A program made the position numbers and the translations under genes. Under the pieces are notes generated by a model. It was not told the DNA's origin, searched no databases, and was given only the letters and a program-made list of their open reading frames with translations. DNA of 64,000 nt from an uncultured Gammaproteobacteria bacterium (lineage in GTDB: Bacteria; Patescibacteriota; Patescibacteriia; Magasanikbacterales; UBA922), in the NCBI GenBank assembly GCA_964612105.1, contig CAZTEU010000001.1, forward strand, positions 79,115 through 143,114, given 5' to 3'. Below are positions 1 through 64,000 of the stretch, piece after piece. Positions within the stretch are counted from its first letter, which is position 1. Each line of letters opens with the position of its first letter.

Positions 1-1729
1 TAGAATTGCATTTCTGCAATTAATTGATGGAAGTAGCTATCTTGTGTCTGCAGAAAGTAACAGAAGGCGAGCCTTACCAATTGTGTCTGAGAGGGGAACT
101 ATATACGATAGATCTGGGAACCAATTAACAGAAAATATCCCAAACTTTGCGCTAGCTCTAATCCCTCAGGATTTACCTAGGGACACTCTTGAAAGAGAGG
201 GGATTGTAAGGAAGCTTGCAGAACTAACAACACAGACCTCAGAAGAGATAAGGAATAAGCTCAAGAAATATGGAAACTATAGTTATGAATCAATAGTAAT
301 TCAAGAAGATTTGGATTACGACACTGCACTGCTCATACAAATTGAGGCTTCTGATCTTCCAGGAATCCACATTCAAAGAGGGAGCAAGAGGCTGTACAAT
401 AACGAAGAAGTAAAATCTATATCACACTTAATTGGCTATGAAGGGAAAATCTCCCCAGAAGATCTTAGTTTGCTATATGAACACGGATACCTTCCTTCAG
501 ATAGTGCAGGTAAGACTGGTGTAGAAAAAACATATGAAAATATATTACGCGGAAAATATGGTAAGAAACTAATCGAAGTAGATTCCAGAGGTAGGGAACA
601 GTTTGTTATTTCTGAAGAGCCACCAACGCCTGGATCAGACATATATCTTTCAATAGACATTGACGCACAAAAAAAATTAGAGGAAGTCATGTCTGCTAAT
701 ATGAAAATAGCCAACAAGAGCAGGGCATCTGGTATAGCACTAGACCCAAGGAATGGTGAGATTATAGCTATGGTAAGTTTACCAACATACGATAACAATC
801 ACTTTTCAGGAGGGGTTGATACGGAGCAATACAAACTTTATATAGACAATGAAGACAAACCACTTTTTAACAGAGCAGTTGGAGGTATGTATCCGTCTGG
901 ATCTACCATTAAACCAATAATTGCAGCGATTGCGCTCCAGGAGAAAATTATTACACAATTTACAACTTTTATGAGTACAGGTGGTCTTAGGGTGACTAGC
1001 TGGTATTTTCCAGACTGGAAGATAGGTGGGCACGGGTTAACAAAAGTAAGAAAGTCAATTGCAGAGTCTGTGAATACATTTTATTACTACATAGGGGGTG
1101 GTTATGATGATTTTGTAGGTCTTGGTGTAGATAAAATAACAGAGTATCTTAGAAAAATTGGATTTGCTAAGCCTTTAGGTATTGATATAACAGGTGAGCA
1201 AGCTGGTTTCTTGCCAAGTAAGCAGTGGAAGGAAGAAAAGAAAGGTGAGAGATGGTATGTTGGAGATACTTATAATTTATCTATTGGTCAAGGAGATATA
1301 TTAGTTACACCTCTACAGATTGCGAATATGACAGCTCAGATTGCGAATAGTGGAAAGTATTACAAACCACACGTTGTTAAAGAAATTGCCGATTATGAAA
1401 GTGGTAGGAAGATACCTGTAAATTACGAAGGATCAGGAGAGGGCATTATAGATTCTAGTCATTACCATACAGTTAGAATGGGGATGAGGGATTGTGTAAC
1501 ATATGGTTCGTGTATAAGACTCTCATCGTTACCTATTTCAGTAGCTGGTAAAACAGGAACTGCACAATGGCACAGTGAAAAGCTTAATCATGCTTGGTTT
1601 ACGTCCTTTGCGCCATTCAGAAATCCAGAGATAGTTGTTACTATAATAGTTGAAGAAGGTGAAGGTGGGGCTAAGCTTGCAGCCCCTATAGCTAATGATT
1701 TTTATAAATGGTGGGTAAACAATAGATAG
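1..1729 (+). CDS. Penicillin-binding protein 2-type transpeptidase (PBP2/FtsI family), 5' end beyond window edge
   Basis: The 561-aa ORF begins with GTG at 44, but the frame stays open back to nt 2, so the N-terminal TM anchor is probably upstream of the window. Transpeptidase motifs S-T-I-K (SxxK) and K-T-G-T are present, and the N-terminal RGxIYDRSG dimerisation-domain motif is also present. Confidence 0.8.
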   Translation, partial: RIAFLQLIDGSSYLVSAESNRRRALPIVSERGTIYDRSGNQLTENIPNFALALIPQDLPRDTLEREGIVRKLAELTTQTSEEIRNKLKKYGNYSYESIVIQEDLDYDTALLIQIEASDLPGIHIQRGSKRLYNNEEVKSISHLIGYEGKISPEDLSLLYEHGYLPSDSAGKTGVEKTYENILRGKYGKKLIEVDSRGREQFVISEEPPTPGSDIYLSIDIDAQKKLEEVMSANMKIANKSRASGIALDPRNGEIIAMVSLPTYDNNHFSGGVDTEQYKLYIDNEDKPLFNRAVGGMYPSGSTIKPIIAAIALQEKIITQFTTFMSTGGLRVTSWYFPDWKIGGHGLTKVRKSIAESVNTFYYYIGGGYDDFVGLGVDKITEYLRKIGFAKPLGIDITGEQAGFLPSKQWKEEKKGERWYVGDTYNLSIGQGDILVTPLQIANMTAQIANSGKYYKPHVVKEIADYESGRKIPVNYEGSGEGIIDSSHYHTVRMGMRDCVTYGSCIRLSSLPISVAGKTGTAQWHSEKLNHAWFTSFAPFRNPEIVVTIIVEEGEGGAKLAAPIANDFYKWWVNNR

Positions 1730-1781
1730 ATATTTGACTCAAGTTAAATGATGCTATATTATATAGTGTACCGCTTAAATA

Positions 1782-2258
1782 ATGATAAATATTATGACAA
1801 AAGAGCAATACCTGTCACAGGAGAAATTTAATGAGCTAAAATCAGAGAGAGAAAGGCTCAAAAAAGAGGATATACCGGGACTAGCAAAAAGGATTGATGA
1901 TGCAAGGCAAATGGGGGATTTGTCGGAAAATGCTGAGTATCATGCTGCGAGAGAAGATATGTCTTGGGCACAAAGTAGGGTAAAACAGATTGATAGTATT
2001 TTGGACAGTGCTGAAATAATCGACAAAGGTAGCTCAGACGGAACTGTAGGGATAGGATCATCTATAACTGTACTTTCTGAGAATGCAGGAGAAAAGATAT
2101 TTACAATTGTTGGTGCGCAAGAGGCAGACCCAATGAATGGTAAGATATCAAACGAATCACCATTAGGTAGTGCTTTCCTAGGAAGGGCTGAAGGAGATGA
2201 AGTAGAGGTTGAAGCACCGGCTGGCATACAGAGATATATCCTTAAAAAAATCGTGTAA
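1782..2258 (+). CDS. greA: Transcription elongation factor GreA
   Basis: GreA-like N-terminal coiled coil with the typical acidic tip (DLSENAEYHAARE) and a C-terminal FKBP-like domain. The likely true start is ATG at 1794 (MTKEQYL). Confidence 0.85.
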   Translation: MINIMTKEQYLSQEKFNELKSERERLKKEDIPGLAKRIDDARQMGDLSENAEYHAAREDMSWAQSRVKQIDSILDSAEIIDKGSSDGTVGIGSSITVLSENAGEKIFTIVGAQEADPMNGKISNESPLGSAFLGRAEGDEVEVEAPAGIQRYILKKIV

Positions 2259-2287
2259 AATCCCCTAAAAATGGGGATTTTTTTATT
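2259..2287 (+). terminator. Rho-independent terminator after greA
   Basis: Hairpin atcccc-taaaaat-ggggat followed by a T7 run. Confidence 0.7.
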
Positions 2288-2351
2288 CTTGTAAACTTTC
2301 TATTGTTTTGGTACAATTAAAACATCTAATTTGCCATAAATAAGCCAAATT

Positions 2352-3812
2352 ATGGATGTAAACATAAATGATGAGAGGTCAGTTAGGTTTCAGAAACTTG
2401 AAAATCTGAAATCAGAAAAAATTGATCCTTACCCAGCTAAAACAAAGCGGAAGCATTCTATAGAGACTGCTAGAAGCAAAAAAGAAGACCAGCGAGTACT
2501 TGTTGCTGGTCGAATTATGATGAAGAGGGAGTTTGGAAAACTTATATTCTGTCAGCTTCAAGATGAGTCTGGAAGAATGCAAATTGCATTAAAGCAGAAT
2601 GAAATGAGTGTTAAGCAGTATAAACTTTTTGAAAAAAAGGTTGATATAGGTGATATTGTAGAAGTACAAGGTACTAGGTTTAAGACCCATAAGGGCGAGG
2701 AATCAATTTTAGTTAAGAAGTGGGTACTACTTTCAAAAGCATTAAGACCTCTTCCAGATAAATTTCATGGACTAAGTGATGATGAAACAAGGCTGAGAAA
2801 AAGATATTTAGAGCTAATGACCGACAAGGAGGTAAGAGATTTATTCTATAAAAAATCCGTCTTTTGGCAAAGTGTTAGACAACATTTACTGAAAAAAGGG
2901 TTTTTGGAGGTTGAGACTCCAGTCCTTGAAACCTCTTCAGGAGGAGCAGAAGCAAATCCATTTGTAACTCATCATGACGCCTTGGACATAGATGTGTTTC
3001 TAAGAATTTCTATGGGCGAACTTTGGCAAAAGCGTCTCATGGTTGGAGGTTTTGAAAAAACATTTGAAATTGGTAGACAGTTTCGTAATGAAGGTATGAG
3101 TAGAGAACACCTACAGGATTATACGCAAATGGAGTTTTACTGGGCATATGCAGACTATAATGATGGGATGAAGTTAGTAGAAGAAATGTGTAAAGAGGTC
3201 GCTAAAAAAACATTCGGAAGTTTGGTTTTTAATATAGGCGAATTTAAAGATATAAATTTGGATCAGGAATGGAAAAAGATAAGTTACATTGATGCAATTA
3301 AAAACCATTTTAAAATAGATGTAATTGAGTCCTCAGAAGAAGAGATTAAGTCGTTATTAAAAAAAGAAGGAGTTAGATATGAATCTCACTCAGGAAAAGG
3401 TAGGTTAATTGATTTATTGTGGAAACAGGTGCGGAAGACCATCGAAGGTCCTGTATTTGTAGTAGATCTTCCAGTATTAGTATCGCCACTTGCTAAAAGA
3501 AAAGCTGACAACAAAGAACTTACAGAGAGATATCAAATTCTAATTGCGGGTAGTGAGTTGGGAAATGGATATACCGAGTTAAATGACCCTATTGATCAAG
3601 CAGAGAGGTTTGCTGAGCAGTCGAAATTACGAGAAGCCGGAGACACAGAGGCGCAGATGCATGACAAAGACTTTGTGGAAGCGCTTGAGTATGGAATGCC
3701 CCCCACAACAGGATTTGGATTCTCAGAAAGGTTATTCTCTTTTCTAGCAGACAAACCAATAAGGGAGTGTGTTCTATTTCCTCTAATGAAGCCAGAGGTA
3801 GAAGCTGAGTAA
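2352..3812 (+). CDS. lysS: Lysyl-tRNA synthetase (class II)
   Basis: N-terminal OB anticodon-binding domain and class II core motifs, including the FRNEG motif-2 region and the C-terminal GxGxGxxR-like GFGFSERL. Confidence 0.9.
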   Translation: MDVNINDERSVRFQKLENLKSEKIDPYPAKTKRKHSIETARSKKEDQRVLVAGRIMMKREFGKLIFCQLQDESGRMQIALKQNEMSVKQYKLFEKKVDIGDIVEVQGTRFKTHKGEESILVKKWVLLSKALRPLPDKFHGLSDDETRLRKRYLELMTDKEVRDLFYKKSVFWQSVRQHLLKKGFLEVETPVLETSSGGAEANPFVTHHDALDIDVFLRISMGELWQKRLMVGGFEKTFEIGRQFRNEGMSREHLQDYTQMEFYWAYADYNDGMKLVEEMCKEVAKKTFGSLVFNIGEFKDINLDQEWKKISYIDAIKNHFKIDVIESSEEEIKSLLKKEGVRYESHSGKGRLIDLLWKQVRKTIEGPVFVVDLPVLVSPLAKRKADNKELTERYQILIAGSELGNGYTELNDPIDQAERFAEQSKLREAGDTEAQMHDKDFVEALEYGMPPTTGFGFSERLFSFLADKPIRECVLFPLMKPEVEAE

Positions 3813-3819
3813 TTACTAT

Positions 3820-4239
3820 ATGGAAAAAGTTCTGATATTTGGATCATTTGATATTTTGCATTTTGGACACATTCATTTGTTTAAACATGCTAGCGAATAT
3901 GGTGATTCACTATCAGTAGTTGTCGCACGCGAAGAAAACATCAAGAAACATAAAAAACTAGAGCCATTCCACACAGAGAAAGAAAGGGTGGATATGCTCA
4001 AAAGCATATCAATCATTGACGAAGTTCTACTTGGAGATGAGGATGATGTGTACAAAATAATAGATGAAGTACGTCCCAATACTATAGCCCTAGGCTATGA
4101 TCAGAGACTGTTTGTGGATAAGATAGCTGAGAAAATTACAGAGTATGGGCTTAACACAAGAATAGTTAGAATTCCTGCATACCGACCAGATCACTGCAAA
4201 ACAAACAATATTAGAGTGCATCTAAATAAGAGCGTGTAA
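3820..4239 (+). CDS. RibL-like CTP/ATP-dependent FMN adenylyltransferase (archaeal-type FAD synthase, cytidylyltransferase fold)
   Basis: 139 aa with GSFDILHFGH (a (T/H)xGH nucleotidyltransferase motif) and VVAREE. Colinear with archaeal RibL (GTFDILHPGH...VARDE). Confidence 0.6.
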   Translation: MEKVLIFGSFDILHFGHIHLFKHASEYGDSLSVVVAREENIKKHKKLEPFHTEKERVDMLKSISIIDEVLLGDEDDVYKIIDEVRPNTIALGYDQRLFVDKIAEKITEYGLNTRIVRIPAYRPDHCKTNNIRVHLNKSV

Positions 4240-4240
4240 A

Positions 4241-5281
4241 ATGAAATTACTCATAGGAAGTACAAATAGCGGAAAAGTAGAGGAATATATTGATGCACTA
4301 AAATCATTACCCTTTGAAATAATTGGGCTTAGTGATTTAGATAGTAATATTCCAGAGCCAGAGGAACCTTTTGATGATTTAGTTTCAAATGCCATACATA
4401 AAGCCAAGTACTATGGGGATAAAACAAACCTGCTGACTTTGGCTGACGATACTGGACTATTTGTAAACTCTCTAGATGGCTGGCCTGGGACACACTCTTC
4501 TAGAATTGCAAATACCGATGATGAGAGATGTGACTTACTCCTCGAGAAGATGAAAGGTGTCCCAAAATCCAAAAGAGAAGCAAAGTTCATGGGCGCACTT
4601 GCGCTCCATGATCCAAACTCAAATGATACTTTTATAGCTCAGGCAGAACATGCTGGTGAGATATTATTAGAAAAAGCGAGTAATGGAAAAAATGGATTCG
4701 GATATGACCCATTATTCTACATCAAAGAAGAGGATAGAACTTATTCTGAAATGACAAAGCCCGAAAAATCCAGTATTAGCTGGCGTGGAAAAGCAATTAA
4801 GAGGGTGGAGTACTTTTTAAACAAGCAGTACGGTGTCAAGCAGATTGTTGTACCTATGGGTATCATAGTGAATGATGAAGGTAAGATACTAATGTCACTT
4901 AGAAATGATCCGCATAATCTAGAGTTCCACAAAAAGTGGGAATTTCCAGGTGGAACTTTGGAGCAGGATGAAAGTATAGAGGATAATCTACTTAGAGAAG
5001 TCAAAGAAGAGGTTGGATATGACATAAAAATAGAGAAATTATTACAAAGAGTAATAACAAAATCAGTATCACCAACAGAAGGTTACACCTATCAGGTATG
5101 CTTACTTCCAGTAATTTGTACAATATTAGAGGGTAATGGAGAATCGGACGATCAAGAAATACTAGAAACCAGATGGATTGTGCCTGACGAAATGAAAGAA
5201 TTGGATCTACTAGGATCCATAGATATCGAGTTACTGTCCGAAATAAAAGAATCAATTAAAGAATTGAGACTAATAAAATAG
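4241..5281 (+). CDS. Fusion protein: Ham1/RdgB-family non-canonical NTP pyrophosphatase (N-terminal) + NUDIX hydrolase (C-terminal)
   Basis: The N-terminal ~190 aa have an ITPase-like pattern (GSTNSGK, ..DTGL...PG..S.R, FGYDP.F). The C-terminal ~140 aa carry a Nudix box GGTLEQDESIEDNLLREVKEEVGY. Confidence 0.7.
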   Translation: MKLLIGSTNSGKVEEYIDALKSLPFEIIGLSDLDSNIPEPEEPFDDLVSNAIHKAKYYGDKTNLLTLADDTGLFVNSLDGWPGTHSSRIANTDDERCDLLLEKMKGVPKSKREAKFMGALALHDPNSNDTFIAQAEHAGEILLEKASNGKNGFGYDPLFYIKEEDRTYSEMTKPEKSSISWRGKAIKRVEYFLNKQYGVKQIVVPMGIIVNDEGKILMSLRNDPHNLEFHKKWEFPGGTLEQDESIEDNLLREVKEEVGYDIKIEKLLQRVITKSVSPTEGYTYQVCLLPVICTILEGNGESDDQEILETRWIVPDEMKELDLLGSIDIELLSEIKESIKELRLIK

Positions 5282-5282
5282 T

Positions 5283-6542
5283 ATGTTAGATATAAATTTC
5301 ATTAGAGAAAACTTAGATTCTATTAAAAAGAATATTTCAAATCGTAGAATGAATGTTGATTTGACAAGACTAATAGAACTAGATGATTTTCGACGAGAAT
5401 CAATAATTCAGATTGAAAAATTGAGAAACGTTCGTAATTCTGGATCCAAAACTAAACCAAGTGAAGATGAAATTTCAAAAATGAGAGAAATTGGTGGGCA
5501 GATTAAAGCTCTTGAACTAAAACTAGATGAAATCTACCCAGAATACATAGAAATCTTAACAAGTGTTCCAAATATTACACACCCAGATGCTCCGGTCGGA
5601 GAAGAGAAGGATTTTGCTGTGCTTGAAAAGAAAGGTAATATCCCTACGTTTGTGTTTGATGCAAAGACACACGATGTTCTTATGCAGGATTTGGACTTAA
5701 TTGACTTTGAAAGAGGTGCAAAGGTGGCAGGATCTAAATACTACTACTCAAAAGGGGATTTAGTGAGATTGAATCAAGCATTGCTAAATTATGCTATTGA
5801 TATAACAACAAAACATGGTTATCTCCTAATTGAAACCCCTGATGTTGCAAAGCATGATATTCTTGCCGGTGTTGGATTTAATCCAAGAGGAAAAGAGACA
5901 CAGATATACTCTATAGAGAACACAGATCTTGGCCTAATAGGAACTGCTGAAATTACTGTGGGAGGTTATCATAAAGATGAAATACTAGACCTTGGAGATG
6001 GTCCAAAAAAATATGTTGCTCTCTCACACTGCTTTAGAACTGAGGCAGGCGCATATGGTTCTGCAAACAAAGGTTTATATAGAGTACATCAATTCACAAA
6101 ACTAGAGATGTTCGTTTATTGTAAACCAAATGATAGCGAAGAGCTACACAACGAGATTTTAGAGATTGAGAAAGAGATTTGTGATGGTCTTGAGCTTGCA
6201 TATAGAGTAATAGATACCCCAACAGCAGACTTAGGGGCTCCAGCATATAGAAAGTACGATATAGAGGCATTTATGGTTATGAAAAATGAGGATGGGGATG
6301 GTTATGGAGAGATAACAAGTACAAGCAACTGTACGGATTATCAAGCCAGAAGTTTAAACATCAAATATAAGGATGAGAATGGGAATAAATCCTATGTGCA
6401 TACTTTAAATGGCACTGCTGTCGTAATGAGTAGATTCCCACTGGCTATTTTTGAACAAAAACAACTGGATGATGGAAGTATTGAAATTCCAAAAGCGCTA
6501 GTTCCATATTTTGGAAAGGATAAGATAGTTAAAAATGGATAA
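5283..6542 (+). CDS. serS: Seryl-tRNA synthetase
   Basis: N-terminal coiled-coil arm, class II core and a typical SerRS C-terminus. Confidence 0.9.
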   Translation: MLDINFIRENLDSIKKNISNRRMNVDLTRLIELDDFRRESIIQIEKLRNVRNSGSKTKPSEDEISKMREIGGQIKALELKLDEIYPEYIEILTSVPNITHPDAPVGEEKDFAVLEKKGNIPTFVFDAKTHDVLMQDLDLIDFERGAKVAGSKYYYSKGDLVRLNQALLNYAIDITTKHGYLLIETPDVAKHDILAGVGFNPRGKETQIYSIENTDLGLIGTAEITVGGYHKDEILDLGDGPKKYVALSHCFRTEAGAYGSANKGLYRVHQFTKLEMFVYCKPNDSEELHNEILEIEKEICDGLELAYRVIDTPTADLGAPAYRKYDIEAFMVMKNEDGDGYGEITSTSNCTDYQARSLNIKYKDENGNKSYVHTLNGTAVVMSRFPLAIFEQKQLDDGSIEIPKALVPYFGKDKIVKNG

Positions 6543-7269
6543 GAAAAATACCACACTTTTTATACTCCCTGGGTGGGGTGGTAGTGAAACAACCTGGAAA
6601 CCCTTTATTAAGGTAGCTAAAAAAGATTTTGATGATGTTGTATGCATTAATCTACCTTGTTTTGGAGATGAGCCTTGCCCAAAGAACCCGTATGGTGTGA
6701 AAGGGTATTCGAAATTTGTTGAAAAGAATATAAAAGAATATAAATCTAATAACAAAAACAATAAGATTTTTTTACTGGGACACTCTTTCGGAGGGCAGGT
6801 TGCAACACAATTACTTTCTACAAATCAGGATATTGTAGATCACCTAATTCTTGTTGGCGCTGCAGTTATTAGGCCCAAAAAATACCTTAGACGAGGTATT
6901 TTATTGGTTATTTCGAAGCTGGGTTTTATAATATTTCAAATACCCTTTTTATCAAGGTTTTTTAGCATAGCCAGGGGTCTGCTGTACAGAATCATAGGTT
7001 CTCCTGACTATGCAAAGACATCTGGAGTTCAAAAAGAGGTATTTAAGATAGTTACAAGAGAGGATTTAACAAGTAAGCTTATAAAAATAAAGGTCCCCAC
7101 TACAGTTATATGGGGGGATAAAGACACTTATACAAGGTTGACATATGGTAAGATTATTGCCAAACTAATACCTAGATCAACATTAGTAGTTATAAAGGGG
7201 GGAAAACACGGTCTACATATTGACAAGACTAACGAGCTTATCAAACACATCAGGAAATTATGCTATTAG
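6535..7269 (+). CDS. Alpha/beta-hydrolase fold protein
   Basis: GHSFGG nucleophile-elbow motif in a ~240-aa protein; substrate unknown. Confidence 0.55.
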   Translation: MDKKNTTLFILPGWGGSETTWKPFIKVAKKDFDDVVCINLPCFGDEPCPKNPYGVKGYSKFVEKNIKEYKSNNKNNKIFLLGHSFGGQVATQLLSTNQDIVDHLILVGAAVIRPKKYLRRGILLVISKLGFIIFQIPFLSRFFSIARGLLYRIIGSPDYAKTSGVQKEVFKIVTREDLTSKLIKIKVPTTVIWGDKDTYTRLTYGKIIAKLIPRSTLVVIKGGKHGLHIDKTNELIKHIRKLCY

Positions 7270-8903
7270 AAATCTTAGAATTTACACTTCTATCTCCACT
7301 GAACATGGCCATATTTGTGTTGTGGTTATTTAGTGCTTTCTTTGATTATGGAGAGCTGATATACATTGCACAACTAAAGGAATATAGACTAGATAGATTC
7401 AAGGACTTCCTATCTACAAAGCAAGGTAGAAAATTCTGGTTCAGGTATGCAAGGATGATGAGAATTATATTTGCTTTCGTTGCTCTACTCTGGCCAATTA
7501 ACGACATACCAACAATGAAATATATGTTGGTATCATTACTTATTGTGGATATAACTTATGCTATGTATGGGGGTCTTAAATATCACCTGACCAGGCCAGT
7601 ACTAACATTAAAAGTAGTAATAATATTTCTAGCCTCACTAGCAGTCGAAGGTCTGCTTTTGATAATAACTAGAGATTGGGCTTTACCATTTTTTGTGTTA
7701 ATAATTAGAACTTTCCTGCTTGCGACAGTTGTGTGGGTACTCTCTTTTCCTACAACATGGATTAAATACATAATAGTTGCAAAAGCCAAAAGGAAGATGG
7801 AAAGAAATAAGAAAGTGAAGGTGGTTGGAATTACTGGTAGTTATGGAAAATCAACAGTTAAGGAGTTTACAGCACAGCTATTGGTAAAAAAATACAAAGT
7901 TTTGAAAACACCGAAAAATATAAATACAGAAATAGGTATTGCAAAATTTATTTTGGAAAGTGATTTTAGTAATATTGATATATTCGTAGTAGAAATGGGA
8001 GCATATACTATTGGTGAAATTAAGCTGATTAGTGAGATGGTTAAACCTACGGTAGGTGTATTAACAGCAATAAATGAACAGCATTTGTCACTTTTTGGAA
8101 GTATAGAAAACACAATAAAAGCTAAGTATGAATTATTGGAAGCGCTACCAAATGATGGTTTAGCTATAGTAAATGTTGACAACGAGCTTTGTAGAGAAGG
8201 ATTGAGCAGATTAAATACTAAAGTACGGACTTATGGATCTGACAGCGATTGTGCACCTACAGTTCGTATAATTAATGTAGAAAATATGAATGGTGGAGGA
8301 AGGATAGAAGGAAAAGTTGAATTCGATAATACTATCTACACAGTTGATCTTCCAATACTTGGAAAACATAATTTTTGGAACTTTGTCGCCGCAGGTCTTG
8401 TAGCCGGACATTTTGGTTTTACTTATGATGATATAAAAGATCAAACGAAGAACATTTCCTTACCAGAAAGGACTTTGGGTGAGTTTGAATATGGAAACTG
8501 TACAATTATTGATGACTCATACAACTCAAATCCAGACGGCTTCAAGGCTGCACTAGCACACCTTGGTACCTATTCTTCAACTAGGAAAAGAGTTGTAATC
8601 ACTCGTGGAATGTTGGAGCTTGGAGGTAAAAGTGAGGAGATCCATGAGCAAATTGCTGGAGAAATTGATTTTGTTACAGATGTGCTTGTAATAATTAATG
8701 AAGATTACTCCGATTCGCTACAGAAAGGTGTTGTTGGTAAATATCGTACTGATATTCTACTAAGATACGAGGATGAAAGTTTATTAAAATACATCAAATC
8801 TCTCAAGCATACGGACTCTGTGATTCTTCTAGAAAACAGAATTCCTCAAAAAGTCTACAATGAAATAACAGGAGCTACAAGAAAAAATCAAAATGACACT
8901 TAA
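7260..8903 (+). CDS. murF: UDP-MurNAc-tripeptide--D-Ala-D-Ala ligase (MurF-type Mur ligase) with an N-terminal ~180-aa polytopic membrane domain
   Basis: Mur ligase P-loop GITGSYGKST plus central and C-terminal Mur ligase domains. The N-terminus has 5-6 predicted TM helices, which cytoplasmic MurF proteins do not have. Confidence 0.65.
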   Translation: MLLEILEFTLLSPLNMAIFVLWLFSAFFDYGELIYIAQLKEYRLDRFKDFLSTKQGRKFWFRYARMMRIIFAFVALLWPINDIPTMKYMLVSLLIVDITYAMYGGLKYHLTRPVLTLKVVIIFLASLAVEGLLLIITRDWALPFFVLIIRTFLLATVVWVLSFPTTWIKYIIVAKAKRKMERNKKVKVVGITGSYGKSTVKEFTAQLLVKKYKVLKTPKNINTEIGIAKFILESDFSNIDIFVVEMGAYTIGEIKLISEMVKPTVGVLTAINEQHLSLFGSIENTIKAKYELLEALPNDGLAIVNVDNELCREGLSRLNTKVRTYGSDSDCAPTVRIINVENMNGGGRIEGKVEFDNTIYTVDLPILGKHNFWNFVAAGLVAGHFGFTYDDIKDQTKNISLPERTLGEFEYGNCTIIDDSYNSNPDGFKAALAHLGTYSSTRKRVVITRGMLELGGKSEEIHEQIAGEIDFVTDVLVIINEDYSDSLQKGVVGKYRTDILLRYEDESLLKYIKSLKHTDSVILLENRIPQKVYNEITGATRKNQNDT

Positions 8904-10125
8904 ACAACATTTCACAGGATTCTCACCAAACATAACACTTCGAGACACCATTGAAGCTGTTTTGTTTTTATTATTACCTTGGAGATGGTTAAAATGGAGA
9001 ACCGGAAGATCAACAATTCAGGCTGAGGCTTTAATTAAGAAGTACTTTGATACAGATAAAGCACTACTACTAGATAGTGGGCGTACAGCGCTGTATTTTG
9101 CTCTTAAGTCATTAGGAGTAGGGAAGGGGGATGAGGTTCTTGTACAAGCATATACATGTGTGGTTGTTATAAATGCAATAAAATGGACAGGGGCAAAGCC
9201 AGTATTTGTAGATATTGGAAATGATTTCTGCATGGATCCAGAAGACTTAACACGCAAAATCAGTAAAAATAGCAAAGTAGTAATAATTCAGCACACTTTC
9301 GGTAAACCAGCAGATGTTGAAAGAATTATAGAGATTGCTAAAGAAGGTGAAATTAAGACAATTGAAGATTGTGCGCATTCGCTTGGCGCAAGACATAAGG
9401 GTAAACTACTTGGAACGTTCTCAGATATTGGTATGTTTAGTTTTGGAAGTGATAAGGTTATCTCGTGCGTAAGAGGTGGTGCTTTAATTGCTAATGATGA
9501 AAATATTTATAATACATTGGTAAAATATAGAGAACAACTTCTCAAGACTCCAATTATTACTACCCTACAGCACCTAATGCACTTCCCTGTATTTATAGTA
9601 GGAAGAGCAACATACAGACTAGGATTTGGTAAATTACTGTTTTTTGTTTCAAAGAAACTAAGGATAATTAATAAAATTATATATAAGAAAGAGAAGGTGG
9701 GGGAGATGGTAAGTTTTTACCCAACTCTTATCCCAAATTGTCTTTCAAAAATACTAATTAACCAGTTAAGGGAGATAGATGAAGTAAATAACCACAGGAA
9801 AAAAATTGCTAAGATTTATGATAAGCAAATTTTGAATAATGATGATGTTGTGCTTCCCAAATATAACAATGAATCAATATATTTAAGATATACAATCCTC
9901 TCCGATAACCCATCTGCAATTGCAAGAAGGGCTAAAAAGAAAGGAATTATCCTTGGGGACTGGTATAATACAGTAATTGCTCCTAAGGACTCGGAAATCA
10001 GTAAAACTGGATATATTATAGGGTCATGTCCGAATGCAGAGAGACTATCTAATATGTCCATTAATTTACCAACTAATAGGCATATCACATTAGAAGATGC
10101 AAAATACATTGCAAATATATGCTAA
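8893..10125 (+). CDS. DegT/DnrJ/EryC1/StrS-family PLP-dependent aminotransferase (amino-sugar type)
   Basis: Fold-type I aminotransferase pattern; a conserved lysine region (SFGSDKVIS) is consistent with sugar aminotransferases. Confidence 0.6.
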   Translation: MTLKQHFTGFSPNITLRDTIEAVLFLLLPWRWLKWRTGRSTIQAEALIKKYFDTDKALLLDSGRTALYFALKSLGVGKGDEVLVQAYTCVVVINAIKWTGAKPVFVDIGNDFCMDPEDLTRKISKNSKVVIIQHTFGKPADVERIIEIAKEGEIKTIEDCAHSLGARHKGKLLGTFSDIGMFSFGSDKVISCVRGGALIANDENIYNTLVKYREQLLKTPIITTLQHLMHFPVFIVGRATYRLGFGKLLFFVSKKLRIINKIIYKKEKVGEMVSFYPTLIPNCLSKILINQLREIDEVNNHRKKIAKIYDKQILNNDDVVLPKYNNESIYLRYTILSDNPSAIARRAKKKGIILGDWYNTVIAPKDSEISKTGYIIGSCPNAERLSNMSINLPTNRHITLEDAKYIANIC

Positions 10126-11156
10126 AAATAAAAGCAATTAATGATGAGAAGGTGTGGGAGCGTTTTATAGCTGAGCAGTCAAACACTACATTCGTCCAAG
10201 CTCCTGCATATGGTGACTTCTATAAATCTATAGGTGAAAACTATTGGATTTTTGGTGTTTATGATAATGATCGTATTGTTGGTGGCTCACTTGTTGTTAG
10301 TGTACACGCAAGAAGAGGGGACTTTCTTTATCTTCCATATGGTCCTATATTAGACGATGATATTGATTTAACAAAGGTTGACGAAGCTTTAGATATTTTC
10401 TACAAATATCTTAAAGCATTTGCTGAAGATAGAAAGTATGATTTTATCAGAGTAAGTCCGTTTGTGGAAAATTCCAAACATCATATTGTTAGATATAGAA
10501 AGAATGGATTTAGATCTGCACCAATGCATATTTTAGCGGAGACAACTTGGATGTTAGATGTGAAAAAAAGTGAAGAGAAGTTACTTAGAGAAATGAAAAA
10601 GAACCACAGAAATTTAATTAATAGGTGTAAAAACGCTGGAGTAAAGATAGTAAAGAGTACAAATGCCCATGATCTTGCTAAACTAGATAAACTTCTTACT
10701 GAGACAGCGCATCGTCATAAATTCGTCAGATTTTCACAGGAATACATAGAAAAAGAATTTCAGTCTTTCTCAGATAATGATAATACAGCACTATTTCTTG
10801 CATATCTCCCAGATGGCACATTGGATTCAGCAGCTGTGATTATGTTTTATGCAAAAATGGCTGCATATCGCCACAGTGCATCAATTAATAGTGATAAGAG
10901 ACTACCAACATCATATCTACTACAGTGGGAGATTATAAAAGAGGTTAAAAGAAGGGGAATTAGTAAATACAATTTTTGGGGGATAGCACCAGATAATGCA
11001 AGCTCAAAACATCCTTTCTATGGTATTTCGCACTTTAAAAAAGGATTTGGTGGAGAAAAACAACAACTTATACATTGTCAGGACATGCCTTTAACAGCAA
11101 AATATTGGCTAAATTGGTCAATAGAAACCCTTAGACGACTAAAGAGGGGATTTTAA
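10119..11156 (+). CDS. FemAB-family peptidoglycan aminoacyl/peptidyl transferase (FemX/MurM-like)
   Basis: 345 aa with a FemAB-like two-GNAT-lobe pattern. Located between murF and ftsQ. Confidence 0.6.
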   Translation: MLKIKAINDEKVWERFIAEQSNTTFVQAPAYGDFYKSIGENYWIFGVYDNDRIVGGSLVVSVHARRGDFLYLPYGPILDDDIDLTKVDEALDIFYKYLKAFAEDRKYDFIRVSPFVENSKHHIVRYRKNGFRSAPMHILAETTWMLDVKKSEEKLLREMKKNHRNLINRCKNAGVKIVKSTNAHDLAKLDKLLTETAHRHKFVRFSQEYIEKEFQSFSDNDNTALFLAYLPDGTLDSAAVIMFYAKMAAYRHSASINSDKRLPTSYLLQWEIIKEVKRRGISKYNFWGIAPDNASSKHPFYGISHFKKGFGGEKQQLIHCQDMPLTAKYWLNWSIETLRRLKRGF

Positions 11157-11160
11157 ACAT

Positions 11161-12186
11161 ATGCGCAGGAGGAAGATACTAAATTTATATGCTCTAAGAC
11201 GTAAAATGACTCGTCGGATTTCTCGTGCAAAGAACCAGCTTTTCATGCCTGTGGTAGCAAGTAAGAGGCATAAAGATTATTCCTGGCACAGGTCAAAGAG
11301 TAATCCATATGTAAGAAAGGATTATAAATACATAAATAAAAAGAAGATTGAAATTGTGATTACTGCTATATGTATACTTACAACACTTTCTCTGCTTCTA
11401 TATCACAAAGCATTTCGTATAGATACAATAAATGTAGAAGGGCTTCGTAGACTTACACAACACGAGATTACAGAATCTGTGTATGCTTCACTCGCGTATA
11501 ATAAATTATACTTATTTCCAGCTAATAGTTATATTATGACTGATACCGCAAGTGTGATGGAAGTAATACAGCAAAAATTTCCAATTGAAAAAATTGAAGT
11601 AAAAAAATCATTTCCAAATACTCTTTCAATAGTCCTAGAGGAAAAGATATCAACTATTATATATGATAATGGAAAAGAGTATTCATACATTGGGCTGGAT
11701 GGTCGGGTTGTCGAAACACTACGAATGGTGGGGGAGGACGAATGGAAGATCACAAAAGAAATGGTAACATCCACAAAAGAAAATGGAGATTTATTTATGG
11801 AGGAAGTTGTTGTAGAAGAAAAACACACTCCACCAATAACACAGATTAAGACTGAGATGGGGGACTACCCCATAATATACAAGGACATGAAAAAGGAATT
11901 AGAAACAAACGATATTGTTATCAGTGACAATATTGCAAGTAGTATAATTGAATGGTTTAATTACTTCGAAAAGAAGACAGAAATTCCTTTTGGATATGCT
12001 GAGGTTACCAACGAAGTAGGGGACACAACACTTCACACGAGGGAGGGTTGGGATATTATAGTTAGGGCGGATAGTACTACAAAAGATCAGATTGAGCGTC
12101 TTGAGTCTGTCTTAAGAGAAAAGGTAGACAGAAGTAAAATTAATTATATAGATGTTAGATTCAAGGGTAGGGTATACTGGCAGTAA
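11161..12186 (+). CDS. ftsQ: Cell division protein FtsQ/DivIB (POTRA domain)
   Basis: Basic N-terminus, a single TM helix and a POTRA-like region (IDTINVEGL..LTQHEITESV). Position within the dcw-like cluster supports the call. Confidence 0.55.
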   Translation: MRRRKILNLYALRRKMTRRISRAKNQLFMPVVASKRHKDYSWHRSKSNPYVRKDYKYINKKKIEIVITAICILTTLSLLLYHKAFRIDTINVEGLRRLTQHEITESVYASLAYNKLYLFPANSYIMTDTASVMEVIQQKFPIEKIEVKKSFPNTLSIVLEEKISTIIYDNGKEYSYIGLDGRVVETLRMVGEDEWKITKEMVTSTKENGDLFMEEVVVEEKHTPPITQIKTEMGDYPIIYKDMKKELETNDIVISDNIASSIIEWFNYFEKKTEIPFGYAEVTNEVGDTTLHTREGWDIIVRADSTTKDQIERLESVLREKVDRSKINYIDVRFKGRVYWQ

Positions 12187-12542
12187 TATGTGTAGAAGGG
12201 AGTAGTGTTTTACAGGATAGAGGAGTGTCGCACAATGTACCTTATGCGACATCTATACTGTAGCTTTTGGTGTATTTAGTGTAAATTAGTATGTATTTAA
12301 CTATAGAAAATATATAATTAATTAATTTTCCTGCTGTATTATATATAATTATATTGATCATATCATGTCACAATATTTGGCTAACTTTAGCCCAAAAAAC
12401 GTCATTTTGCGACACTACAAAATGGCTGTTTAAAACACAGAGGTAGTACGTATCATCTTTTTATAATAAAAAAACACACGAGTATCTCATGTGCCCAGCG
12501 CGGGCTTAAAATATTAGAAAGATTGGTGAATATCTATCCAAA

Positions 12543-13793
12543 TTATAGATAATTAACAGGGTTTACTGGAATCCCATTTTTCCGAACCTCAAAATGCAGA
12601 TGTGGACCAGTAACAAATGGACCAGCACCAACAGTGTAAGGTGAGCCGCCAGAATATCCTATTGTGTCCCCTCTTGTTACAAATTGGCCTTCTGATACAG
12701 ATACTTTACTCAAATGCCCATATACAGTTGATAGTCCCCCAGAGTGTATTATCATAACGTAGCTATAACACCTCCATGATGAACAAACACGGGCTCTACC
12801 AATATACCCACTTGATGCAGCTCTTATTGGAGTCCCCTGCCCCGCTCGTATGTCTATAGCATTATGTTCAAAAATATGCCTGTATGGGTATTCCGGGTCG
12901 TGAAAATCTGCAGTTATATATTTACTTTGTGTTGGCCACGACAATACCGTTGAGTCATCATCAATATTATTAAACTTATCCTGATTTTTAAGTTTTTCTC
13001 TTACTTTCTTTTCAATTGATGATATTTCATACTCTATCGATTGATATTGGTTTTTTAAACTTTTTACTAGCGTCTGAAACTTTAGTTCGGAAGATTGAGC
13101 AGAAATTAGAAGATCTTGTTTTGCAAAAGTTTGTTCGTCTAGATCTTTAATTCTCTCTTCAAGTCTATCCTTCATATCTTTATATGAATCCTTCCTATCA
13201 TTTTTAGAGTCCCTTTTTTCCTCTAATTCTCCCTTGGATACTTTTAAGGCTTTTGCGCTCTTCCCCAAATCTCTTTCCATCATCTCAAGATGTTGTAATT
13301 GATTGTAAAATGAAGAAAAATTATCATATGCAGCCAGGACATATAACATATTCTTATTACCGTGTGTATATATGTTACGTATAAGTTCTGATAATATTTT
13401 CTGCTGTCTATCAATAGACTCAGCCTTGTCTTTAATTCCAATCTCTAAGGCTTCAATCTCCAGACTAAGGGTCTCTAATTTCTCGTTTGTGGCTTCAATA
13501 TCCAACTTTACTTCTGCAAGATGGTTATCAATTATTGCTATTTGATTTGTAAGAGAAACCGACTCTTTTCTTTTCTGCTGAATCTTATCTTTATACTCCT
13601 GTATTGATTTTTCTATTTTTTTAATCTTCTCCTTCCTTGCGGCAATTTCTTTGTTTAGCTCACTCACCTCTTCTGTGTTTCCACCTTGATTTTCCACACC
13701 AAAAACAACTGGAGATGGTCCAATTAGGAGTATAGCAATCATTAAAACACAAAATAAACTAAACCTTGTCCGCATATATCTACATTGTATCAT
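12543..13793 (-). CDS. M23-family peptidase with N-terminal coiled-coil (EnvC-like murein hydrolase/activator)
   Basis: Signal/TM at the N-terminus, a long coiled-coil, and a C-terminal M23 LytM domain (HxxxD...GPHLHFE). Confidence 0.75.
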   Translation of the reverse strand: MIQCRYMRTRFSLFCVLMIAILLIGPSPVVFGVENQGGNTEEVSELNKEIAARKEKIKKIEKSIQEYKDKIQQKRKESVSLTNQIAIIDNHLAEVKLDIEATNEKLETLSLEIEALEIGIKDKAESIDRQQKILSELIRNIYTHGNKNMLYVLAAYDNFSSFYNQLQHLEMMERDLGKSAKALKVSKGELEEKRDSKNDRKDSYKDMKDRLEERIKDLDEQTFAKQDLLISAQSSELKFQTLVKSLKNQYQSIEYEISSIEKKVREKLKNQDKFNNIDDDSTVLSWPTQSKYITADFHDPEYPYRHIFEHNAIDIRAGQGTPIRAASSGYIGRARVCSSWRCYSYVMIIHSGGLSTVYGHLSKVSVSEGQFVTRGDTIGYSGGSPYTVGAGPFVTGPHLHFEVRKNGIPVNPVNYL

Positions 13794-13814
13794 AAAATAA
13801 CCTCTTTGCAGAGG

Positions 13815-15311
13815 TTATAATAGTTTTATTGCTTCCTTTATTCTTTTAAGTGATTTGTCTTTACCTAAAACTGATAGAATTTCAAATGGACCAGGTGAGT
13901 TCTTTTTTCCAGACAGGGCTACCCTGGTTGGCCACAAAGTATTTCCAACTCCGTAGTCATTCTTCTTTATCCACAACATTATTGATTCTTCTAGTGCAGC
14001 AGAATTCCAACTTTTATCATCATATGTAGTCAAAAATTCTTCTATAAGACTCAGTATTTTTTTTGCCTCTTCCCTATCCCCTTTTTTCCATATAAGCAAT
14101 TCACTGGGGTACTCTAGACTATCTGCATACACGAATGCCAAATCCCTAGCAAAGTCCTGCAAAGTTGTAGCTCTTTCTTTTTCCAATAATATTACTTCGT
14201 CCAGCTCTTTCACAAATTGACTGTTCTCCATGCCAGCATCAGGAATTAGCCCTGCATTTACCATGTATGGTGCTACTAGTGAAGCCAGTGAACCTGTCTT
14301 CATTTGCCTTATATACTGCTGATTATACCAATTAAGCTTTTCGCGATTGAATACCGCGGCAGCTTTACCAACCTTTGAAATATCAAACTCCTCTATAAGC
14401 TCTTTTAACGAAAATATTTCCCTCTCGTCTCCAGGGTTCCATCCTAAAAACGAAATAAAATTTATTAAAGCATCTGGAAGATATCCTGCTTCTTTAAAAT
14501 CTTCTACTGATACATCACCATGTCTTTTGCTTAGCTTTTGCTTCTTCTCATTAACCAGTAAAGGAAGGTGGGCGTATACAGGCGGTTCCCAATCAAATGC
14601 CTTGTATAATTGGATGTGTTTAGGTGTTGAACTTATCCACTCCTCTCCCCTGACAACATGTGTGATTTCCATTAGATGATCGTCTACAACAACAGCAAGA
14701 TGATATGTTGGAAACCCGTCAGATTTTAGTAAGATCTGATCGTCCACCATTTCATTCTTAAACACAACTTCTCCTCTAACAAGATCGTTAAATTTAGTCT
14801 CCCCTTCTTTTGGCATCTTTAATCTTACAACGTAGTTGTTATCACTTACTCTCTTTTCTAAGTCTTCTTTTGGGATGGTGAATTGATTATTCATCCCCTC
14901 TCTATCATACAAAACTTGTTTCTTGGCAGTTTGCTGTGCTTCTCTCATTTTTTCTAATTCCTCAGGTGTATCAAATGCGTAGTATGCGTTTCCACTATCT
15001 ACTAGCTTAGTGACGTACTCTTTGTATATTTCTAGACGTTCAGATTGGATATAAGGGCCTTTCTTGCCATTCTGTGTGATCTTATCATCTTTTAGTGTTA
15101 CACCTTCATCAGGGCTAATTCCAGCCCACTGTAGGGCATGTAGGATGTTTTCTACAGCACCATCTACATATCTTTCCTTGTCTGTGTCTTCAATACGAAG
15201 AATAAGGTTTCCTCCTTCTTTTTTGGCAAGTAAGTATGCAAAAAGCGCGGTCCGCAGACTACCTACATGCAGAAATCCTGTTGGGCTTGGGGCAAATCTA
15301 GTTCTTATCAT
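13815..15311 (-). CDS. gltX: Glutamyl-tRNA synthetase
   Basis: HIGH-type motif (PSPTGFLHVGSLRTA) and KLSKR (KMSKS), with class I GluRS architecture. Confidence 0.9.
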   Translation of the reverse strand: MIRTRFAPSPTGFLHVGSLRTALFAYLLAKKEGGNLILRIEDTDKERYVDGAVENILHALQWAGISPDEGVTLKDDKITQNGKKGPYIQSERLEIYKEYVTKLVDSGNAYYAFDTPEELEKMREAQQTAKKQVLYDREGMNNQFTIPKEDLEKRVSDNNYVVRLKMPKEGETKFNDLVRGEVVFKNEMVDDQILLKSDGFPTYHLAVVVDDHLMEITHVVRGEEWISSTPKHIQLYKAFDWEPPVYAHLPLLVNEKKQKLSKRHGDVSVEDFKEAGYLPDALINFISFLGWNPGDEREIFSLKELIEEFDISKVGKAAAVFNREKLNWYNQQYIRQMKTGSLASLVAPYMVNAGLIPDAGMENSQFVKELDEVILLEKERATTLQDFARDLAFVYADSLEYPSELLIWKKGDREEAKKILSLIEEFLTTYDDKSWNSAALEESIMLWIKKNDYGVGNTLWPTRVALSGKKNSPGPFEILSVLGKDKSLKRIKEAIKLL

Positions 15312-15313
15312 AT

Positions 15314-16126
15314 TTATATATTTGCCAATACTATACCAACAGAAACAGCAAGATTCAAGGACTCTGCCCCTCCTTTGCCAGGAATTGTATATTTCTCACC
15401 AATCTTCTCTATCTCTTTTCTTAGTCCGTGTGACTCACTACCAAACATATATACAGTCTTGTTACTATTATTCATTTTGCTGATGTTCTCACCCTCCATT
15501 GCAAGTACACTCATATTATATTCTTCGTCCCTCAATTTATTAAGACTTTTAATGGCGTCGCTACTTCTAATTATTTTGACTCTAGAAATTGATCCCATCG
15601 TTGAGCGTACACATTTTTCATTATATGGATCTACAGAATCCTCGCTTAATAGTATATTCTCCACACCGAACCAATCTGCTGTCCTAATAATAGTACCAAG
15701 ATTTCCCGGGTCTTTTATGTTATCAAGGTATACAATTGGACTGTTATTTATAATATCTTCTTCTGTATATTCTGGCATTTCTACAATTGCCATAACTCCA
15801 GAGAAAGTCTCTGTTGCTTTTATCGAACCAATATCTTTCCTACCACAAAACTCAATTGGGACTCTTTTCTTCTCGGCGAGTTTTATTATGTGCTGGATAT
15901 CTTTCTCATCTCTTCTATTACCTTCTATTACAACAACCAGCACTGTTGCATCTTTTAGTGCTTCTTCTACCCCCTTTACACCTTCTACCAAGAACTCATT
16001 AAACTCGTAGCGGTATTTCTTTTGATGAAGTTTGGTTATCTGCTTTTTAATTTGGGGTTTTAACATAATATATCCATAAAAATTTAATAGTTGCTTTCCA
16101 TATCCTAGGAGCTCTCCAGGGTTCAC
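15314..16126 (-). CDS. SpoU/TrmH-family RNA 2'-O-methyltransferase
   Basis: SPOUT methyltransferase motifs. The 5' 80 nt overlap tagA; an alternative ATG at 16066 (MLKPQIK) reduces the overlap. Confidence 0.65.
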   Translation of the reverse strand: MNPGELLGYGKQLLNFYGYIMLKPQIKKQITKLHQKKYRYEFNEFLVEGVKGVEEALKDATVLVVVIEGNRRDEKDIQHIIKLAEKKRVPIEFCGRKDIGSIKATETFSGVMAIVEMPEYTEEDIINNSPIVYLDNIKDPGNLGTIIRTADWFGVENILLSEDSVDPYNEKCVRSTMGSISRVKIIRSSDAIKSLNKLRDEEYNMSVLAMEGENISKMNNSNKTVYMFGSESHGLRKEIEKIGEKYTIPGKGGAESLNLAVSVGIVLANI

Positions 16127-16832
16127 GTATTAGTCTCCAAAGCCATTCCAAGCCAAATCTTCTCATTATTTTAGGGGCCCTTTTTATTTTACCACTAATC
16201 ATATCAAAACTTCCACCAACTCCCATCATAACTTTGACAGATGGTAATTCTTTTATATATCTATTAATCCACTTCTCCTGTTTGTTATGTCCAAATCCTA
16301 CAAATATAATGTCTGGCGCTCTAGCTATTATATCGTCAATAATTAGATCATTATTATCTTCGCTGTGCGGGACTAGTTCACCATCAATTACTGACATGTT
16401 AGGTCCGATATTTGTACCAACGATGAAAAGACCTGGGTATATTTTGTTTAGATTATCTTTTGTATTCTCTATTACATCTTTATCTCCAGAGCCTAAAAGA
16501 TATACCCTCTTTTCCTCTTCCTGTGCAATTTTGCAGATATCTTGCATAAAATCTACACCTGAAATCTTGTTTAGCTTTCCAGAAGAAACGAACTCTAATC
16601 CCCTTCCGTCACATATATTAAGTGAGCCTAGATTTAGGGCATTAAGAAAAGAGTTGTCAATTTGTGCATCTACAAGCATTTCTGGATTAGGGGTGAATAT
16701 TGTATGCTGATCATTACTATTTAAAAAGTGGCGCACTTTTTCACGCGCCTCTCCCCTGTCGACCTCATCTATTCTTACTCCCATTATCTTCATATACTTA
16801 AAATATGTTATAATATAGCAAAATATTAGCAT
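16047..16832 (-). CDS. WecB/TagA/CpsF-family glycosyltransferase
   Basis: Family pattern (TPNPEM..., GxDFM). An alternative start at 16793 (MKIMGVRI) is possible. The annotated start codon lies inside the clpB promoter. Confidence 0.65.
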   Translation of the reverse strand: MLIFCYIITYFKYMKIMGVRIDEVDRGEAREKVRHFLNSNDQHTIFTPNPEMLVDAQIDNSFLNALNLGSLNICDGRGLEFVSSGKLNKISGVDFMQDICKIAQEEEKRVYLLGSGDKDVIENTKDNLNKIYPGLFIVGTNIGPNMSVIDGELVPHSEDNNDLIIDDIIARAPDIIFVGFGHNKQEKWINRYIKELPSVKVMMGVGGSFDMISGKIKRAPKIMRRFGLEWLWRLIREPWRAPRIWKATIKFLWIYYVKTPN

Positions 16833-16835
16833 ATC

Positions 16836-16863
16836 TTGACATAAAAATCCAGTATGTTATAGT
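16836..16863 (+). promoter_or_regulatory. Sigma70-like promoter of clpB (-35 TTGACA, 16-nt spacer, -10 TATAGT)
   Basis: TTGACA at 16836-41 and TATAGT at 16858-63, immediately upstream of CIRCE. Confidence 0.5.
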
Positions 16864-16864
16864 A

Positions 16865-16891
16865 TTATCACTCTCAGTACATGAGTGCTAA
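16865..16891 (+). promoter_or_regulatory. CIRCE inverted repeat (HrcA operator)
   Basis: TTATCACTC-N9-GAGTGCTAA against consensus TTAGCACTC-N9-GAGTGCTAA: the right arm is perfect, the left arm has one mismatch, and the spacer is exactly 9 nt. Confidence 0.75.
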
Positions 16892-16910
16892 TACTCCTAA
16901 ATACAGTGTC

Positions 16911-19547
16911 ATGGGACCTCAAAATTTTACACAAAAATCACAAGAAGCACTACAAAGAGCTGCTCAAATTAGTAATGAGAATGGACAGCCTCATATAGAG
17001 CCACCTCATCTATTTTTATCATTACTTTCACAAGATAATGGAGTTGTAATATCTGTACTAAAAAAGCTAAACATAGCTACCGCCCCACTTCGTACTCAAG
17101 TGCAACAGATGATATCCTCTTTGCCCAAACAATTTGGTCAAATGGGTAGTTTTGGGCAAATAATGATGGGACAGTCAATGATGTACATACTCCAAGTCGC
17201 ATCTCAGGAATCCAAAAGGATGGGAGACGACTATATTAGTGTAGAACACATGCTATTGGCATATTTAAAGAATAAAAACCCTATCAGTGACATGTTAACT
17301 CAAATGGGCATAAGGTATGACGATGTGCTAAAGGTTCTTGCACAGGTAAGAGGTCACCACAGAGTAGACTCACCTACCCCAGAAAGCAAGTACCAGTCGT
17401 TAGAGAAATATGGAAAAAACTTTACAGAACTTGCCAGAGAAGAGAAATTAGACCCAGTTATAGGTAGAGATGACGAGATTAGACGTGTGATGCAAGTTCT
17501 AACAAGAAGAACAAAAAACAATCCTGTACTTATTGGTGAACCAGGTGTTGGTAAAACAGCCATAGCTGAAGGTCTAGCTCAAAGAATTGTTAATGGAGAT
17601 GTTCCAGAGAGTCTTGATGGAAGAGAATTAATTGGTTTAGATGTTGGAGCCTTAGTTGCAGGTACAAAATTTCGTGGAGAGTTTGAAGAGAGATTTAAGG
17701 CTGTATTAAAAGAGGTTACAGAATCCTGTGGAGAAATTATATTATTTATTGACGAATTACACACAATCGTAGGTGCTGGCTCTTCAGAAGGAGCAATCGA
17801 TGCTAGTAACATGCTTAAACCTGCATTAGCGCGTGGTGAGCTACACACAATAGGAGCTACTACAATTAAAGAGTATCAAAAATACATTGAGAAAGACGCT
17901 GCTTTTGAGCGTCGTTTTCAGCCTATTTATATTAAGGAGCCAGGCTTAGATGATGCAACAGCAATTCTACGTGGAATAAAAGAAAAGTACGAAATTCATC
18001 ATGGTGTTAGAATAACGGACAAAGCAATTGTATCTGCTGTTGAGTTATCCGACAGATATATTACGGATAGGTACCTGCCAGATAAAGCAATTGACTTAAT
18101 AGACGAAGCTACTTCTGCTTTGCGTATGGAGATTGAGTCTATGCCTGATGATTTAGATAAAATGAAAAGAAAGATAATGAAGCTTGAAATTGAGATGGAA
18201 GCATTAAAAAAGGAGAAAGATAAGGAATCAAAAGATAGGTTAAATAAAATTAAAGAGCAACTAGAGAATATCCGCGAGGAGAGTAATGAGCTAGAGGTTC
18301 ACTGGAATACAGAGAAAGAAATAATTACAAAAATTCGTGAATCAAAGAAAGAAATTGACAAATTAAAACAAGATGCAGAAATATCAGAACGACAAGGTAA
18401 TTTACAAAAAGTAGCAGAAATTCGTTATGCACAAATTCCTGGAATTGAGATGCGCATAATAGAGGATGAGAAAATGTTAGATGAGGTTCAGGAAGGAAGA
18501 GCAATCCTTAAAGAAGAAGTAACAGAAGAAGACATAGCAGCGGTTGTAGCTAGATGGACAGGCATCCCTGTTTCAAAAATGTTGCAAGACGAATTAAGTA
18601 AACTAAACAAGATGGAAGATGACCTTGCTCATAGAGTAGTCGGTCAAGGTGAAGCTGTAAAGGCAGTCTCAAATGCAATCCGTAGATCAAGAGCTGGAGT
18701 TAGTGAAGAGAAAAGACCAATTGGCTCTTTTATATTTATGGGTCCTACAGGTGTTGGAAAGACAGAGTTAGCAAGAGCTCTTGCTGAGTTTATGTTTAAT
18801 GATGAGGAAGCTATTGTGCGTGTAGACATGAGTGAGTATATGGAAAAACATTCGGTAAGTAAGATGATGGGATCCGCGCCGGGCTATATAGGTTATGAAG
18901 AAGGTGGACAATTAACAGAAAAGATACGTAGACGACCATATTCTGTAGTGCTATTTGATGAAATCGAAAAAGCACATCCGGAAGTATTTAATGTTATGTT
19001 GCAAATATTAGAAGATGGACAATTAACTGATGCAAAAGGAAGGAAAGTCAATTTCAAAAATACAGTTATAATTATGACAAGCAATATTGCATCAGATATG
19101 ATAATGAAGTTAGGCAGAAAAGGAGAGTTTGGTTTTGAGGGAGAAAGGTCAAAAACACCAAAGGTAAAAGAAGAGAGAGTCAAGGAGAAAATTATGGAAT
19201 CATTACAAAATCACTTTAAGCCAGAATTCCTAAACCGTGTTGATGAAATAATAACATTCCACCCCCTGGGCGAAGAACAGATTAGGCTGATTGTAGACTT
19301 ACAGCTTGAGAGAATTAAAAAGAGACTTCAGAAGAAGAAAATTACTCTCGATATAAGCAAAAAAGCAAAAGATTGGTTAGGCAAAAAGGGTTATGATCCA
19401 GATATGGGTGCTAGACCACTAAAACGAGTTCTTCAAACAGAACTCTTGGACGAATTAGCCATAGAGATGATAGAAGAGAAGGTAAATAACGGAGATACTG
19501 TAAATGTTGACATAGAAAAAGATGAGGTAGTGGTTAGTAAAAAATAA
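16911..19547 (+). CDS. clpB: Chaperone ClpB (AAA+ disaggregase)
   Basis: Clp N domain, two Walker A boxes (GEPGVGKT and GPTGVGKT) and a coiled-coil middle domain. The ORF track starts at 16881, inside CIRCE; ATG at 16911 ([14 protein letters not shown], a typical ClpB N-terminus) is the more likely start. Confidence 0.9.
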
Positions 19548-19564
19548 AATGACACAATAAGCAA

Positions 19565-19589
19565 AAACAGCCCCATAGGGCTGTTTTTG
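19565..19589 (+). terminator. Rho-independent terminator after clpB
   Basis: aaaaacagcccc-atag-gggctgttttt. Confidence 0.75.
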
Positions 19590-19590
19590 C

Positions 19591-20019
19591 TTGACTGAAA
19601 TAATCTTTTATTATAACGTAGTTATGAGTTGGGAGGGTATCATGACCACAATCATGAGCGAGTCACCACCGCTTCGTAGTGGTGATACTAGAAAGAAGGA
19701 TAGGTTCAGAGATGCTGTGTTGGAGGCTGTTCACGGATGGACAGGTTTCAAAATCAGAGAACAAGGGAACAGAAGGCCCAGGGTGTATCAGAAAGACATT
19801 CTGGACCATCTAGGCGTCTTGATTGAGTGCGTTCAACCACTGGAGTTCAAGGGAGCTTGGATTTCAAAGAATGCGCGTCTTGTGAAGTTTGTATTCATTA
19901 ACCATTTCGCTGAGTGCTTCAAGTACACGATAGTTACCTGCGACCATGGTAAAGGAATAAGACTACTCAAGGTCATCAAAGCACGCGCTGAAGTATCTAA
20001 GGGGCAGAAGAAGGGATAA
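19591..20019 (+). CDS. Hypothetical protein (GC-rich, compositionally atypical ORF)
   Basis: 142-aa ORF whose GC content is visibly higher than its flanks. No recognisable motifs. Start ambiguous (ATG at 19591, 19624 or 19645). Confidence 0.35.
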   Translation: MTEIIFYYNVVMSWEGIMTTIMSESPPLRSGDTRKKDRFRDAVLEAVHGWTGFKIREQGNRRPRVYQKDILDHLGVLIECVQPLEFKGAWISKNARLVKFVFINHFAECFKYTIVTCDHGKGIRLLKVIKARAEVSKGQKKG

Positions 20020-20055
20020 TGACGGCGCTGCCTTATGGCACGTCGTCACTCCTAA

Positions 20056-20376
20056 TTATTCCGGAAAGATTTGATTACCTTCCTCGTCATAAAGAATTAC
20101 AGCAAGGGTTGGACATGACTGAGCAGCCAGAAGAATAGTATCTTCATCTTCGCTATCTGGATCAACAACATATGCAAGATTCTCCTCATCCATTTGGAAA
20201 ACTCCAGGAGCAGTAACCACACATGACTGGGCACCTATACATCCTTGCCTATCAACAACAATTCGGCGGATTTTACCGCCTTTTCTTATACCTTGAGATA
20301 GTTCTTCAGGTAGGTTTTCCGGTATCTTTACATCCGGGAATGCTTTGTTTAATTGTTCATTAATTTCATTATTCAT
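20056..20376 (-). CDS. Small single-cluster 4Fe-4S ferredoxin
   Basis: CIGAQSC....C..P cysteine pattern. The start is chosen at the internal ATG (MNNEINEQ) abutting the upstream stop. Confidence 0.55.
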   Translation of the reverse strand: MNNEINEQLNKAFPDVKIPENLPEELSQGIRKGGKIRRIVVDRQGCIGAQSCVVTAPGVFQMDEENLAYVVDPDSEDEDTILLAAQSCPTLAVILYDEEGNQIFPE

Positions 20377-20683
20377 AAAGAAAATTATTGTCAAAATATT
20401 CTTCTGCGCTTTCAATATCTAGCTCTCTGCCAGACACATCCTCTCCCCCACTTTCTATTTCTGACATTATAGTTTTTGGTTTAGATGAGAATACAATACT
20501 GTTATCATCTACTTCAACATTTGGTGATTTTGAACAGTATCCTAAACAGCCACACCAATCAAGATCAATTTTATCATTTTTTTCTCCAGGTCTCAAACCT
20601 GCACCTTTGTGAATAGCTTCCATCACCCTTTCTGCACCAAAAGCAGAGCAGGAACCACTACCACATACTCTTACTTTTTTCAT
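20369..20683 (-). CDS. Thioredoxin-like [2Fe-2S] ferredoxin (NuoE-like fold)
   Basis: CGSGSC ... CGCLGYC cysteine spacing in ~100 aa. Confidence 0.55.
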   Translation of the reverse strand: MKKVRVCGSGSCSAFGAERVMEAIHKGAGLRPGEKNDKIDLDWCGCLGYCSKSPNVEVDDNSIVFSSKPKTIMSEIESGGEDVSGRELDIESAEEYFDNNFLYE

Positions 20684-20684
20684 A

Positions 20685-20972
20685 TTATAATCCCATCATA
20701 ATCCTAACTTCCTTAGGAGCTGTCCACGGAGGGTCAAAAGTTACAACAATATCTACATCATCAATTTCTATATTCTTAAGCTCTGATCGTATTTGCTCCT
20801 TTAACATTGGGGCGGCGGGACAGAACGGTGTTGTAAATGTCATAGTAATAGTTACGGAATTGTCGCTCTTACAATCGATATCATATATAAGACCTAGTGA
20901 ATAGATATCAATTCCTAAATCTGGATCTATTACTTTCTTTATCTGCTTAATTATAATATCTTTATTTTTCAT
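20685..20972 (-). CDS. sufT: SufT/MIP18-family Fe-S assembly protein (DUF59)
   Basis: 95 aa with a DUF59 pattern: a conserved Cys in TPFCPAAP and IDPDLGIDIYSLGLIY. Confidence 0.6.
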   Translation of the reverse strand: MKNKDIIIKQIKKVIDPDLGIDIYSLGLIYDIDCKSDNSVTITMTFTTPFCPAAPMLKEQIRSELKNIEIDDVDIVVTFDPPWTAPKEVRIMMGL

Positions 20973-21696
20973 AATAGTTGTTGTATCCTAATTTCTCGAT
21001 TTGTTCAACTAGTTCTGATTTTCCACTTTCTACAATCCTACCTTCTACCATTACATGTACATAATCTGGTTCTACATATTTAGTAATTCCACTATTGTGA
21101 GTAATAATTAATATTCCCTTATTTTTCTTTTTGAAGACATTTATTCCTTTAGAAACAGTCTTCAGAGCATCAACATCTAGGCCAGAGTCAGTTTCATCTA
21201 AAATTGCATATTTAGGATCTAATGTTAATAGTTGTAGAATCTCAAATTTCTTTTTCTCACCACCAGAAAAATTAACATTTATATGTCTTGAGAGGAAGGA
21301 TTCATCAAAATCTAGTTTATTTGACAAACTTTTTAGTTCCTTATAAAAATCTATTGGATTGGTCCTTTCGCCTGTAAGTGCTGACCTGCATGTCTGCAAG
21401 AAATTAGCAACTCCAATTCCGGGTATTTCTGGTGGGTGTTGCTGAGAAAGTAGGACACCCATCTTTGCGATATCTTCAGGCTTTGAGTTGTTGATTTCTT
21501 TCCTATCAACTAATATCTGCCCACCTGTAATTCTGTATTTGGGATTACCCGCAATTGCGTTTACTAGTGTTGATTTTCCAGATCCATTTGGACCCATCAC
21601 AACATGCACTTCGCCTAGCCCAATAGTAATATCAACACCATGAACAATTTCTTTCTCTTTTGATGAAACTTTTAAATTATTTATTTCTAAACTCAT
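20962..21696 (-). CDS. sufC: Fe-S cluster assembly ATPase SufC
   Basis: ABC ATPase Walker A (GPNGSGKST) and signature (FSGGEKK), with SufC-like length. Confidence 0.85.
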   Translation of the reverse strand: MSLEINNLKVSSKEKEIVHGVDITIGLGEVHVVMGPNGSGKSTLVNAIAGNPKYRITGGQILVDRKEINNSKPEDIAKMGVLLSQQHPPEIPGIGVANFLQTCRSALTGERTNPIDFYKELKSLSNKLDFDESFLSRHINVNFSGGEKKKFEILQLLTLDPKYAILDETDSGLDVDALKTVSKGINVFKKKNKGILIITHNSGITKYVEPDYVHVMVEGRIVESGKSELVEQIEKLGYNNYYEK

Positions 21697-22064
21697 ACTT
21701 TCTTGAGCATTACTCCCAGTGTATTAAGACCAAGCATAGCACACCGCATTCTTCCTTGCGATATTGGAATGCCAAGTAGGTCTAGAACTTTCTCCTCATT
21801 AATTTCAGAATCTTCTCTTATATTCAAATTCTTTGCACACTCTGTTAACAACGACACACCAGCCATCGAAATTGCGCAACCACTTCCTTGGAAGCCTATA
21901 TCTTTTATATAGCCGTTTTCTAAATATAACTGAATAATTATGTTATCTCCACAATTTGGATTGTGTCCTTTTTGTTCGTGACTAGTTTTTTCTAATACTT
22001 TAAAATTGAGTGGTTTTTTATATAGCTCCAAAATATTTTCTTTATAAAGATCTTCAATGTTCAT
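21693..22064 (-). CDS. sufU: SufU/IscU-type Fe-S scaffold / sulfur acceptor
   Basis: NifU-like N-terminal motifs (NPNCGD, GSGCAIS). Confidence 0.75.
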   Translation of the reverse strand: MNIEDLYKENILELYKKPLNFKVLEKTSHEQKGHNPNCGDNIIIQLYLENGYIKDIGFQGSGCAISMAGVSLLTECAKNLNIREDSEINEEKVLDLLGIPISQGRMRCAMLGLNTLGVMLKKV

Positions 22065-22065
22065 A

Positions 22066-23271
22066 TTATTTTGAAAAAATTTCTTTTACCCTACTTATGC
22101 CAGACATTAAACTATCTATATCATTTTTATCATTATATATACCAAACGATGCTCTTGATGTTCCATATATACCTAGATACTGCATTAATGGCATAGCACA
22201 GTGGCTACCTGCACGTGTTGCAATCCCCTGTTTTCCAAGAATATCTGAAATATCGTGTGGGTGTATTCCATCAATTGTGAATGAAAAGACCCCACCCCTC
22301 TGCGTTATGTCTTTTGGTCCAATAATGTTCAAAAGAGGTACTTTTTCAAGCTCTCTCATTGCATAATCTGTTAGTTCCTTTTCGTGTTTTTCAATTGAGT
22401 CCCAGCCAATTTTTTTTACGAACTTAATTGCTGCACCAAGTCCAATAATGCCTGAAATATGTGGTGTTCCGGCTTCAAATTTATAAGGAACCTCTGCCCA
22501 TGTTGCCTCATCAAATCTCACTTCGGAAATCATATCTCCACCAAAGAAAAGGGGTTGCATAGCTTCAAGTAAATGATATTTTCCATAAATCACACCCACT
22601 CCAGTGGGTCCGTATATCTTATGTCCACCAAACACGAGAAAATCACAGTCCAATTCTTGCACATCCGTACTCTGATGTACAATTCCTTGGGCAGCATCTA
22701 ATATTGTTGTGGCATCCACCTCTTTTGCTATTGAGATTAGTTCCTTGGAAGGTAGATAAGTACCCAGCACATTTGACATTGTAGCAAAAGAAACTATTTT
22801 TGTATTTTTATCAATTAGTTCCCTAGCAGAATTTAGATTAATTTGGTAATCATCATTTAGCTCAATAAATCTAAGCTCACATCCTGTTCTCTTTACTGCT
22901 TCCTGCCACGGAACTAGGTTCGCATGATGCTCTAACCTTGTTATTACTATATTATCTTCTGCTGACAGGCCACCGGCAAGCTGATAAGCAAGTAGATTCA
23001 ACCCGTGGGTTGTACCATTTGTAAAAATTATCTCTTCCTTTCTATCTGCATTAATAAACTTTGCGACAAGCTCTCTAGACTTTTCACATGCTTCGGTTAC
23101 ACACTCACTCATCTCATAGAGCCCTCTATGCACATTCACTGAACACTCGCTATAGTACCAGTTTATAGATTTAATTACTTCTTTTGGTGTTAACGCGGAC
23201 GCTCCACTATCAAGATAAACCAACTCTGGATTCTTTTGAAATACTGGAAATTCCGATTTTATATTATTCAT
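22066..23271 (-). CDS. sufS: Cysteine desulfurase SufS (class V aminotransferase, group II)
   Basis: SufS-type C-terminal motif RAGSHCA and a PLP-lysine region. The ORF track extends to 23298; the internal ATG (MNNIKSEF) avoids most of the overlap with sufD. Confidence 0.8.
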   Translation of the reverse strand: MNNIKSEFPVFQKNPELVYLDSGASALTPKEVIKSINWYYSECSVNVHRGLYEMSECVTEACEKSRELVAKFINADRKEEIIFTNGTTHGLNLLAYQLAGGLSAEDNIVITRLEHHANLVPWQEAVKRTGCELRFIELNDDYQINLNSARELIDKNTKIVSFATMSNVLGTYLPSKELISIAKEVDATTILDAAQGIVHQSTDVQELDCDFLVFGGHKIYGPTGVGVIYGKYHLLEAMQPLFFGGDMISEVRFDEATWAEVPYKFEAGTPHISGIIGLGAAIKFVKKIGWDSIEKHEKELTDYAMRELEKVPLLNIIGPKDITQRGGVFSFTIDGIHPHDISDILGKQGIATRAGSHCAMPLMQYLGIYGTSRASFGIYNDKNDIDSLMSGISRVKEIFSK

Positions 23272-24157
23272 ACCTATATTTACTTTCCGTGCACCCATAT
23301 ATATATGGATGAAGTGATTTAGGAAGATGTTTGAGGATTGGTTCTACGTGTGCATGTACAGCACTCCTCGTAGCTAGCCCCTTATCCAGTCCATGTGAAT
23401 TTAAATAGAAAAGCACTTCTTTGTCAATGTCTGATGTAGATGTTCCGTGACTACATGTTATATCATTCTGTCTTATTGATAATTCTGGTGTTGCAGTTAT
23501 TTTTGCATTTTTTGAGAGCAGTAGGTTTCTTTCCTTTTGTAGTGCGCGTGTTTTCTTTGCTGATTTTTCCACATCGATTAGACTCTTATATATTACTTTA
23601 GATGTATTATCTAAAACTCCATTTGTGAGAAGGGTGCTTTTTGTATTCTCTCCCACATGCTTGACTGAGTGCTTAATATCAAATTCTTGACTACTATTTG
23701 TCAGAAAGAGTCCATATATACTTGTTTGAGAATTTTTTTCCAGTAGCTGGGACTCAATAGATGATCTGCTTGTGTCTGAGCCTATCTGAATATCAACCCA
23801 CTCAATTTTTCCATCTCTTTTTACTTTGCTTACCCTTTTAATTGTATTCTTAATAGTTTCATTAGTATTCTGTATAGCAACATATTTAACTTCTGCACCA
23901 ATCCCAACTAAGATATTCACTTCCAAATCCAACTCACCCTTAATATCTATGTTTTCTAATATCTCTACAACAGTTTTGTCCTTAACCTCAATATTGAGTT
24001 TCACCTTGTTAGTTGAACTAGAGGATTTAATTAGTATCTCAATTGGATTTTTTTGTACTTTGTCACCAATAGAAAGTTCATACAGCCCTTCAGACTTTTT
24101 TTTCAGCACCTCTCCAGATACAATAATATTTGTTTCCTTGTTAGTCATATTATCCAA
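23264..24157 (-). CDS. sufD: SufD-like Fe-S assembly protein (SufB/SufD family, short form)
   Basis: Weak SufBD beta-helix-region similarity; the position between sufB and sufS supports the call. Confidence 0.55.
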   Translation of the reverse strand: MDNMTNKETNIIVSGEVLKKKSEGLYELSIGDKVQKNPIEILIKSSSSTNKVKLNIEVKDKTVVEILENIDIKGELDLEVNILVGIGAEVKYVAIQNTNETIKNTIKRVSKVKRDGKIEWVDIQIGSDTSRSSIESQLLEKNSQTSIYGLFLTNSSQEFDIKHSVKHVGENTKSTLLTNGVLDNTSKVIYKSLIDVEKSAKKTRALQKERNLLLSKNAKITATPELSIRQNDITCSHGTSTSDIDKEVLFYLNSHGLDKGLATRSAVHAHVEPILKHLPKSLHPYIYGCTESKYRYE

Positions 24158-25553
24158 TTGCCCCCTCAGTTTCCATCATTATTAACCTCTGTAGCTCAAT
24201 TGCATACTCCATTGGTAATGACTGCACAATGGGATTAACAAAACCTGTAACAATCATCTGTTGTGCTTGTTCTAAACTTAAACCACGAGATTGAATATAA
24301 AATAACTCATCATCTCCAATTTTCCCGACTTTTGCTTCATGCGCTACACTAACTTCGCTGTTCTCTACCTTCATCTTTGGAATTGTGTTACTCTGCGATA
24401 GCTCATCCATGATAAGAGCATCACACTCAACTAGCGAGTCTGAGTTATTAGCTTTTTTTGTTATTTTAACTAGTCCTCTATACGTATTAATTCCACCATC
24501 CACAGAAATTGATTTTGATCTAACATTTGATTTAGTGTTTGGTGCAGAGTGAATTACTTTGGAGCCAGTGTCTTGAGTCTGACCTTTTCCAGCAAAAGCT
24601 ATACCAAGAGAATTAGAGGACGAGTTTTCTCCTCTAAGGACACTACACGGATACAGCATTGTTGTACAACTACCCATATTTCCACTCACCCACTCTATAG
24701 ACGCATCCTTGTCCACAAGTGCTCTTTTGGTATTAAGATTATAAACATTTTTTGACCAGTTTTCTATTGAAAAATATTTGACCACTGCCTTCTCTTTAAC
24801 AAATATTTCTACACATCCAGCATGAATAGAGTTTTTATTGTATTGTGGAGCGCTACATCCTTCAATGTATTCTATATGTGATTCCTCATCTGCAATAATT
24901 ATAGTATGCTCAAACTGCCCAGAACCTTGTGCATTCATCCTAAAATATGCCTGAAGAGGTAGCTCTACATGAACTCCTTTTGGGATATATATAAAAGTAC
25001 CTCCAGACCACACAGCTCCATGCAACATTGTAAATTTGTGATCATGAACCGGAACACAACTTGTCATGAAATATTCTTTAACCATTTCTGGATATTTATG
25101 CAGAGCAGTATCCATGTTTTCGAATATTACTCCCTTATCTAACAAATTTTCCTTCAATTTGTGATATACGGAATCGCTATCGTATTGTGCCCCAACTCCA
25201 GCTAGATGTTCACGCTCTGCTTTAGGAATACCAAGTTTCTCAAAAGTTTCATGTATCTCTTTTGGTACTTCATCCCAGCTTGTGACTTCCTTTGCGTCTG
25301 GTCTTACGTAATAGCAAATATCGTCAAGATTAAGATTTGATATATCTGGGCCCCAGTTTGGCAGTTTAGTTTCATTAAATAGCCTGAGTGCATCTAATCT
25401 TTTCTCTAGCATCCATGCTGGTTCCTTTTTTTGATTTGATATTTCTCTTACAACCTCTTCATTAATCCCCAGTTTGGCTTTATATAAAGAACTGTCCTTG
25501 TTTCCTCTATCAAAAATCTTCTTATTGTATTTATTTTCATTTATACTTTTCAT
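24150..25553 (-). CDS. sufB: Fe-S cluster assembly protein SufB
   Basis: 467 aa, typical of SufB in length and pattern (FxxGxxGxxxF..., C-terminal FVNPIV). Confidence 0.85.
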   Translation of the reverse strand: MKSINENKYNKKIFDRGNKDSSLYKAKLGINEEVVREISNQKKEPAWMLEKRLDALRLFNETKLPNWGPDISNLNLDDICYYVRPDAKEVTSWDEVPKEIHETFEKLGIPKAEREHLAGVGAQYDSDSVYHKLKENLLDKGVIFENMDTALHKYPEMVKEYFMTSCVPVHDHKFTMLHGAVWSGGTFIYIPKGVHVELPLQAYFRMNAQGSGQFEHTIIIADEESHIEYIEGCSAPQYNKNSIHAGCVEIFVKEKAVVKYFSIENWSKNVYNLNTKRALVDKDASIEWVSGNMGSCTTMLYPCSVLRGENSSSNSLGIAFAGKGQTQDTGSKVIHSAPNTKSNVRSKSISVDGGINTYRGLVKITKKANNSDSLVECDALIMDELSQSNTIPKMKVENSEVSVAHEAKVGKIGDDELFYIQSRGLSLEQAQQMIVTGFVNPIVQSLPMEYAIELQRLIMMETEGAIG

Positions 25554-26749
25554 GATATTCCCCGATTCATCCCTCTTACTTTACTTATTACAATCTGTAG
25601 TTTATCTATGCAGTAGTCAATGTCTTTCTTTGTTGTATTTGCACCCAATGTAAATCTTATTGCACTTGATACTCTTTCTGAACTAAGTCCGCATGCTCTT
25701 AATACATGTGATTCTTCTCCAGACTGTTCAGAACAAGACGATCCAGATGATACTTCAATTCCATATGAATTTAAATATAGTATAACTGCTTCGGACTCGG
25801 CGCCAACAAAAGAAACATTAAGATTTTCTTGTAACCTGCGGTCACTGTTCAACAGCGGTCCATTTATCTGCACATTCTTTATACTACTATTAATTCCATT
25901 CCATAGGTAGTCTCGTAAATTCTTTATTACATCTGACTCCTTTTTGTTGTCTTTAAGAATTGAAAGTGCTTTTGCCATACCTACAATACCAGGAGTGTTG
26001 TGTGTTCCAGGTCTAATCCCCTTTTCCTGCCCTCCACCATAAGATATAGGTTCTAGTTTGATACCTTTCCTTTTGTATAGAATTCCTACACCCTTTGGTC
26101 CATAAATTTTTGAGCTACTCATTGACATTAAATCCACGTGAAGTTTATCAACATTAATATCTATATGTTTCATCGACTGACATGCGTCTGTGTGAAGTGC
26201 TGGATAATTAGAACTGTTTTCTTTTCTCCATTTTATAATTGCTCTACCAAATTCTGGAATATCTAGAATAGTTCCAATTTCATTATTTGAGTGCATTATA
26301 GAAACGAGAATTGTATCTTCTCTTATTTCTTTGATTATATTATCAGCCAGAACTCTTCCATCTTCTTCTACTTCTACGTAAGTAATTTCAAAACCTTCCT
26401 CCTCTAGTCTTTTTATTGGTTCCAATACAGACGTATGCTCAATCCTTGTGGTGATTATATGCCTTCCAATACTTTTGTTAGCCCTGGCAAAACCTAGTAA
26501 TGCTAAATTATTTGATTCAGTACCACCACTTGTGAATATTATACTAGTTGGATTTGCGGATATTTCTCCAGCAATTATCTTCCTAGACTTTTCTATGGCC
26601 TTTTTTGAACATATTGCTGACTTGTACAATGAAGATGGGTTAGCATATATATCAAAAAAATACGGACTCATTGCTTTATAGACCTTTTTTCTTAGAGGTG
26701 TTGATGCCGCGTGGTCTAGGTAGACTTTGCGCTTTTTTCCCCAAAACAT
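25550..26749 (-). CDS. Cysteine desulfurase NifS/IscS-type (class V aminotransferase, group I)
   Basis: SGGTESNN motif, a PLP-lysine region and a C-terminal active-site Cys loop (SSGSSCS). Confidence 0.8.
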   Translation of the reverse strand: MFWGKKRKVYLDHAASTPLRKKVYKAMSPYFFDIYANPSSLYKSAICSKKAIEKSRKIIAGEISANPTSIIFTSGGTESNNLALLGFARANKSIGRHIITTRIEHTSVLEPIKRLEEEGFEITYVEVEEDGRVLADNIIKEIREDTILVSIMHSNNEIGTILDIPEFGRAIIKWRKENSSNYPALHTDACQSMKHIDINVDKLHVDLMSMSSSKIYGPKGVGILYKRKGIKLEPISYGGGQEKGIRPGTHNTPGIVGMAKALSILKDNKKESDVIKNLRDYLWNGINSSIKNVQINGPLLNSDRRLQENLNVSFVGAESEAVILYLNSYGIEVSSGSSCSEQSGEESHVLRACGLSSERVSSAIRFTLGANTTKKDIDYCIDKLQIVISKVRGMNRGIS

Positions 26750-26824
26750 ATATACTTGAATCTTATAAGAATCTGATGTATCATAGAGGAGATTCTTGTC
26801 TCTGTCAAGGTAAATATTGCTAAA

Positions 26825-27508
26825 ATGAAGGAATATTCTGCAAAATTAGAAAGTATTAAGGAAATAGCAACTGACATACTACAGTTGCGTTTTTCGCATC
26901 CTGAGGACCTTAAATATGAGGCTGGTCAATTTGTTCAGATAATTGTACCTGACAATTCGAAGGAAGTGCTTAGATCATACTCAATATCAAGTGCTCCAGA
27001 AGATAATTATATTGAATTCTGCGTTAAGTATTTAGAAGATGGAAAAGCATCAAACTATTTCAAGAAAATGAATATAGGCGACAATATGCGTTTTAGAGGA
27101 CCACTCGGAAGATTTGTTTTTAAGGATAAAGACCAAGGTCACCATTTTATAGCCACTGGTACAGGTATAGCCCCTATAATAGGTATAATTCGTAGTAGGC
27201 TAGAGTATAATAACGAGACGAGGAATATACATCTACTGTTCGGCGTAAGATATGAGCAAGACATCTTTTGGAAAGAAAAACTTGATGATCTAAAATATAA
27301 ATACACCAATTTTGATTATAATCTAATACTCTCAAGACCCCTAGACACTTGGAGTGGTATGTCAGGACATGTTACAGAACATGTAATCCCAAAAGAGATA
27401 AAGGATCACTATTATATATGTGGAAACGGAGGAATGGTAAAAGATGTTAGGACCCTCCTAATTAATTCAGGTGTAAATCTAAAAAATATTAGCTTAGAGA
27501 TTTTCTAA
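26825..27508 (+). CDS. FNR-family FAD/NAD(P)-binding oxidoreductase (ferredoxin reductase-like)
   Basis: RSYS (RxYS FAD-binding) motif and GTGIAP NAD(P)-binding motif. Confidence 0.7.
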   Translation: MKEYSAKLESIKEIATDILQLRFSHPEDLKYEAGQFVQIIVPDNSKEVLRSYSISSAPEDNYIEFCVKYLEDGKASNYFKKMNIGDNMRFRGPLGRFVFKDKDQGHHFIATGTGIAPIIGIIRSRLEYNNETRNIHLLFGVRYEQDIFWKEKLDDLKYKYTNFDYNLILSRPLDTWSGMSGHVTEHVIPKEIKDHYYICGNGGMVKDVRTLLINSGVNLKNISLEIF

Positions 27509-27514
27509 GCTAAT

Positions 27515-28090
27515 TTATATCGGTAGCGTCATATTAATTCCAGACCCACCAATCTTCTGTGTTACAACCTGTTCGTGAAAACTGACAGCAATAGGTAAAA
27601 TATCTCCAGTTATAGTAGGATAATAAAGCATCCTGTTTTTTTTACCAAATTCGTATATTTCCTTAGTAACCCTGACATCCTGTTCACAATACTTCTTTAT
27701 CTCTTCTATTTTTCCTTCCTCATACCATTTCACAGCCTGCAATCCGTCTGCGCTTTTCTTCATCTGAAGAGTTGCAGAAGCAATATCATCCAGCTTATAT
27801 CTTTTACCAGAAGATTCTTTTATGCACTTAAGTAGGTCTAATTGAGGAAATTGTAATAAGTCACCAGCATAGAATCTGTTTAGAATTGGTATATCAAAGT
27901 GTTCACTATTGTATCCAATAATTCTATCTGCTTTTTCAAGAATTGGCCAGAGGTCACCGAGTTGATTTTCATCAAAAGATCTATATGAATCTGTTTCATA
28001 CTCATAAATAGAAACTACAGTCACTTTTAGCGAGTCGTAATTTCTTATATCTCCATATGTTTCAATATCCAGTACAATTTCTTTTGACAT
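27515..28090 (-). CDS. DEDDh-family 3'-5' exonuclease (RNase H-like fold)
   Basis: Exo I DIETYG, Exo II YNSEHFDIPIL, Exo III YCEQDVRVT. Confidence 0.6.
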   Translation of the reverse strand: MSKEIVLDIETYGDIRNYDSLKVTVVSIYEYETDSYRSFDENQLGDLWPILEKADRIIGYNSEHFDIPILNRFYAGDLLQFPQLDLLKCIKESSGKRYKLDDIASATLQMKKSADGLQAVKWYEEGKIEEIKKYCEQDVRVTKEIYEFGKKNRMLYYPTITGDILPIAVSFHEQVVTQKIGGSGINMTLPI

Positions 28091-28125
28091 ATAATATAAA
28101 AGCAGCCTGAGGCTGCTTATTCAAT

Positions 28126-28359
28126 TTAGGATTTACCTAACGCTTCATCCACCTTGGCAACATCAAATCCGACAATTATTGTCCCATTAACGTCCAGAAC
28201 AGGGACTCCCATTTGTCCCGATTTCTCTACCATTTCTTTTGCTCTGTCTTGTTCTGCAGCAACATTTACATCTTCAAAATCTACTCCTTTTTCTTTAAGA
28301 TAATCTTTTGCTTTGTGACAAAAAGGGCATGTAGGTGTGGAGTATACTATAACACTCAT
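28126..28359 (-). CDS. Glutaredoxin (CPFC active site)
   Basis: 77 aa with YSTPTCPFCHKAK and a GVP...G motif. Confidence 0.8.
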   Translation of the reverse strand: MSVIVYSTPTCPFCHKAKDYLKEKGVDFEDVNVAAEQDRAKEMVEKSGQMGVPVLDVNGTIIVGFDVAKVDEALGKS

Positions 28360-28365
28360 ATATTT

Positions 28366-28719
28366 TTAATTAATTTTTTTAAACGAAACTTTAAATATTG
28401 GTTCGTATTCCTGATCATTTTCATCTGTAATCTGTACAGACTCCCCTTTCATAACTGTTGTCATTGCAATGTCACTTAATAATTCTTGCTCGGAATCTAT
28501 ATCAATCTTTAGATCATCCATCTGCACAAACTCTCCACTAAACTGTTCTTTCGTAACATTCTCTATTACCTTTTTCCTTTCTCGCATAGTTTTCATCTCA
28601 TCAATAATTTCAACATATTCTTGAGAAGTTGATAAAGCATCTTTGTATGCCTTTTTTAAGTCTTTTAGTTTCTTTTTTTGTGTTTGTAGTCTTTCAAACA
28701 CTTTTTGTATGTCTTGCAT
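28366..28719 (-). CDS. Hypothetical coiled-coil protein
   Basis: 117 aa, K/E-rich heptads, no motifs. Confidence 0.4.
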   Translation of the reverse strand: MQDIQKVFERLQTQKKKLKDLKKAYKDALSTSQEYVEIIDEMKTMRERKKVIENVTKEQFSGEFVQMDDLKIDIDSEQELLSDIAMTTVMKGESVQITDENDQEYEPIFKVSFKKIN

Positions 28720-28755
28720 ATATGATATCAGTCGATATATGATATCACAAAATCA

Positions 28756-29766
28756 CTATTTGTACAGTTCTGTTTGTGGATGGACTGCTACCCAAGAAAA
28801 CCAATATGTGGTAAATGGATTGATCCTCTCAAGTTTGTTATCAGTTTTCTTAAACATCTGCACTGCGTCCAATTCACTAATATACTTAAGTACAATTTCT
28901 TCACCTTCAAAATGATCTACAATTTCTTTTTTGTCTTTTATTTTGCTAGGTACGTACGCTTTAGCTTTATTATTTATAATAATACCAAACACCAACTCCT
29001 TTGGGTTTAGCCTATCATCTTTATTGTCCACAGGAAATATTATTTCATCGCTTTTATGATAATCCGCGTATGGGTCTCTCCCATAGAATCTTATAGCACC
29101 TGTGTCCTTCGAGAGCACCTCACCATCTGGATAATTACTGGACCACGAACCAAAGGTTGTAAGATCATATGGGACTATCCTAAGTTTCCTGCCTGTCATA
29201 GGACCTACAATGGCTTCTCCAAGCGCTTGGGACCAATAGCTAAGAGTTGCCCTATCATACATAACGAGATTTGAGTTCCAAAGCTTTCCTGATGTACCAA
29301 ACTCTACCCTCTCGTCATTTACTAGTGGGTCAAACACAATACCAGAACCACACAGTGGGCAGTACGTAACTAATATTCTTTGTCCATTAACTGTATCATT
29401 TACAATTTCATGCCAGACTAGTATTTGATAAGGATAAAATCTACTAACTCCGTCCATATCTATACTTATCCCCGAATCATCGTCCTTAAGAAATTTACTT
29501 GCATCACTTACAGAAACGTATTTTGGGTCGTCTATAGAAGGAATACCGTCCATTGGAGGTCCTCCTCCAACTATATCTTCAAGAGGAACACTATGTTTTG
29601 TTTCTTCATCCATAATGTCCTTATCAATTTCTTCTGCTGTATTATTTGTGCTTGGATCTAGAGCTTCTTTACGTAGGTTTTGTACAGCAAAAAGGTAGTA
29701 TACAATTGCAAATGTACAGATAATAACAACACTTATAATAATGAAGGCTTGTATTGAATTTTTCAT
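28756..29766 (-). CDS. DUF3179-family membrane-anchored protein
   Basis: N-terminal TM helix and a conserved YCPLCGSG core. Confidence 0.5.
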   Translation of the reverse strand: MKNSIQAFIIISVVIICTFAIVYYLFAVQNLRKEALDPSTNNTAEEIDKDIMDEETKHSVPLEDIVGGGPPMDGIPSIDDPKYVSVSDASKFLKDDDSGISIDMDGVSRFYPYQILVWHEIVNDTVNGQRILVTYCPLCGSGIVFDPLVNDERVEFGTSGKLWNSNLVMYDRATLSYWSQALGEAIVGPMTGRKLRIVPYDLTTFGSWSSNYPDGEVLSKDTGAIRFYGRDPYADYHKSDEIIFPVDNKDDRLNPKELVFGIIINNKAKAYVPSKIKDKKEIVDHFEGEEIVLKYISELDAVQMFKKTDNKLERINPFTTYWFSWVAVHPQTELYK

Positions 29767-29772
29767 TTCGTC

Positions 29773-30189
29773 TTATTTCTGAGACTCTACAATAGCTTTT
29801 ACAATTTTTGAGTCTGCTTTTAGGTTTTCTATAAAAAGAATGTTATCTTTGTTGATAATCATCAAATCCTCTGGCTCATGTAGCTCTTCCCCAAGTTTTA
29901 TTAATGACATGTCTGTTTTATCTATAGCGTTCTTGTTTTGATCCTGCAATTGTTGCTTCGCCTTTAGATAATAAATATCCGTTAGGTTTATCCACTCATA
30001 CTTTTGTCTTTCCACATGACCAAAATATACTTGACCGTTTGTGAGAAATACTGCTTGATATGTATTATCTTGAAATTGATATGATTTTTTGTGTTTTATA
30101 TATACTAACTTAGTTGCAATCAAAAGTATTATTACTGAAATAATCACAACTACAAGCTTCGATTCAATTACTTTATTTCCAATCTTCAT
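29773..30189 (-). CDS. Hypothetical single-pass membrane protein
   Basis: N-terminal TM helix, 138 aa. Confidence 0.4.
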   Translation of the reverse strand: MKIGNKVIESKLVVVIISVIILLIATKLVYIKHKKSYQFQDNTYQAVFLTNGQVYFGHVERQKYEWINLTDIYYLKAKQQLQDQNKNAIDKTDMSLIKLGEELHEPEDLMIINKDNILFIENLKADSKIVKAIVESQK

Positions 30190-30193
30190 ATAA

Positions 30194-30622
30194 TTATTGC
30201 TCTAGTGTGGGTTCATTATCCTCCCCTTGAGAATTAAAATTTACTGATCCAATATTTATTATCTTCTTCTCCGCCTCTCTATATATTAGTGCCCTATCTT
30301 TATAAATTAATAACCTATCACCATTTTCTGCATTATTAAAAAACTCTTGTTGTTCTTTGAGTACCACTATATCCTTAATAGTAGCCACTGCTGGTTTCTC
30401 CTCTGGAAGAAGAATAATTTTGTTTACCTCTTCGATTAATAAATCTACACTATTACTGTCTTCCTCTGTTACAGTATCTACGTTTTCTACTATTTCTACA
30501 TCGCTTTTGTTTTTATTAGTAAAAAACCACAGAGAAAATAGTATAATTACAATAATAAAAATTACTGTGAGTATCACAGTGACAGGTGGTCTGTTCTCTT
30601 TTTTCTTATACTCTATAGGCAT
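30194..30622 (-). CDS. Hypothetical single-pass membrane protein
   Basis: TM helix near the N-terminus, 142 aa. Confidence 0.4.
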   Translation of the reverse strand: MPIEYKKKENRPPVTVILTVIFIIVIILFSLWFFTNKNKSDVEIVENVDTVTEEDSNSVDLLIEEVNKIILLPEEKPAVATIKDIVVLKEQQEFFNNAENGDRLLIYKDRALIYREAEKKIINIGSVNFNSQGEDNEPTLEQ

Positions 30623-30634
30623 ATACTAATCACA

Positions 30635-33600
30635 CTATGAATCTAGATCTGTATTTTCTATTACTTCTGGGACTTGCTCTTGTATTTCCAAAACCTCTAT
30701 AGCTTCTTCTACAACTTCTGGAACTTCCTCAATAACCACCGTTGATGGTTCTTCTACTACATCTTCTGTAACATCAAGCAATAATTCTTCTTCATTATTA
30801 ATTATTTCTTCGTCCTCGCTTATAGTTCCTACTTCTTCTGACTCATCTACTGACTCAATCAACCCTTCGCTTTCCTCTTCTAGAACCTCGTCTTCTACAT
30901 CTTCGATATCATCTTCCTCTACTAATTCTACTTCCTCAACATCTTCATCAGTAACGTTCTCCACATTCTCTGTTTCCTCCTCTATATTACCCTCTTCTGC
31001 ATTATTCTCTTCCTCTACTAATTCTACTTCCTCAATCGTATATTCGCAAGTTCCATCATCCAGTGTCGCCTCCTCTGAGTAATTTTCTGCAGATGGATCT
31101 ATACAACCAGCGCTTACTTCGTAATTGTAATAATCACTCCATGATTTTACTTCTAGTGTGTAATTTCCAGTCTCGCCCGTAGATACAAATATTTTTGGCT
31201 CGTTCACTGGCGTTGCTAACCAATTCAAGGGTACATCACTAGATGACACTGGATCTATAGAAATTGTAAATCCTTTGGTGCTTATATTTTCTGCAACAAA
31301 ATAGTTTAGCTCGGATCTACTTGTTAGTGTAAGATTGATAATTGGCGTGTACGTAAACTCTTTTACAAAAACTATATCAACCTGACTATCCCCTGCAACT
31401 ATCTTTGCCGCTCCAGCTGTTGCACTCTCTAGCTTGTTTACACTCTCAACTACTATATTCTCTTTCTCTGCTACTATCTCACTACCTGCAAGCAAATTAA
31501 GTGTCTGTTCTATAACATCTAATCTAGAAGATGTCTCTTTATGACTACTGTCCATTTCTGCTACATCATGCAATATTGAACCCATTTTTACTTCGTTTGA
31601 GGTTGTAAATTCTGTAAGCGTGTTTTGTAGTTCAGTATATGTATCATTAAGAGAAACCACCTTGATTGTATTTTTATCTACTTTCTGGCCGATATCCTCA
31701 ATTTCTGACTGATGAATAGCAAGAGTTGATGTTACACTTCCTAAATTATTAACAACTAGCTTCTGCTCCTCAATTGCTTTATACAATTCTAAAATATATA
31801 ACGAATTGGTCTCTGTTGTCTCCCATAGTTGCGTAGACAATTCACCAAGAGAAAGTCTGCCCCCCTCATCCCACTCACTTCGTCCTCTAATAGTTGGTAA
31901 GTGCCTATTCTCTTCTACAAAATCTGAAAGTTCAGCAATTCCCATCATCTGATACTGACTCCTAACATGATCATCTTCCTCTGCCACCTCTCCATCAAAG
32001 TACCAATCAAATACATAGTCAGCAAGAAGAACATTGTCGTCATAAACATTTTGAGCATTAATATTACCCGCCCCGGGTGTTATATCAGCGGGATCTCCAA
32101 CAATAATTCCACCAGAACCACCCTCTGCTCCAGTTACATACAAGGTTCCACTAACATATGTATCTGGAGTAAAGTAGTCCCAATACATATTTATCTCTTT
32201 ATTATCCCCCATCTTTTCTCCAGAACCAAACTCAACTCTGTTCTCTGTCTGATTTCTATAAAACCAAAATGGTCTGTTTACCTCTCCAATTACTAAACCA
32301 CCTGTTGTGGTTACTACACCACTCATTAAAGAATCGCCAGTATATACTGTTCCAGACGCAAATATATTATTAAATGCAGAGCCGAAGTTACCAATTGATG
32401 ACTGTGCATTCCCTGGTAGTCCAGGTAATGCGTCTCCCCCAAGATATACTGTATTTGAGACATATAAACTACCCCACGCTGCACCAAACCCACCCAAATC
32501 ATATGTATCGTGCAACCATGGGGTTATTTGGGTGGTTGTAACAGATGACATGTAGGCTGTACTAGAAACAGTTAAATTTCTCCAAGCATTTTCAAACACT
32601 CCAAGATCTCTCGTATTGTCTCCATCTGGCATTAAAGCAGAAGCAACAGTAGAATTAAAGGTTACTGTATCTGCTGCAACAGAATCACCAAAAGTGTTGT
32701 TGCTGTTGAACACACCATTGCCTGTAACAGTCAGTGTACCACTCATATTTACACCTTCGGAGCTATCTGTTGTGACTATTTCAACTATGCCGGTTTTTCC
32801 AGCTGAATCAAAGCTTAGTGCAGATGCATTATTGTCTAATAAATCCCAATCGATGGCAGTATCAGATGTTATGTCGCCGTTTATACCAAAAGCTCCTGCA
32901 TAAACAGTACCAGACGCAAATATGTCATTAAATGATGCGTTGAACCCACCTATTGATGAGGCTCCATTTCCACCAAGACCAGGAAGAGCATCCCCTCCTA
33001 GATATACTGTATTTGATACATATAAATTACCCCATGCCTGACCAAACTCTCCCAGATCATGCGTGTCATGAGTCCATGGTGTAATCTGTGTAGTAGTAGC
33101 TGATGCAATTCTTGCTGTACCAGATGCATATAAGTCATTCCAAGCGCTTCCGTACGCACCAATGTCTGTTGTATTATTTTCTGTTGGAGCAACCGTATTT
33201 GCAAAGGTGCTTGTACCACTCACAGCCAAATCTCCGGATAGTTTTACTCTTTCATGACCATCTGTTGTGTCTAGTTCTAATATCCCTGCAGATCCAGCTG
33301 AATCGAAACTTAGAGCAGATGCATTATTGTCTAATAAATCCCAGTCCAGAGCAGTTCCTGTGGTATCAAAATCCGAGACATTTGTTAGAACTGTTCCAGA
33401 TGAACCAGAAAAGGTAAAGGTGGACGTTGCAGAAAGGTCTCCGATGTCTAGTATTCCATAAAATGCACCTCCGGAGGATTCCAGTATAGATATGTTTGAA
33501 TTGGCATTACTTAGCACTAAATCACCAGTAGACGTTGTATTTCCAGCTCCATCTATTTTAAGGGCTGTTTCTTCCGACCAGTTTGAGCCATCCCATCTTA

Positions 33601-34165
33601 GCAATGCTCCTGCACTTGTACCATCTGCAAGTGTTCCACTAGCAACAGTGTCTACCCAACTGGAAGAAAGCCCATCATAGAGATATAGCAGACCATCGTC
33701 TGTATCGTAGTATAGATCCCCCGCTGAAGGTGATGTTGGTGCTGTAGTTGTTGCATATGCCCCATATGTTGTATCTGAGGTGTATGCAAAACCTACAGCG
33801 TTGACCGGTTGACGTGGTGTCATTGCCCCATCACTATTTACATTAACCTCTACCCAATACTGTTTGTCAAAATCTAGATTTAGTGCTGTTGTATCTCCAA
33901 GAGAAACGGAGAAATAACCACTAGATATTGAAACACTAGATTGGGTCTCTGTCCAAACAGAACTACCTCCAGTTAGTGCATCATACAATGTAAACACAAT
34001 GTCGTATGTGGCTGTTACTGCCGCATCATTTCCGTCTGTTAAATATCCCGCATAGGTTATATAGTGAGGTACATTTTGCGCAGTTTTTGCTGGTACTGCA
34101 AAAAGCACTTGTGTTACCAGAAGCGCTACAATGCAAATGGGAATTATTCGCATTATGTTTTTCAT
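30635..34165 (-). CDS. Giant secreted repetitive surface protein (possible adhesin / fibre-like protein) with a poly-acidic C-terminal tail
   Basis: 1176 aa with an N-terminal signal peptide and Gly/Ser/Thr/Asn-rich beta-type composition. A ~165-aa module is duplicated (AIDWDLLDNNASALSFDSAG...TTTQITPW.HDT.DLG.FG.AWG.LYVSNTVYLGGDALPGL). The last ~170 aa are almost entirely E/D/V low-complexity. Confidence 0.6.
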   Translation of the reverse strand: MKNIMRIIPICIVALLVTQVLFAVPAKTAQNVPHYITYAGYLTDGNDAAVTATYDIVFTLYDALTGGSSVWTETQSSVSISSGYFSVSLGDTTALNLDFDKQYWVEVNVNSDGAMTPRQPVNAVGFAYTSDTTYGAYATTTAPTSPSAGDLYYDTDDGLLYLYDGLSSSWVDTVASGTLADGTSAGALLRWDGSNWSEETALKIDGAGNTTSTGDLVLSNANSNISILESSGGAFYGILDIGDLSATSTFTFSGSSGTVLTNVSDFDTTGTALDWDLLDNNASALSFDSAGSAGILELDTTDGHERVKLSGDLAVSGTSTFANTVAPTENNTTDIGAYGSAWNDLYASGTARIASATTTQITPWTHDTHDLGEFGQAWGNLYVSNTVYLGGDALPGLGGNGASSIGGFNASFNDIFASGTVYAGAFGINGDITSDTAIDWDLLDNNASALSFDSAGKTGIVEIVTTDSSEGVNMSGTLTVTGNGVFNSNNTFGDSVAADTVTFNSTVASALMPDGDNTRDLGVFENAWRNLTVSSTAYMSSVTTTQITPWLHDTYDLGGFGAAWGSLYVSNTVYLGGDALPGLPGNAQSSIGNFGSAFNNIFASGTVYTGDSLMSGVVTTTGGLVIGEVNRPFWFYRNQTENRVEFGSGEKMGDNKEINMYWDYFTPDTYVSGTLYVTGAEGGSGGIIVGDPADITPGAGNINAQNVYDDNVLLADYVFDWYFDGEVAEEDDHVRSQYQMMGIAELSDFVEENRHLPTIRGRSEWDEGGRLSLGELSTQLWETTETNSLYILELYKAIEEQKLVVNNLGSVTSTLAIHQSEIEDIGQKVDKNTIKVVSLNDTYTELQNTLTEFTTSNEVKMGSILHDVAEMDSSHKETSSRLDVIEQTLNLLAGSEIVAEKENIVVESVNKLESATAGAAKIVAGDSQVDIVFVKEFTYTPIINLTLTSRSELNYFVAENISTKGFTISIDPVSSSDVPLNWLATPVNEPKIFVSTGETGNYTLEVKSWSDYYNYEVSAGCIDPSAENYSEEATLDDGTCEYTIEEVELVEEENNAEEGNIEEETENVENVTDEDVEEVELVEEDDIEDVEDEVLEEESEGLIESVDESEEVGTISEDEEIINNEEELLLDVTEDVVEEPSTVVIEEVPEVVEEAIEVLEIQEQVPEVIENTDLDS
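32440..33450. repeat. Tandem near-identical DNA repeats (~0.5-kb units) inside the giant surface-protein gene
   Basis: For example, gcagatgcattattgtctaataaatccca at 32820 and again at 33314. The encoded peptide ADALLSNKSQS also appears twice in the reverse-frame ORF track. Confidence 0.6.
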
Positions 34166-36198
34166 TTCTTCTTTTTAATACCTTCTTTAAAAAATAACCA
34201 GTATATTGCAATTGACAGTATCAATATTATACCACAAATTATTATAATTGTTTGAAGTATGTCCCCAATTTTAGTCAGTGCTATCCTCTTGTTTATAACC
34301 TCTTCATTAACAGTGAAAGAATCCGTCGTTTTGTCTCTGTAAGTTGCAGATTTTACTTGGAGATAATAGTCACCTGGAGGAGTCTTAAACGCAAACTCCC
34401 CGTCTTCTGCTGTAACTTGTGGATTTATCTGATTGTATAAGTGTGCTGGCCATACAACCCACTCCCCCGTCTTATTTAGTACAAAGAGGGTTACCTCTGC
34501 TGACTTAATCAAGGATTCTTGTCTTGTAAACACTTTCCATGGTTTTTTCCAGCTCCACTCTCCCCATTCCTTTGTGTATACAACCCCGTATGGATCTACA
34601 AGCACTGTCCTATCCAACTCCTCATACGTATTGTCTGTATAAATAATCTGAACAATCATCTGGTATTTACCCTTCTCCTTTGGTGCATTAATTGTTGCTT
34701 CGTATTGATTTGAATCTCTGTTATAGCTTAGGACATATGCTTCTGTTTTTAGTGTAAGAGTGATTGTTTCTACAGGCTTCCTAAACATTGATGCAGAAAT
34801 TGCAAATATAGCATCTGAGTCTGCAAATACATGCCAATCTACAGATTCATCGATAGGCTGTACTGTAATAGGAGCAACTATTGATTTTTCTTCTTCACTT
34901 GCAATATCTGGTAATTTCTCCTGTAATATCTCCTCAATCTCTACTTTTTCCTCTGGAGTGAGGGTTTTGTATATATTTGCTTGTATTGCACCAAATTGAT
35001 CAACAAGCCCTTCTTTTATTTGGGAAACTCTCTCTCTTGAGTCTTCTCCTAAATCACGGAATATTTGTGCCACATCGTATAGCCCCCTGTTTATTCTTTG
35101 CTTCATTAATGAGAAAAGTGTTGGCTCTATTGTAATCTGAGACTCCTCCGGGGTAATATCCACAAGTCCTTCTGGAAGTTTTTGTGGTTCAGCTGGGAAG
35201 TATGGTAATTCTACTTTATCTTTCTTAGTGTCCCCCTCACTCTTATCTTTTTTTTCTGTAATTGATTCTGCTTTTTCTTTCTCCTCATATGTAGTTTTAC
35301 CTGTGCTCACCGCCTTTATGGCTCCAGAAGATATATTACCTGAAGTATCAACAACAAAAAGTGAATAGTAATAGGTCACATTCGCGATTATATCACTATC
35401 TTTGTATGATTCACCCTCCCCAACATATATACTTTCTCCATCTGTACTGTTATTTGGATAAGACTTATTATTTCTAACCAATTTAATGCTTTTCATGTCA
35501 TTAATCTCTGGGTTTTTCCAGGATAATCCTATATTTGACCCATCAAAAACTGCTTCAAAATTCGTAACATTAGAAACCTGCTTCACTATAGGTAATGAAA
35601 TAAATGAGTATGACTTTGTTTCCTTTACATTATTTGGAAGATCCTTGAGATGAATTGTAAAATTATATTCTACTCCTGGAACTAAATCCTTGAGTAGAAA
35701 TGAGTGATTCTCTGAAAAACTGTCTTCTGTTGCTGTGCTAAGATTATATAGATTACCTACTCCGTATTGAATATATGCAACCGCTATTTCGTTTGTATCA
35801 AAAACAATCTGAGCTGTACTATCTGTAATATTTATTATTGTAAGATTTTCTACAGTTGTAGGAACCTTATCAGGAAGACTTCCTCCACCTCCTCCCCCAC
35901 TAGACGATGAAGAGTCATCAGAGCTAGCTTCTGCTGCAAGAGGAATTGGAACTGTACCAGACTTTACAGTAAAGCTGTCACTGGCGCTTTTTTCTGCAAG
36001 TCCTCCACCTGAGTTTACTTCAAAACTATCTGATGTGGAGTTTTCGCTTACAGAGTCTACCTGACCATTATATATCTTAAAGTTAGTGCTTGCTGAAACA
36101 GCAAACACGTTCTGTGGTATTAAAAAAATACAACCAACAAGCGCTATGATAACACCTCTCGCCATAATCATTTTTAATATTTGAATACAGTATATCAA
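34162..36198 (-). CDS. Secreted, C-terminally membrane-anchored surface protein with Ig/FN3-like beta domains
   Basis: Signal peptide, a poly-Gly/Ser linker, FN3-like segments and a C-terminal hydrophobic helix followed by KKKK. Confidence 0.5.
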   Translation of the reverse strand: MIYCIQILKMIMARGVIIALVGCIFLIPQNVFAVSASTNFKIYNGQVDSVSENSTSDSFEVNSGGGLAEKSASDSFTVKSGTVPIPLAAEASSDDSSSSSGGGGGGSLPDKVPTTVENLTIINITDSTAQIVFDTNEIAVAYIQYGVGNLYNLSTATEDSFSENHSFLLKDLVPGVEYNFTIHLKDLPNNVKETKSYSFISLPIVKQVSNVTNFEAVFDGSNIGLSWKNPEINDMKSIKLVRNNKSYPNNSTDGESIYVGEGESYKDSDIIANVTYYYSLFVVDTSGNISSGAIKAVSTGKTTYEEKEKAESITEKKDKSEGDTKKDKVELPYFPAEPQKLPEGLVDITPEESQITIEPTLFSLMKQRINRGLYDVAQIFRDLGEDSRERVSQIKEGLVDQFGAIQANIYKTLTPEEKVEIEEILQEKLPDIASEEEKSIVAPITVQPIDESVDWHVFADSDAIFAISASMFRKPVETITLTLKTEAYVLSYNRDSNQYEATINAPKEKGKYQMIVQIIYTDNTYEELDRTVLVDPYGVVYTKEWGEWSWKKPWKVFTRQESLIKSAEVTLFVLNKTGEWVVWPAHLYNQINPQVTAEDGEFAFKTPPGDYYLQVKSATYRDKTTDSFTVNEEVINKRIALTKIGDILQTIIIICGIILILSIAIYWLFFKEGIKKKK

Positions 36199-36240
36199 TA
36201 ATAGTGTAATAATTGAACTAATTTCTGTGGATTATATAAA

Positions 36241-36268
36241 CAAAAAAACCCCAATTTAGGGGTTTTAT
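36241..36268 (-). terminator. Rho-independent terminator downstream of the tRNA pair (minus strand)
   Basis: Minus-strand aacccctaaattggggtt hairpin followed by a T7 run. Confidence 0.65.
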
Positions 36269-36269
36269 G

Positions 36270-36341
36270 CTCTGCGGGTCGGATTCGAACCGACGGCCAA
36301 TTGGTTAACAGCCAACTGCTCTACCACTGAGCTACCGCAGA
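36270..36341 (-). tRNA. tRNA-Asn (anticodon GTT)
   Basis: Cloverleaf with a 7-bp acceptor (tctgcgg/ccgcaga), D arm gctc/gagc, anticodon loop ctGTTaa and T arm gtcgg-ttcgaat-ccgac. No CCA encoded. Confidence 0.85.
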
Positions 36342-36356
36342 ATTTTTTTCTCCTTG

Positions 36357-36427
36357 TTCGCGGGCAGGGATTCGAACCCCGATAGCCAGGACCAAAACCT
36401 GGAGTCCTACCATTAGACGACCCGCGA
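36357..36427 (-). tRNA. tRNA-Gln (anticodon TTG)
   Basis: Acceptor tcgcggg/cccgcga, anticodon stem ccagg/cctgg, loop ttTTGgt and T loop ttcgaat. No CCA encoded. Confidence 0.8.
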
Positions 36428-36428
36428 G

Positions 36429-37376
36429 TTATACGCGCAGGTGTCTGCGCATTGCAATCAGACTTGATAAAATCGTCAGCACCAGGACAATGGCGCACTG
36501 AGATCCAAGCAACAGCATTATATTCGAGTTGAAGTACATTGTCAAGAAGTCGGCCTTTCCAATAATTACCTCAATATATGGATCAAGAAAATTGGCTGTT
36601 AACAGCATTATAAGGTATGTAAGAACAGCACTGACTACACTAAAAATGATAGATACAAGCATGTATGGACCTCTCACAAACCAATTAGAGGCTCCAACTA
36701 GTTTTTTTATGCTAATTTCTATTCTTTGTGTATATATAGATATTCTAATTGTATTAAATATTATTACAAAAGCAATAATTGCAAAAAATATGCTGAGCGC
36801 CACACTAAAGCGCTCAACCTGAACCATAATCATATCTATGCGACTAATTGCCTTCTCTGTATCCTGAAACGTCTTAGATTCGATTATATTTTCATACTCA
36901 GGCACACCAAGTGCTGTTATTATCTTCTGGTAATCACTTGTCTCCCTTGTCTTAACTACCATTGTTGCTCCAAGTGGATTGTCTTCCAGCTCATCTAAAG
37001 CACCTACAATTTCTTGGCTGTCCTTGTAGGTTTTCCTAAATTGATCAAGTACTTCTTCTCGAGTATAAAACACAGTGTCTGTAACTTCAGGAAATGATTT
37101 GATAAAACTCTTTACTTCCTCGATTTGAGTATCTGTTGCTGAATGATCAAAATATATACTAACATCTATACGATCTTTAATATTCGCACTCGCCTCTTCT
37201 GTAAGAAGTCTAATAACGACGACTGTATTTATAGAAAGCAACATGAGTATAAGAACAAGAATAGTCATCATTGAGAGGCTTGAATTGCGGACTATATCTT
37301 GGAGCGCAAACTTAACTACACGTAAAAATGAAAGCATATTAAAGTATATATTTACCATGTTGTTTGTCTGAAACAA
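36429..37376 (-). CDS. ftsX: Cell division permease FtsX
   Basis: Four-TM FtsX topology with a large periplasmic loop. Probable true start at the internal ATG near 37331 (MLSFLRVV). Confidence 0.8.
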   Translation of the reverse strand: MFQTNNMVNIYFNMLSFLRVVKFALQDIVRNSSLSMMTILVLILMLLSINTVVVIRLLTEEASANIKDRIDVSIYFDHSATDTQIEEVKSFIKSFPEVTDTVFYTREEVLDQFRKTYKDSQEIVGALDELEDNPLGATMVVKTRETSDYQKIITALGVPEYENIIESKTFQDTEKAISRIDMIMVQVERFSVALSIFFAIIAFVIIFNTIRISIYTQRIEISIKKLVGASNWFVRGPYMLVSIIFSVVSAVLTYLIMLLTANFLDPYIEVIIGKADFLTMYFNSNIMLLLGSQCAIVLVLTILSSLIAMRRHLRV

Positions 37377-38019
37377 CGTTTCCTTCTGATATTGAAATTA
37401 CCCTTTTGTGAAGACTATTAACAACTTCTCTGTTATGTGTAACAAGCACTATTGTGGTGCCAAACTCATTAATTTTCTTTAGGATATCAATTATCTCTTG
37501 AGTGTTAATAGTATCCAGGTTTCCAGTTGGCTCATCCGCTACTAAGATTTTTGGTCTGTGTACAAGTGACCTAGCAATAACCACACGTTGCTGTTCTCCA
37601 CCAGAAAGTTGGTGTGGGTATCTGTTTCTTTTATCTGAAAGCCCTACAACATCTAAAACCTTTGGTACAACCTCATGTATCCTACTGTGCGCCTCACCAG
37701 CAACCTGTAGTGCAAAAGCAACATTTTCATATACTGTTTTCTGTGGTAACAGCTTAAAGTCCTGAAATATCACACCAATTTGACGACGTAGAAATGGTAC
37801 ATCACGCTCCGCTATATTTGTTATATCCCAGCCTCCAACTTCAATACGACCATGGCTTGGTCGTTCTTCTGCAATAAGTAGCTTAACAATTGTTGTCTTA
37901 CCTGTCCCGCTCTGCCCCACAATAGAAACAAACTCTCCAGGAGCAATTTCCAATGAGAGGTTCTCAACACCGACACTACTTTGATTGTATCTTTTTGTTA
38001 CGTTTTCTAACGTTATCAT
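37339..38019 (-). CDS. ftsE: Cell division ATP-binding protein FtsE
   Basis: ABC ATPase Walker A (GQSGTGKTT), signature (LSGGEQQR) and Walker B (ILVADEPT). Confidence 0.9.
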   Translation of the reverse strand: MITLENVTKRYNQSSVGVENLSLEIAPGEFVSIVGQSGTGKTTIVKLLIAEERPSHGRIEVGGWDITNIAERDVPFLRRQIGVIFQDFKLLPQKTVYENVAFALQVAGEAHSRIHEVVPKVLDVVGLSDKRNRYPHQLSGGEQQRVVIARSLVHRPKILVADEPTGNLDTINTQEIIDILKKINEFGTTIVLVTHNREVVNSLHKRVISISEGNVVSDKQHGKYIL

Positions 38020-38088
38020 AATCTAGATAATTATATCATAGTCTTGTGTTGTGTATCAAAAAAACAGATGCTTACTCTGTTATTAAAG

Positions 38089-38162
38089 GAGCCACCTCGG
38101 GGAGTCGAACCCCGGACCTACGCGTTACGAGTGCGTCGCTCTATCCAACTGAGCTAAGGTGG
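38089..38162 (-). tRNA. tRNA-Thr (anticodon CGT)
   Basis: Acceptor gccacct/aggtggc, D arm gctc-agttggata-gagc, anticodon loop ctCGTaa and T arm ccggg-gttcgac-tcccc. Confidence 0.75.
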
Positions 38163-38173
38163 CATAGTGGTGC

Positions 38174-38506
38174 CTAGGATAGCTCTAGTCTAGGTATTAT
38201 GTCAATGGGAGGTTCTTCGTATGGGTGATTTTTTTTAATTATATCTACAACACTAGCAACTTTGTCCTTGTGACATAGCATTATAATTACCTCTTCTTCT
38301 ACCTCTTCTTGCTTACCTACATCACCAATAGCCGGTTCTGCTCCATCTCCTGGTATAAATCTACCAACAGACACAAAAGACCCACTACAGTGGGTATAAT
38401 TCCCTTGCTGTCCAGCCCCAGCATCTCCCATTGCTTTACGCAAAGATTCTGCATCTTTTGTTGGTACAGAAGTTTGTATTTTTACAAAATCTGACTCTAT
38501 TAGCAT
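38174..38506 (-). CDS. Small conserved hypothetical protein
   Basis: 110 aa with Gly-rich GDAGAGQQGNY..CSG and an FIPGDGA pattern; family not confidently identified. Confidence 0.35.
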   Translation of the reverse strand: MLIESDFVKIQTSVPTKDAESLRKAMGDAGAGQQGNYTHCSGSFVSVGRFIPGDGAEPAIGDVGKQEEVEEEVIIMLCHKDKVASVVDIIKKNHPYEEPPIDIIPRLELS

Positions 38507-38514
38507 AGAGTTTA

Positions 38515-39465
38515 CTATGATTCAAAAGGGTTTGGAACATTTATGTTCATCGTAACCTCTGATTCTGCTATTTTATCTTGTAGGTACTTATCAAAGTCTT
38601 TGCTTATCCTTTCACCTGTTTTTTGTATTATATGATATCCAAATTCAGATTTTAATGGTTCTTGATATAGTTCATTAACCTCAAGTCCAAATACAGCCTC
38701 TTCAAACTCTGGAATCATAATTCCTTTGCCAAACCAACCTAAATCCCCTCCATTTTTATTGGTGGCATCATTTCCATATTTTAGTGCAAGTTCTGCAAAA
38801 TCTGCCCCATCCTTAATCTCATCCAATATTTTATTTGCAAGCTCTTTAACCTCTTTCTCTTCCAGTCCGTCTACTATTGCAAGTAATATATGTCTAGCCT
38901 GTATCTCCTCTCCACCCTCATACTTTTCCTCTGTTTCTCCACCCATTTCATTAAAAGCCTCTCTTACTTTCTGTTCTCTTAGAAGTGGTACAACCACCCT
39001 TTGGACATATGTATCCAAATCCCAGCCATATTTCTTCTGAAGATCCTCTATTGCATCTTCTTTTGATTCAAACTGACCAAATAGTTGATTGTTGGTCATA
39101 TTTACATCCTCCTCTAATACTTCCACATTCAGTTCTCCAGCCATATCCTCAATTACTGAATTTGCAATAAGCCTGGCTATAACCTGCTGTGATAGGATCT
39201 CTTCACTCTCACCATTATTGTTCTGCCCTGTAGATATATAGAAATTCTTTAAAGATTTGATATCAACAAGATATTCTGAGTATGGTATTTCATCATCACC
39301 AACTGTTACTACCGGCACGTTGAAAACCCTAGCAGCAACAGTAGCAACACTGTTTGTAGATAATTTCTTCACTAGTATAAATCCTAGAGCAAGTACTACA
39401 AGTACAGCCACAACTAAGCTTAGAAGTGCTCCTAGTACAATCATCTGTTTGTTTGATTTCTGCAT
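38515..39465 (-). CDS. PpiC/parvulin-type peptidyl-prolyl isomerase (PrsA/SurA-like, membrane-anchored)
   Basis: N-terminal TM helix and a C-terminal parvulin domain (ARHILL...GGDLGWF...FGYHIIQ). Confidence 0.8.
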   Translation of the reverse strand: MQKSNKQMIVLGALLSLVVAVLVVLALGFILVKKLSTNSVATVAARVFNVPVVTVGDDEIPYSEYLVDIKSLKNFYISTGQNNNGESEEILSQQVIARLIANSVIEDMAGELNVEVLEEDVNMTNNQLFGQFESKEDAIEDLQKKYGWDLDTYVQRVVVPLLREQKVREAFNEMGGETEEKYEGGEEIQARHILLAIVDGLEEKEVKELANKILDEIKDGADFAELALKYGNDATNKNGGDLGWFGKGIMIPEFEEAVFGLEVNELYQEPLKSEFGYHIIQKTGERISKDFDKYLQDKIAESEVTMNINVPNPFES

Positions 39466-39475
39466 ATATGTGTAA

Positions 39476-39883
39476 TTATTTAGAATACTGGTGTATAAAA
39501 TAGTACCACCATTTAGTTGGGTTGCCTAGATGTTCTATTTTTACCTGTGGACTATTTATATTCCTTTTACCACTTTCACCAGCCTGTTCCACAACAGCAA
39601 CTTTTTCTCCGGGTTTCCTAAGATTTAACTCTGTCCTAGCTTTCTCTTCAACAAACGCATCGCTTGTTACGTATTCTAAAATACTGAGGGACTCTATTTT
39701 CTTTTGCTCCAGATTTTTTACTTCCTTTTCTAATAGCTTAATTTCATCTCTAATTTTTATATCCTGATAATAAGCACGTGCAAAATTAAGCGCAACAAGT
39801 ACAGCAATAATAAGAAGTATAATTAGGAATAGCCTGGAGCTAAAAAAACGTTTTGCAACTGATTGTGAGTCTGAGTTTGGCAT
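39476..39883 (-). CDS. FtsB/DivIC-family septum formation initiator
   Basis: Single TM helix followed by a short coiled-coil, ~130 aa. Confidence 0.55.
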   Translation of the reverse strand: MPNSDSQSVAKRFFSSRLFLIILLIIAVLVALNFARAYYQDIKIRDEIKLLEKEVKNLEQKKIESLSILEYVTSDAFVEEKARTELNLRKPGEKVAVVEQAGESGKRNINSPQVKIEHLGNPTKWWYYFIHQYSK

Positions 39884-39886
39884 ACT

Positions 39887-40513
39887 CTATAACTCTTTCT
39901 TTAGCGAGATAATTCTTTTTCTAACAGATTTTTCTATTCTTTCTAACTCTTCTAACTCAAGTTCATGTATCTTCTCCCTTATTGCATGAACTAAATCCCC
40001 TCTTAGTTCTTTTGCGCCCTTATCTAGATACTGCTTTTTCATTTTTTTAATATGTCTTTGTAAATCTTCCGGATATTTTACTTTTTCTGCAACAATTTTT
40101 ATTCTTCCCTCACTAGCTTCTATCATGGTGTTTCCATATCTAAACATAGTTCCCCAAAATCCCTTTATTTTACCCGCAACATCTTCTATATCTTCTAGAG
40201 ATATGTCTGAGATTACTTTTTCAAATATTCCTCGCTGTTCTATGTCTATTATTCGATCAGTTGTAATTACGAGAGCGTTTTTCTGCCAAATATAAAGCGT
40301 GTGAATAAGCCAGATTACAGCAAGGACAATTGGAACAACAAATAACATCTGCCCCCATTGTCCATGTTGGAACAACCAAAACATGAAAAAGAATGGGGTT
40401 GCAAATAGTATTGCAATTCCAAACCAGCTCCAAAAATATGTTAGCCAATATCTATGTATTACATGACTAATTTTTTCTTTTTCCCCAAGTTTAATTTTTT
40501 TCTCGAGCCCCAT
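39887..40513 (-). CDS. Membrane protein with bacterial PH-like (YdbT/DUF304-type) domain and C-terminal coiled-coil
   Basis: Two N-terminal TM helices, then ..LVITTDRIIDIE.. (bPH_2-like). Confidence 0.4.
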   Translation of the reverse strand: MGLEKKIKLGEKEKISHVIHRYWLTYFWSWFGIAILFATPFFFMFWLFQHGQWGQMLFVVPIVLAVIWLIHTLYIWQKNALVITTDRIIDIEQRGIFEKVISDISLEDIEDVAGKIKGFWGTMFRYGNTMIEASEGRIKIVAEKVKYPEDLQRHIKKMKKQYLDKGAKELRGDLVHAIREKIHELELEELERIEKSVRKRIISLKKEL

Positions 40514-41789
40514 AGACTAATTTTATTGCGTCTCTAACAAATTGCCTATCGTCCCATGGAATAATTTTGTCGTTTTTTAGACACATTCCCTGCTCTGATC
40601 CTTTTCCACTTACAATTACTAAATCACCTTTTTGTGCCATAGATATTGCTTCTTCTATAGCTTCCTTTCTGTCTAATATCTCAAACAGGTCCTCATTAAG
40701 TGTTTTACCAACTTCTTTTGCCCCCTTTGAAACCTGTGCCATTATTTCTAGTGGATCCTCATCATAAGGATCTTCATCAGTAATGATAAATATGTCTGCT
40801 TTTTCTCCAACCAATCTACCAATTGGCTCTCTTCTTGATTTATCTCTTCCGCCACCTGTAGCACCACAAACATGAATAATTCTTTTCGGTTTTAGAAGAT
40901 CAACAACAGAATATAATGCATCTAATGCTTTTAACTCAAAAGCATAGTCTACTATTACATCAAAACCTTCTTCTTTTGCCTCACCAATAAACTCAACTCT
41001 TCCAGGAGCATTTGTTAATTCACCAATTGTTTTATCTATTATACCCCAATCTACGCCGAATGTGCGAGCAATGGACACAGCACAAAGAATATTCATAGCA
41101 TTATGCTCGCCATAGATTGGTGAAGTAAAACTTCTTTTATTTATAGAAAAACTTATCCCTGCTTTTGATGAAGTTACATTAGACAGTGTAAAGTCTCCAC
41201 TCTTCTTTCCAAAAGTAACTTTCTTTGAAAAACCATAATTTATAAACTCCCCCGACTCATCCAAATCCCCATTAATTATGGCTGTCCTATTTTTTCCAAG
41301 TGATGCTGTATACGAAAACAACTTCTTCTTTGCATTCTTATACCTCTTAAAATTACCGTGTGATTCAATATGCTCGGGATATAAATTTGTAAGAACAGCC
41401 GTATTGTAATCAATAAATCTATGCCTGTGTTGCACAATTCCTTCTGAGGTTGTCTCTACGATAGCAATTTCACATTTCTTTTCTACCATTTCCCTCAGGA
41501 ATTTTTGTACTTGCATTTTACCAAGCATTGTCATTTTTTGGTCGTTTAGTTTATCTTTACCTGCAATGTAAAAATCAATTGTAGAAAGTGAGCCAACTAC
41601 TTTTCCTGCATTCTCAAATATTTTTCTAAGAAAAAATACGGTTGTTGACTTTCCACTTGTTCCTGTAATTCCAATAACTTTTAGTTGTTTAGATGGATTT
41701 CCGTATTTTATTGCCCCTAACCAAGCATAGAAAAGATGACGAAGATTAAGCACTCGCTTTGGAATAATTTTTTTTATTACTCTTTTCAT
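40491..41789 (-). CDS. murE: Mur ligase, probably UDP-MurNAc-L-Ala-D-Glu--diamino acid ligase (MurE)
   Basis: Mur ligase P-loop GITGTSGKST, a central domain and a C-terminal domain. The specificity call is inference. Confidence 0.6.
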   Translation of the reverse strand: MKRVIKKIIPKRVLNLRHLFYAWLGAIKYGNPSKQLKVIGITGTSGKSTTVFFLRKIFENAGKVVGSLSTIDFYIAGKDKLNDQKMTMLGKMQVQKFLREMVEKKCEIAIVETTSEGIVQHRHRFIDYNTAVLTNLYPEHIESHGNFKRYKNAKKKLFSYTASLGKNRTAIINGDLDESGEFINYGFSKKVTFGKKSGDFTLSNVTSSKAGISFSINKRSFTSPIYGEHNAMNILCAVSIARTFGVDWGIIDKTIGELTNAPGRVEFIGEAKEEGFDVIVDYAFELKALDALYSVVDLLKPKRIIHVCGATGGGRDKSRREPIGRLVGEKADIFIITDEDPYDEDPLEIMAQVSKGAKEVGKTLNEDLFEILDRKEAIEEAISMAQKGDLVIVSGKGSEQGMCLKNDKIIPWDDRQFVRDAIKLVYGAREKN

Positions 41790-41791
41790 TG

Positions 41792-42364
41792 CTATTCTTT
41801 TAAGCTTAGTTCGTAACTGATTATTTCTAATCTCCTAACAGCTCCTTTAGCTTGATCAAATTTGGTTCTTAAGTATTTAGTAAAGTGAAACTCAATTAAT
41901 TCCCCTACTATTTCTTTTCCAGCAGATACACACTTCTCTACCATCTTCCTGTCCCCAATTGTTGCTGACTTTATTGCATATCTCTGCAATTCACCTGGAA
42001 CATCGCATAACCCAGCCAAAAAAACGGAGTCATCAACACTTATATTTTTTATCTCACCCATCTTACCAGAGGTAATGAACTGGTACAATAGCGTTGCTTC
42101 TACGTACTCTTCAACACCTTCGCGATATGATCCTTCTTTTAATGCTTTCTGAGTCTTCCTATACCTTTTCTGTAGTGCTTTTAGTAGCTTTTCTGCCTCC
42201 GATAGCTTGAGCTTAGCAGCCTTCAAATTACCCGCGTGAATCTCAAATATAGCTCTCTTAGCATGGTGTTGTGCGTCTCCTGAGTGCTTTATTACATCTC
42301 TTCTTACATTTGCGTAAGAATTATATTCCCTCTTCATTTTTCTTATGTATTTCTTTTCCAACAT
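41792..42364 (-). CDS. Translin/TRAX-family-like protein (putative)
   Basis: 190-aa helical protein. The segment VFLAGLCDVPGELQRY resembles the translin/TRAX motif (D.LLG.ADLTGEL.R), and EEYVEA fits the acidic Glu-rich region. Confidence 0.4.
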   Translation of the reverse strand: MLEKKYIRKMKREYNSYANVRRDVIKHSGDAQHHAKRAIFEIHAGNLKAAKLKLSEAEKLLKALQKRYRKTQKALKEGSYREGVEEYVEATLLYQFITSGKMGEIKNISVDDSVFLAGLCDVPGELQRYAIKSATIGDRKMVEKCVSAGKEIVGELIEFHFTKYLRTKFDQAKGAVRRLEIISYELSLKE

Positions 42365-42367
42365 ATA

Positions 42368-45043
42368 TTAATTAATTATTTTTTTTCTGTGTGAACGAAC
42401 AATAAATATAAATTTCATAAACTCGATTAGTACAACATCAATCGCCCCAAATAAGAACACAAGTCCCCAATGAGACATATTCAGTGGTGTTGTACGCAGT
42501 AAAGTTTGCAGAGGCTCCCAGTATATGGACGACACCAACAAGATTACTCCAAACAATACACTGTATGTTACGTATTTATTATTAAATGGATTGATTTCCC
42601 ATATCATGTGTCTAATACTTCGTACAGGATATATAAACAATAGAGAATTAAAAGCAAGTGTTGCAAATATAATGGTTCGTGTTAATTCCAGATCTTGTAA
42701 GTGTCCTTCCAAATAAACAAAAAGTCCAAGTAGTGCGAATCCAGCAATTATAGTTATTATGGAAATCATAATCTTCATGTGATTATCTATAATCTTTTCA
42801 CCCCTACCTCTAGGCTTATCCAACATATTTTCCTTATCTCCTTTATCAAAAGCCAGAGCCATGGTTGGGAAAGTATCCTCTATTAAATTAACCCACAATA
42901 TCTGTGCCGGTAATACAGCCAAAGGAAGCCCACCAGCAATACTTCCTATAACTATAATAATTTCTGTAAAGCTACCCGAAAGTAGATACAGAACAACTTT
43001 TTTAATGTTTTGGTATATTGTCCTCCCTTCCTCCACAGCCGAAACAATTGTACTAAACTTGTTGTCCAACAAAACCATGTCCGAGGTTTCCTTTGCTACG
43101 TCTGTCCCAGAACCAAGAGCAACACCAACGTCTGATCCTTTTATTGCTGGGGCGTCATTCACACCGTCTCCTGTCATTGCCACAGTCTCCCCATTAGACT
43201 TAAGTGCTTGTACAATATGAATTTTGTCCTTGGGATCTACACGAGCAAATATTGTTACCTTCTGTACAACATCCTTAAGTTTCTCTTTAGATATGGAACG
43301 TAATTGCTCTCCATTAAATACTGAGTCCTCGGAAACCTTCAATCCAATCTCTCTTCCAATTGCACTAGCTGTACTCACGTGATCACCCGTTATCATAACC
43401 ACACGAATACCTGCTTTACGTGCAATTTTGAGTGTCTTTTTTACATCTGCGCGTAACGGATCGCGTAAAGCTATTAATCCCACAAAGACAAGAGAAGATA
43501 CATCTTTCTCAGATATCTTATTAAGATTTTTATTTTGTTTTTTGTATGCTACAGCAAGCACACGTAATCCTCTGTTTGTTAACTTCTCTTGAGCTTCTCT
43601 AAACCATTCTTTCTGTTTTTGAGTTAATTTTTGCGTCTTTCCGTTCTTCTCAAAAAAAGTGGAGCGTTTCAATAAAACCTCTGGGGCACCCTTCACATAT
43701 ATCCTGCTCTCATTACCAAAATCATGTAGTGTTGCCATGTATTTTCTACTACTTGTAAACGCAACCTCATCTTTACGCACGTATCTTTCATCCAAATCAG
43801 CTTTTTTAATACCAACCCTTGCTCCTGCCTCCGCCAACGCTCTCTCTGTCATATCTCCCAAAAAGTGTATACCACCACTCTCTTTAGTTGTATCTAAAAT
43901 AGCATTATTGCTGAGTGTACCTATTTTCAGAGCTGTCAAAACATCACTAAACTTACTAGGCTTCTTTTGTAAGAGTGACATATCATCATCACCTATCTCC
44001 TGCCCAGCAGTAATAATCTCTGTTGCCCTCATCTTACCTTCCGTAAGAGTACCTGTCTTATCTGTACATATAACACTTACAGAGCCTAGAGTTTCTGCTG
44101 CAACCAACTTCCTAACAAGAGCTTTTTTCTTTAGTATAAACTGCATTCCTACTGCCAGAATAACAGTAAGGGCAATAACAAGACCTTCTGGAATAGCAGC
44201 AACCGCAACCGCAATTGCAGTCTCAAAAAGTTCGAAGGTGGTGTATTCTTCGCTGTGAAAAAATCTTCCAAATGCAAAAATTGCTGTGGATATTCCAATC
44301 ACAGCTATCGCCAAAATCTTACTAAGATGTGCTAATTGATTCTGTAAAGGTGTTTTTTCTTGTGCTGTTGTCTTTACTAAAGAGGCAATCCCGCCAAGTT
44401 GTGTTTGTAACCCTGCTGCTGTAACGAGTATAGTCGCCGAACCGTTTACTACAGTTGTTCCACGAAATACCATGTTTAATCTATCCCCTATTGCGACAGA
44501 TTTTCTAAGTTGTTTTTTATCCTTCCTTACAGATTCCGACTCTCCTGTAAGCACCGATTCATCTACTTCTAAACTTTTATGTTCCAATATACGACCATCT
44601 GCCTGCACCTTATCGCCTGCTTTTATATATAATACATCTCCAGGAACAATCTCATTACTCTCAATCTGTATCTTTTGTCCATCACGCAACACTATTGCCT
44701 TATATGTAACTATCTTATGAAGTTTCTCCAACGCCCTGTCTGCTTTGTCTTCTTGCACAAAACCAATAATCACGTTCACTGCAATTGTAATTACAATAAC
44801 AAGAGAATCTAGTAATTCATGCAAAAGAAAGCTTGCAATAGCAGCTACAACCAAAATAATAATCAATGGACTCTTCCATTGATCTAAAAAGATATTAAAA
44901 CGTGTAATCTGTGTGCTAGAATCTGGTAACTTATTTTCTCCGTATTTTTTCAACAACTTCTCTGCATTATTACCAGACAATCCACCCTCTGATGCTTGAA
45001 GTTCTCCCATTAGTTGTGTTATACTCTTTGCGTGTGTGTCCAT
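42368..45043 (-). CDS. P-type cation-transporting ATPase (P2-type, Ca2+/Mg2+ family)
   Basis: TGES, PEGL, DKTGTLTE phosphorylation site, TGDGVNDAPA and 10 predicted TM segments. Confidence 0.9.
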   Translation of the reverse strand: MDTHAKSITQLMGELQASEGGLSGNNAEKLLKKYGENKLPDSSTQITRFNIFLDQWKSPLIIILVVAAIASFLLHELLDSLVIVITIAVNVIIGFVQEDKADRALEKLHKIVTYKAIVLRDGQKIQIESNEIVPGDVLYIKAGDKVQADGRILEHKSLEVDESVLTGESESVRKDKKQLRKSVAIGDRLNMVFRGTTVVNGSATILVTAAGLQTQLGGIASLVKTTAQEKTPLQNQLAHLSKILAIAVIGISTAIFAFGRFFHSEEYTTFELFETAIAVAVAAIPEGLVIALTVILAVGMQFILKKKALVRKLVAAETLGSVSVICTDKTGTLTEGKMRATEIITAGQEIGDDDMSLLQKKPSKFSDVLTALKIGTLSNNAILDTTKESGGIHFLGDMTERALAEAGARVGIKKADLDERYVRKDEVAFTSSRKYMATLHDFGNESRIYVKGAPEVLLKRSTFFEKNGKTQKLTQKQKEWFREAQEKLTNRGLRVLAVAYKKQNKNLNKISEKDVSSLVFVGLIALRDPLRADVKKTLKIARKAGIRVVMITGDHVSTASAIGREIGLKVSEDSVFNGEQLRSISKEKLKDVVQKVTIFARVDPKDKIHIVQALKSNGETVAMTGDGVNDAPAIKGSDVGVALGSGTDVAKETSDMVLLDNKFSTIVSAVEEGRTIYQNIKKVVLYLLSGSFTEIIIVIGSIAGGLPLAVLPAQILWVNLIEDTFPTMALAFDKGDKENMLDKPRGRGEKIIDNHMKIMISIITIIAGFALLGLFVYLEGHLQDLELTRTIIFATLAFNSLLFIYPVRSIRHMIWEINPFNNKYVTYSVLFGVILLVSSIYWEPLQTLLRTTPLNMSHWGLVFLFGAIDVVLIEFMKFIFIVRSHRKKIIN

Positions 45044-45118
45044 AGTTACAAAAATCAGCGCAATTCTTGACAGTTGCGCAGTAGTAGTATATCATATTCG
45101 CGTGCTAAAAAACTATAC

Positions 45119-45191
45119 GGTCCGGTAGCTCAGTTGGTAGAGCAGCAGCCTTTTAAGCTGATGGTCCTGGGTTCGAGCCCCAGCCGGATCA
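45119..45191 (+). tRNA. tRNA-Lys (anticodon TTT)
   Basis: Acceptor ggtccgg/ccggatc (one G-U pair), D arm gctc/gagc, anticodon loop ctTTTaa and T arm ctggg-ttcgagc-cccag. Confidence 0.85.
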
Positions 45192-45198
45192 CAGATTG

Positions 45199-45227
45199 AG
45201 ACTTCTCTTTTTGAGAAGTCCTTTTTA
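45199..45227 (+). terminator. Rho-independent terminator after tRNA-Lys
   Basis: gacttctc-ttttt-gagaagtc followed by cttttt. Confidence 0.7.
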
Positions 45228-45267
45228 ATTAGCAAATATATTTATTTTCTGTTAAAATATCTATATT

Positions 45268-45600
45268 ATGGATATTATAATTAAAAGTTTTGCTTCTGCT
45301 GTTGTGACAGCAATAATATTGTTAATAGCAAGATTCTCTGGACCAAAGCTAGCTGGAGCAATAGGGGGTATCCCAATTGTTTTTGCAGTAACTTATGTAT
45401 TAATAACAATTGGAGATAAGAGTGTTTCCAAGGATTTCTTGGTTGGTGGAATATATGGCGCTGTAGCTGCTATTTTTTTTAGTATAATATTAATCTGGCT
45501 TAATTTTCAGTTTATAAAGAGTCATTGGATTAACTTTATAGTTGCGTACACACTTTCATTTTTACTAGCTCTAGCGCTGGTACATTTCACATCTAAATAA
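45268..45600 (+). CDS. Small polytopic membrane protein (hypothetical)
   Basis: 110 aa with 3-4 TM helices. Confidence 0.4.
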   Translation: MDIIIKSFASAVVTAIILLIARFSGPKLAGAIGGIPIVFAVTYVLITIGDKSVSKDFLVGGIYGAVAAIFFSIILIWLNFQFIKSHWINFIVAYTLSFLLALALVHFTSK

Positions 45601-45601
45601 T

Positions 45602-46555
45602 ATGACAATAATAATACAAGCTATAGTCCCTGTTTTCCTGCTTGTGCTTCTTGGTGTAATTGCTGAGTTGTTACTAAAAGATCGTATAGAGCCACCAAAA
45701 TACCTTGTGTGGTTAGGTTGTGCAGAAAACTCTTGGATTAGTGGTCTTAATGGTTTTGCGCTGTATTTAGGGCTTCCAGCGCTTATCTTCTATAGTCTTG
45801 CTCATACAGATAAGTCCCAAATTCTATCTACACCTGTTATTGGAACAAATCTGGCAATCTTGGCTGGAACAATTCTGGTTACAACTATTGTTGTACATCT
45901 GTTAAGACTAAAGAAAGAAATAGCTAATGCATATATTACAGCAGTATTTTTTGGTCAGGTTGCATATCTAGGCTTTCCTTTTTTAGACTCTTTAATACCT
46001 GGTTCTACAGGTATAGTTAGCATGCATGTTGCTGTTCATGTTGGTATAGCATTTACTGTGCTTTTAGGGGTACTGGAGTATCAGCACTATAGCAAAGCAA
46101 ATGTTGGCCTAATACTAAAAAGCCTAATTAAAAATCCATTACTACTTTCTGTATTGCTTGGTGTATTGTGGTTAATAGGTGGATTTGGTATTAATCCAAT
46201 GGTCGACAAAGCTCTGGCTATGCTTGCATCTAGCGCATCGCCTGTTGTGCTTGTGGCAATTGGTATGTTTATGGGAAGGAAAATTAACATAGACAAAACA
46301 TTTATCCATTCTGTACTTATTGCTGGATTTAAGATAATAATATTACCTCTTTTATTCCTTATTGTTGGTCTGTTCACAAAGCTTGGTTCCTCGTACCAGA
46401 TATCAACAATACTTGCTGGAATGCCTGTGGCTCTTACATGTTTTGCTTTGTCAGAAATATATGATATAGACAGAAAAGTTATTGCTAATGCAATAATACT
46501 ATCTACTATTGGTTCTATTGTATCACTTAGTGCATTGTCGTTTCTTGTATTATAG
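45602..46555 (+). CDS. AEC-family (auxin efflux carrier/malate permease-like) transporter
   Basis: ~10 TM helices and an AEC-like N-terminus (IVPVFLLVLLGVI). Confidence 0.6.
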   Translation: MTIIIQAIVPVFLLVLLGVIAELLLKDRIEPPKYLVWLGCAENSWISGLNGFALYLGLPALIFYSLAHTDKSQILSTPVIGTNLAILAGTILVTTIVVHLLRLKKEIANAYITAVFFGQVAYLGFPFLDSLIPGSTGIVSMHVAVHVGIAFTVLLGVLEYQHYSKANVGLILKSLIKNPLLLSVLLGVLWLIGGFGINPMVDKALAMLASSASPVVLVAIGMFMGRKINIDKTFIHSVLIAGFKIIILPLLFLIVGLFTKLGSSYQISTILAGMPVALTCFALSEIYDIDRKVIANAIILSTIGSIVSLSALSFLVL

Positions 46556-46616
46556 TTTGGAAACAAAAAAGTATTATAAAACCACTCATACTGAGTGGTT
46601 TTATGTTTGATCTGTA

Positions 46617-47411
46617 TTATTTTAGCTTCAGATCACCAAGTGGTGTGTTCTTCTGCATTGTTCCGTCACTGTCCCAAGTTATGTCATAAGTACCATTTGA
46701 GTTGGCCTTTGTAACCTTACCTGACCAATAACTTCCACCGTTCCATCTTGCTTCTACTGCTGTTCCAGCTTTTAGACGTACACTACTAGCCGCTGTTCCT
46801 GGCTGTGTTGTGCCATCGTCCCACTTTACATCAAAAGTACCATTAGCATTTACTTTACTAATCATACCACCGTACCAACTTCCGTCTGTAACCCACTTTC
46901 CTTCTACTGGGGTACCTACTGAGAAAATACCGCTTGATGGTGCTGGTGCGCTTACTTCTACTTTTACATCAGAAGTGTCTGCTGATTCTTTTGCAGTGGA
47001 AACACCAGGGTTTGGATCCAAACGAAGCTCACTAAGTGATACATCGTACTTTGCTCCATCATAATAAGTTACAGTGTAAACATCATCACTAATTGATGTT
47101 ACTTCTGCATCATAGTAAGGAGTACCTGTCCATTTTGCAATGACTTTTGTACCAACCTTAACTTTACCCTCTTTTGGAACCACGTTACGTATGATTTGGT
47201 CAGGAGCAACACACTTCTCACCACTTTCATCGAAAGCAACGTTGAACCCAAGGTCACAGGTTTTGTCTATGGTACCTGAATACCATTTTTGTGATGTCCA
47301 CTCAGCGAAGACGTTGTCCCCAACTGCAAGTGGCGCCACAGAGGATGCACACCCTCCTCCAATTAGAAGAAGAGAAACTGCAAGACCTCCAAAAAGTCGG
47401 CTTAGCCTCAT
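46617..47411 (-). CDS. Lipoprotein with four tandem Tudor/SH3-like ~55-aa repeats
   Basis: Lipobox (LLIGGGC). Four repeats of the form G.kV.A.W....Wy.G.i.k....GtydV.wDdG. Confidence 0.5.
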   Translation of the reverse strand: MRLSRLFGGLAVSLLLIGGGCASSVAPLAVGDNVFAEWTSQKWYSGTIDKTCDLGFNVAFDESGEKCVAPDQIIRNVVPKEGKVKVGTKVIAKWTGTPYYDAEVTSISDDVYTVTYYDGAKYDVSLSELRLDPNPGVSTAKESADTSDVKVEVSAPAPSSGIFSVGTPVEGKWVTDGSWYGGMISKVNANGTFDVKWDDGTTQPGTAASSVRLKAGTAVEARWNGGSYWSGKVTKANSNGTYDITWDSDGTMQKNTPLGDLKLK

Positions 47412-47451
47412 ATAACTTTACGTTATTAATAAATAAAATTTAATAAACTAT

Positions 47452-48531
47452 CTACTTTTTTATAACAAGTGAATTTAGTGAATTGATTATATCATTTTCC
47501 CTTGCCTGGGGCAAAAGTTCTTTTAACTTATCCCCAAGTGCATCTCTTCTTGCCTTATTGTCTATTAACTTAATAATTTCCCTGGACAGTGCATCCCTAT
47601 GTATATCATCCTCATCTACAAACACAACAGCACCAGATTTCTTTAGAAAATCTACATTTTCTTCCTGATGACCTGGCTTTGGAACTAATATAGACGGCTT
47701 TCCAAGAGCTGCAAGTTCACTAATTGTACCAAATCCACCTCTAGAAACTACAACATCTGCAATCGCATATGCGTGTTTCATTTCATCACTAAATGACTGG
47801 AATACATGATAGTCATCAAAATGCTTCATAGCATTCTTTGCTAGCTCTTGTGAGCGTTCTTTACCTGTAAGATGTATTATCTGTGCTTTTCCCTTAAGAG
47901 CCTCCAGAGAGTCCACCACAAGCTGATTAACACGCAGAGAACCTGTACCCCCTCCAGTAACAAAAACAACAGGTAGGTCAGATTTTATAGAAAAAATCTG
48001 CTTAGCCTTCTCTTTATTGCCATTTAGTATGTCTTTTCTGACAGGATTCCCTATCCACCTAGTTTTTTTCTTTGGAAAGCCCTTTAGTTGCTGTTTTAGT
48101 GCTGTTGTGATAAGGGTAGCGAATGGGGACATAACCTCATTACTCATCCCCTTCTGTATATCCTGCTGATGTATCCATGTAGGTATTCCAAGTAGCCACG
48201 CAGCCCAATGTAGTGGTACAGACACAAAACCACCCGCAGAGATACACCCGTTTGGCTTTTCTGCTTTTAGTAATTTAATTGACTCAAAGACACCTTTTAT
48301 AACCCTAAAAATATCCAACACATTAAGGAAGGAGATATACCTCCTAAACTTTCCAGATGAGATTGAGATAAACTTAATATCATAGTTTTTAATAAACTCT
48401 CTCTCTGGACCAGTTTCTGAACCTACCCACACAAAAGTAGCGTCTGTGTATTTATTAACAATCACTTCACGCATTGCTAGTAGTGGAGTCACTGGACCTA
48501 ATGTACCTCCTCCAGAAAGTAATATTTTCAT
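47452..48531 (-). CDS. murG: Undecaprenyldiphospho-MurNAc-pentapeptide beta-N-acetylglucosaminyltransferase MurG
   Basis: GT28 N- and C-terminal domains, with GGGTLGPV and GGTGS.. motifs. Confidence 0.85.
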   Translation of the reverse strand: MKILLSGGGTLGPVTPLLAMREVIVNKYTDATFVWVGSETGPEREFIKNYDIKFISISSGKFRRYISFLNVLDIFRVIKGVFESIKLLKAEKPNGCISAGGFVSVPLHWAAWLLGIPTWIHQQDIQKGMSNEVMSPFATLITTALKQQLKGFPKKKTRWIGNPVRKDILNGNKEKAKQIFSIKSDLPVVFVTGGGTGSLRVNQLVVDSLEALKGKAQIIHLTGKERSQELAKNAMKHFDDYHVFQSFSDEMKHAYAIADVVVSRGGFGTISELAALGKPSILVPKPGHQEENVDFLKKSGAVVFVDEDDIHRDALSREIIKLIDNKARRDALGDKLKELLPQARENDIINSLNSLVIKK

Positions 48532-49634
48532 AATTTCGCGTGTTTAGAAACATTAATCATTATACCCACTCCTGCCATTACAATCATAAGTGCTGTACCC
48601 CCATGACTTACAAAAGGCAAAGGAACGCCTGTAAGAGGAAGAATGCTAACCATTGCACCTATGTTTAGGAATGATTGGGCTAATATCCAGATAAGTATAC
48701 CTGTAACTAAAAACTTTCCAAAATCATCCTTTATCGCCTGTGCTAATAAGAATCCCCTATATGCAATTCCAACCAAGATTGCAACTAGCGCAAGTGAGAC
48801 TATTAGACCCATTTCCTCAGCTATAATAGCAAAAATACTATCTGCATGCACCTCTGGAAGATACTGAAACTTCTGCCTGGATCTACCAAGACCTAGACCT
48901 AGTGTTCCACCAGATCCAATAGCCACTAATGCCTGATTTGTCTGATATCCAACTCCTTGAGGATCTAGTTCTGGGTGTAAAAATACAGTCAGTCTAGCTG
49001 TCCTGTACGGCGCAACTAGTATTAGTAAAACCATAGCTGAAACACCAGAAATAGCAAAAATAGACATGTGGGTAGGTTTTGTTTCTGCAACAAAGAGTAA
49101 TCCAAAAACAATCGCTAATAATATTGCAACAGTACCAATATCTGGCTGAAGTACAACTAAAATAATTGGTGCAAGAGCAAGTCCAATTGCCACTAAAAAA
49201 CCTTCCTTAAAATCCTGGATGCCTTTCCCCTTCTTCGCAAGATACGCAGATAGAAAAATTATTAGACCTAGTTTTGCAAACTCCGCAGGTTGTATGGAAT
49301 TACTACCTATCTTAATCCAACTCTGAGCTCCCGTATTAAGGCTAGAGCCGATACCTGGGATAAAAACAAGAATAAGTACAAGTAACACAAGCCCGTATAT
49401 TGGTGTAGCAAATTGAGCAAGTCTCCTATATGAAATCTTTGCAAATGCAAAGAATAGAATTAGTCCTGGAATTACCCCAAATATTAGCTGTCTCTTAATA
49501 AAAAAATAACCGTCCTGGAAACGATCATGCCCAACCGGTGAACTTGCAGAGCTTAGCATAACAAGTCCAAAGATAAGTAGAATTGTAAATAGAGATAATA
49601 ATGTATAGTCTGCCTGATTGCTGCTTCCCCTCAT
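48528..49634 (-). CDS. ftsW: SEDS-family peptidoglycan glycosyltransferase (FtsW/RodA)
   Basis: 10 TM helices and a SEDS pattern. Overlaps murG by 4 nt. Confidence 0.8.
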   Translation of the reverse strand: MRGSSNQADYTLLSLFTILLIFGLVMLSSASSPVGHDRFQDGYFFIKRQLIFGVIPGLILFFAFAKISYRRLAQFATPIYGLVLLVLILVFIPGIGSSLNTGAQSWIKIGSNSIQPAEFAKLGLIIFLSAYLAKKGKGIQDFKEGFLVAIGLALAPIILVVLQPDIGTVAILLAIVFGLLFVAETKPTHMSIFAISGVSAMVLLILVAPYRTARLTVFLHPELDPQGVGYQTNQALVAIGSGGTLGLGLGRSRQKFQYLPEVHADSIFAIIAEEMGLIVSLALVAILVGIAYRGFLLAQAIKDDFGKFLVTGILIWILAQSFLNIGAMVSILPLTGVPLPFVSHGGTALMIVMAGVGIMINVSKHAKL

Positions 49635-49636
49635 AA

Positions 49637-49999
49637 CTAAACGTTAAGAAGTATAATTAGCTGTGCTACTACCAATATTACTAACTGACAGATTAGAGAT
49701 ATTCCATTAAAAATAGTAGATACAAACTTATCATCTCGGAAGAACAGCCAACCAACCAGGGCATTTACAAGTAAAATAAGTAGCCCTAGACCAGGCAGAT
49801 AAAGCATATGTTGCCAAGGACCAATAAGATCTACACCAAATAGTACATTGTAATGCAGGAAAATATGATCTTCTCTTGGTCCAATATGCCACAATAGCCA
49901 CAACCAAGTAGCTACATTCACTATAAATGAGGACAATACAAAGATAAGGTTTGGTTTGTATTTTAAATAAAGCTTTATAGGGTAAAGATTTTTTGACAT
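49637..49999 (-). CDS. Small membrane protein (hypothetical)
   Basis: 120 aa with 3 TM helices. Confidence 0.35.
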   Translation of the reverse strand: MSKNLYPIKLYLKYKPNLIFVLSSFIVNVATWLWLLWHIGPREDHIFLHYNVLFGVDLIGPWQHMLYLPGLGLLILLVNALVGWLFFRDDKFVSTIFNGISLICQLVILVVAQLIILLNV

Positions 50000-50201
50000 A
50001 TATTTACTACATTATAGCTAATATATGCACTATTGACAAACTTACTCAAGTTAGCTATAATCTTGTCATTCAAGTTAAAGAATGATTAACGACAGATATA
50101 ACACCCTTCCTGAGAAATCATAGGTGAATATCTGGGCGGTTCCTCTATAATATAGATTGTAGTCGAAACAATCCATATAGAGTGGTAAAGAATACTTTCT
50201 T

Positions 50202-50489
50202 ATGGCAAAAAAGAAAGCAGGTGGTTCTACCAGGCTGGGCCGTGACTCTAATCCACAGTATCTAGGTACAAAAGTTGGAGATGGTCAGACAGTCAAAAGC
50301 GGGCAGGTTATTGTTCGTCAACGTGGTACAAAAATCCACCCAGGGAAAAACGTAAAGCGTGGTAAAGATGACACACTTTTCGCACACATTGCAGGAGTAG
50401 TCAAATTTACACAGAAGAAACGAAAGCGTTTCGATGGATCGCTAAAACTTGCTAAGTTTGCAAACGTTATCCCAACAGGAAAAAAATAA
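50202..50489 (+). CDS. rpmA: 50S ribosomal protein L27
   Basis: [22 protein letters not shown]... matches the L27 N-terminus. Confidence 0.9.
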
Positions 50490-50497
50490 TTCCAAAT

Positions 50498-50524
50498 AAA
50501 AAATCCCCTTATGGGGGTTTTTTG
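50498..50524 (+). terminator. Rho-independent terminator after rpmA
   Basis: aaaaatcccc-ttat-gggggtttttt. Confidence 0.75.
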
Positions 50525-50525
50525 A

Positions 50526-50903
50526 TTGCTACGCGAAAAAAACAAATATTCATGTTATACTATAATGCATATGCCACACCCAATACATCATCAAAACAGA
50601 CGAAAGCGGATTCATCTCAAACACGAGAAATATCCGCACCCAAACACATTAAAAAACTTTGTAGACAAACTAATATATCTTGTTTGCATTTTTGTCCCTT
50701 TCATGACATTAGTGCAATTACTAAAAATATACTTAGAAAAAAATGCATCCGGTATATCATGGGTAGCGTATACTGGTTATTTTACAGCAAACCTTGTTTG
50801 GTTATTATATGGAATAGTACACAAAGAGAAGCCAATCATGATTATGTATACTCTGCTAGCTATCCTTAACATAACAATCGTGATAGGCGCCTTCCTTTAT
50901 TAA
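50526..50903 (+). CDS. SemiSWEET/PQ-loop (MtN3-like) three-helix transporter (putative)
   Basis: Three TM helices, with a PQ-loop-like VPFMTLVQLLKIYLEKNASGISW.......WLLYG pattern. The true start is probably an internal ATG (MHMPH, ~50565). Confidence 0.45.
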   Translation: MLREKNKYSCYTIMHMPHPIHHQNRRKRIHLKHEKYPHPNTLKNFVDKLIYLVCIFVPFMTLVQLLKIYLEKNASGISWVAYTGYFTANLVWLLYGIVHKEKPIMIMYTLLAILNITIVIGAFLY

Positions 50904-50904
50904 T

Positions 50905-51714
50905 ATGCCTCCTGTAGTGCAAAACATATTAGTGGCTGCATTTTCTCAACTAATAGGGGTATTTGGGATTTTTTTTGTGTTTGGTTTTGTTCTCTCTAGG
51001 TTACAAAGATGGACGTCTAGTAATTATTATAGGAGTGTTGGCTGGAAAGGAATATTATGGACAGCTTGGCTTGGTACTCCTATTCATGAATTATCTCACG
51101 TGTTCTTTGCTTGGTTATTTCGTCATAGGATAATTAAAATTTCCCTGTTTAAACCAAACAGAGAGACTGGAGAGTTAGGTCATGTGGATCATTCATACAA
51201 CAGATTAAGCATATACCAGAGGATGGGAAGTTTCTTTGTTGGGGCTGGTCCAATGATTATTGGACCATTTGTATTAACTTTCTTGCTGTATGCACTTGTA
51301 CCAAATGCAAAAGGCGTATTTAATCCTCTTATAGACACATTCTCAAGTGTTTCTGCATTTACCACATCCGTAGTAGCAATTGGAAAACTATTCATAGTAG
51401 AAAACATTAGATCTTGGAAATTTTGGATATTTATTTATCTATCATTATGCGTAGCATCTCACCTCGCACCAAGTAGAGCTGACCTAAAAACTATGTGGGG
51501 AGGCCTTGCCTGGATATTTGGTTTGGTTATTGTGATAAATGCCGCCACACTAATGCTAAATATAGATCTGACAGCGTATGTGCTCAGAGTAAATCAGTAT
51601 CTTGGAATCTTTACAGCTATTTTCCTGTACGCTACAATTTTATCTGTAATACACTTTATTTTCTCTCGTTTTATTTTTGCAATATTCTCTAAAAACTGGA
51701 AGCTTGGTCAATAA
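50905..51714 (+). CDS. Polytopic membrane protein with intramembrane HExxH (putative zincin-like metallopeptidase, DUF3267-like)
   Basis: HELSH embedded in a TM helix (PIHELSHVFFAWL) and 6 TM helices. Confidence 0.4.
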   Translation: MPPVVQNILVAAFSQLIGVFGIFFVFGFVLSRLQRWTSSNYYRSVGWKGILWTAWLGTPIHELSHVFFAWLFRHRIIKISLFKPNRETGELGHVDHSYNRLSIYQRMGSFFVGAGPMIIGPFVLTFLLYALVPNAKGVFNPLIDTFSSVSAFTTSVVAIGKLFIVENIRSWKFWIFIYLSLCVASHLAPSRADLKTMWGGLAWIFGLVIVINAATLMLNIDLTAYVLRVNQYLGIFTAIFLYATILSVIHFIFSRFIFAIFSKNWKLGQ

Positions 51715-51715
51715 T

Positions 51716-52462
51716 ATGAATAATAAAAAAATAAAGCGCTCACCTGCGCTTTTAAAGAAAAGAAAAATAATAAACTCAGTTACTGCTATAAAAGTAAGAG
51801 AGGAAATTATTGCGTTAAAAAAAGCTGCAAAACTTACAGATAATATTTTTGATAAGATAATCAAAAACTGGAAGGAGTTTAATACAGAAAAGGATATAGA
51901 AACATTTATATTAAAAAAAATATCAAATCTTGGACTTAGGCCATCTTTCCCTCCAATTGTTGCTAGTGGAAAACACGCATGTAATCCACACGCTGTACCA
52001 AGAAATAAAAAATTGGAAAGAGGTTTTTGTGTTATAGACATGGGATTAATATTTAATGAGTATTGTTCGGACATGACAAGAACAGTCTTTATTGGAAAAC
52101 CTAAACAAAAAGAAATTGAGTTGTATGAAAAAGTTTTAGAAGCACAGATAAAGACAATTGCAAAGGTAAAAATTGGGATGCAGACAAAAACATTAGATAG
52201 GTATAGTAGAAAAATACTTGGAAAGGAGCTTTCTAAGCAATTTATTCACGGGCTTGGTCATGGTGTTGGTACTCAGGTGCACGAGTGGCCGTTTATAAAC
52301 TCAAAAACCAATGCAAAGCTATTGGAAAATATGGTTTTTACAATTGAGCCAGGGGTGTATGTAAAAAAAGGCTATGGTATAAGAATAGAAGATACGATTT
52401 TATTAACAAAAAAAGGGCCGGAGACCCTAAATAAATCTTCTAAGAAATTAATTATATTCTAA
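51716..52462 (+). CDS. M24-family metallopeptidase (Xaa-Pro aminopeptidase/methionine aminopeptidase-like, short form)
   Basis: HGLGHGVGTQVHEWP and EPGVY M24 metal-ligand motifs. The start is set at ATG 51716 after the upstream stop. Confidence 0.7.
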   Translation: MNNKKIKRSPALLKKRKIINSVTAIKVREEIIALKKAAKLTDNIFDKIIKNWKEFNTEKDIETFILKKISNLGLRPSFPPIVASGKHACNPHAVPRNKKLERGFCVIDMGLIFNEYCSDMTRTVFIGKPKQKEIELYEKVLEAQIKTIAKVKIGMQTKTLDRYSRKILGKELSKQFIHGLGHGVGTQVHEWPFINSKTNAKLLENMVFTIEPGVYVKKGYGIRIEDTILLTKKGPETLNKSSKKLIIF

Positions 52463-52468
52463 ATAGAA

Positions 52469-53245
52469 TTATTTACTATTTAGAATATTGATTATTTCCT
52501 TATATACTCCTGGACAAGCCATTACAAGCTCATCCTTTTCTATGTTCCATTCATTTCCACTAAAATCTAATGCTACTCCACCCGCTTCTTCTACTAATAA
52601 CTTTGCAGGAGCATAATCCCATATTTTAGCACCTTTGGATATTGACCAATGAATTTTTCCTCCCGCAACAAAAGAAGATGAAACGCCTACACTACGGAAC
52701 GAATTAAACTTATACATGTATTTATCTTTTACAGCAAAAAACCTCTCGTGTATTTGTGCGTTTCTATTTCTGAATGTACCTGGTAAATCTCCCTGGGAAC
52801 CAGCAAAACCATCCTTCTTTGAGCATTTGATTCTATGGTCATTTAGGTACGCTCCCTCACCTTTTTTAGCGAAATAAAATTCATCTAGTAATGGATGGTA
52901 TATTGTTGCAAGGATAGGAGTTTTTTTATGCAATAGAGTAATCATAACACAGAAAAGTGGAAGTCCTCTTGAGAAATTACCAGTCCCATCTATTGGATCT
53001 ATTAACCACGTGTACTCTCTCCCTAAAAGATCTTCATCTTTTTCTTCAGAAATAATACCATGATCTGGAAACTCTTTTTTAATCCTATTAACTAGCATTG
53101 TATTTGCATACTCATCCGCCTCAGTAACGTAATCCATCTCGTCTTTTTTTGTATACAAAACATCTACTTTTTTGTATTTTTCCAACACAAACAAACCCGC
53201 CTCTTTAGTGGCGGACTTAATTACTTTTTCAAATCTATCTTCCAT
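52469..53245 (-). CDS. Inositol monophosphatase-family phosphatase
   Basis: WLIDPIDGT and DxxxxE-type metal-binding motifs. Confidence 0.8.
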   Translation of the reverse strand: MEDRFEKVIKSATKEAGLFVLEKYKKVDVLYTKKDEMDYVTEADEYANTMLVNRIKKEFPDHGIISEEKDEDLLGREYTWLIDPIDGTGNFSRGLPLFCVMITLLHKKTPILATIYHPLLDEFYFAKKGEGAYLNDHRIKCSKKDGFAGSQGDLPGTFRNRNAQIHERFFAVKDKYMYKFNSFRSVGVSSSFVAGGKIHWSISKGAKIWDYAPAKLLVEEAGGVALDFSGNEWNIEKDELVMACPGVYKEIINILNSK

Positions 53246-53278
53246 AACAAAATGATTTTGATCATTTGAGTTTACTTG

Positions 53279-53365
53279 CGGAAGGATGGGGATTCGAACC
53301 CCAGGTACCCGTTAAGGTACACAGCCTTTCCAAGGCTGCGCAATCGACCACTCTGCCATCCTTCC
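53279..53365 (-). tRNA. tRNA-Ser (anticodon GGA)
   Basis: Acceptor ggaagga/tccttcc, anticodon loop ttGGAaa and a long variable arm (tgtaccttaacgggtacc). Confidence 0.8.
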
Positions 53366-54145
53366 TTAGCGCTTTTTACGGAATATATATATCCCTGCAA
53401 TGACAAGAAGGATAGCAAAATATTGCGCCGGAGTCAATCCAAAATAGCGAGCATCTGCTTGCACTATATCTTCTGCTCTGTAAAAATCTAACACTAGTCG
53501 CAATATTCCATAATAAACAAACAGCATAGATATATACCAGCCACTTCTCCTCTTCTTATACCAAGAAAATATAAATATAATTGCAAGTGGAATAAGCCCC
53601 AGTATTTCCAGAAGAGCTGTTTCTAATCTAGCTCCTCCTATATATTTAATAGCTATAAAAGAGTCACTTCTTTTACCAAGATGATCATGAATCATAACAC
53701 AGCCTATACGACCAACCATCCATCCAAATAATGCAGAAAAGCTTATCAAGTCTACAACCTTAGTTATATTTTCTTTTGTTACATGATATTTCTTTCTAAG
53801 TAAAACAAAAGCAAGTCCTGCCCCAAACAATCCACCAAAAGATGACATCCCGCCTTTCCAAAGTTTAATTATTTCTGCTGGGTTTTCCAAAAAGAATGAT
53901 GGTTCATAGAAAAAAGCATGGAAGAACCTAGCCCCAATAATTCCAAATATAATCATCCAGAATGCTAGATCTATAATTTTCTTTGAGTGTGTACCAACGA
54001 AAGAGTAAGAATACTTTTGGATAAGTATAATAGACACAATCATTCCAAGTGCTACAAAAAAACCCCACACTTGAATTGGTATAGGTCCAACATTAATTAC
54101 AGTATACTGAAACCATGGAATCATATTACTTATTTCTAAACTCAT
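53366..54145 (-). CDS. lgt: Prolipoprotein diacylglyceryl transferase
   Basis: Lgt signature region (GARFFHAFFYEP; GRIGCVMIHDHLG) and 6-7 TM helices. Confidence 0.85.
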   Translation of the reverse strand: MSLEISNMIPWFQYTVINVGPIPIQVWGFFVALGMIVSIILIQKYSYSFVGTHSKKIIDLAFWMIIFGIIGARFFHAFFYEPSFFLENPAEIIKLWKGGMSSFGGLFGAGLAFVLLRKKYHVTKENITKVVDLISFSALFGWMVGRIGCVMIHDHLGKRSDSFIAIKYIGGARLETALLEILGLIPLAIIFIFSWYKKRRSGWYISMLFVYYGILRLVLDFYRAEDIVQADARYFGLTPAQYFAILLVIAGIYIFRKKR

Positions 54146-55460
54146 TAATTATACTCATTGCCTCATCCACATCATCTGTAATTTTATATAGCTCAGTATC
54201 TTCTTTAGAGATTGTTCCATTCTCTTTTTCCAATATCTTTGTTATAAATTCATCTAAATCCTTCCAATAGTCGGAGCCAAACAAAATTATTGGAATTTTT
54301 TGCATCTTATTAGTTTGTATAAGGGTTAATACCTCAAAAAACTGATGCATTGTTCCAAAACCACCTGGGAAAAACACAAATGATTTACTTGGTGCTGTTA
54401 CTATTAGTTTCCTAGTAAAAGGAAACTTAAACATTATTTGTTTATTTACATAACTATTCATCCTAGCTTTACCGTGCACTTCCATACCAACACCTACAGA
54501 TTCACCCCCTACTTCTATTGCACCTTTATTAGCAGCCTCTGCTATTCCAGGAGCTCCACCAGTTACTGTAGAATAACCATTTTCTGCTAATTTCCTTCCA
54601 AGTGTATATGCAGATAAGTAATAGTCACTTTCTGGTTTTACACTTTTTGTTCCAAGCACAGTTACATCTTCTACTGACCCGGTTAAGAATTCAAAACCCT
54701 CAACAAGCTCTGCCATTATTCTAAAAATCTTCCAATCCATTTGTTTTGCTGGACCATGGAAGCTTAATGTAGATAGTTCACATTTTTCCCTTCCTTCATT
54801 ATCTTCATGAGTAGAGATAATATCGTATGCTTCTTGCGCTGTATCCACTATATGCCACTTTTCTAATGATGCAACATGAGATACGGAAAGTCTACACACG
54901 TTTTCTCGTAAAAACCTTACCAGTGGTTCCCAATAACTCTTTCCTACAAGCACAATTGGTAGTTCGCACATTTTCTTTATTTCCATGTGATCTATAACCT
55001 CAAAGAACTCGTCCATTGTCCCAAATCCACCAGGGAAGAAAATGAAAGCGTGCGCAGGAGATGTAAGCATTACTTTACGTGTAAAGAAGTATGAAAAATC
55101 TAATGACTTTGTGGCATATGGGTTAATTGTTTGCTCAAACGGGAGTTGTATATTAATTCCTACGGATTCTCCCCCAGCTTCATGTGCTCCACGATTGCCA
55201 GCTTGCATTATTCCGGGCCCTCCTCCGGTTAGGACAGTATATTTTCCCTTAGCTAAAAGCGCGCCAATCTCTACAGCAATCTTATAATATTTATTATCCT
55301 CCTTAAATCTTGCAGAACCCAGTATTGTAACTTCTCTTTTTAATGACGATATGAACTGGTAACCCTCAACAAACTCTGACATTATCCTAAATATTTTCCA
55401 AGTGTCTCTGTAGTCACCGGATTCGTTTATTCTATAACTAAAATCTTTTTCCTCTTTCAT
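54126..55460 (-). CDS. Tandem LOG-family (TIGR00730 Rossmann-fold, lysine-decarboxylase-like) fusion protein
   Basis: Two complete LOG domains, each with PGGFGT(M/M)(D/H)(E/Q)FFEV. Confidence 0.7.
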   Translation of the reverse strand: MKEEKDFSYRINESGDYRDTWKIFRIMSEFVEGYQFISSLKREVTILGSARFKEDNKYYKIAVEIGALLAKGKYTVLTGGGPGIMQAGNRGAHEAGGESVGINIQLPFEQTINPYATKSLDFSYFFTRKVMLTSPAHAFIFFPGGFGTMDEFFEVIDHMEIKKMCELPIVLVGKSYWEPLVRFLRENVCRLSVSHVASLEKWHIVDTAQEAYDIISTHEDNEGREKCELSTLSFHGPAKQMDWKIFRIMAELVEGFEFLTGSVEDVTVLGTKSVKPESDYYLSAYTLGRKLAENGYSTVTGGAPGIAEAANKGAIEVGGESVGVGMEVHGKARMNSYVNKQIMFKFPFTRKLIVTAPSKSFVFFPGGFGTMHQFFEVLTLIQTNKMQKIPIILFGSDYWKDLDEFITKILEKENGTISKEDTELYKITDDVDEAMSIINEFRNK

Positions 55461-55464
55461 ATAT

Positions 55465-56889
55465 TTAATTTATTTCTAACTGATGACCTACCTGTAAAAC
55501 TGTTTCATCTCTCATCCTTGGTCCTATAATCTGCATACCTACTGGCAAACCTTCGTCTGTACTTCCAACTGGAACAGATAAAGAAGGAAGTCCAGCAAGT
55601 GCAGAAGGTGCTACAAAAACATCTGCGAGATACATTGATAATATATCGTCTCTCTTTTCTCCTATCTTAAACGCAGTATGTGGAGATGTTGGAGTAAGAA
55701 TTACATCAACATTTTCAAACGCATTGGTGAAATCCATTCTAATAAGAGTCCTTACCTTTTGTGCTTTTTTATAGTACGCATCGTAGTATCCTGCAGAAAG
55801 TGCATATGTACCTATCATAATACGTCTCTTAACTTCATCCGGGAATCCTTTTGCTCGTGATTTAGTATATGCTTCTGTAAGATTACTATGAGGTGCTTGC
55901 ACTCCGTATCGGATACTATCTATTCTAGCCATATTTGAACTATCCTCACTTGGGACTACAATATAATAAACTGGTACAGCGTATTTTGTGTGTGGTAATG
56001 AAAGCTCTACTATTTCACAACCAAGGCTTTCTAATTTTTTTATTGTTTCTTTTGTAATATCTCGCACTTCATCTTCCAGTCCATCATTTTCCATGTATTC
56101 TTTTGGTATCCCAATCTTCATTCCTTTTATACTTTTTTGTATTTCTTGATTGTACTTTGGCACCTTATCCATCACAGTTGTAGCATCTCTTTTGTCTTTT
56201 CCAGCAATAGTTTCCATTATTATAGAAATATCTTCTACACTTTTTGCCATAGGACCCACCACATCCAATGAGCTTGCCATTGGCATTATTCCATATCGTG
56301 AGTTCCTTCCATAGCTAGGACGAAATCCTGCTATACCACAAAAACTAGCTGGTTGACGAATAGAGCCACCTGTATCTTCTGCTATAGAAAAAACACTCAT
56401 TCCAGAAGCAACCGCAGCCGCAGAACCCCCAGAACTTCCACCAGAGACTCTTGTCTCGTCGTGTGGATTCTTTACAGGGCCATACATTGAATTTTCATTA
56501 CTTGCTCCATGACCAAAGCTATCGCAATTATTCTTGCCTATTAGTACCCCACCTTGTTCTACTATTCTATTAATAACAGTTGCTCCGTGCGGTGGTAAAT
56601 AATTGTCTAATATCTTTGCAGATGCAGTAGAGCGAATATCTTTTGTACAAATAGCATCTTTTACAGAAAATGGTATACCTGTCAGTGAATTTGATTCACC
56701 ATCTGCAATTAGTTTGTCAGCAGTTTCTGCAGACTGTATAGCTGTCTTTTTGTCTATGGAAATAAAAGCATTTAACTTCTCTTTCTGCTCAATAGTTTTT
56801 AGAGTCTCTGTTGTTAATTCTACAGACGAAAACTCTTTCATCCTAAGTCCTTTATATGCTTTTGCAATTGTAAGTTCAGAAAGATTCAT
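55465..56889 (-). CDS. gatA: Glutamyl-tRNA(Gln) amidotransferase subunit A
   Basis: Amidase signature (GGSSGGSAAAVA, Ser-cisSer-Lys triad region). Confidence 0.9.
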   Translation of the reverse strand: MNLSELTIAKAYKGLRMKEFSSVELTTETLKTIEQKEKLNAFISIDKKTAIQSAETADKLIADGESNSLTGIPFSVKDAICTKDIRSTASAKILDNYLPPHGATVINRIVEQGGVLIGKNNCDSFGHGASNENSMYGPVKNPHDETRVSGGSSGGSAAAVASGMSVFSIAEDTGGSIRQPASFCGIAGFRPSYGRNSRYGIMPMASSLDVVGPMAKSVEDISIIMETIAGKDKRDATTVMDKVPKYNQEIQKSIKGMKIGIPKEYMENDGLEDEVRDITKETIKKLESLGCEIVELSLPHTKYAVPVYYIVVPSEDSSNMARIDSIRYGVQAPHSNLTEAYTKSRAKGFPDEVKRRIMIGTYALSAGYYDAYYKKAQKVRTLIRMDFTNAFENVDVILTPTSPHTAFKIGEKRDDILSMYLADVFVAPSALAGLPSLSVPVGSTDEGLPVGMQIIGPRMRDETVLQVGHQLEIN

Positions 56890-56892
56890 AGT

Positions 56893-57189
56893 CTAATCAG
56901 TAAATACACCTTTTACTTTGAGTAAGTCACCCATCCTGTCTGGAAATTGAGAGATAATTTTTTTTCTTGTTTCTTCTGTGCATGCAACCACCTCATCCTC
57001 TCTTGTAACATCTTCCAAACCTGTTACCTGATTTGTCTCCTCTACAGAACTTGTATCTACTTCATTTAGTTGAGATATATATGCAAAAACAGCAGAAAGT
57101 TGTTCTGCATACATTTCTTTTTCTTGTTCTGTTAATTCTAAGCGCGCAAGAAGCGCAATGTCTTCAATTTCTTTTCTTGTTAGTGCCAT
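56893..57189 (-). CDS. gatC: Glutamyl-tRNA(Gln) amidotransferase subunit C
   Basis: ~98 aa with a GatC pattern. Start at MALTRKEI (ATG 57189), immediately upstream of gatA. Confidence 0.75.
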   Translation of the reverse strand: MALTRKEIEDIALLARLELTEQEKEMYAEQLSAVFAYISQLNEVDTSSVEETNQVTGLEDVTREDEVVACTEETRKKIISQFPDRMGDLLKVKGVFTD

Positions 57190-57198
57190 ATTAAGCCA

Positions 57199-57227
57199 AT
57201 TATATATCAATTACTTGCTCCAAGCAA
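57199..57227 (-). promoter_or_regulatory. Putative sigma70-like promoter for gatCA (-35 TTGCTT, 17-nt spacer, -10 TATAAT)
   Basis: Read on the minus strand: ttgctt-ggagcaagtaattgata-tataat, 9 nt before the gatC ATG. Confidence 0.3.
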
Positions 57228-57261
57228 GGTTAATATTGACAAGTACTCACATTGCTAATAT

Positions 57262-57750
57262 TATATATCCATGTATGCGTTCAGCCTGGGGCAACCACCC
57301 ATCGGCGAGATCAAGAGCAAAGAACGCGTCTACACGCTGGTTGGCCTAACTTCGCTACCGCGTGGGTATGGTCTGATGAGGCAGAGAGTCGAAAGAAGGA
57401 GAGATTTATCGACTCACCCCGGCCTGTGCTGGAATCTACTGTTGTCAGATAGCCATGCTTCTGGCTTACCAAGAGGTCGATTCGAACGTTGCTACCACTT
57501 GAGGAGCCTCTGTGTCAGAGTAGTAGTTACCGGATCAGTTTCCTGCTGTTCTGACACACGAACGAGAGCTAACTGCTCATAACGTGACCAGCTCCCTTGG
57601 TCACTAGTCTTCAGCAACTGCGCGTTGCTGGATTGCTCTTTCAGGGGTATCCTCCCTGTGGTCACAAACCAAAAAAGGAAGGCGTCCAACTTGGTGGCGG
57701 AAACTGGGTTTCGCTCTGTTGGGTTCAACCACACCAGGTTGGGCGCCGCT
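57262..57750. ncRNA. GC-rich, hairpin-dense non-coding island: probable structured RNA gene, class and strand unresolved
   Basis: ~490 nt of markedly higher GC than the flanking DNA. It has no ORF longer than 103 aa and no protein-like periodicity. Perfect 7-8 bp stems occur at 57510-57560, 57584-57605 and 57614-57632. Confidence 0.45.
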
Positions 57751-59771
57751 CAACTTACTAATAACTTAAACTGGGATTCTGTGATAATGTTTACACCCAG
57801 TTTTTTTGATTTTTCATATTTACTTCCTGGTTTCTCTCCCGCAACAAGATAGTCTGTATTTTTGCTCACAGAACCAGAAACACTTCCTCCATTACTTCTT
57901 ACTATTTCTTTTGCTTCATCTCTTGAGAGGGTTTGTAGTGTTCCAGTAAAGACAAAACTTTTTTCTTTAAGTTTACTATTAATTTTCTTTTTCTTTGTCG
58001 ATTTAATAGTAACGCCATTCTCTAATAATTTTTCTACAAGTTTTTTGTTTTTATCATCTTTGAAAAACTCAACAATGGATTCTGCAACACGAGGACCAAC
58101 ATCTGGAACATTTTCTAGTTCTTTCTGCTCTGCTGATATTAATTTTTTAAGAGAAATAAAATGATTTGCAAGTGCAATTGCACTCTCTTCCCCAACGTGC
58201 CTTATACCTAGTGAAAAAATCAAACGCGGTAGTGTAATTTCTTTTGCGTTGTTAACTGATTCCACTAAATTTTCTGCAGATTTTTCAGCAAAACGCTCCA
58301 GTGGTTCCAGATCATCAACTCTTAATGTAAATATATCCGAAACGTCTTTTATTAGACCTTCGTTCATTAATTGCTCCACAATCTTTTTACCAAGTCCATC
58401 TATGTTAAAAGCCTTTTTAGAAACAAAATGAATTATGTTTTTTAACTCTTGAGCAAAACAGTTCCTATTTGTACAAAACAATGCTGTAGAACTCTCTTTT
58501 TTCTTATCCATTATTTCTTTTCTTTCTACTTTCGAGTTACATATTGGACACTCTTTTACTTCTTTTACTTTCTTTTCTTTACCTGTTCTCATTTTCGTAA
58601 GCACACGAACAACTTTTGGAATAATATCCCCCGCTTTCTCCACAATAACTGTATCTCCTACACGAACATCTAGTCGTTTAATTTCATCAAAATTATGTAG
58701 TGTTGCGTGTGTTACGGTTGTTCCAGCTAATTGTACGGGTTCCATTAGCGCAACCGGAGTCAACGCACCTGTTCTACCAACTTGTACATATATATCTTTT
58801 ATTTTTGTACTCCCCTGCTCTGCTGGAAATTTTAATGCTATTGCCCAGCGAGGAGCTTTTCCTGTGTAGCCAAGTATATCCTGATACTCCTTCTGATTTA
58901 CTTTTACAACAACTCCATCTACCCAAAACTCTTTGCTGTGCTTTTCCTTCTGCCACTTATCATGAAAATCCATTATTTCTTTTAGTGTTTTGCACACTTT
59001 CCAATTGTTGTCTGTCAAAAAACCTAGTTCTTTTAGTTCTCTTAGCTCACCTTCCTGCGAAAGCGTGTGTTCATTGGAAATATCATAAGCTGTTACACTT
59101 AACTTTCTTTTTTCCACTATTCTAGGGTCTAATTGGCGAATAGTACCCGCTGCAATATTTCTTGGATTTGCGTAAAGCGGTTCATTATTTTTTTCCCTTT
59201 CTTTATTTATTTTATTAAATATTTTTTGTCCCATCCAAACCTCTCCTTCTGCAATTAAATCTACTTCTTTATTTAGTTTTAGTGGTACGCTGTGAATTGT
59301 TTTAATATTCTGAGTTACATCTTCCCCAACTTTTCCATCACCACGAGTGGCGGCTGTTTCTAACACTCCTTTTTTATAATTTAATACAATGTGCAATCCG
59401 TCTATTTTTAGTTCACAAATATATGTTACATCTTTTGGACGATTTCCTAATTTCTTTTCTAATATTTTTAATATCCTCTCCTGCCAATTTTCCATGTCTT
59501 CTTCTGTAAACGCATCGTTAAATGACCACTGGGGAACAGTGTGTGTAATTTTACTAAACTTTTCCAGGGGGGTACCTGCAATTCTTTGTGTAGGCGAATC
59601 TTTTGTAATTAGTTCTGGGTTTTTCTCTTCTATTACACTAAGCTCATCCATTAACCCCTCGTACATTTTGTCTGTAACTTCTGGATCATTAAGAACATGG
59701 TAACGATATCTAAGATCATTTATTTGTTTGTGCAACTTTTCTACATGCTTCTTTATGTCTTTTTTTGTCAT
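57750..59771 (-). CDS. ligA: NAD-dependent DNA ligase LigA
   Basis: KxDG adenylation motif (ELKIDGLHIV), an OB fold, a Zn finger (CPICNS...C), HhH repeats and a C-terminal BRCT domain. Confidence 0.9.
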   Translation of the reverse strand: MTKKDIKKHVEKLHKQINDLRYRYHVLNDPEVTDKMYEGLMDELSVIEEKNPELITKDSPTQRIAGTPLEKFSKITHTVPQWSFNDAFTEEDMENWQERILKILEKKLGNRPKDVTYICELKIDGLHIVLNYKKGVLETAATRGDGKVGEDVTQNIKTIHSVPLKLNKEVDLIAEGEVWMGQKIFNKINKEREKNNEPLYANPRNIAAGTIRQLDPRIVEKRKLSVTAYDISNEHTLSQEGELRELKELGFLTDNNWKVCKTLKEIMDFHDKWQKEKHSKEFWVDGVVVKVNQKEYQDILGYTGKAPRWAIALKFPAEQGSTKIKDIYVQVGRTGALTPVALMEPVQLAGTTVTHATLHNFDEIKRLDVRVGDTVIVEKAGDIIPKVVRVLTKMRTGKEKKVKEVKECPICNSKVERKEIMDKKKESSTALFCTNRNCFAQELKNIIHFVSKKAFNIDGLGKKIVEQLMNEGLIKDVSDIFTLRVDDLEPLERFAEKSAENLVESVNNAKEITLPRLIFSLGIRHVGEESAIALANHFISLKKLISAEQKELENVPDVGPRVAESIVEFFKDDKNKKLVEKLLENGVTIKSTKKKKINSKLKEKSFVFTGTLQTLSRDEAKEIVRSNGGSVSGSVSKNTDYLVAGEKPGSKYEKSKKLGVNIITESQFKLLVS

Positions 59772-60538
59772 AACAAACTCATATACCAGTTAATAATTGA
59801 CGTCCCCCAAAACATTGCCACAAGTGTGCCGACTGTAAGAAATGTACCAAAAGGAATTTCACTTCTAATTTTTCTTCTTTTTAGAAGAATAAGCATAACA
59901 CCAGCCACTGCTCCAAATATGTATGCAAGCAATAATCCAACTAAAATATTTGGCCAACCTAATATAATACCCATAAACAAACCTAGTCTAATATCTCCCC
60001 CTCCAACCCATTTTCCTTTAGATAATAGGTATTGCAATAAAAAGAAACCAGCACCAATAGATGCTCCTATTAACATAGCTCCCCATTCTTGCCAACCAAG
60101 CCACCAGCTTATACCAAATAATATTACAGCTGGAATTGTTGTTACACGATCTAAAATCTCCATGTAATATAGGTCATACACAAAGACAAACACTAGGAGG
60201 GAAACCAAAATACAGTCGCGTATTATCTGAGGGGCTGGATTTATAAGATAGAGTGAATGATAGTAAGCAACCCATGTAAACAAAACACCTGTAACTATTT
60301 CTACAAGTGGATAGTGGCACGATATATTCTCCTTGCATGACCTACACTTTCCTTTTAGGATAATAAAACTACAGACAGGTATTAGGTCTATAATGCCCAG
60401 GGTTACATTACAATGTACGCATACTGATCTTTCTCTCCAAATCGTGCGTCCTACTCTTGTACGCCAAATCCAAGCATTGAGGAAACTACCAAATACAGCA
60501 CCAATTATTAAAAAATAGGACAAAAATAGCCAATCCAT
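59768..60538 (-). CDS. pilD: Type IV prepilin peptidase (A24 family)
   Basis: N-terminal Cys-x-x-Cys tetrad (CVHCN...CRSC) and polytopic membrane topology. Confidence 0.8.
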   Translation of the reverse strand: MDWLFLSYFLIIGAVFGSFLNAWIWRTRVGRTIWRERSVCVHCNVTLGIIDLIPVCSFIILKGKCRSCKENISCHYPLVEIVTGVLFTWVAYYHSLYLINPAPQIIRDCILVSLLVFVFVYDLYYMEILDRVTTIPAVILFGISWWLGWQEWGAMLIGASIGAGFFLLQYLLSKGKWVGGGDIRLGLFMGIILGWPNILVGLLLAYIFGAVAGVMLILLKRRKIRSEIPFGTFLTVGTLVAMFWGTSIINWYMSLL

Positions 60539-60555
60539 ATGTGGATATTATAGCA

Positions 60556-60586
60556 TTAAAAAAACCCCTCGGAAAGGGGTTTTGTG
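60556..60586 (-). terminator. Rho-independent terminator downstream of the pilin gene (minus strand)
   Basis: cccctttccgagggg hairpin plus a T7 run on the minus strand. Confidence 0.7.
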
Positions 60587-61036
60587 TTATTGTGAGTTGC
60601 GTATTCCAGAAGGTGTGGCTTCTATTACACCTTTTGTTAGTCCACCCATTTCTCCTTCTAGAACTGTTTGTATCCTATATGACGAGCCGTCTGAGGAACT
60701 ATATATATAGGCTCCATCTGATTTAGGGTCACTTGGTACCAATCCCATGTATGCATTCGCATCACAGTTGGCACTCCATCCAGATTCTGTATTTTCCAAA
60801 CAAGCTTGAGTCGCTGCACCTAACGCAACACCGTCTGTGTGTACTGGATACTTGTTGTTGTCTGTGTAGTATAGTTCTAGTGCTGTTTGCACTTGCTTTA
60901 CGTCTGAAAGTCTTTTTGAGTCACGTGCTTTTGTGCGTGCTGAGCTTATCGCAATAACAGCAAGTGTTGAGAGTAGTCCTATAATTGCTATTACAACCAA
61001 AAGCTCAATTAATGTAAACCCTTTTTTTGTACGCAT
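60587..61036 (-). CDS. Type IV pilin / pseudopilin (prepilin-type N-terminal methylation domain)
   Basis: KKGFTLIELLVVIAIIG class III signal peptide. Confidence 0.85.
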   Translation of the reverse strand: MRTKKGFTLIELLVVIAIIGLLSTLAVIAISSARTKARDSKRLSDVKQVQTALELYYTDNNKYPVHTDGVALGAATQACLENTESGWSANCDANAYMGLVPSDPKSDGAYIYSSSDGSSYRIQTVLEGEMGGLTKGVIEATPSGIRNSQ

Positions 61037-61094
61037 ATATTATAAAATTTGATTTTTTATGTGTTTAACACTCTGGACTATACTACAATATTGA

Positions 61095-62258
61095 TTATTT
61101 TGCAATATTTCTCAACGCAAGACCTATTGCTACTCCCATTCTCGGCCCTATTTTATCTAGTACGGGTTTTAGTCCCTGTTGGTATACGACACGTGCCCAT
61201 GGATCTCCTACAAACACCTTCATTGGGAATGTCTTTTCTAGTCTTTCTATAATAAAAGGCATAACAGATGAACCGCCGGTTAGGATTATCTTTTCTGGAT
61301 GTTTTCCTTCGTTTCCTAGCTGGTGTAAATATACATCAAAGTTATATTGAATTTCTTTTACAATAGCATTTAGCATTTCCTCAAAGATTTCTGTGGTTAC
61401 AGAACCTTTTGGTAACCTAGACATATCAACCTTTAGTTGCCCTGCTAGCTTTGGCTCTACCCCAAGTGTGAGAGCAATTGATTCTTCTATATCATTACCT
61501 CCAATTTGAATACTCCTGTGAGTCATTGGGAGTCCTTGATCTATTATAAAAAGGTTTGTTCTTTCTGCTCCTATATCTACAATCATTGATGTTGCTGGAT
61601 CTTTTCCTACAAGTGAGCGCTCTAAAGCAAAAGCCTCTGTCTCTAATTCCTGTAGTCGCAAACCAGCTGCTTGAAAAATTGACGTGTAAAAAGCCACAAC
61701 AGATTTTGGCGCTGCTGTAACTAATACTCGTATGTACTTTCGTTTCTTTTCTAAATCAGTCTGTGGAATCTTTTGATGTATTATTTGCATCTCATCATCT
61801 GATCTCGAGAGTAATTTTTTCACTTCTGCACGCACTATGGGCATTATTCCCTTATCATCTGTCTCTGGAAGAGTTAGTACAGTATGAAAAACATAAGAGA
61901 CAGGAATACTTGCTGCTGCGTTTATAGACTGAGCTTTTGATTGGGCAACAACTTCCTTTAATATCTTGGCGTATTTTGCAACCTGCATCTGATTCTGGTC
62001 GGAAATAATTTTCTGTTCCATACCAGGACCTTTTTGTGTATTTTCTGCATGAGGACTCTTTGCTTCTTTCAAGAAATCGTTTGGGGTTTTGTCTTCCTGA
62101 GAGTCCACATGTATATCTGTAGAATCTTTTGCAATACCATAGGTCCAAAGTTGTGCTCTTCCCTTAGTTTTTTTAAGCTCAACTAACTTAACACCATGTG
62201 CTCCAATGTCTACACCAAGAAAGGAATCAGTTTTATTTCCAAATATTCCCATACGCAA
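61095..62258 (-). CDS. pilM: Type IV pilus assembly protein PilM (actin-like ATPase fold)
   Basis: N-terminal [16 protein letters not shown] and an actin/FtsA-like fold pattern. Confidence 0.7.
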
Positions 62259-62285
62259 AATAGTATATCATAATTTGCAATGTCT

Positions 62286-62313
62286 TTACATGTATCTGTG
62301 GCTATTCTATAAT
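62286..62313 (+). promoter_or_regulatory. Putative sigma70-like promoter for cysS (-35 TTACAT, 16-nt spacer, -10 TATAAT); near-leaderless
   Basis: -10 at 62308-13, only 9 nt before the ATG at 62323. Confidence 0.35.
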
Positions 62314-62322
62314 GACTTCATT

Positions 62323-63687
62323 ATGTTAGAACTATTTAATACACTTACTCGCAAGAAAGAGTCGTTTACCCCTGTTGATAAGAATCAGGTTGGTTTATAC
62401 ACTTGTGGTCCAACTGTATATAATTATGCACACATAGGGAACCTCAGAACATATGTTTTTGAAGATATCCTAAAACGTACTCTTAAGTACAATGGGTATA
62501 AGGTAAATCATGTAATGAACATTACTGATGTTGGACACCTAACAGACGATGGGGATCAAGGGTACGATAAGATTGAGGAAGGGGCAAAGCGTGAAGGAAA
62601 GTCTGCATATGATATTGCAGACACATACACTCAGTATTTTAAACAACACATAGCTGAGCTAAATATCCTAGAACCAAACACTTGGTGCAAAGCTACAGAT
62701 CATATACAAGAACAGATAGATTTAGTGCAGTCTCTTACAGACAAAGGTTTTACTTATGAAACACAGGATGGAATATACTTTGACTCAACAAAGATGAAGG
62801 ACTATGGAAAACTTGCTCTTTTGGAAAAACAGGAATTAAAAGCTGGGGCCCGTGTAGATTTGGGAGAGAAGAAAAATCCCCACGACTTTGCTCTATGGAA
62901 ATTTAGCAAAGACGAAGAACAAAGACAGATGGAGTGGGATGCTTTTGGAAAGAAGGGTTTTCCGGGTTGGCATATTGAGTGTTCTGCAATGAGTATAAAA
63001 TATCTCGGAGATAATTTTGATATCCACTGCGGTGGTGTAGATCACATACCTGTACACCATACAAATGAAATTGCTCAATCTGAAGCATCTACCGGAATCA
63101 GCCCTTGGGTTAATTACTGGATTCATGGAGAGTTTCTTTTGATGAAAAAAGACAAAATGGCAAAATCCGCAGATAATTTTATAACTCTAGAAACACTAAA
63201 AGAAAAAAAGATTAATCCGTTGGATTATAGATATTTCTTATTACAAGCACATTACAGAAAACAACTTAACTTTACATGGACTGCATTAAAGTCCGCACAA
63301 AGTGGATTAAAAAATTTACGTAAACTTGTTTCGCAGATAGAAGAAAGGGCACCACGAGATCCAAAGGTTGTGGATGATTTCAAAAATGCAATTAATGATG
63401 ACCTAAACACTCCGGAAGCATTGGCTGTGCTTTGGGAGGCTCTAAAGAAAAAACAGATAGATATAGATATGGCAAAGAAGTTCGACAAAGTTCTTGGATT
63501 AAACTTATATAATCCAGATAAGAAAGAGGATAAAATTCCAGAAGACATACAAAAGATTGCGGACGAAAGAAAAATTGCAAGAGAGAGTAAGGACTGGGAG
63601 AAAAGCGATAAACTAAGGGACAAGCTAAATGAACTTGGTTACCAGGTCAATGATATGGATGATGGACAGGTGATATTTAAAAACTAA
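62323..63687 (+). CDS. cysS: Cysteinyl-tRNA synthetase
   Basis: HIGN (HIGH) motif, KMAKS (KMSKS) motif and a Zn-binding Cys pattern. The ORF track begins at 62206, but the N-terminal 39 aa overlap pilM and its promoter, so ATG 62323 (MLELFNTL) is preferred. Confidence 0.9.
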
Positions 63688-63713
63688 AACAGCCCAATCT
63701 GGGCTGTTTTTTA
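63687..63713 (+). terminator. Rho-independent terminator after cysS
   Basis: aaacagccca-atc-tgggctgtttttt. Confidence 0.75.
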
Positions 63714-63773
63714 TTATTACAAATTGACAAAATCCTTTTTCTGTGGTCTAGTTAATGTAGAGGAGGTTCCCCC

Positions 63774-64000
63774 ATGACCACAAACACAATTCTCTGGATT
63801 GCCGGAATAGTAGCGGCATTGTTCGTCTGTTACTTCATCTATCTTCGCTACGGGGCAGCGCTAATTGAGCGCGTAGTCTCTGGCGATAACTACGGCAGAG
63901 GCGCAAGACTTGTAGAATCCGACGGCGTAATCAGCAACGTATACGGAGATGGTGGCGACATGGTCATCATGCTCAAGCTCGACAACACCACTTGCCCAAG
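63774..64000 (+). CDS. Hypothetical N-terminally membrane-anchored protein, 3' end beyond window (GC-rich ORF)
   Basis: Strong SD (agaggaggt) 7 nt upstream of ATG 63774, followed by a TM helix (ILWIAGIVAALFVCYFIYL). The open frame runs to the window edge. Codon composition is GC-richer than the neighbouring genes. Confidence 0.45.
   Translation, partial: MTTNTILWIAGIVAALFVCYFIYLRYGAALIERVVSGDNYGRGARLVESDGVISNVYGDGGDMVIMLKLDNTTCP

Follow-up and report, generated by a model that had tools for sequence, protein, structure and literature searches.

What does the long GC-rich spacer between ligA and gatC encode in the 64,000-nt stretch of DNA analysed here (the window)? The spacer is about 540 nt long, the genome is Magasanikbacteria-like, and Patescibacteria genomes are very small, with hardly any intergenic DNA. 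A non-coding stretch of this length with a near-consensus promoter is, in so tightly packed a genome, unlikely to be idle. To our knowledge, almost nothing is known of regulatory or orphan structured RNAs in Patescibacteria, and a full-text literature search returned no paper on them or on a ligA-gatC RNA. The original prediction saw here a structured RNA of no placed class. The analysis supports this, with no Rfam 15 family on either strand, a fold beyond that of shuffled sequences and a syntenic homologue, and the evidence, thin as it is, points to a structured RNA gene, about 370-535 nt long, that is real, new and of narrow distribution.

The region 57226-57800 is both the longest non-coding stretch and the longest run with GC of at least 0.48 in the window (575 nt, mean 0.50, with a window mean of 0.366; in short, 0.50 vs 0.37). 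The remaining runs above this threshold are tRNA loci or short. In 200-nt windows over 57200-57800, GC is 0.46-0.525, and 0.29-0.36 in both flanks, and the sharp contrast noticed in the original prediction holds. A GC-rich gene of foreign look, at least one such, is located in the same genome at 63774-64000. The gene of NAD-dependent DNA ligase, ligA (57750-59771, minus strand), has the full LigA Pfam architecture and is convergent with the RNA gene; as it ends at 57750, the right edge of the island is indeed its stop codon, as had been stated. On the other side, gatC (56893-57189, alternative end 57210, minus strand), the first gene of gatCAB, is divergent from the RNA promoter. Its probable promoter, TTGCTT-17-TATAAT (about 57197-57225, minus strand), was read from the sequence and is absent from the promoter scan because its -35 box matches in just 3/6 positions; the perfect TATAAT box falls in the interval from the island to gatC. 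In the GC-IGR and DIMPL work of the Breaker laboratory (PMC8723152, PMC8632094, PMC11109978), orphan structured ncRNAs have come from long GC-rich intergenic stretches in AT-rich genomes.

The island had been described as having no plausible ORF. Taken literally this does not stand, as there are an ATG ORF of 103 codons (57271-57582, plus strand) and a GTG ORF of 80 codons (minus strand), but these look non-coding and are not conserved. Neither has a Pfam match. The 103-codon ORF starts exactly at the predicted transcription start; its GC content by codon position is flat (0.50/0.54/0.53), its composition is odd (13.6% Arg, 5.8% Cys), and tblastn gave no match in locus L020 of genome OZ246405.1, where the same DNA has frame-breaking indels and is conserved at the level of RNA structure. 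The plus-strand ORF was uncalled in 8/8 listed assemblies; in three of these, the only call was an unrelated ORF of 49 codons on the strand of ligA. A coding function was rejected on the Pfam and tblastn results, the flat codon-position GC and the odd composition.

A sigma-70-type promoter, TTGACA-17 nt-TATTAT, was identified at 57236-57264 on the plus strand (11/12 match in the promoter scan), and transcription from it would start near A57271, 7 nt past the promoter. Two sites could end the transcript. The weak one at 57610-57641 (plus strand) consists of hairpin Pe followed by UUGCUCUUUC (terminator scan; -15.7 kcal/mol, z -2.0), has the same position as the terminator of L020, and would give a short RNA of about 370 nt ending near 57641. 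The other, a hairpin with U7 at 57768-57808 (plus strand; -13.1 kcal/mol, z -3.1, equalled in 0/200 shuffles), corresponds to the possible terminator that the original prediction had put at 57770-57805. It sits within the last ~19 codons of ligA and is the probable terminator of the long form, a predicted transcript of about 535 nt (57271-57808, plus strand) with both ends placed by these signals. Read directly on the minus strand, hairpin Pg followed by UUCCUUUUUUGG (57667-57747) could alternatively or additionally be an intrinsic ligA terminator, missed by the simple terminator scan because its loop is long. The non-conserved last ~110 nt before ligA may also serve to terminate ligA.

The plus strand folds with -198 to -199 kcal/mol (z -4.55 and -4.10), a value equalled by none of 100 shuffles; for the predicted 57271-57808 transcript it is -199.4 kcal/mol (z -4.10). 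The minus strand of the island reaches z -2.19. The window MFE structure is multi-branched with hairpins in series, and seven of the 48 pairs of its core are G.U. The RNA therefore reads best on the plus strand, opposite to ligA and gatC, which makes the group I, RNase P and 5S resemblances seen on the minus strand irrelevant. The three perfect stem-loops listed from sequence alone are all present: gtgtcaga/tctgacac at 57512-57519/57550-57557, gtgacca...tggtcac at 57584-57604, and cagcaac...gttgctg at 57612-57630.

A single homologue was found, in genome OZ246405.1 (L020), at the same place and in the same orientation, with LigA 71% identical. Covariance model R1, which drew on nothing but the window sequence and its MFE, matched L020 5074-5235 on the syntenic strand over the full model length, with 28.1 bits and E 1.2e-5 (206 kb searched), and matched no further locus in these 206 kb. 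Separate MFE folds of the window and L020 have the identical order Pa-Pb-junction-Pc-Pd. In an alignment of two sequences fitted to the structure of the model, from which no statistical covariation test is possible, 38 pairs are comparable: 21 are identical, two differ on one side, 12 differ on both sides with pairing intact, and three are broken. Paired cells make up 94%, vs 33-43% when the partners are slid, and the 12 double changes compare with 0-2. With so small a family, these two sequences are the whole basis for covariation. L020 has a promoter TTGACA-17-TATGAT at the equivalent position, a terminator formed by a 16-bp hairpin and U7, and the same strand asymmetry as the window (z -3.77 on the plus vs -1.85 on the minus strand). 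The predicted RNA length ranges from 300 to 535 nt between members and the conserved portion is just 160 nt; the 3' third and a 5' block of ~85 nt are not conserved even in L020.

All parts of the predicted RNA lie on the plus strand. The 5' domain (57271-57462) comprises several hairpins and, by local alignment and MAFFT, aligns with the L020 RNA from about 57371 on only; the local alignment joins nt 101-322 of the window RNA with nt 18-228 of the L020 RNA, and about 85 nt (roughly 57330-57415) are an apparent insertion relative to L020 in the MAFFT alignment. A tetraloop-receptor-like CCUAAC...UAUGG pair was noticed at 57345-57370, in the block not conserved in L020. The conserved core is a row of four hairpins (57463-57604), in which sequence conservation covers the helix bases and the junction (CCUCUGUG ... 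CACACGAACGAG), while the stems co-vary between the window and L020. Hairpin Pa (57463-57508) was predicted independently in the window and L020 and has two compensatory pair changes. Hairpin Pb (57509-57561), an inverted repeat of about 18 bp with three G.U pairs and three compensatory changes, has as its base the conserved CCUCUGUG / CACACGA; on the minus strand its G.U pairs turn into A.C mismatches. The longest string identical in the window and L020 (12 nt; shared k-mers) is CACACGAACGAG at 57555-57566, which forms the 3' base of Pb and the short unpaired junction to Pc and is unique in the window. Hairpin Pc (57566-57578) has two compensatory changes and a larger counterpart in L020; gagctaactgct at 57565-57576 is simply this hairpin. 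In the 8-bp hairpin Pd (57584-57604), five of the eight pairs are changed on both sides with pairing kept. The window-specific 3' extension (57642-57747) starts with Pf (57642-57658), continues with a small hairpin and an A-tract (57671-57676), and closes with the long Pg (57681-57747). It folds with -41.9 kcal/mol (z -3.5) on the plus and -31.8 kcal/mol (z -1.35) on the minus strand, Pg folding better by 10 kcal/mol on the plus strand, and has no counterpart in any syntenic spacer according to model R3, built on this extension.

The predicted RNA belongs to no described family. Rfam 15 at gathering score recognized only five tRNAs in the 64-kb window, and with permissive filters on 57100-57900 (E up to 10) no family exceeded 21 bits and no candidate family emerged. 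The scan with Rfam models proposed in the original prediction thus gave no family on either strand. RNase P RNA has a P4 helix with conserved regions; RNaseP_bact_a/b gave no match at gathering score or E 10, and GGAAAGUCC / ACAGAA motifs are absent from the sequence, in agreement with the reported lack of this hallmark. tmRNA has tRNA-like acceptor and T-arm ends and a tag reading frame; ARAGORN found five tRNAs in the window, all outside the island, and no tmRNA, and Rfam gave no tmRNA match either. The domain IV hairpin of SRP RNA carries a GNRA loop and conserved AGCA / GGAA internal loops; neither the small nor the Bacillus-type SRP RNA was matched by Rfam in the window or on 57100-57900. 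6S RNA is a rod of ~180 nt with a closing stem, a large central bubble and a terminal stem, which binds RNA polymerase holoenzyme and templates pRNA; its family gave no Rfam match, and the window has serial hairpins instead of a rod. Group I introns have a P3-P8 catalytic core and are inserted in tRNA, rRNA or protein genes. Intron_gpI gave no match to E 10, and the flanks are complete ligA and gatC with no adjacent tRNA, so the suggestion of a degenerate intron falls for want of a model match and flanking exons. Nor does the RNA belong to the OLE/ROOL/GOLLD type, also suggested, or to HEARO or raiA: the covariance models of all five were negative at gathering score and E 10, and in L020 to E 1. 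The string resemblances to group I, RNase P, 5S and SRP RNAs likewise gained no covariance-model support. T-box leaders lie on the same strand as the regulated gene, have a Stem I with specifier loop and an antiterminator, and regulate gatCAB in some Firmicutes; none was matched to E 10 on 57100-57900, and the structure favours the opposite strand. Hammerhead ribozymes have a CUGAUGA ... GAAA core closing three helices. Hammerhead-like strings, CTGATGAG (57373-57380) ... CGAAA (57390-57394), occur in the island, and this candidate was rejected, with no model match and the block missing or changed in L020. The locus has the generic marks of an independent structured ncRNA gene: promoter and terminator, no conserved frame, and compensatory changes with respect to one homologue.

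The longest ligA-gatC spacers belong to the three closest LigA lineages: about 540 nt in the window, 630 nt on contig P0002 and 393 nt in L020. The closest lineage (LigA 73% identity, spacer 630 nt) is known here by size alone. More distant relatives have spacers of 53-350 nt, except L003 (~740 nt), whose spacer contains a tRNA-like gene and a small GC-rich ORF (105 codons, membrane). In other relatives the spacer has a structured RNA unit of a different kind, a tRNA, or neither. TTGAC(A/T)-17/18-TAnnnT boxes were read directly in L002, L003, L021, L024 and L025. In Rfam 15, the spacers of L001, L002, L003, L007, L020, L021, L024, L025 and L048 gave tRNAs and noise only. The RNA units in the spacers of L002, L021, L024 and L025 were considered as diverged members and rejected, as R1, R2 (built on the core) and R3 all gave nothing significant. 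In the BLASTN comparison with related genomes suggested in the original prediction, BLASTN and nhmmer revealed no similarity between the island and 11 GTDB loci found via LigA. The island is 100% identical in eight contigs of the same strain with identical LigA, which leaves no usable variation, and further LigA and GatC relatives have short or different spacers. A metagenome scan for CCTCTGTG-N25-55-CACACGAACGAG gave 20 matches, none of which looked like the window RNA when inspected; the highest R2 score in this set was 16.8 bits (E 0.05) for a stretch that includes the searched pattern by construction. The pattern did not occur in viral contigs, and a distant-mode search of phage and plasmid collections gave no match. 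As the RNA is missing in similarly distant relatives, some with spacers of 53-129 nt, it is dispensable and young.

Read together, these sequence features suggest that the island is probably a stand-alone plus-strand gene for a heavily base-paired ncRNA, a trans-acting platform likely bound by protein. Its product would be stable and act in trans through its specific shape, and a protein partner would most likely bind it, with the RNA serving as decoy or scaffold much as 6S, Ms1 or Y RNAs do. Cis-regulation of ligA or gatC, or action as a classical seed-pairing sRNA, is less likely than a platform, because the helices and the helix junction are conserved and there is nearly no conserved single-stranded stretch. 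No test pointed to a particular partner or target, and a CsrA sponge was rejected, as the GGA count is not enriched. With rather low probability, the window RNA and the homologue in OZ246405.1 could be founding members of an undescribed Patescibacteria class of medium-to-large structured RNAs, ribonucleoprotein or even catalytic, and the spacer between ligA and gatC could be a conserved RNA-gene slot. In such a slot of Magasanikbacteria, a fixed outward promoter would drive structured RNAs that are repeatedly replaced; we know of no description of such ncRNA turnover behind one promoter position in Magasanikbacteria.

In another reading, transcription as such, or signals in the DNA and its terminators, would matter and the RNA product would not. 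The spacer would then insulate the convergent ligA unit from gatCAB by a strong outward promoter and terminator-rich structure, with the RNA body free to drift or be replaced. Seven relatives have TTGAC(A/T)-17/18-TAnnnT on the same strand and at the same place, the bodies downstream are mutually unrelated by sequence and covariance model, several of these bodies finish in terminators that look bidirectional and are shared with ligA, and Pg with U6 reads as a ligA terminator on the minus strand. A terminator alone would suffice for this task, however, and spacers of 53-129 nt manage without an RNA unit. Drift also leaves unexplained the 12 compensatory changes and the invariant 12-nt junction at 71% LigA identity, and all bodies are GC-rich and fold far beyond shuffles, which suggests selection on RNA; insulation is thus unlikely. 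Compensatory changes likewise argue against neutral decay of foreign GC-rich DNA, which, together with a small foreign protein gene (the 103-codon ORF on a leaderless mRNA), is somewhat less probable still. The start of this ORF at the predicted transcription start, the foreign-looking gene at 63774-64000, the 105-codon ORF of L003 and the absence of the element from most relatives would fit a foreign origin, but the negative Pfam and tblastn results, the flat codon-position GC and the silence of the gene callers in 8/8 listed assemblies do not fit a gene.

A minus-strand cis element, that is, a long ligA 3' UTR and terminator and/or a regulatory gatCAB leader of, for example, T-box-like type, is very unlikely. 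The genes on both sides have the minus-strand orientation, Pg with U6 resembles a ligA terminator, and minus-strand GGGUGGUUGCCCC, on reading, loosely recalls a T-box sequence. Nevertheless, neither T-box nor any other cis-regulatory family was matched to E 10, the minus strand barely beats shuffles (z -2.19; -1.85 in L020), and the core G.U pairs become A.C mismatches there; in addition, the perfect gatC TATAAT lies downstream of the island, and relatives with spacers of 53-129 nt need no leader. The least probable reading is a highly divergent housekeeping or known large RNA (RNase P, tmRNA, SRP, 6S, group I/II intron, OLE, ROOL, GOLLD, HEARO or raiA). Patescibacteria are divergent, known RNAs may score low in them, and short string resemblances had been pointed out; yet Rfam 15 and ARAGORN are negative, with nothing above 21 bits on 57100-57900, and the L020 homologue is equally silent in Rfam. 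A housekeeping RNA would not be missing at sister syntenic sites, nor span 300-535 nt with 160 nt conserved.

If expressed, the RNA would offer a concrete entry to RNA-based regulation, or to a new ribonucleoprotein, in an uncultivated group, and different structured RNAs behind the same promoter position in sister lineages would make a useful case of rapid turnover. For a tiny family that is dispensable in close relatives and gives no functional clue, the general importance may be small.

Among known systems, raiA, ROOL, GOLLD and OLE resemble the window RNA in that no intergenic region of its AT-rich genome is longer or richer in GC than the one it occupies, and in that it has multiple hairpins, compensatory changes and its own transcription signals, and is of no known function. 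Unlike these, it has no phage or partner-gene association and two readable members vs hundreds; ROOL, GOLLD and OLE are also longer than its predicted 370-535 nt. To the group I core it has only a string resemblance on the minus strand, in the stretch that forms hairpins Pd and Pe of the plus-strand RNA. Classical base-pairing sRNAs are likewise intergenic, fast-evolving and lineage-restricted, with their own promoter and intrinsic terminator, but the window RNA would be several times longer, and its conserved positions are nearly all paired, with a conserved unpaired junction of merely about 4-5 nt. From 6S and Ms1 it differs in its predicted fold, a hairpin row without a central-bubble rod, and has no match to their models, and it would be 2-3 times longer than 6S. 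With both it shares the character of a stand-alone, highly structured gene with a strong housekeeping promoter and a shape conserved above sequence, and by analogy it would work via a protein and not via a seed.

The non-coding island between gatC and ligA is set off by its composition. The GC fraction is 0.46–0.525 over 57200–57800 against 0.29–0.36 in both flanks (200-nt windows), and 57226–57800 is the longest run with GC of at least 0.48 in the window (575 nt, mean 0.50; window mean 0.366); all other such runs are either short or coincide with tRNA loci. No gap separating real-looking ORFs (at least 90 codons) is larger. The second-largest gap free of long ORFs, 12186–12543, is 357 nt long, very AT-rich, and has several short inverted repeats. 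The naming of the neighbours was upheld by domain content: ligA (57750–59771, minus strand) has the full NAD-ligase domain set, and gatC (56893–57189 or 57210, minus strand) encodes GatC and is followed by the GatA amidase. The top LigA and GatC relatives are annotated as Candidatus Magasanikbacteria, Parcubacteria, or Patescibacteria. The closest LigA is only 73% identical, which marks the organism as an isolated lineage of this group. At least eight metagenome samples yielded an assembly of the same genome. At 63725–64000, a GC-rich ORF opens at ATG 63774, with a TTGACA box and a GAGGAGG Shine-Dalgarno sequence ahead of it, and runs past the window end. Its codon-position GC is 0.52/0.41/0.60 (about 0.5/0.3/0.24 in native genes), the product has a hydrophobic N-terminus, and the ORF probably encodes a small membrane protein acquired by horizontal transfer.

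In Rfam 15, only five tRNAs reached the gathering score in the whole window. Permissive filters on 57100–57900 gave best scores of 12–21 bits, from unrelated models of sRNAs and snoRNAs; RNase P, tmRNA, SRP, 5S, 6S, intron, T-box, hammerhead, OLE, ROOL, GOLLD, HEARO, and raiA models did not appear. ARAGORN identified no tmRNA, and no similar sequence was found in phage and plasmid collections. The original prediction of an unclassified RNA is supported, as the all-Rfam search that it proposed returned no confident housekeeping RNA. The resemblances that it had seen to RNase P, 5S, SRP, and group I introns have no matching covariance model, and its suggestion of an OLE/ROOL/GOLLD type is likewise abandoned. 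The three perfect stem-loops and the string gagctaactgct were found where it had placed them, as were a hairpin and T-run at 57768–57808. A hammerhead-like string at 57373–57394 (CUGAUGAG ... CGAAA, possible 3-bp stem II) matches no model, lies in a block not conserved in the homologous locus described below, and is probably due to chance.

All evidence points to an RNA on the plus strand, opposite ligA and gatC. The hairpin-dense island folds better than its shuffles on this strand, with −198 kcal/mol (z −4.55; none of 100 shuffles did as well) against −180 kcal/mol (z −2.19) on the minus strand; the plus strand of 57271–57810 has z −4.10. A promoter TTGACA-17-TATTAT (11 of 12 positions matching) at 57236–57264 places the predicted transcription start near 57271. 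The hairpin with U7 at 57768–57808 (z −3.1) is within the last ~19 codons of ligA and, judged by its sequence, can terminate the transcript; this RNA and the convergent ligA transcript would thus have ~55 nt of overlap in this genome. A weaker hairpin/U-rich site was flagged by the terminator scan at 57610–57641, and the predicted product is ~370 nt or ~535 nt long. Two promoters stand back to back within ~70 nt at 57197–57272, that of the RNA and a probable one of gatC on the minus strand (TTGCTT-17-TATAAT); between the latter and the gatC ATG there is hardly any leader and no Shine-Dalgarno sequence. A 12-nt direct repeat TTATATATC(A/C)AT is present at 57200 and 57261.

The island had been described as having no plausible ORF. 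A 103-codon ATG ORF does exist at 57271–57582 on the plus strand, beginning at the predicted transcription start, but it looks non-coding. It has no Pfam match, its peptide is oddly composed (13.6% Arg, 5.8% Cys), and its codon-position GC is flat (0.50/0.54/0.53; about 0.5/0.3–0.4/0.2–0.27 in native genes). Gene callers called it in none of eight assemblies, tblastn gave no match to it at the homologous locus, and many indels between the two DNAs are not multiples of three. A protein gene was rejected on these grounds.

The predicted RNA begins with a 5' domain (57271–57462) only partly related to the homologue, with an ~85-nt insertion. A CCUAAC ... UAUGG element at 57345–57370, akin to the 11-nt GNRA-tetraloop receptor (CCUAAG/UAUGG), is in the 5' block absent from the homologue. 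The conserved core starts with the hairpins Pa (57463–57508) and Pb (57509–57561; base CCUCUGUG/CACACGA), followed by a junction to 57565, Pc (57566–57578), and Pd (57584–57604). Pe with UUGCUCUUUC (57610–57641) matches the terminator position of the homologue. The 3' extension (57642–57747) comprises Pf, a small hairpin, A6, and the long hairpin Pg (−41.9 kcal/mol on the plus strand, −31.8 on the minus strand); model R3, built on it, found no counterpart elsewhere. Taken as the minus strand, Pg and the UUCCUUUUUUGG that follows it resemble the ligA terminator; the island's final 110 nt may therefore serve ligA in addition to, or in place of, the RNA.

Relatives' loci, retrieved via LigA, share the gene order pilM–pilin–prepilin peptidase–ligA–spacer–gatC–gatA. 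Only one spacer, L020 of the complete 1.23-Mb genome OZ246405.1 (LigA 71% identical), is recognisably related to the island. It is 393 nt long and, oriented opposite to ligA and gatC, carries a TTGACA-17-TATGAT promoter, a GC-rich body of ~300 nt, and a terminator of a 16-bp hairpin and U7; its fold has z −3.77 on the RNA strand and −1.85 on the other. Nt 101–322 of the window RNA align locally with nt 18–228 of L020, the longest common strings being CACACGAACGAG and CCUCUGUG. Covariance model R1 was built from the window sequence alone (57455–57612) with its own MFE structure, so its structure is not derived from both sequences. In 206 kb of loci it found L020 5074–5235 on the syntenic strand at full length (28.1 bits, E 1.2e-5) and nothing else beyond itself. 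Seven of the 48 core pairs are G.U, which the minus strand turns into A.C mismatches (third R1 match). Folded separately, both RNAs have the order Pa, long Pb, short junction, Pc, Pd. Among 38 comparable pairs, 21 are identical, two are changed on one side and 12 on both sides while still pairing, and three are broken; paired cells are 94% against 33–43%, and double-change pairs 12 against 0–2, with partners slid 1–3 columns. As these counts come from two sequences in an alignment fitted to the model, they are encouraging for a conserved structure, not statistical proof.

The evidence base for the family is these two sequences. GatC and LigA relatives in the protein collection come no closer than about 73%, and the closest lineage (LigA 73% identical) has a 630-nt gene-free ligA–gatC spacer. 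A metagenome scan for the conserved string pair gave 20 stretches, none RNA-like on inspection (best score with core model R2 16.8 bits, E 0.05, covering the searched pattern itself), and viral contigs gave none.

Four other Magasanikbacteria-like relatives (LigA 69–71% identical) have in this spacer GC-rich (0.47–0.49), strongly folding units of 130–320 nt, oriented opposite to ligA and gatC: L002 (4262–4590), L021 (5018–5146), L024 (3520–3672), and L025 (3526–3724), all on the minus strand (mononucleotide-shuffle z −4.6 to −8.0). All four have a promoter of the form TTGAC(A/T)-17/18-TAnnnT as well as an intrinsic terminator, often bidirectional in appearance. Neither Rfam nor R1, R2, and R3 matched them, and they align convincingly neither with the window nor with one another. 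The L003 spacer (6059–6860, minus strand) has an 80-nt tRNA-like gene (ARAGORN tRNA-Ile, unusual anticodon AAT) and a GC-rich 105-codon ORF resembling a small membrane protein, each with a promoter-like box and terminator; the L023 and L048 spacers are only 53 and 129 nt. The Logan contig L046 (LigA 70% identical) ends at 3547, 22 nt past the ligA stop, its assembly break falling exactly at the spacer. With different units behind like-placed promoters, the spacer resembles a slot in which an outward promoter has a conserved position and the content, usually a structured RNA, is exchangeable. The island RNA is dispensable in sister lineages.

In the island, a multi-hairpin structure is conserved and strand-specific and comes with promoter and terminator signals of its own; it would be transcribed as an independent RNA. 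The main rival explanation is that the promoter and terminators of the slot matter, insulating convergent units, and that the RNA bodies are passengers; the compensatory changes between the window and L020, and the relatives whose spacers are minimal, make it less likely. Antisense control of ligA would not be a conserved role (the overlap is about 55 nt in the window and the U-run only in L020), and a CsrA-type sponge is unlikely since GGA is not enriched. Conservation falls on helix bases and on a single helix junction; loops and most stem sequences vary, and only about 4–5 nt of conserved sequence is unpaired. For this reason, recognition of the RNA shape by a protein would, with low confidence, fit better than seed pairing with mRNA, and the RNA may act as a decoy or scaffold, as 6S, Ms1, and Y RNAs do. 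Interest in it would rise sharply if the RNA were abundant, if more members covaried significantly, or if the slot pattern held across Magasanikbacteria. Orphan, lineage-restricted structured ncRNA genes in GC-rich intergenic islands are well known from GC-IGR searches (PMC8723152, PMC8632094, PMC11109978). The island RNA is of the same general kind, yet matches no described family, and in that sense it is a new RNA family.
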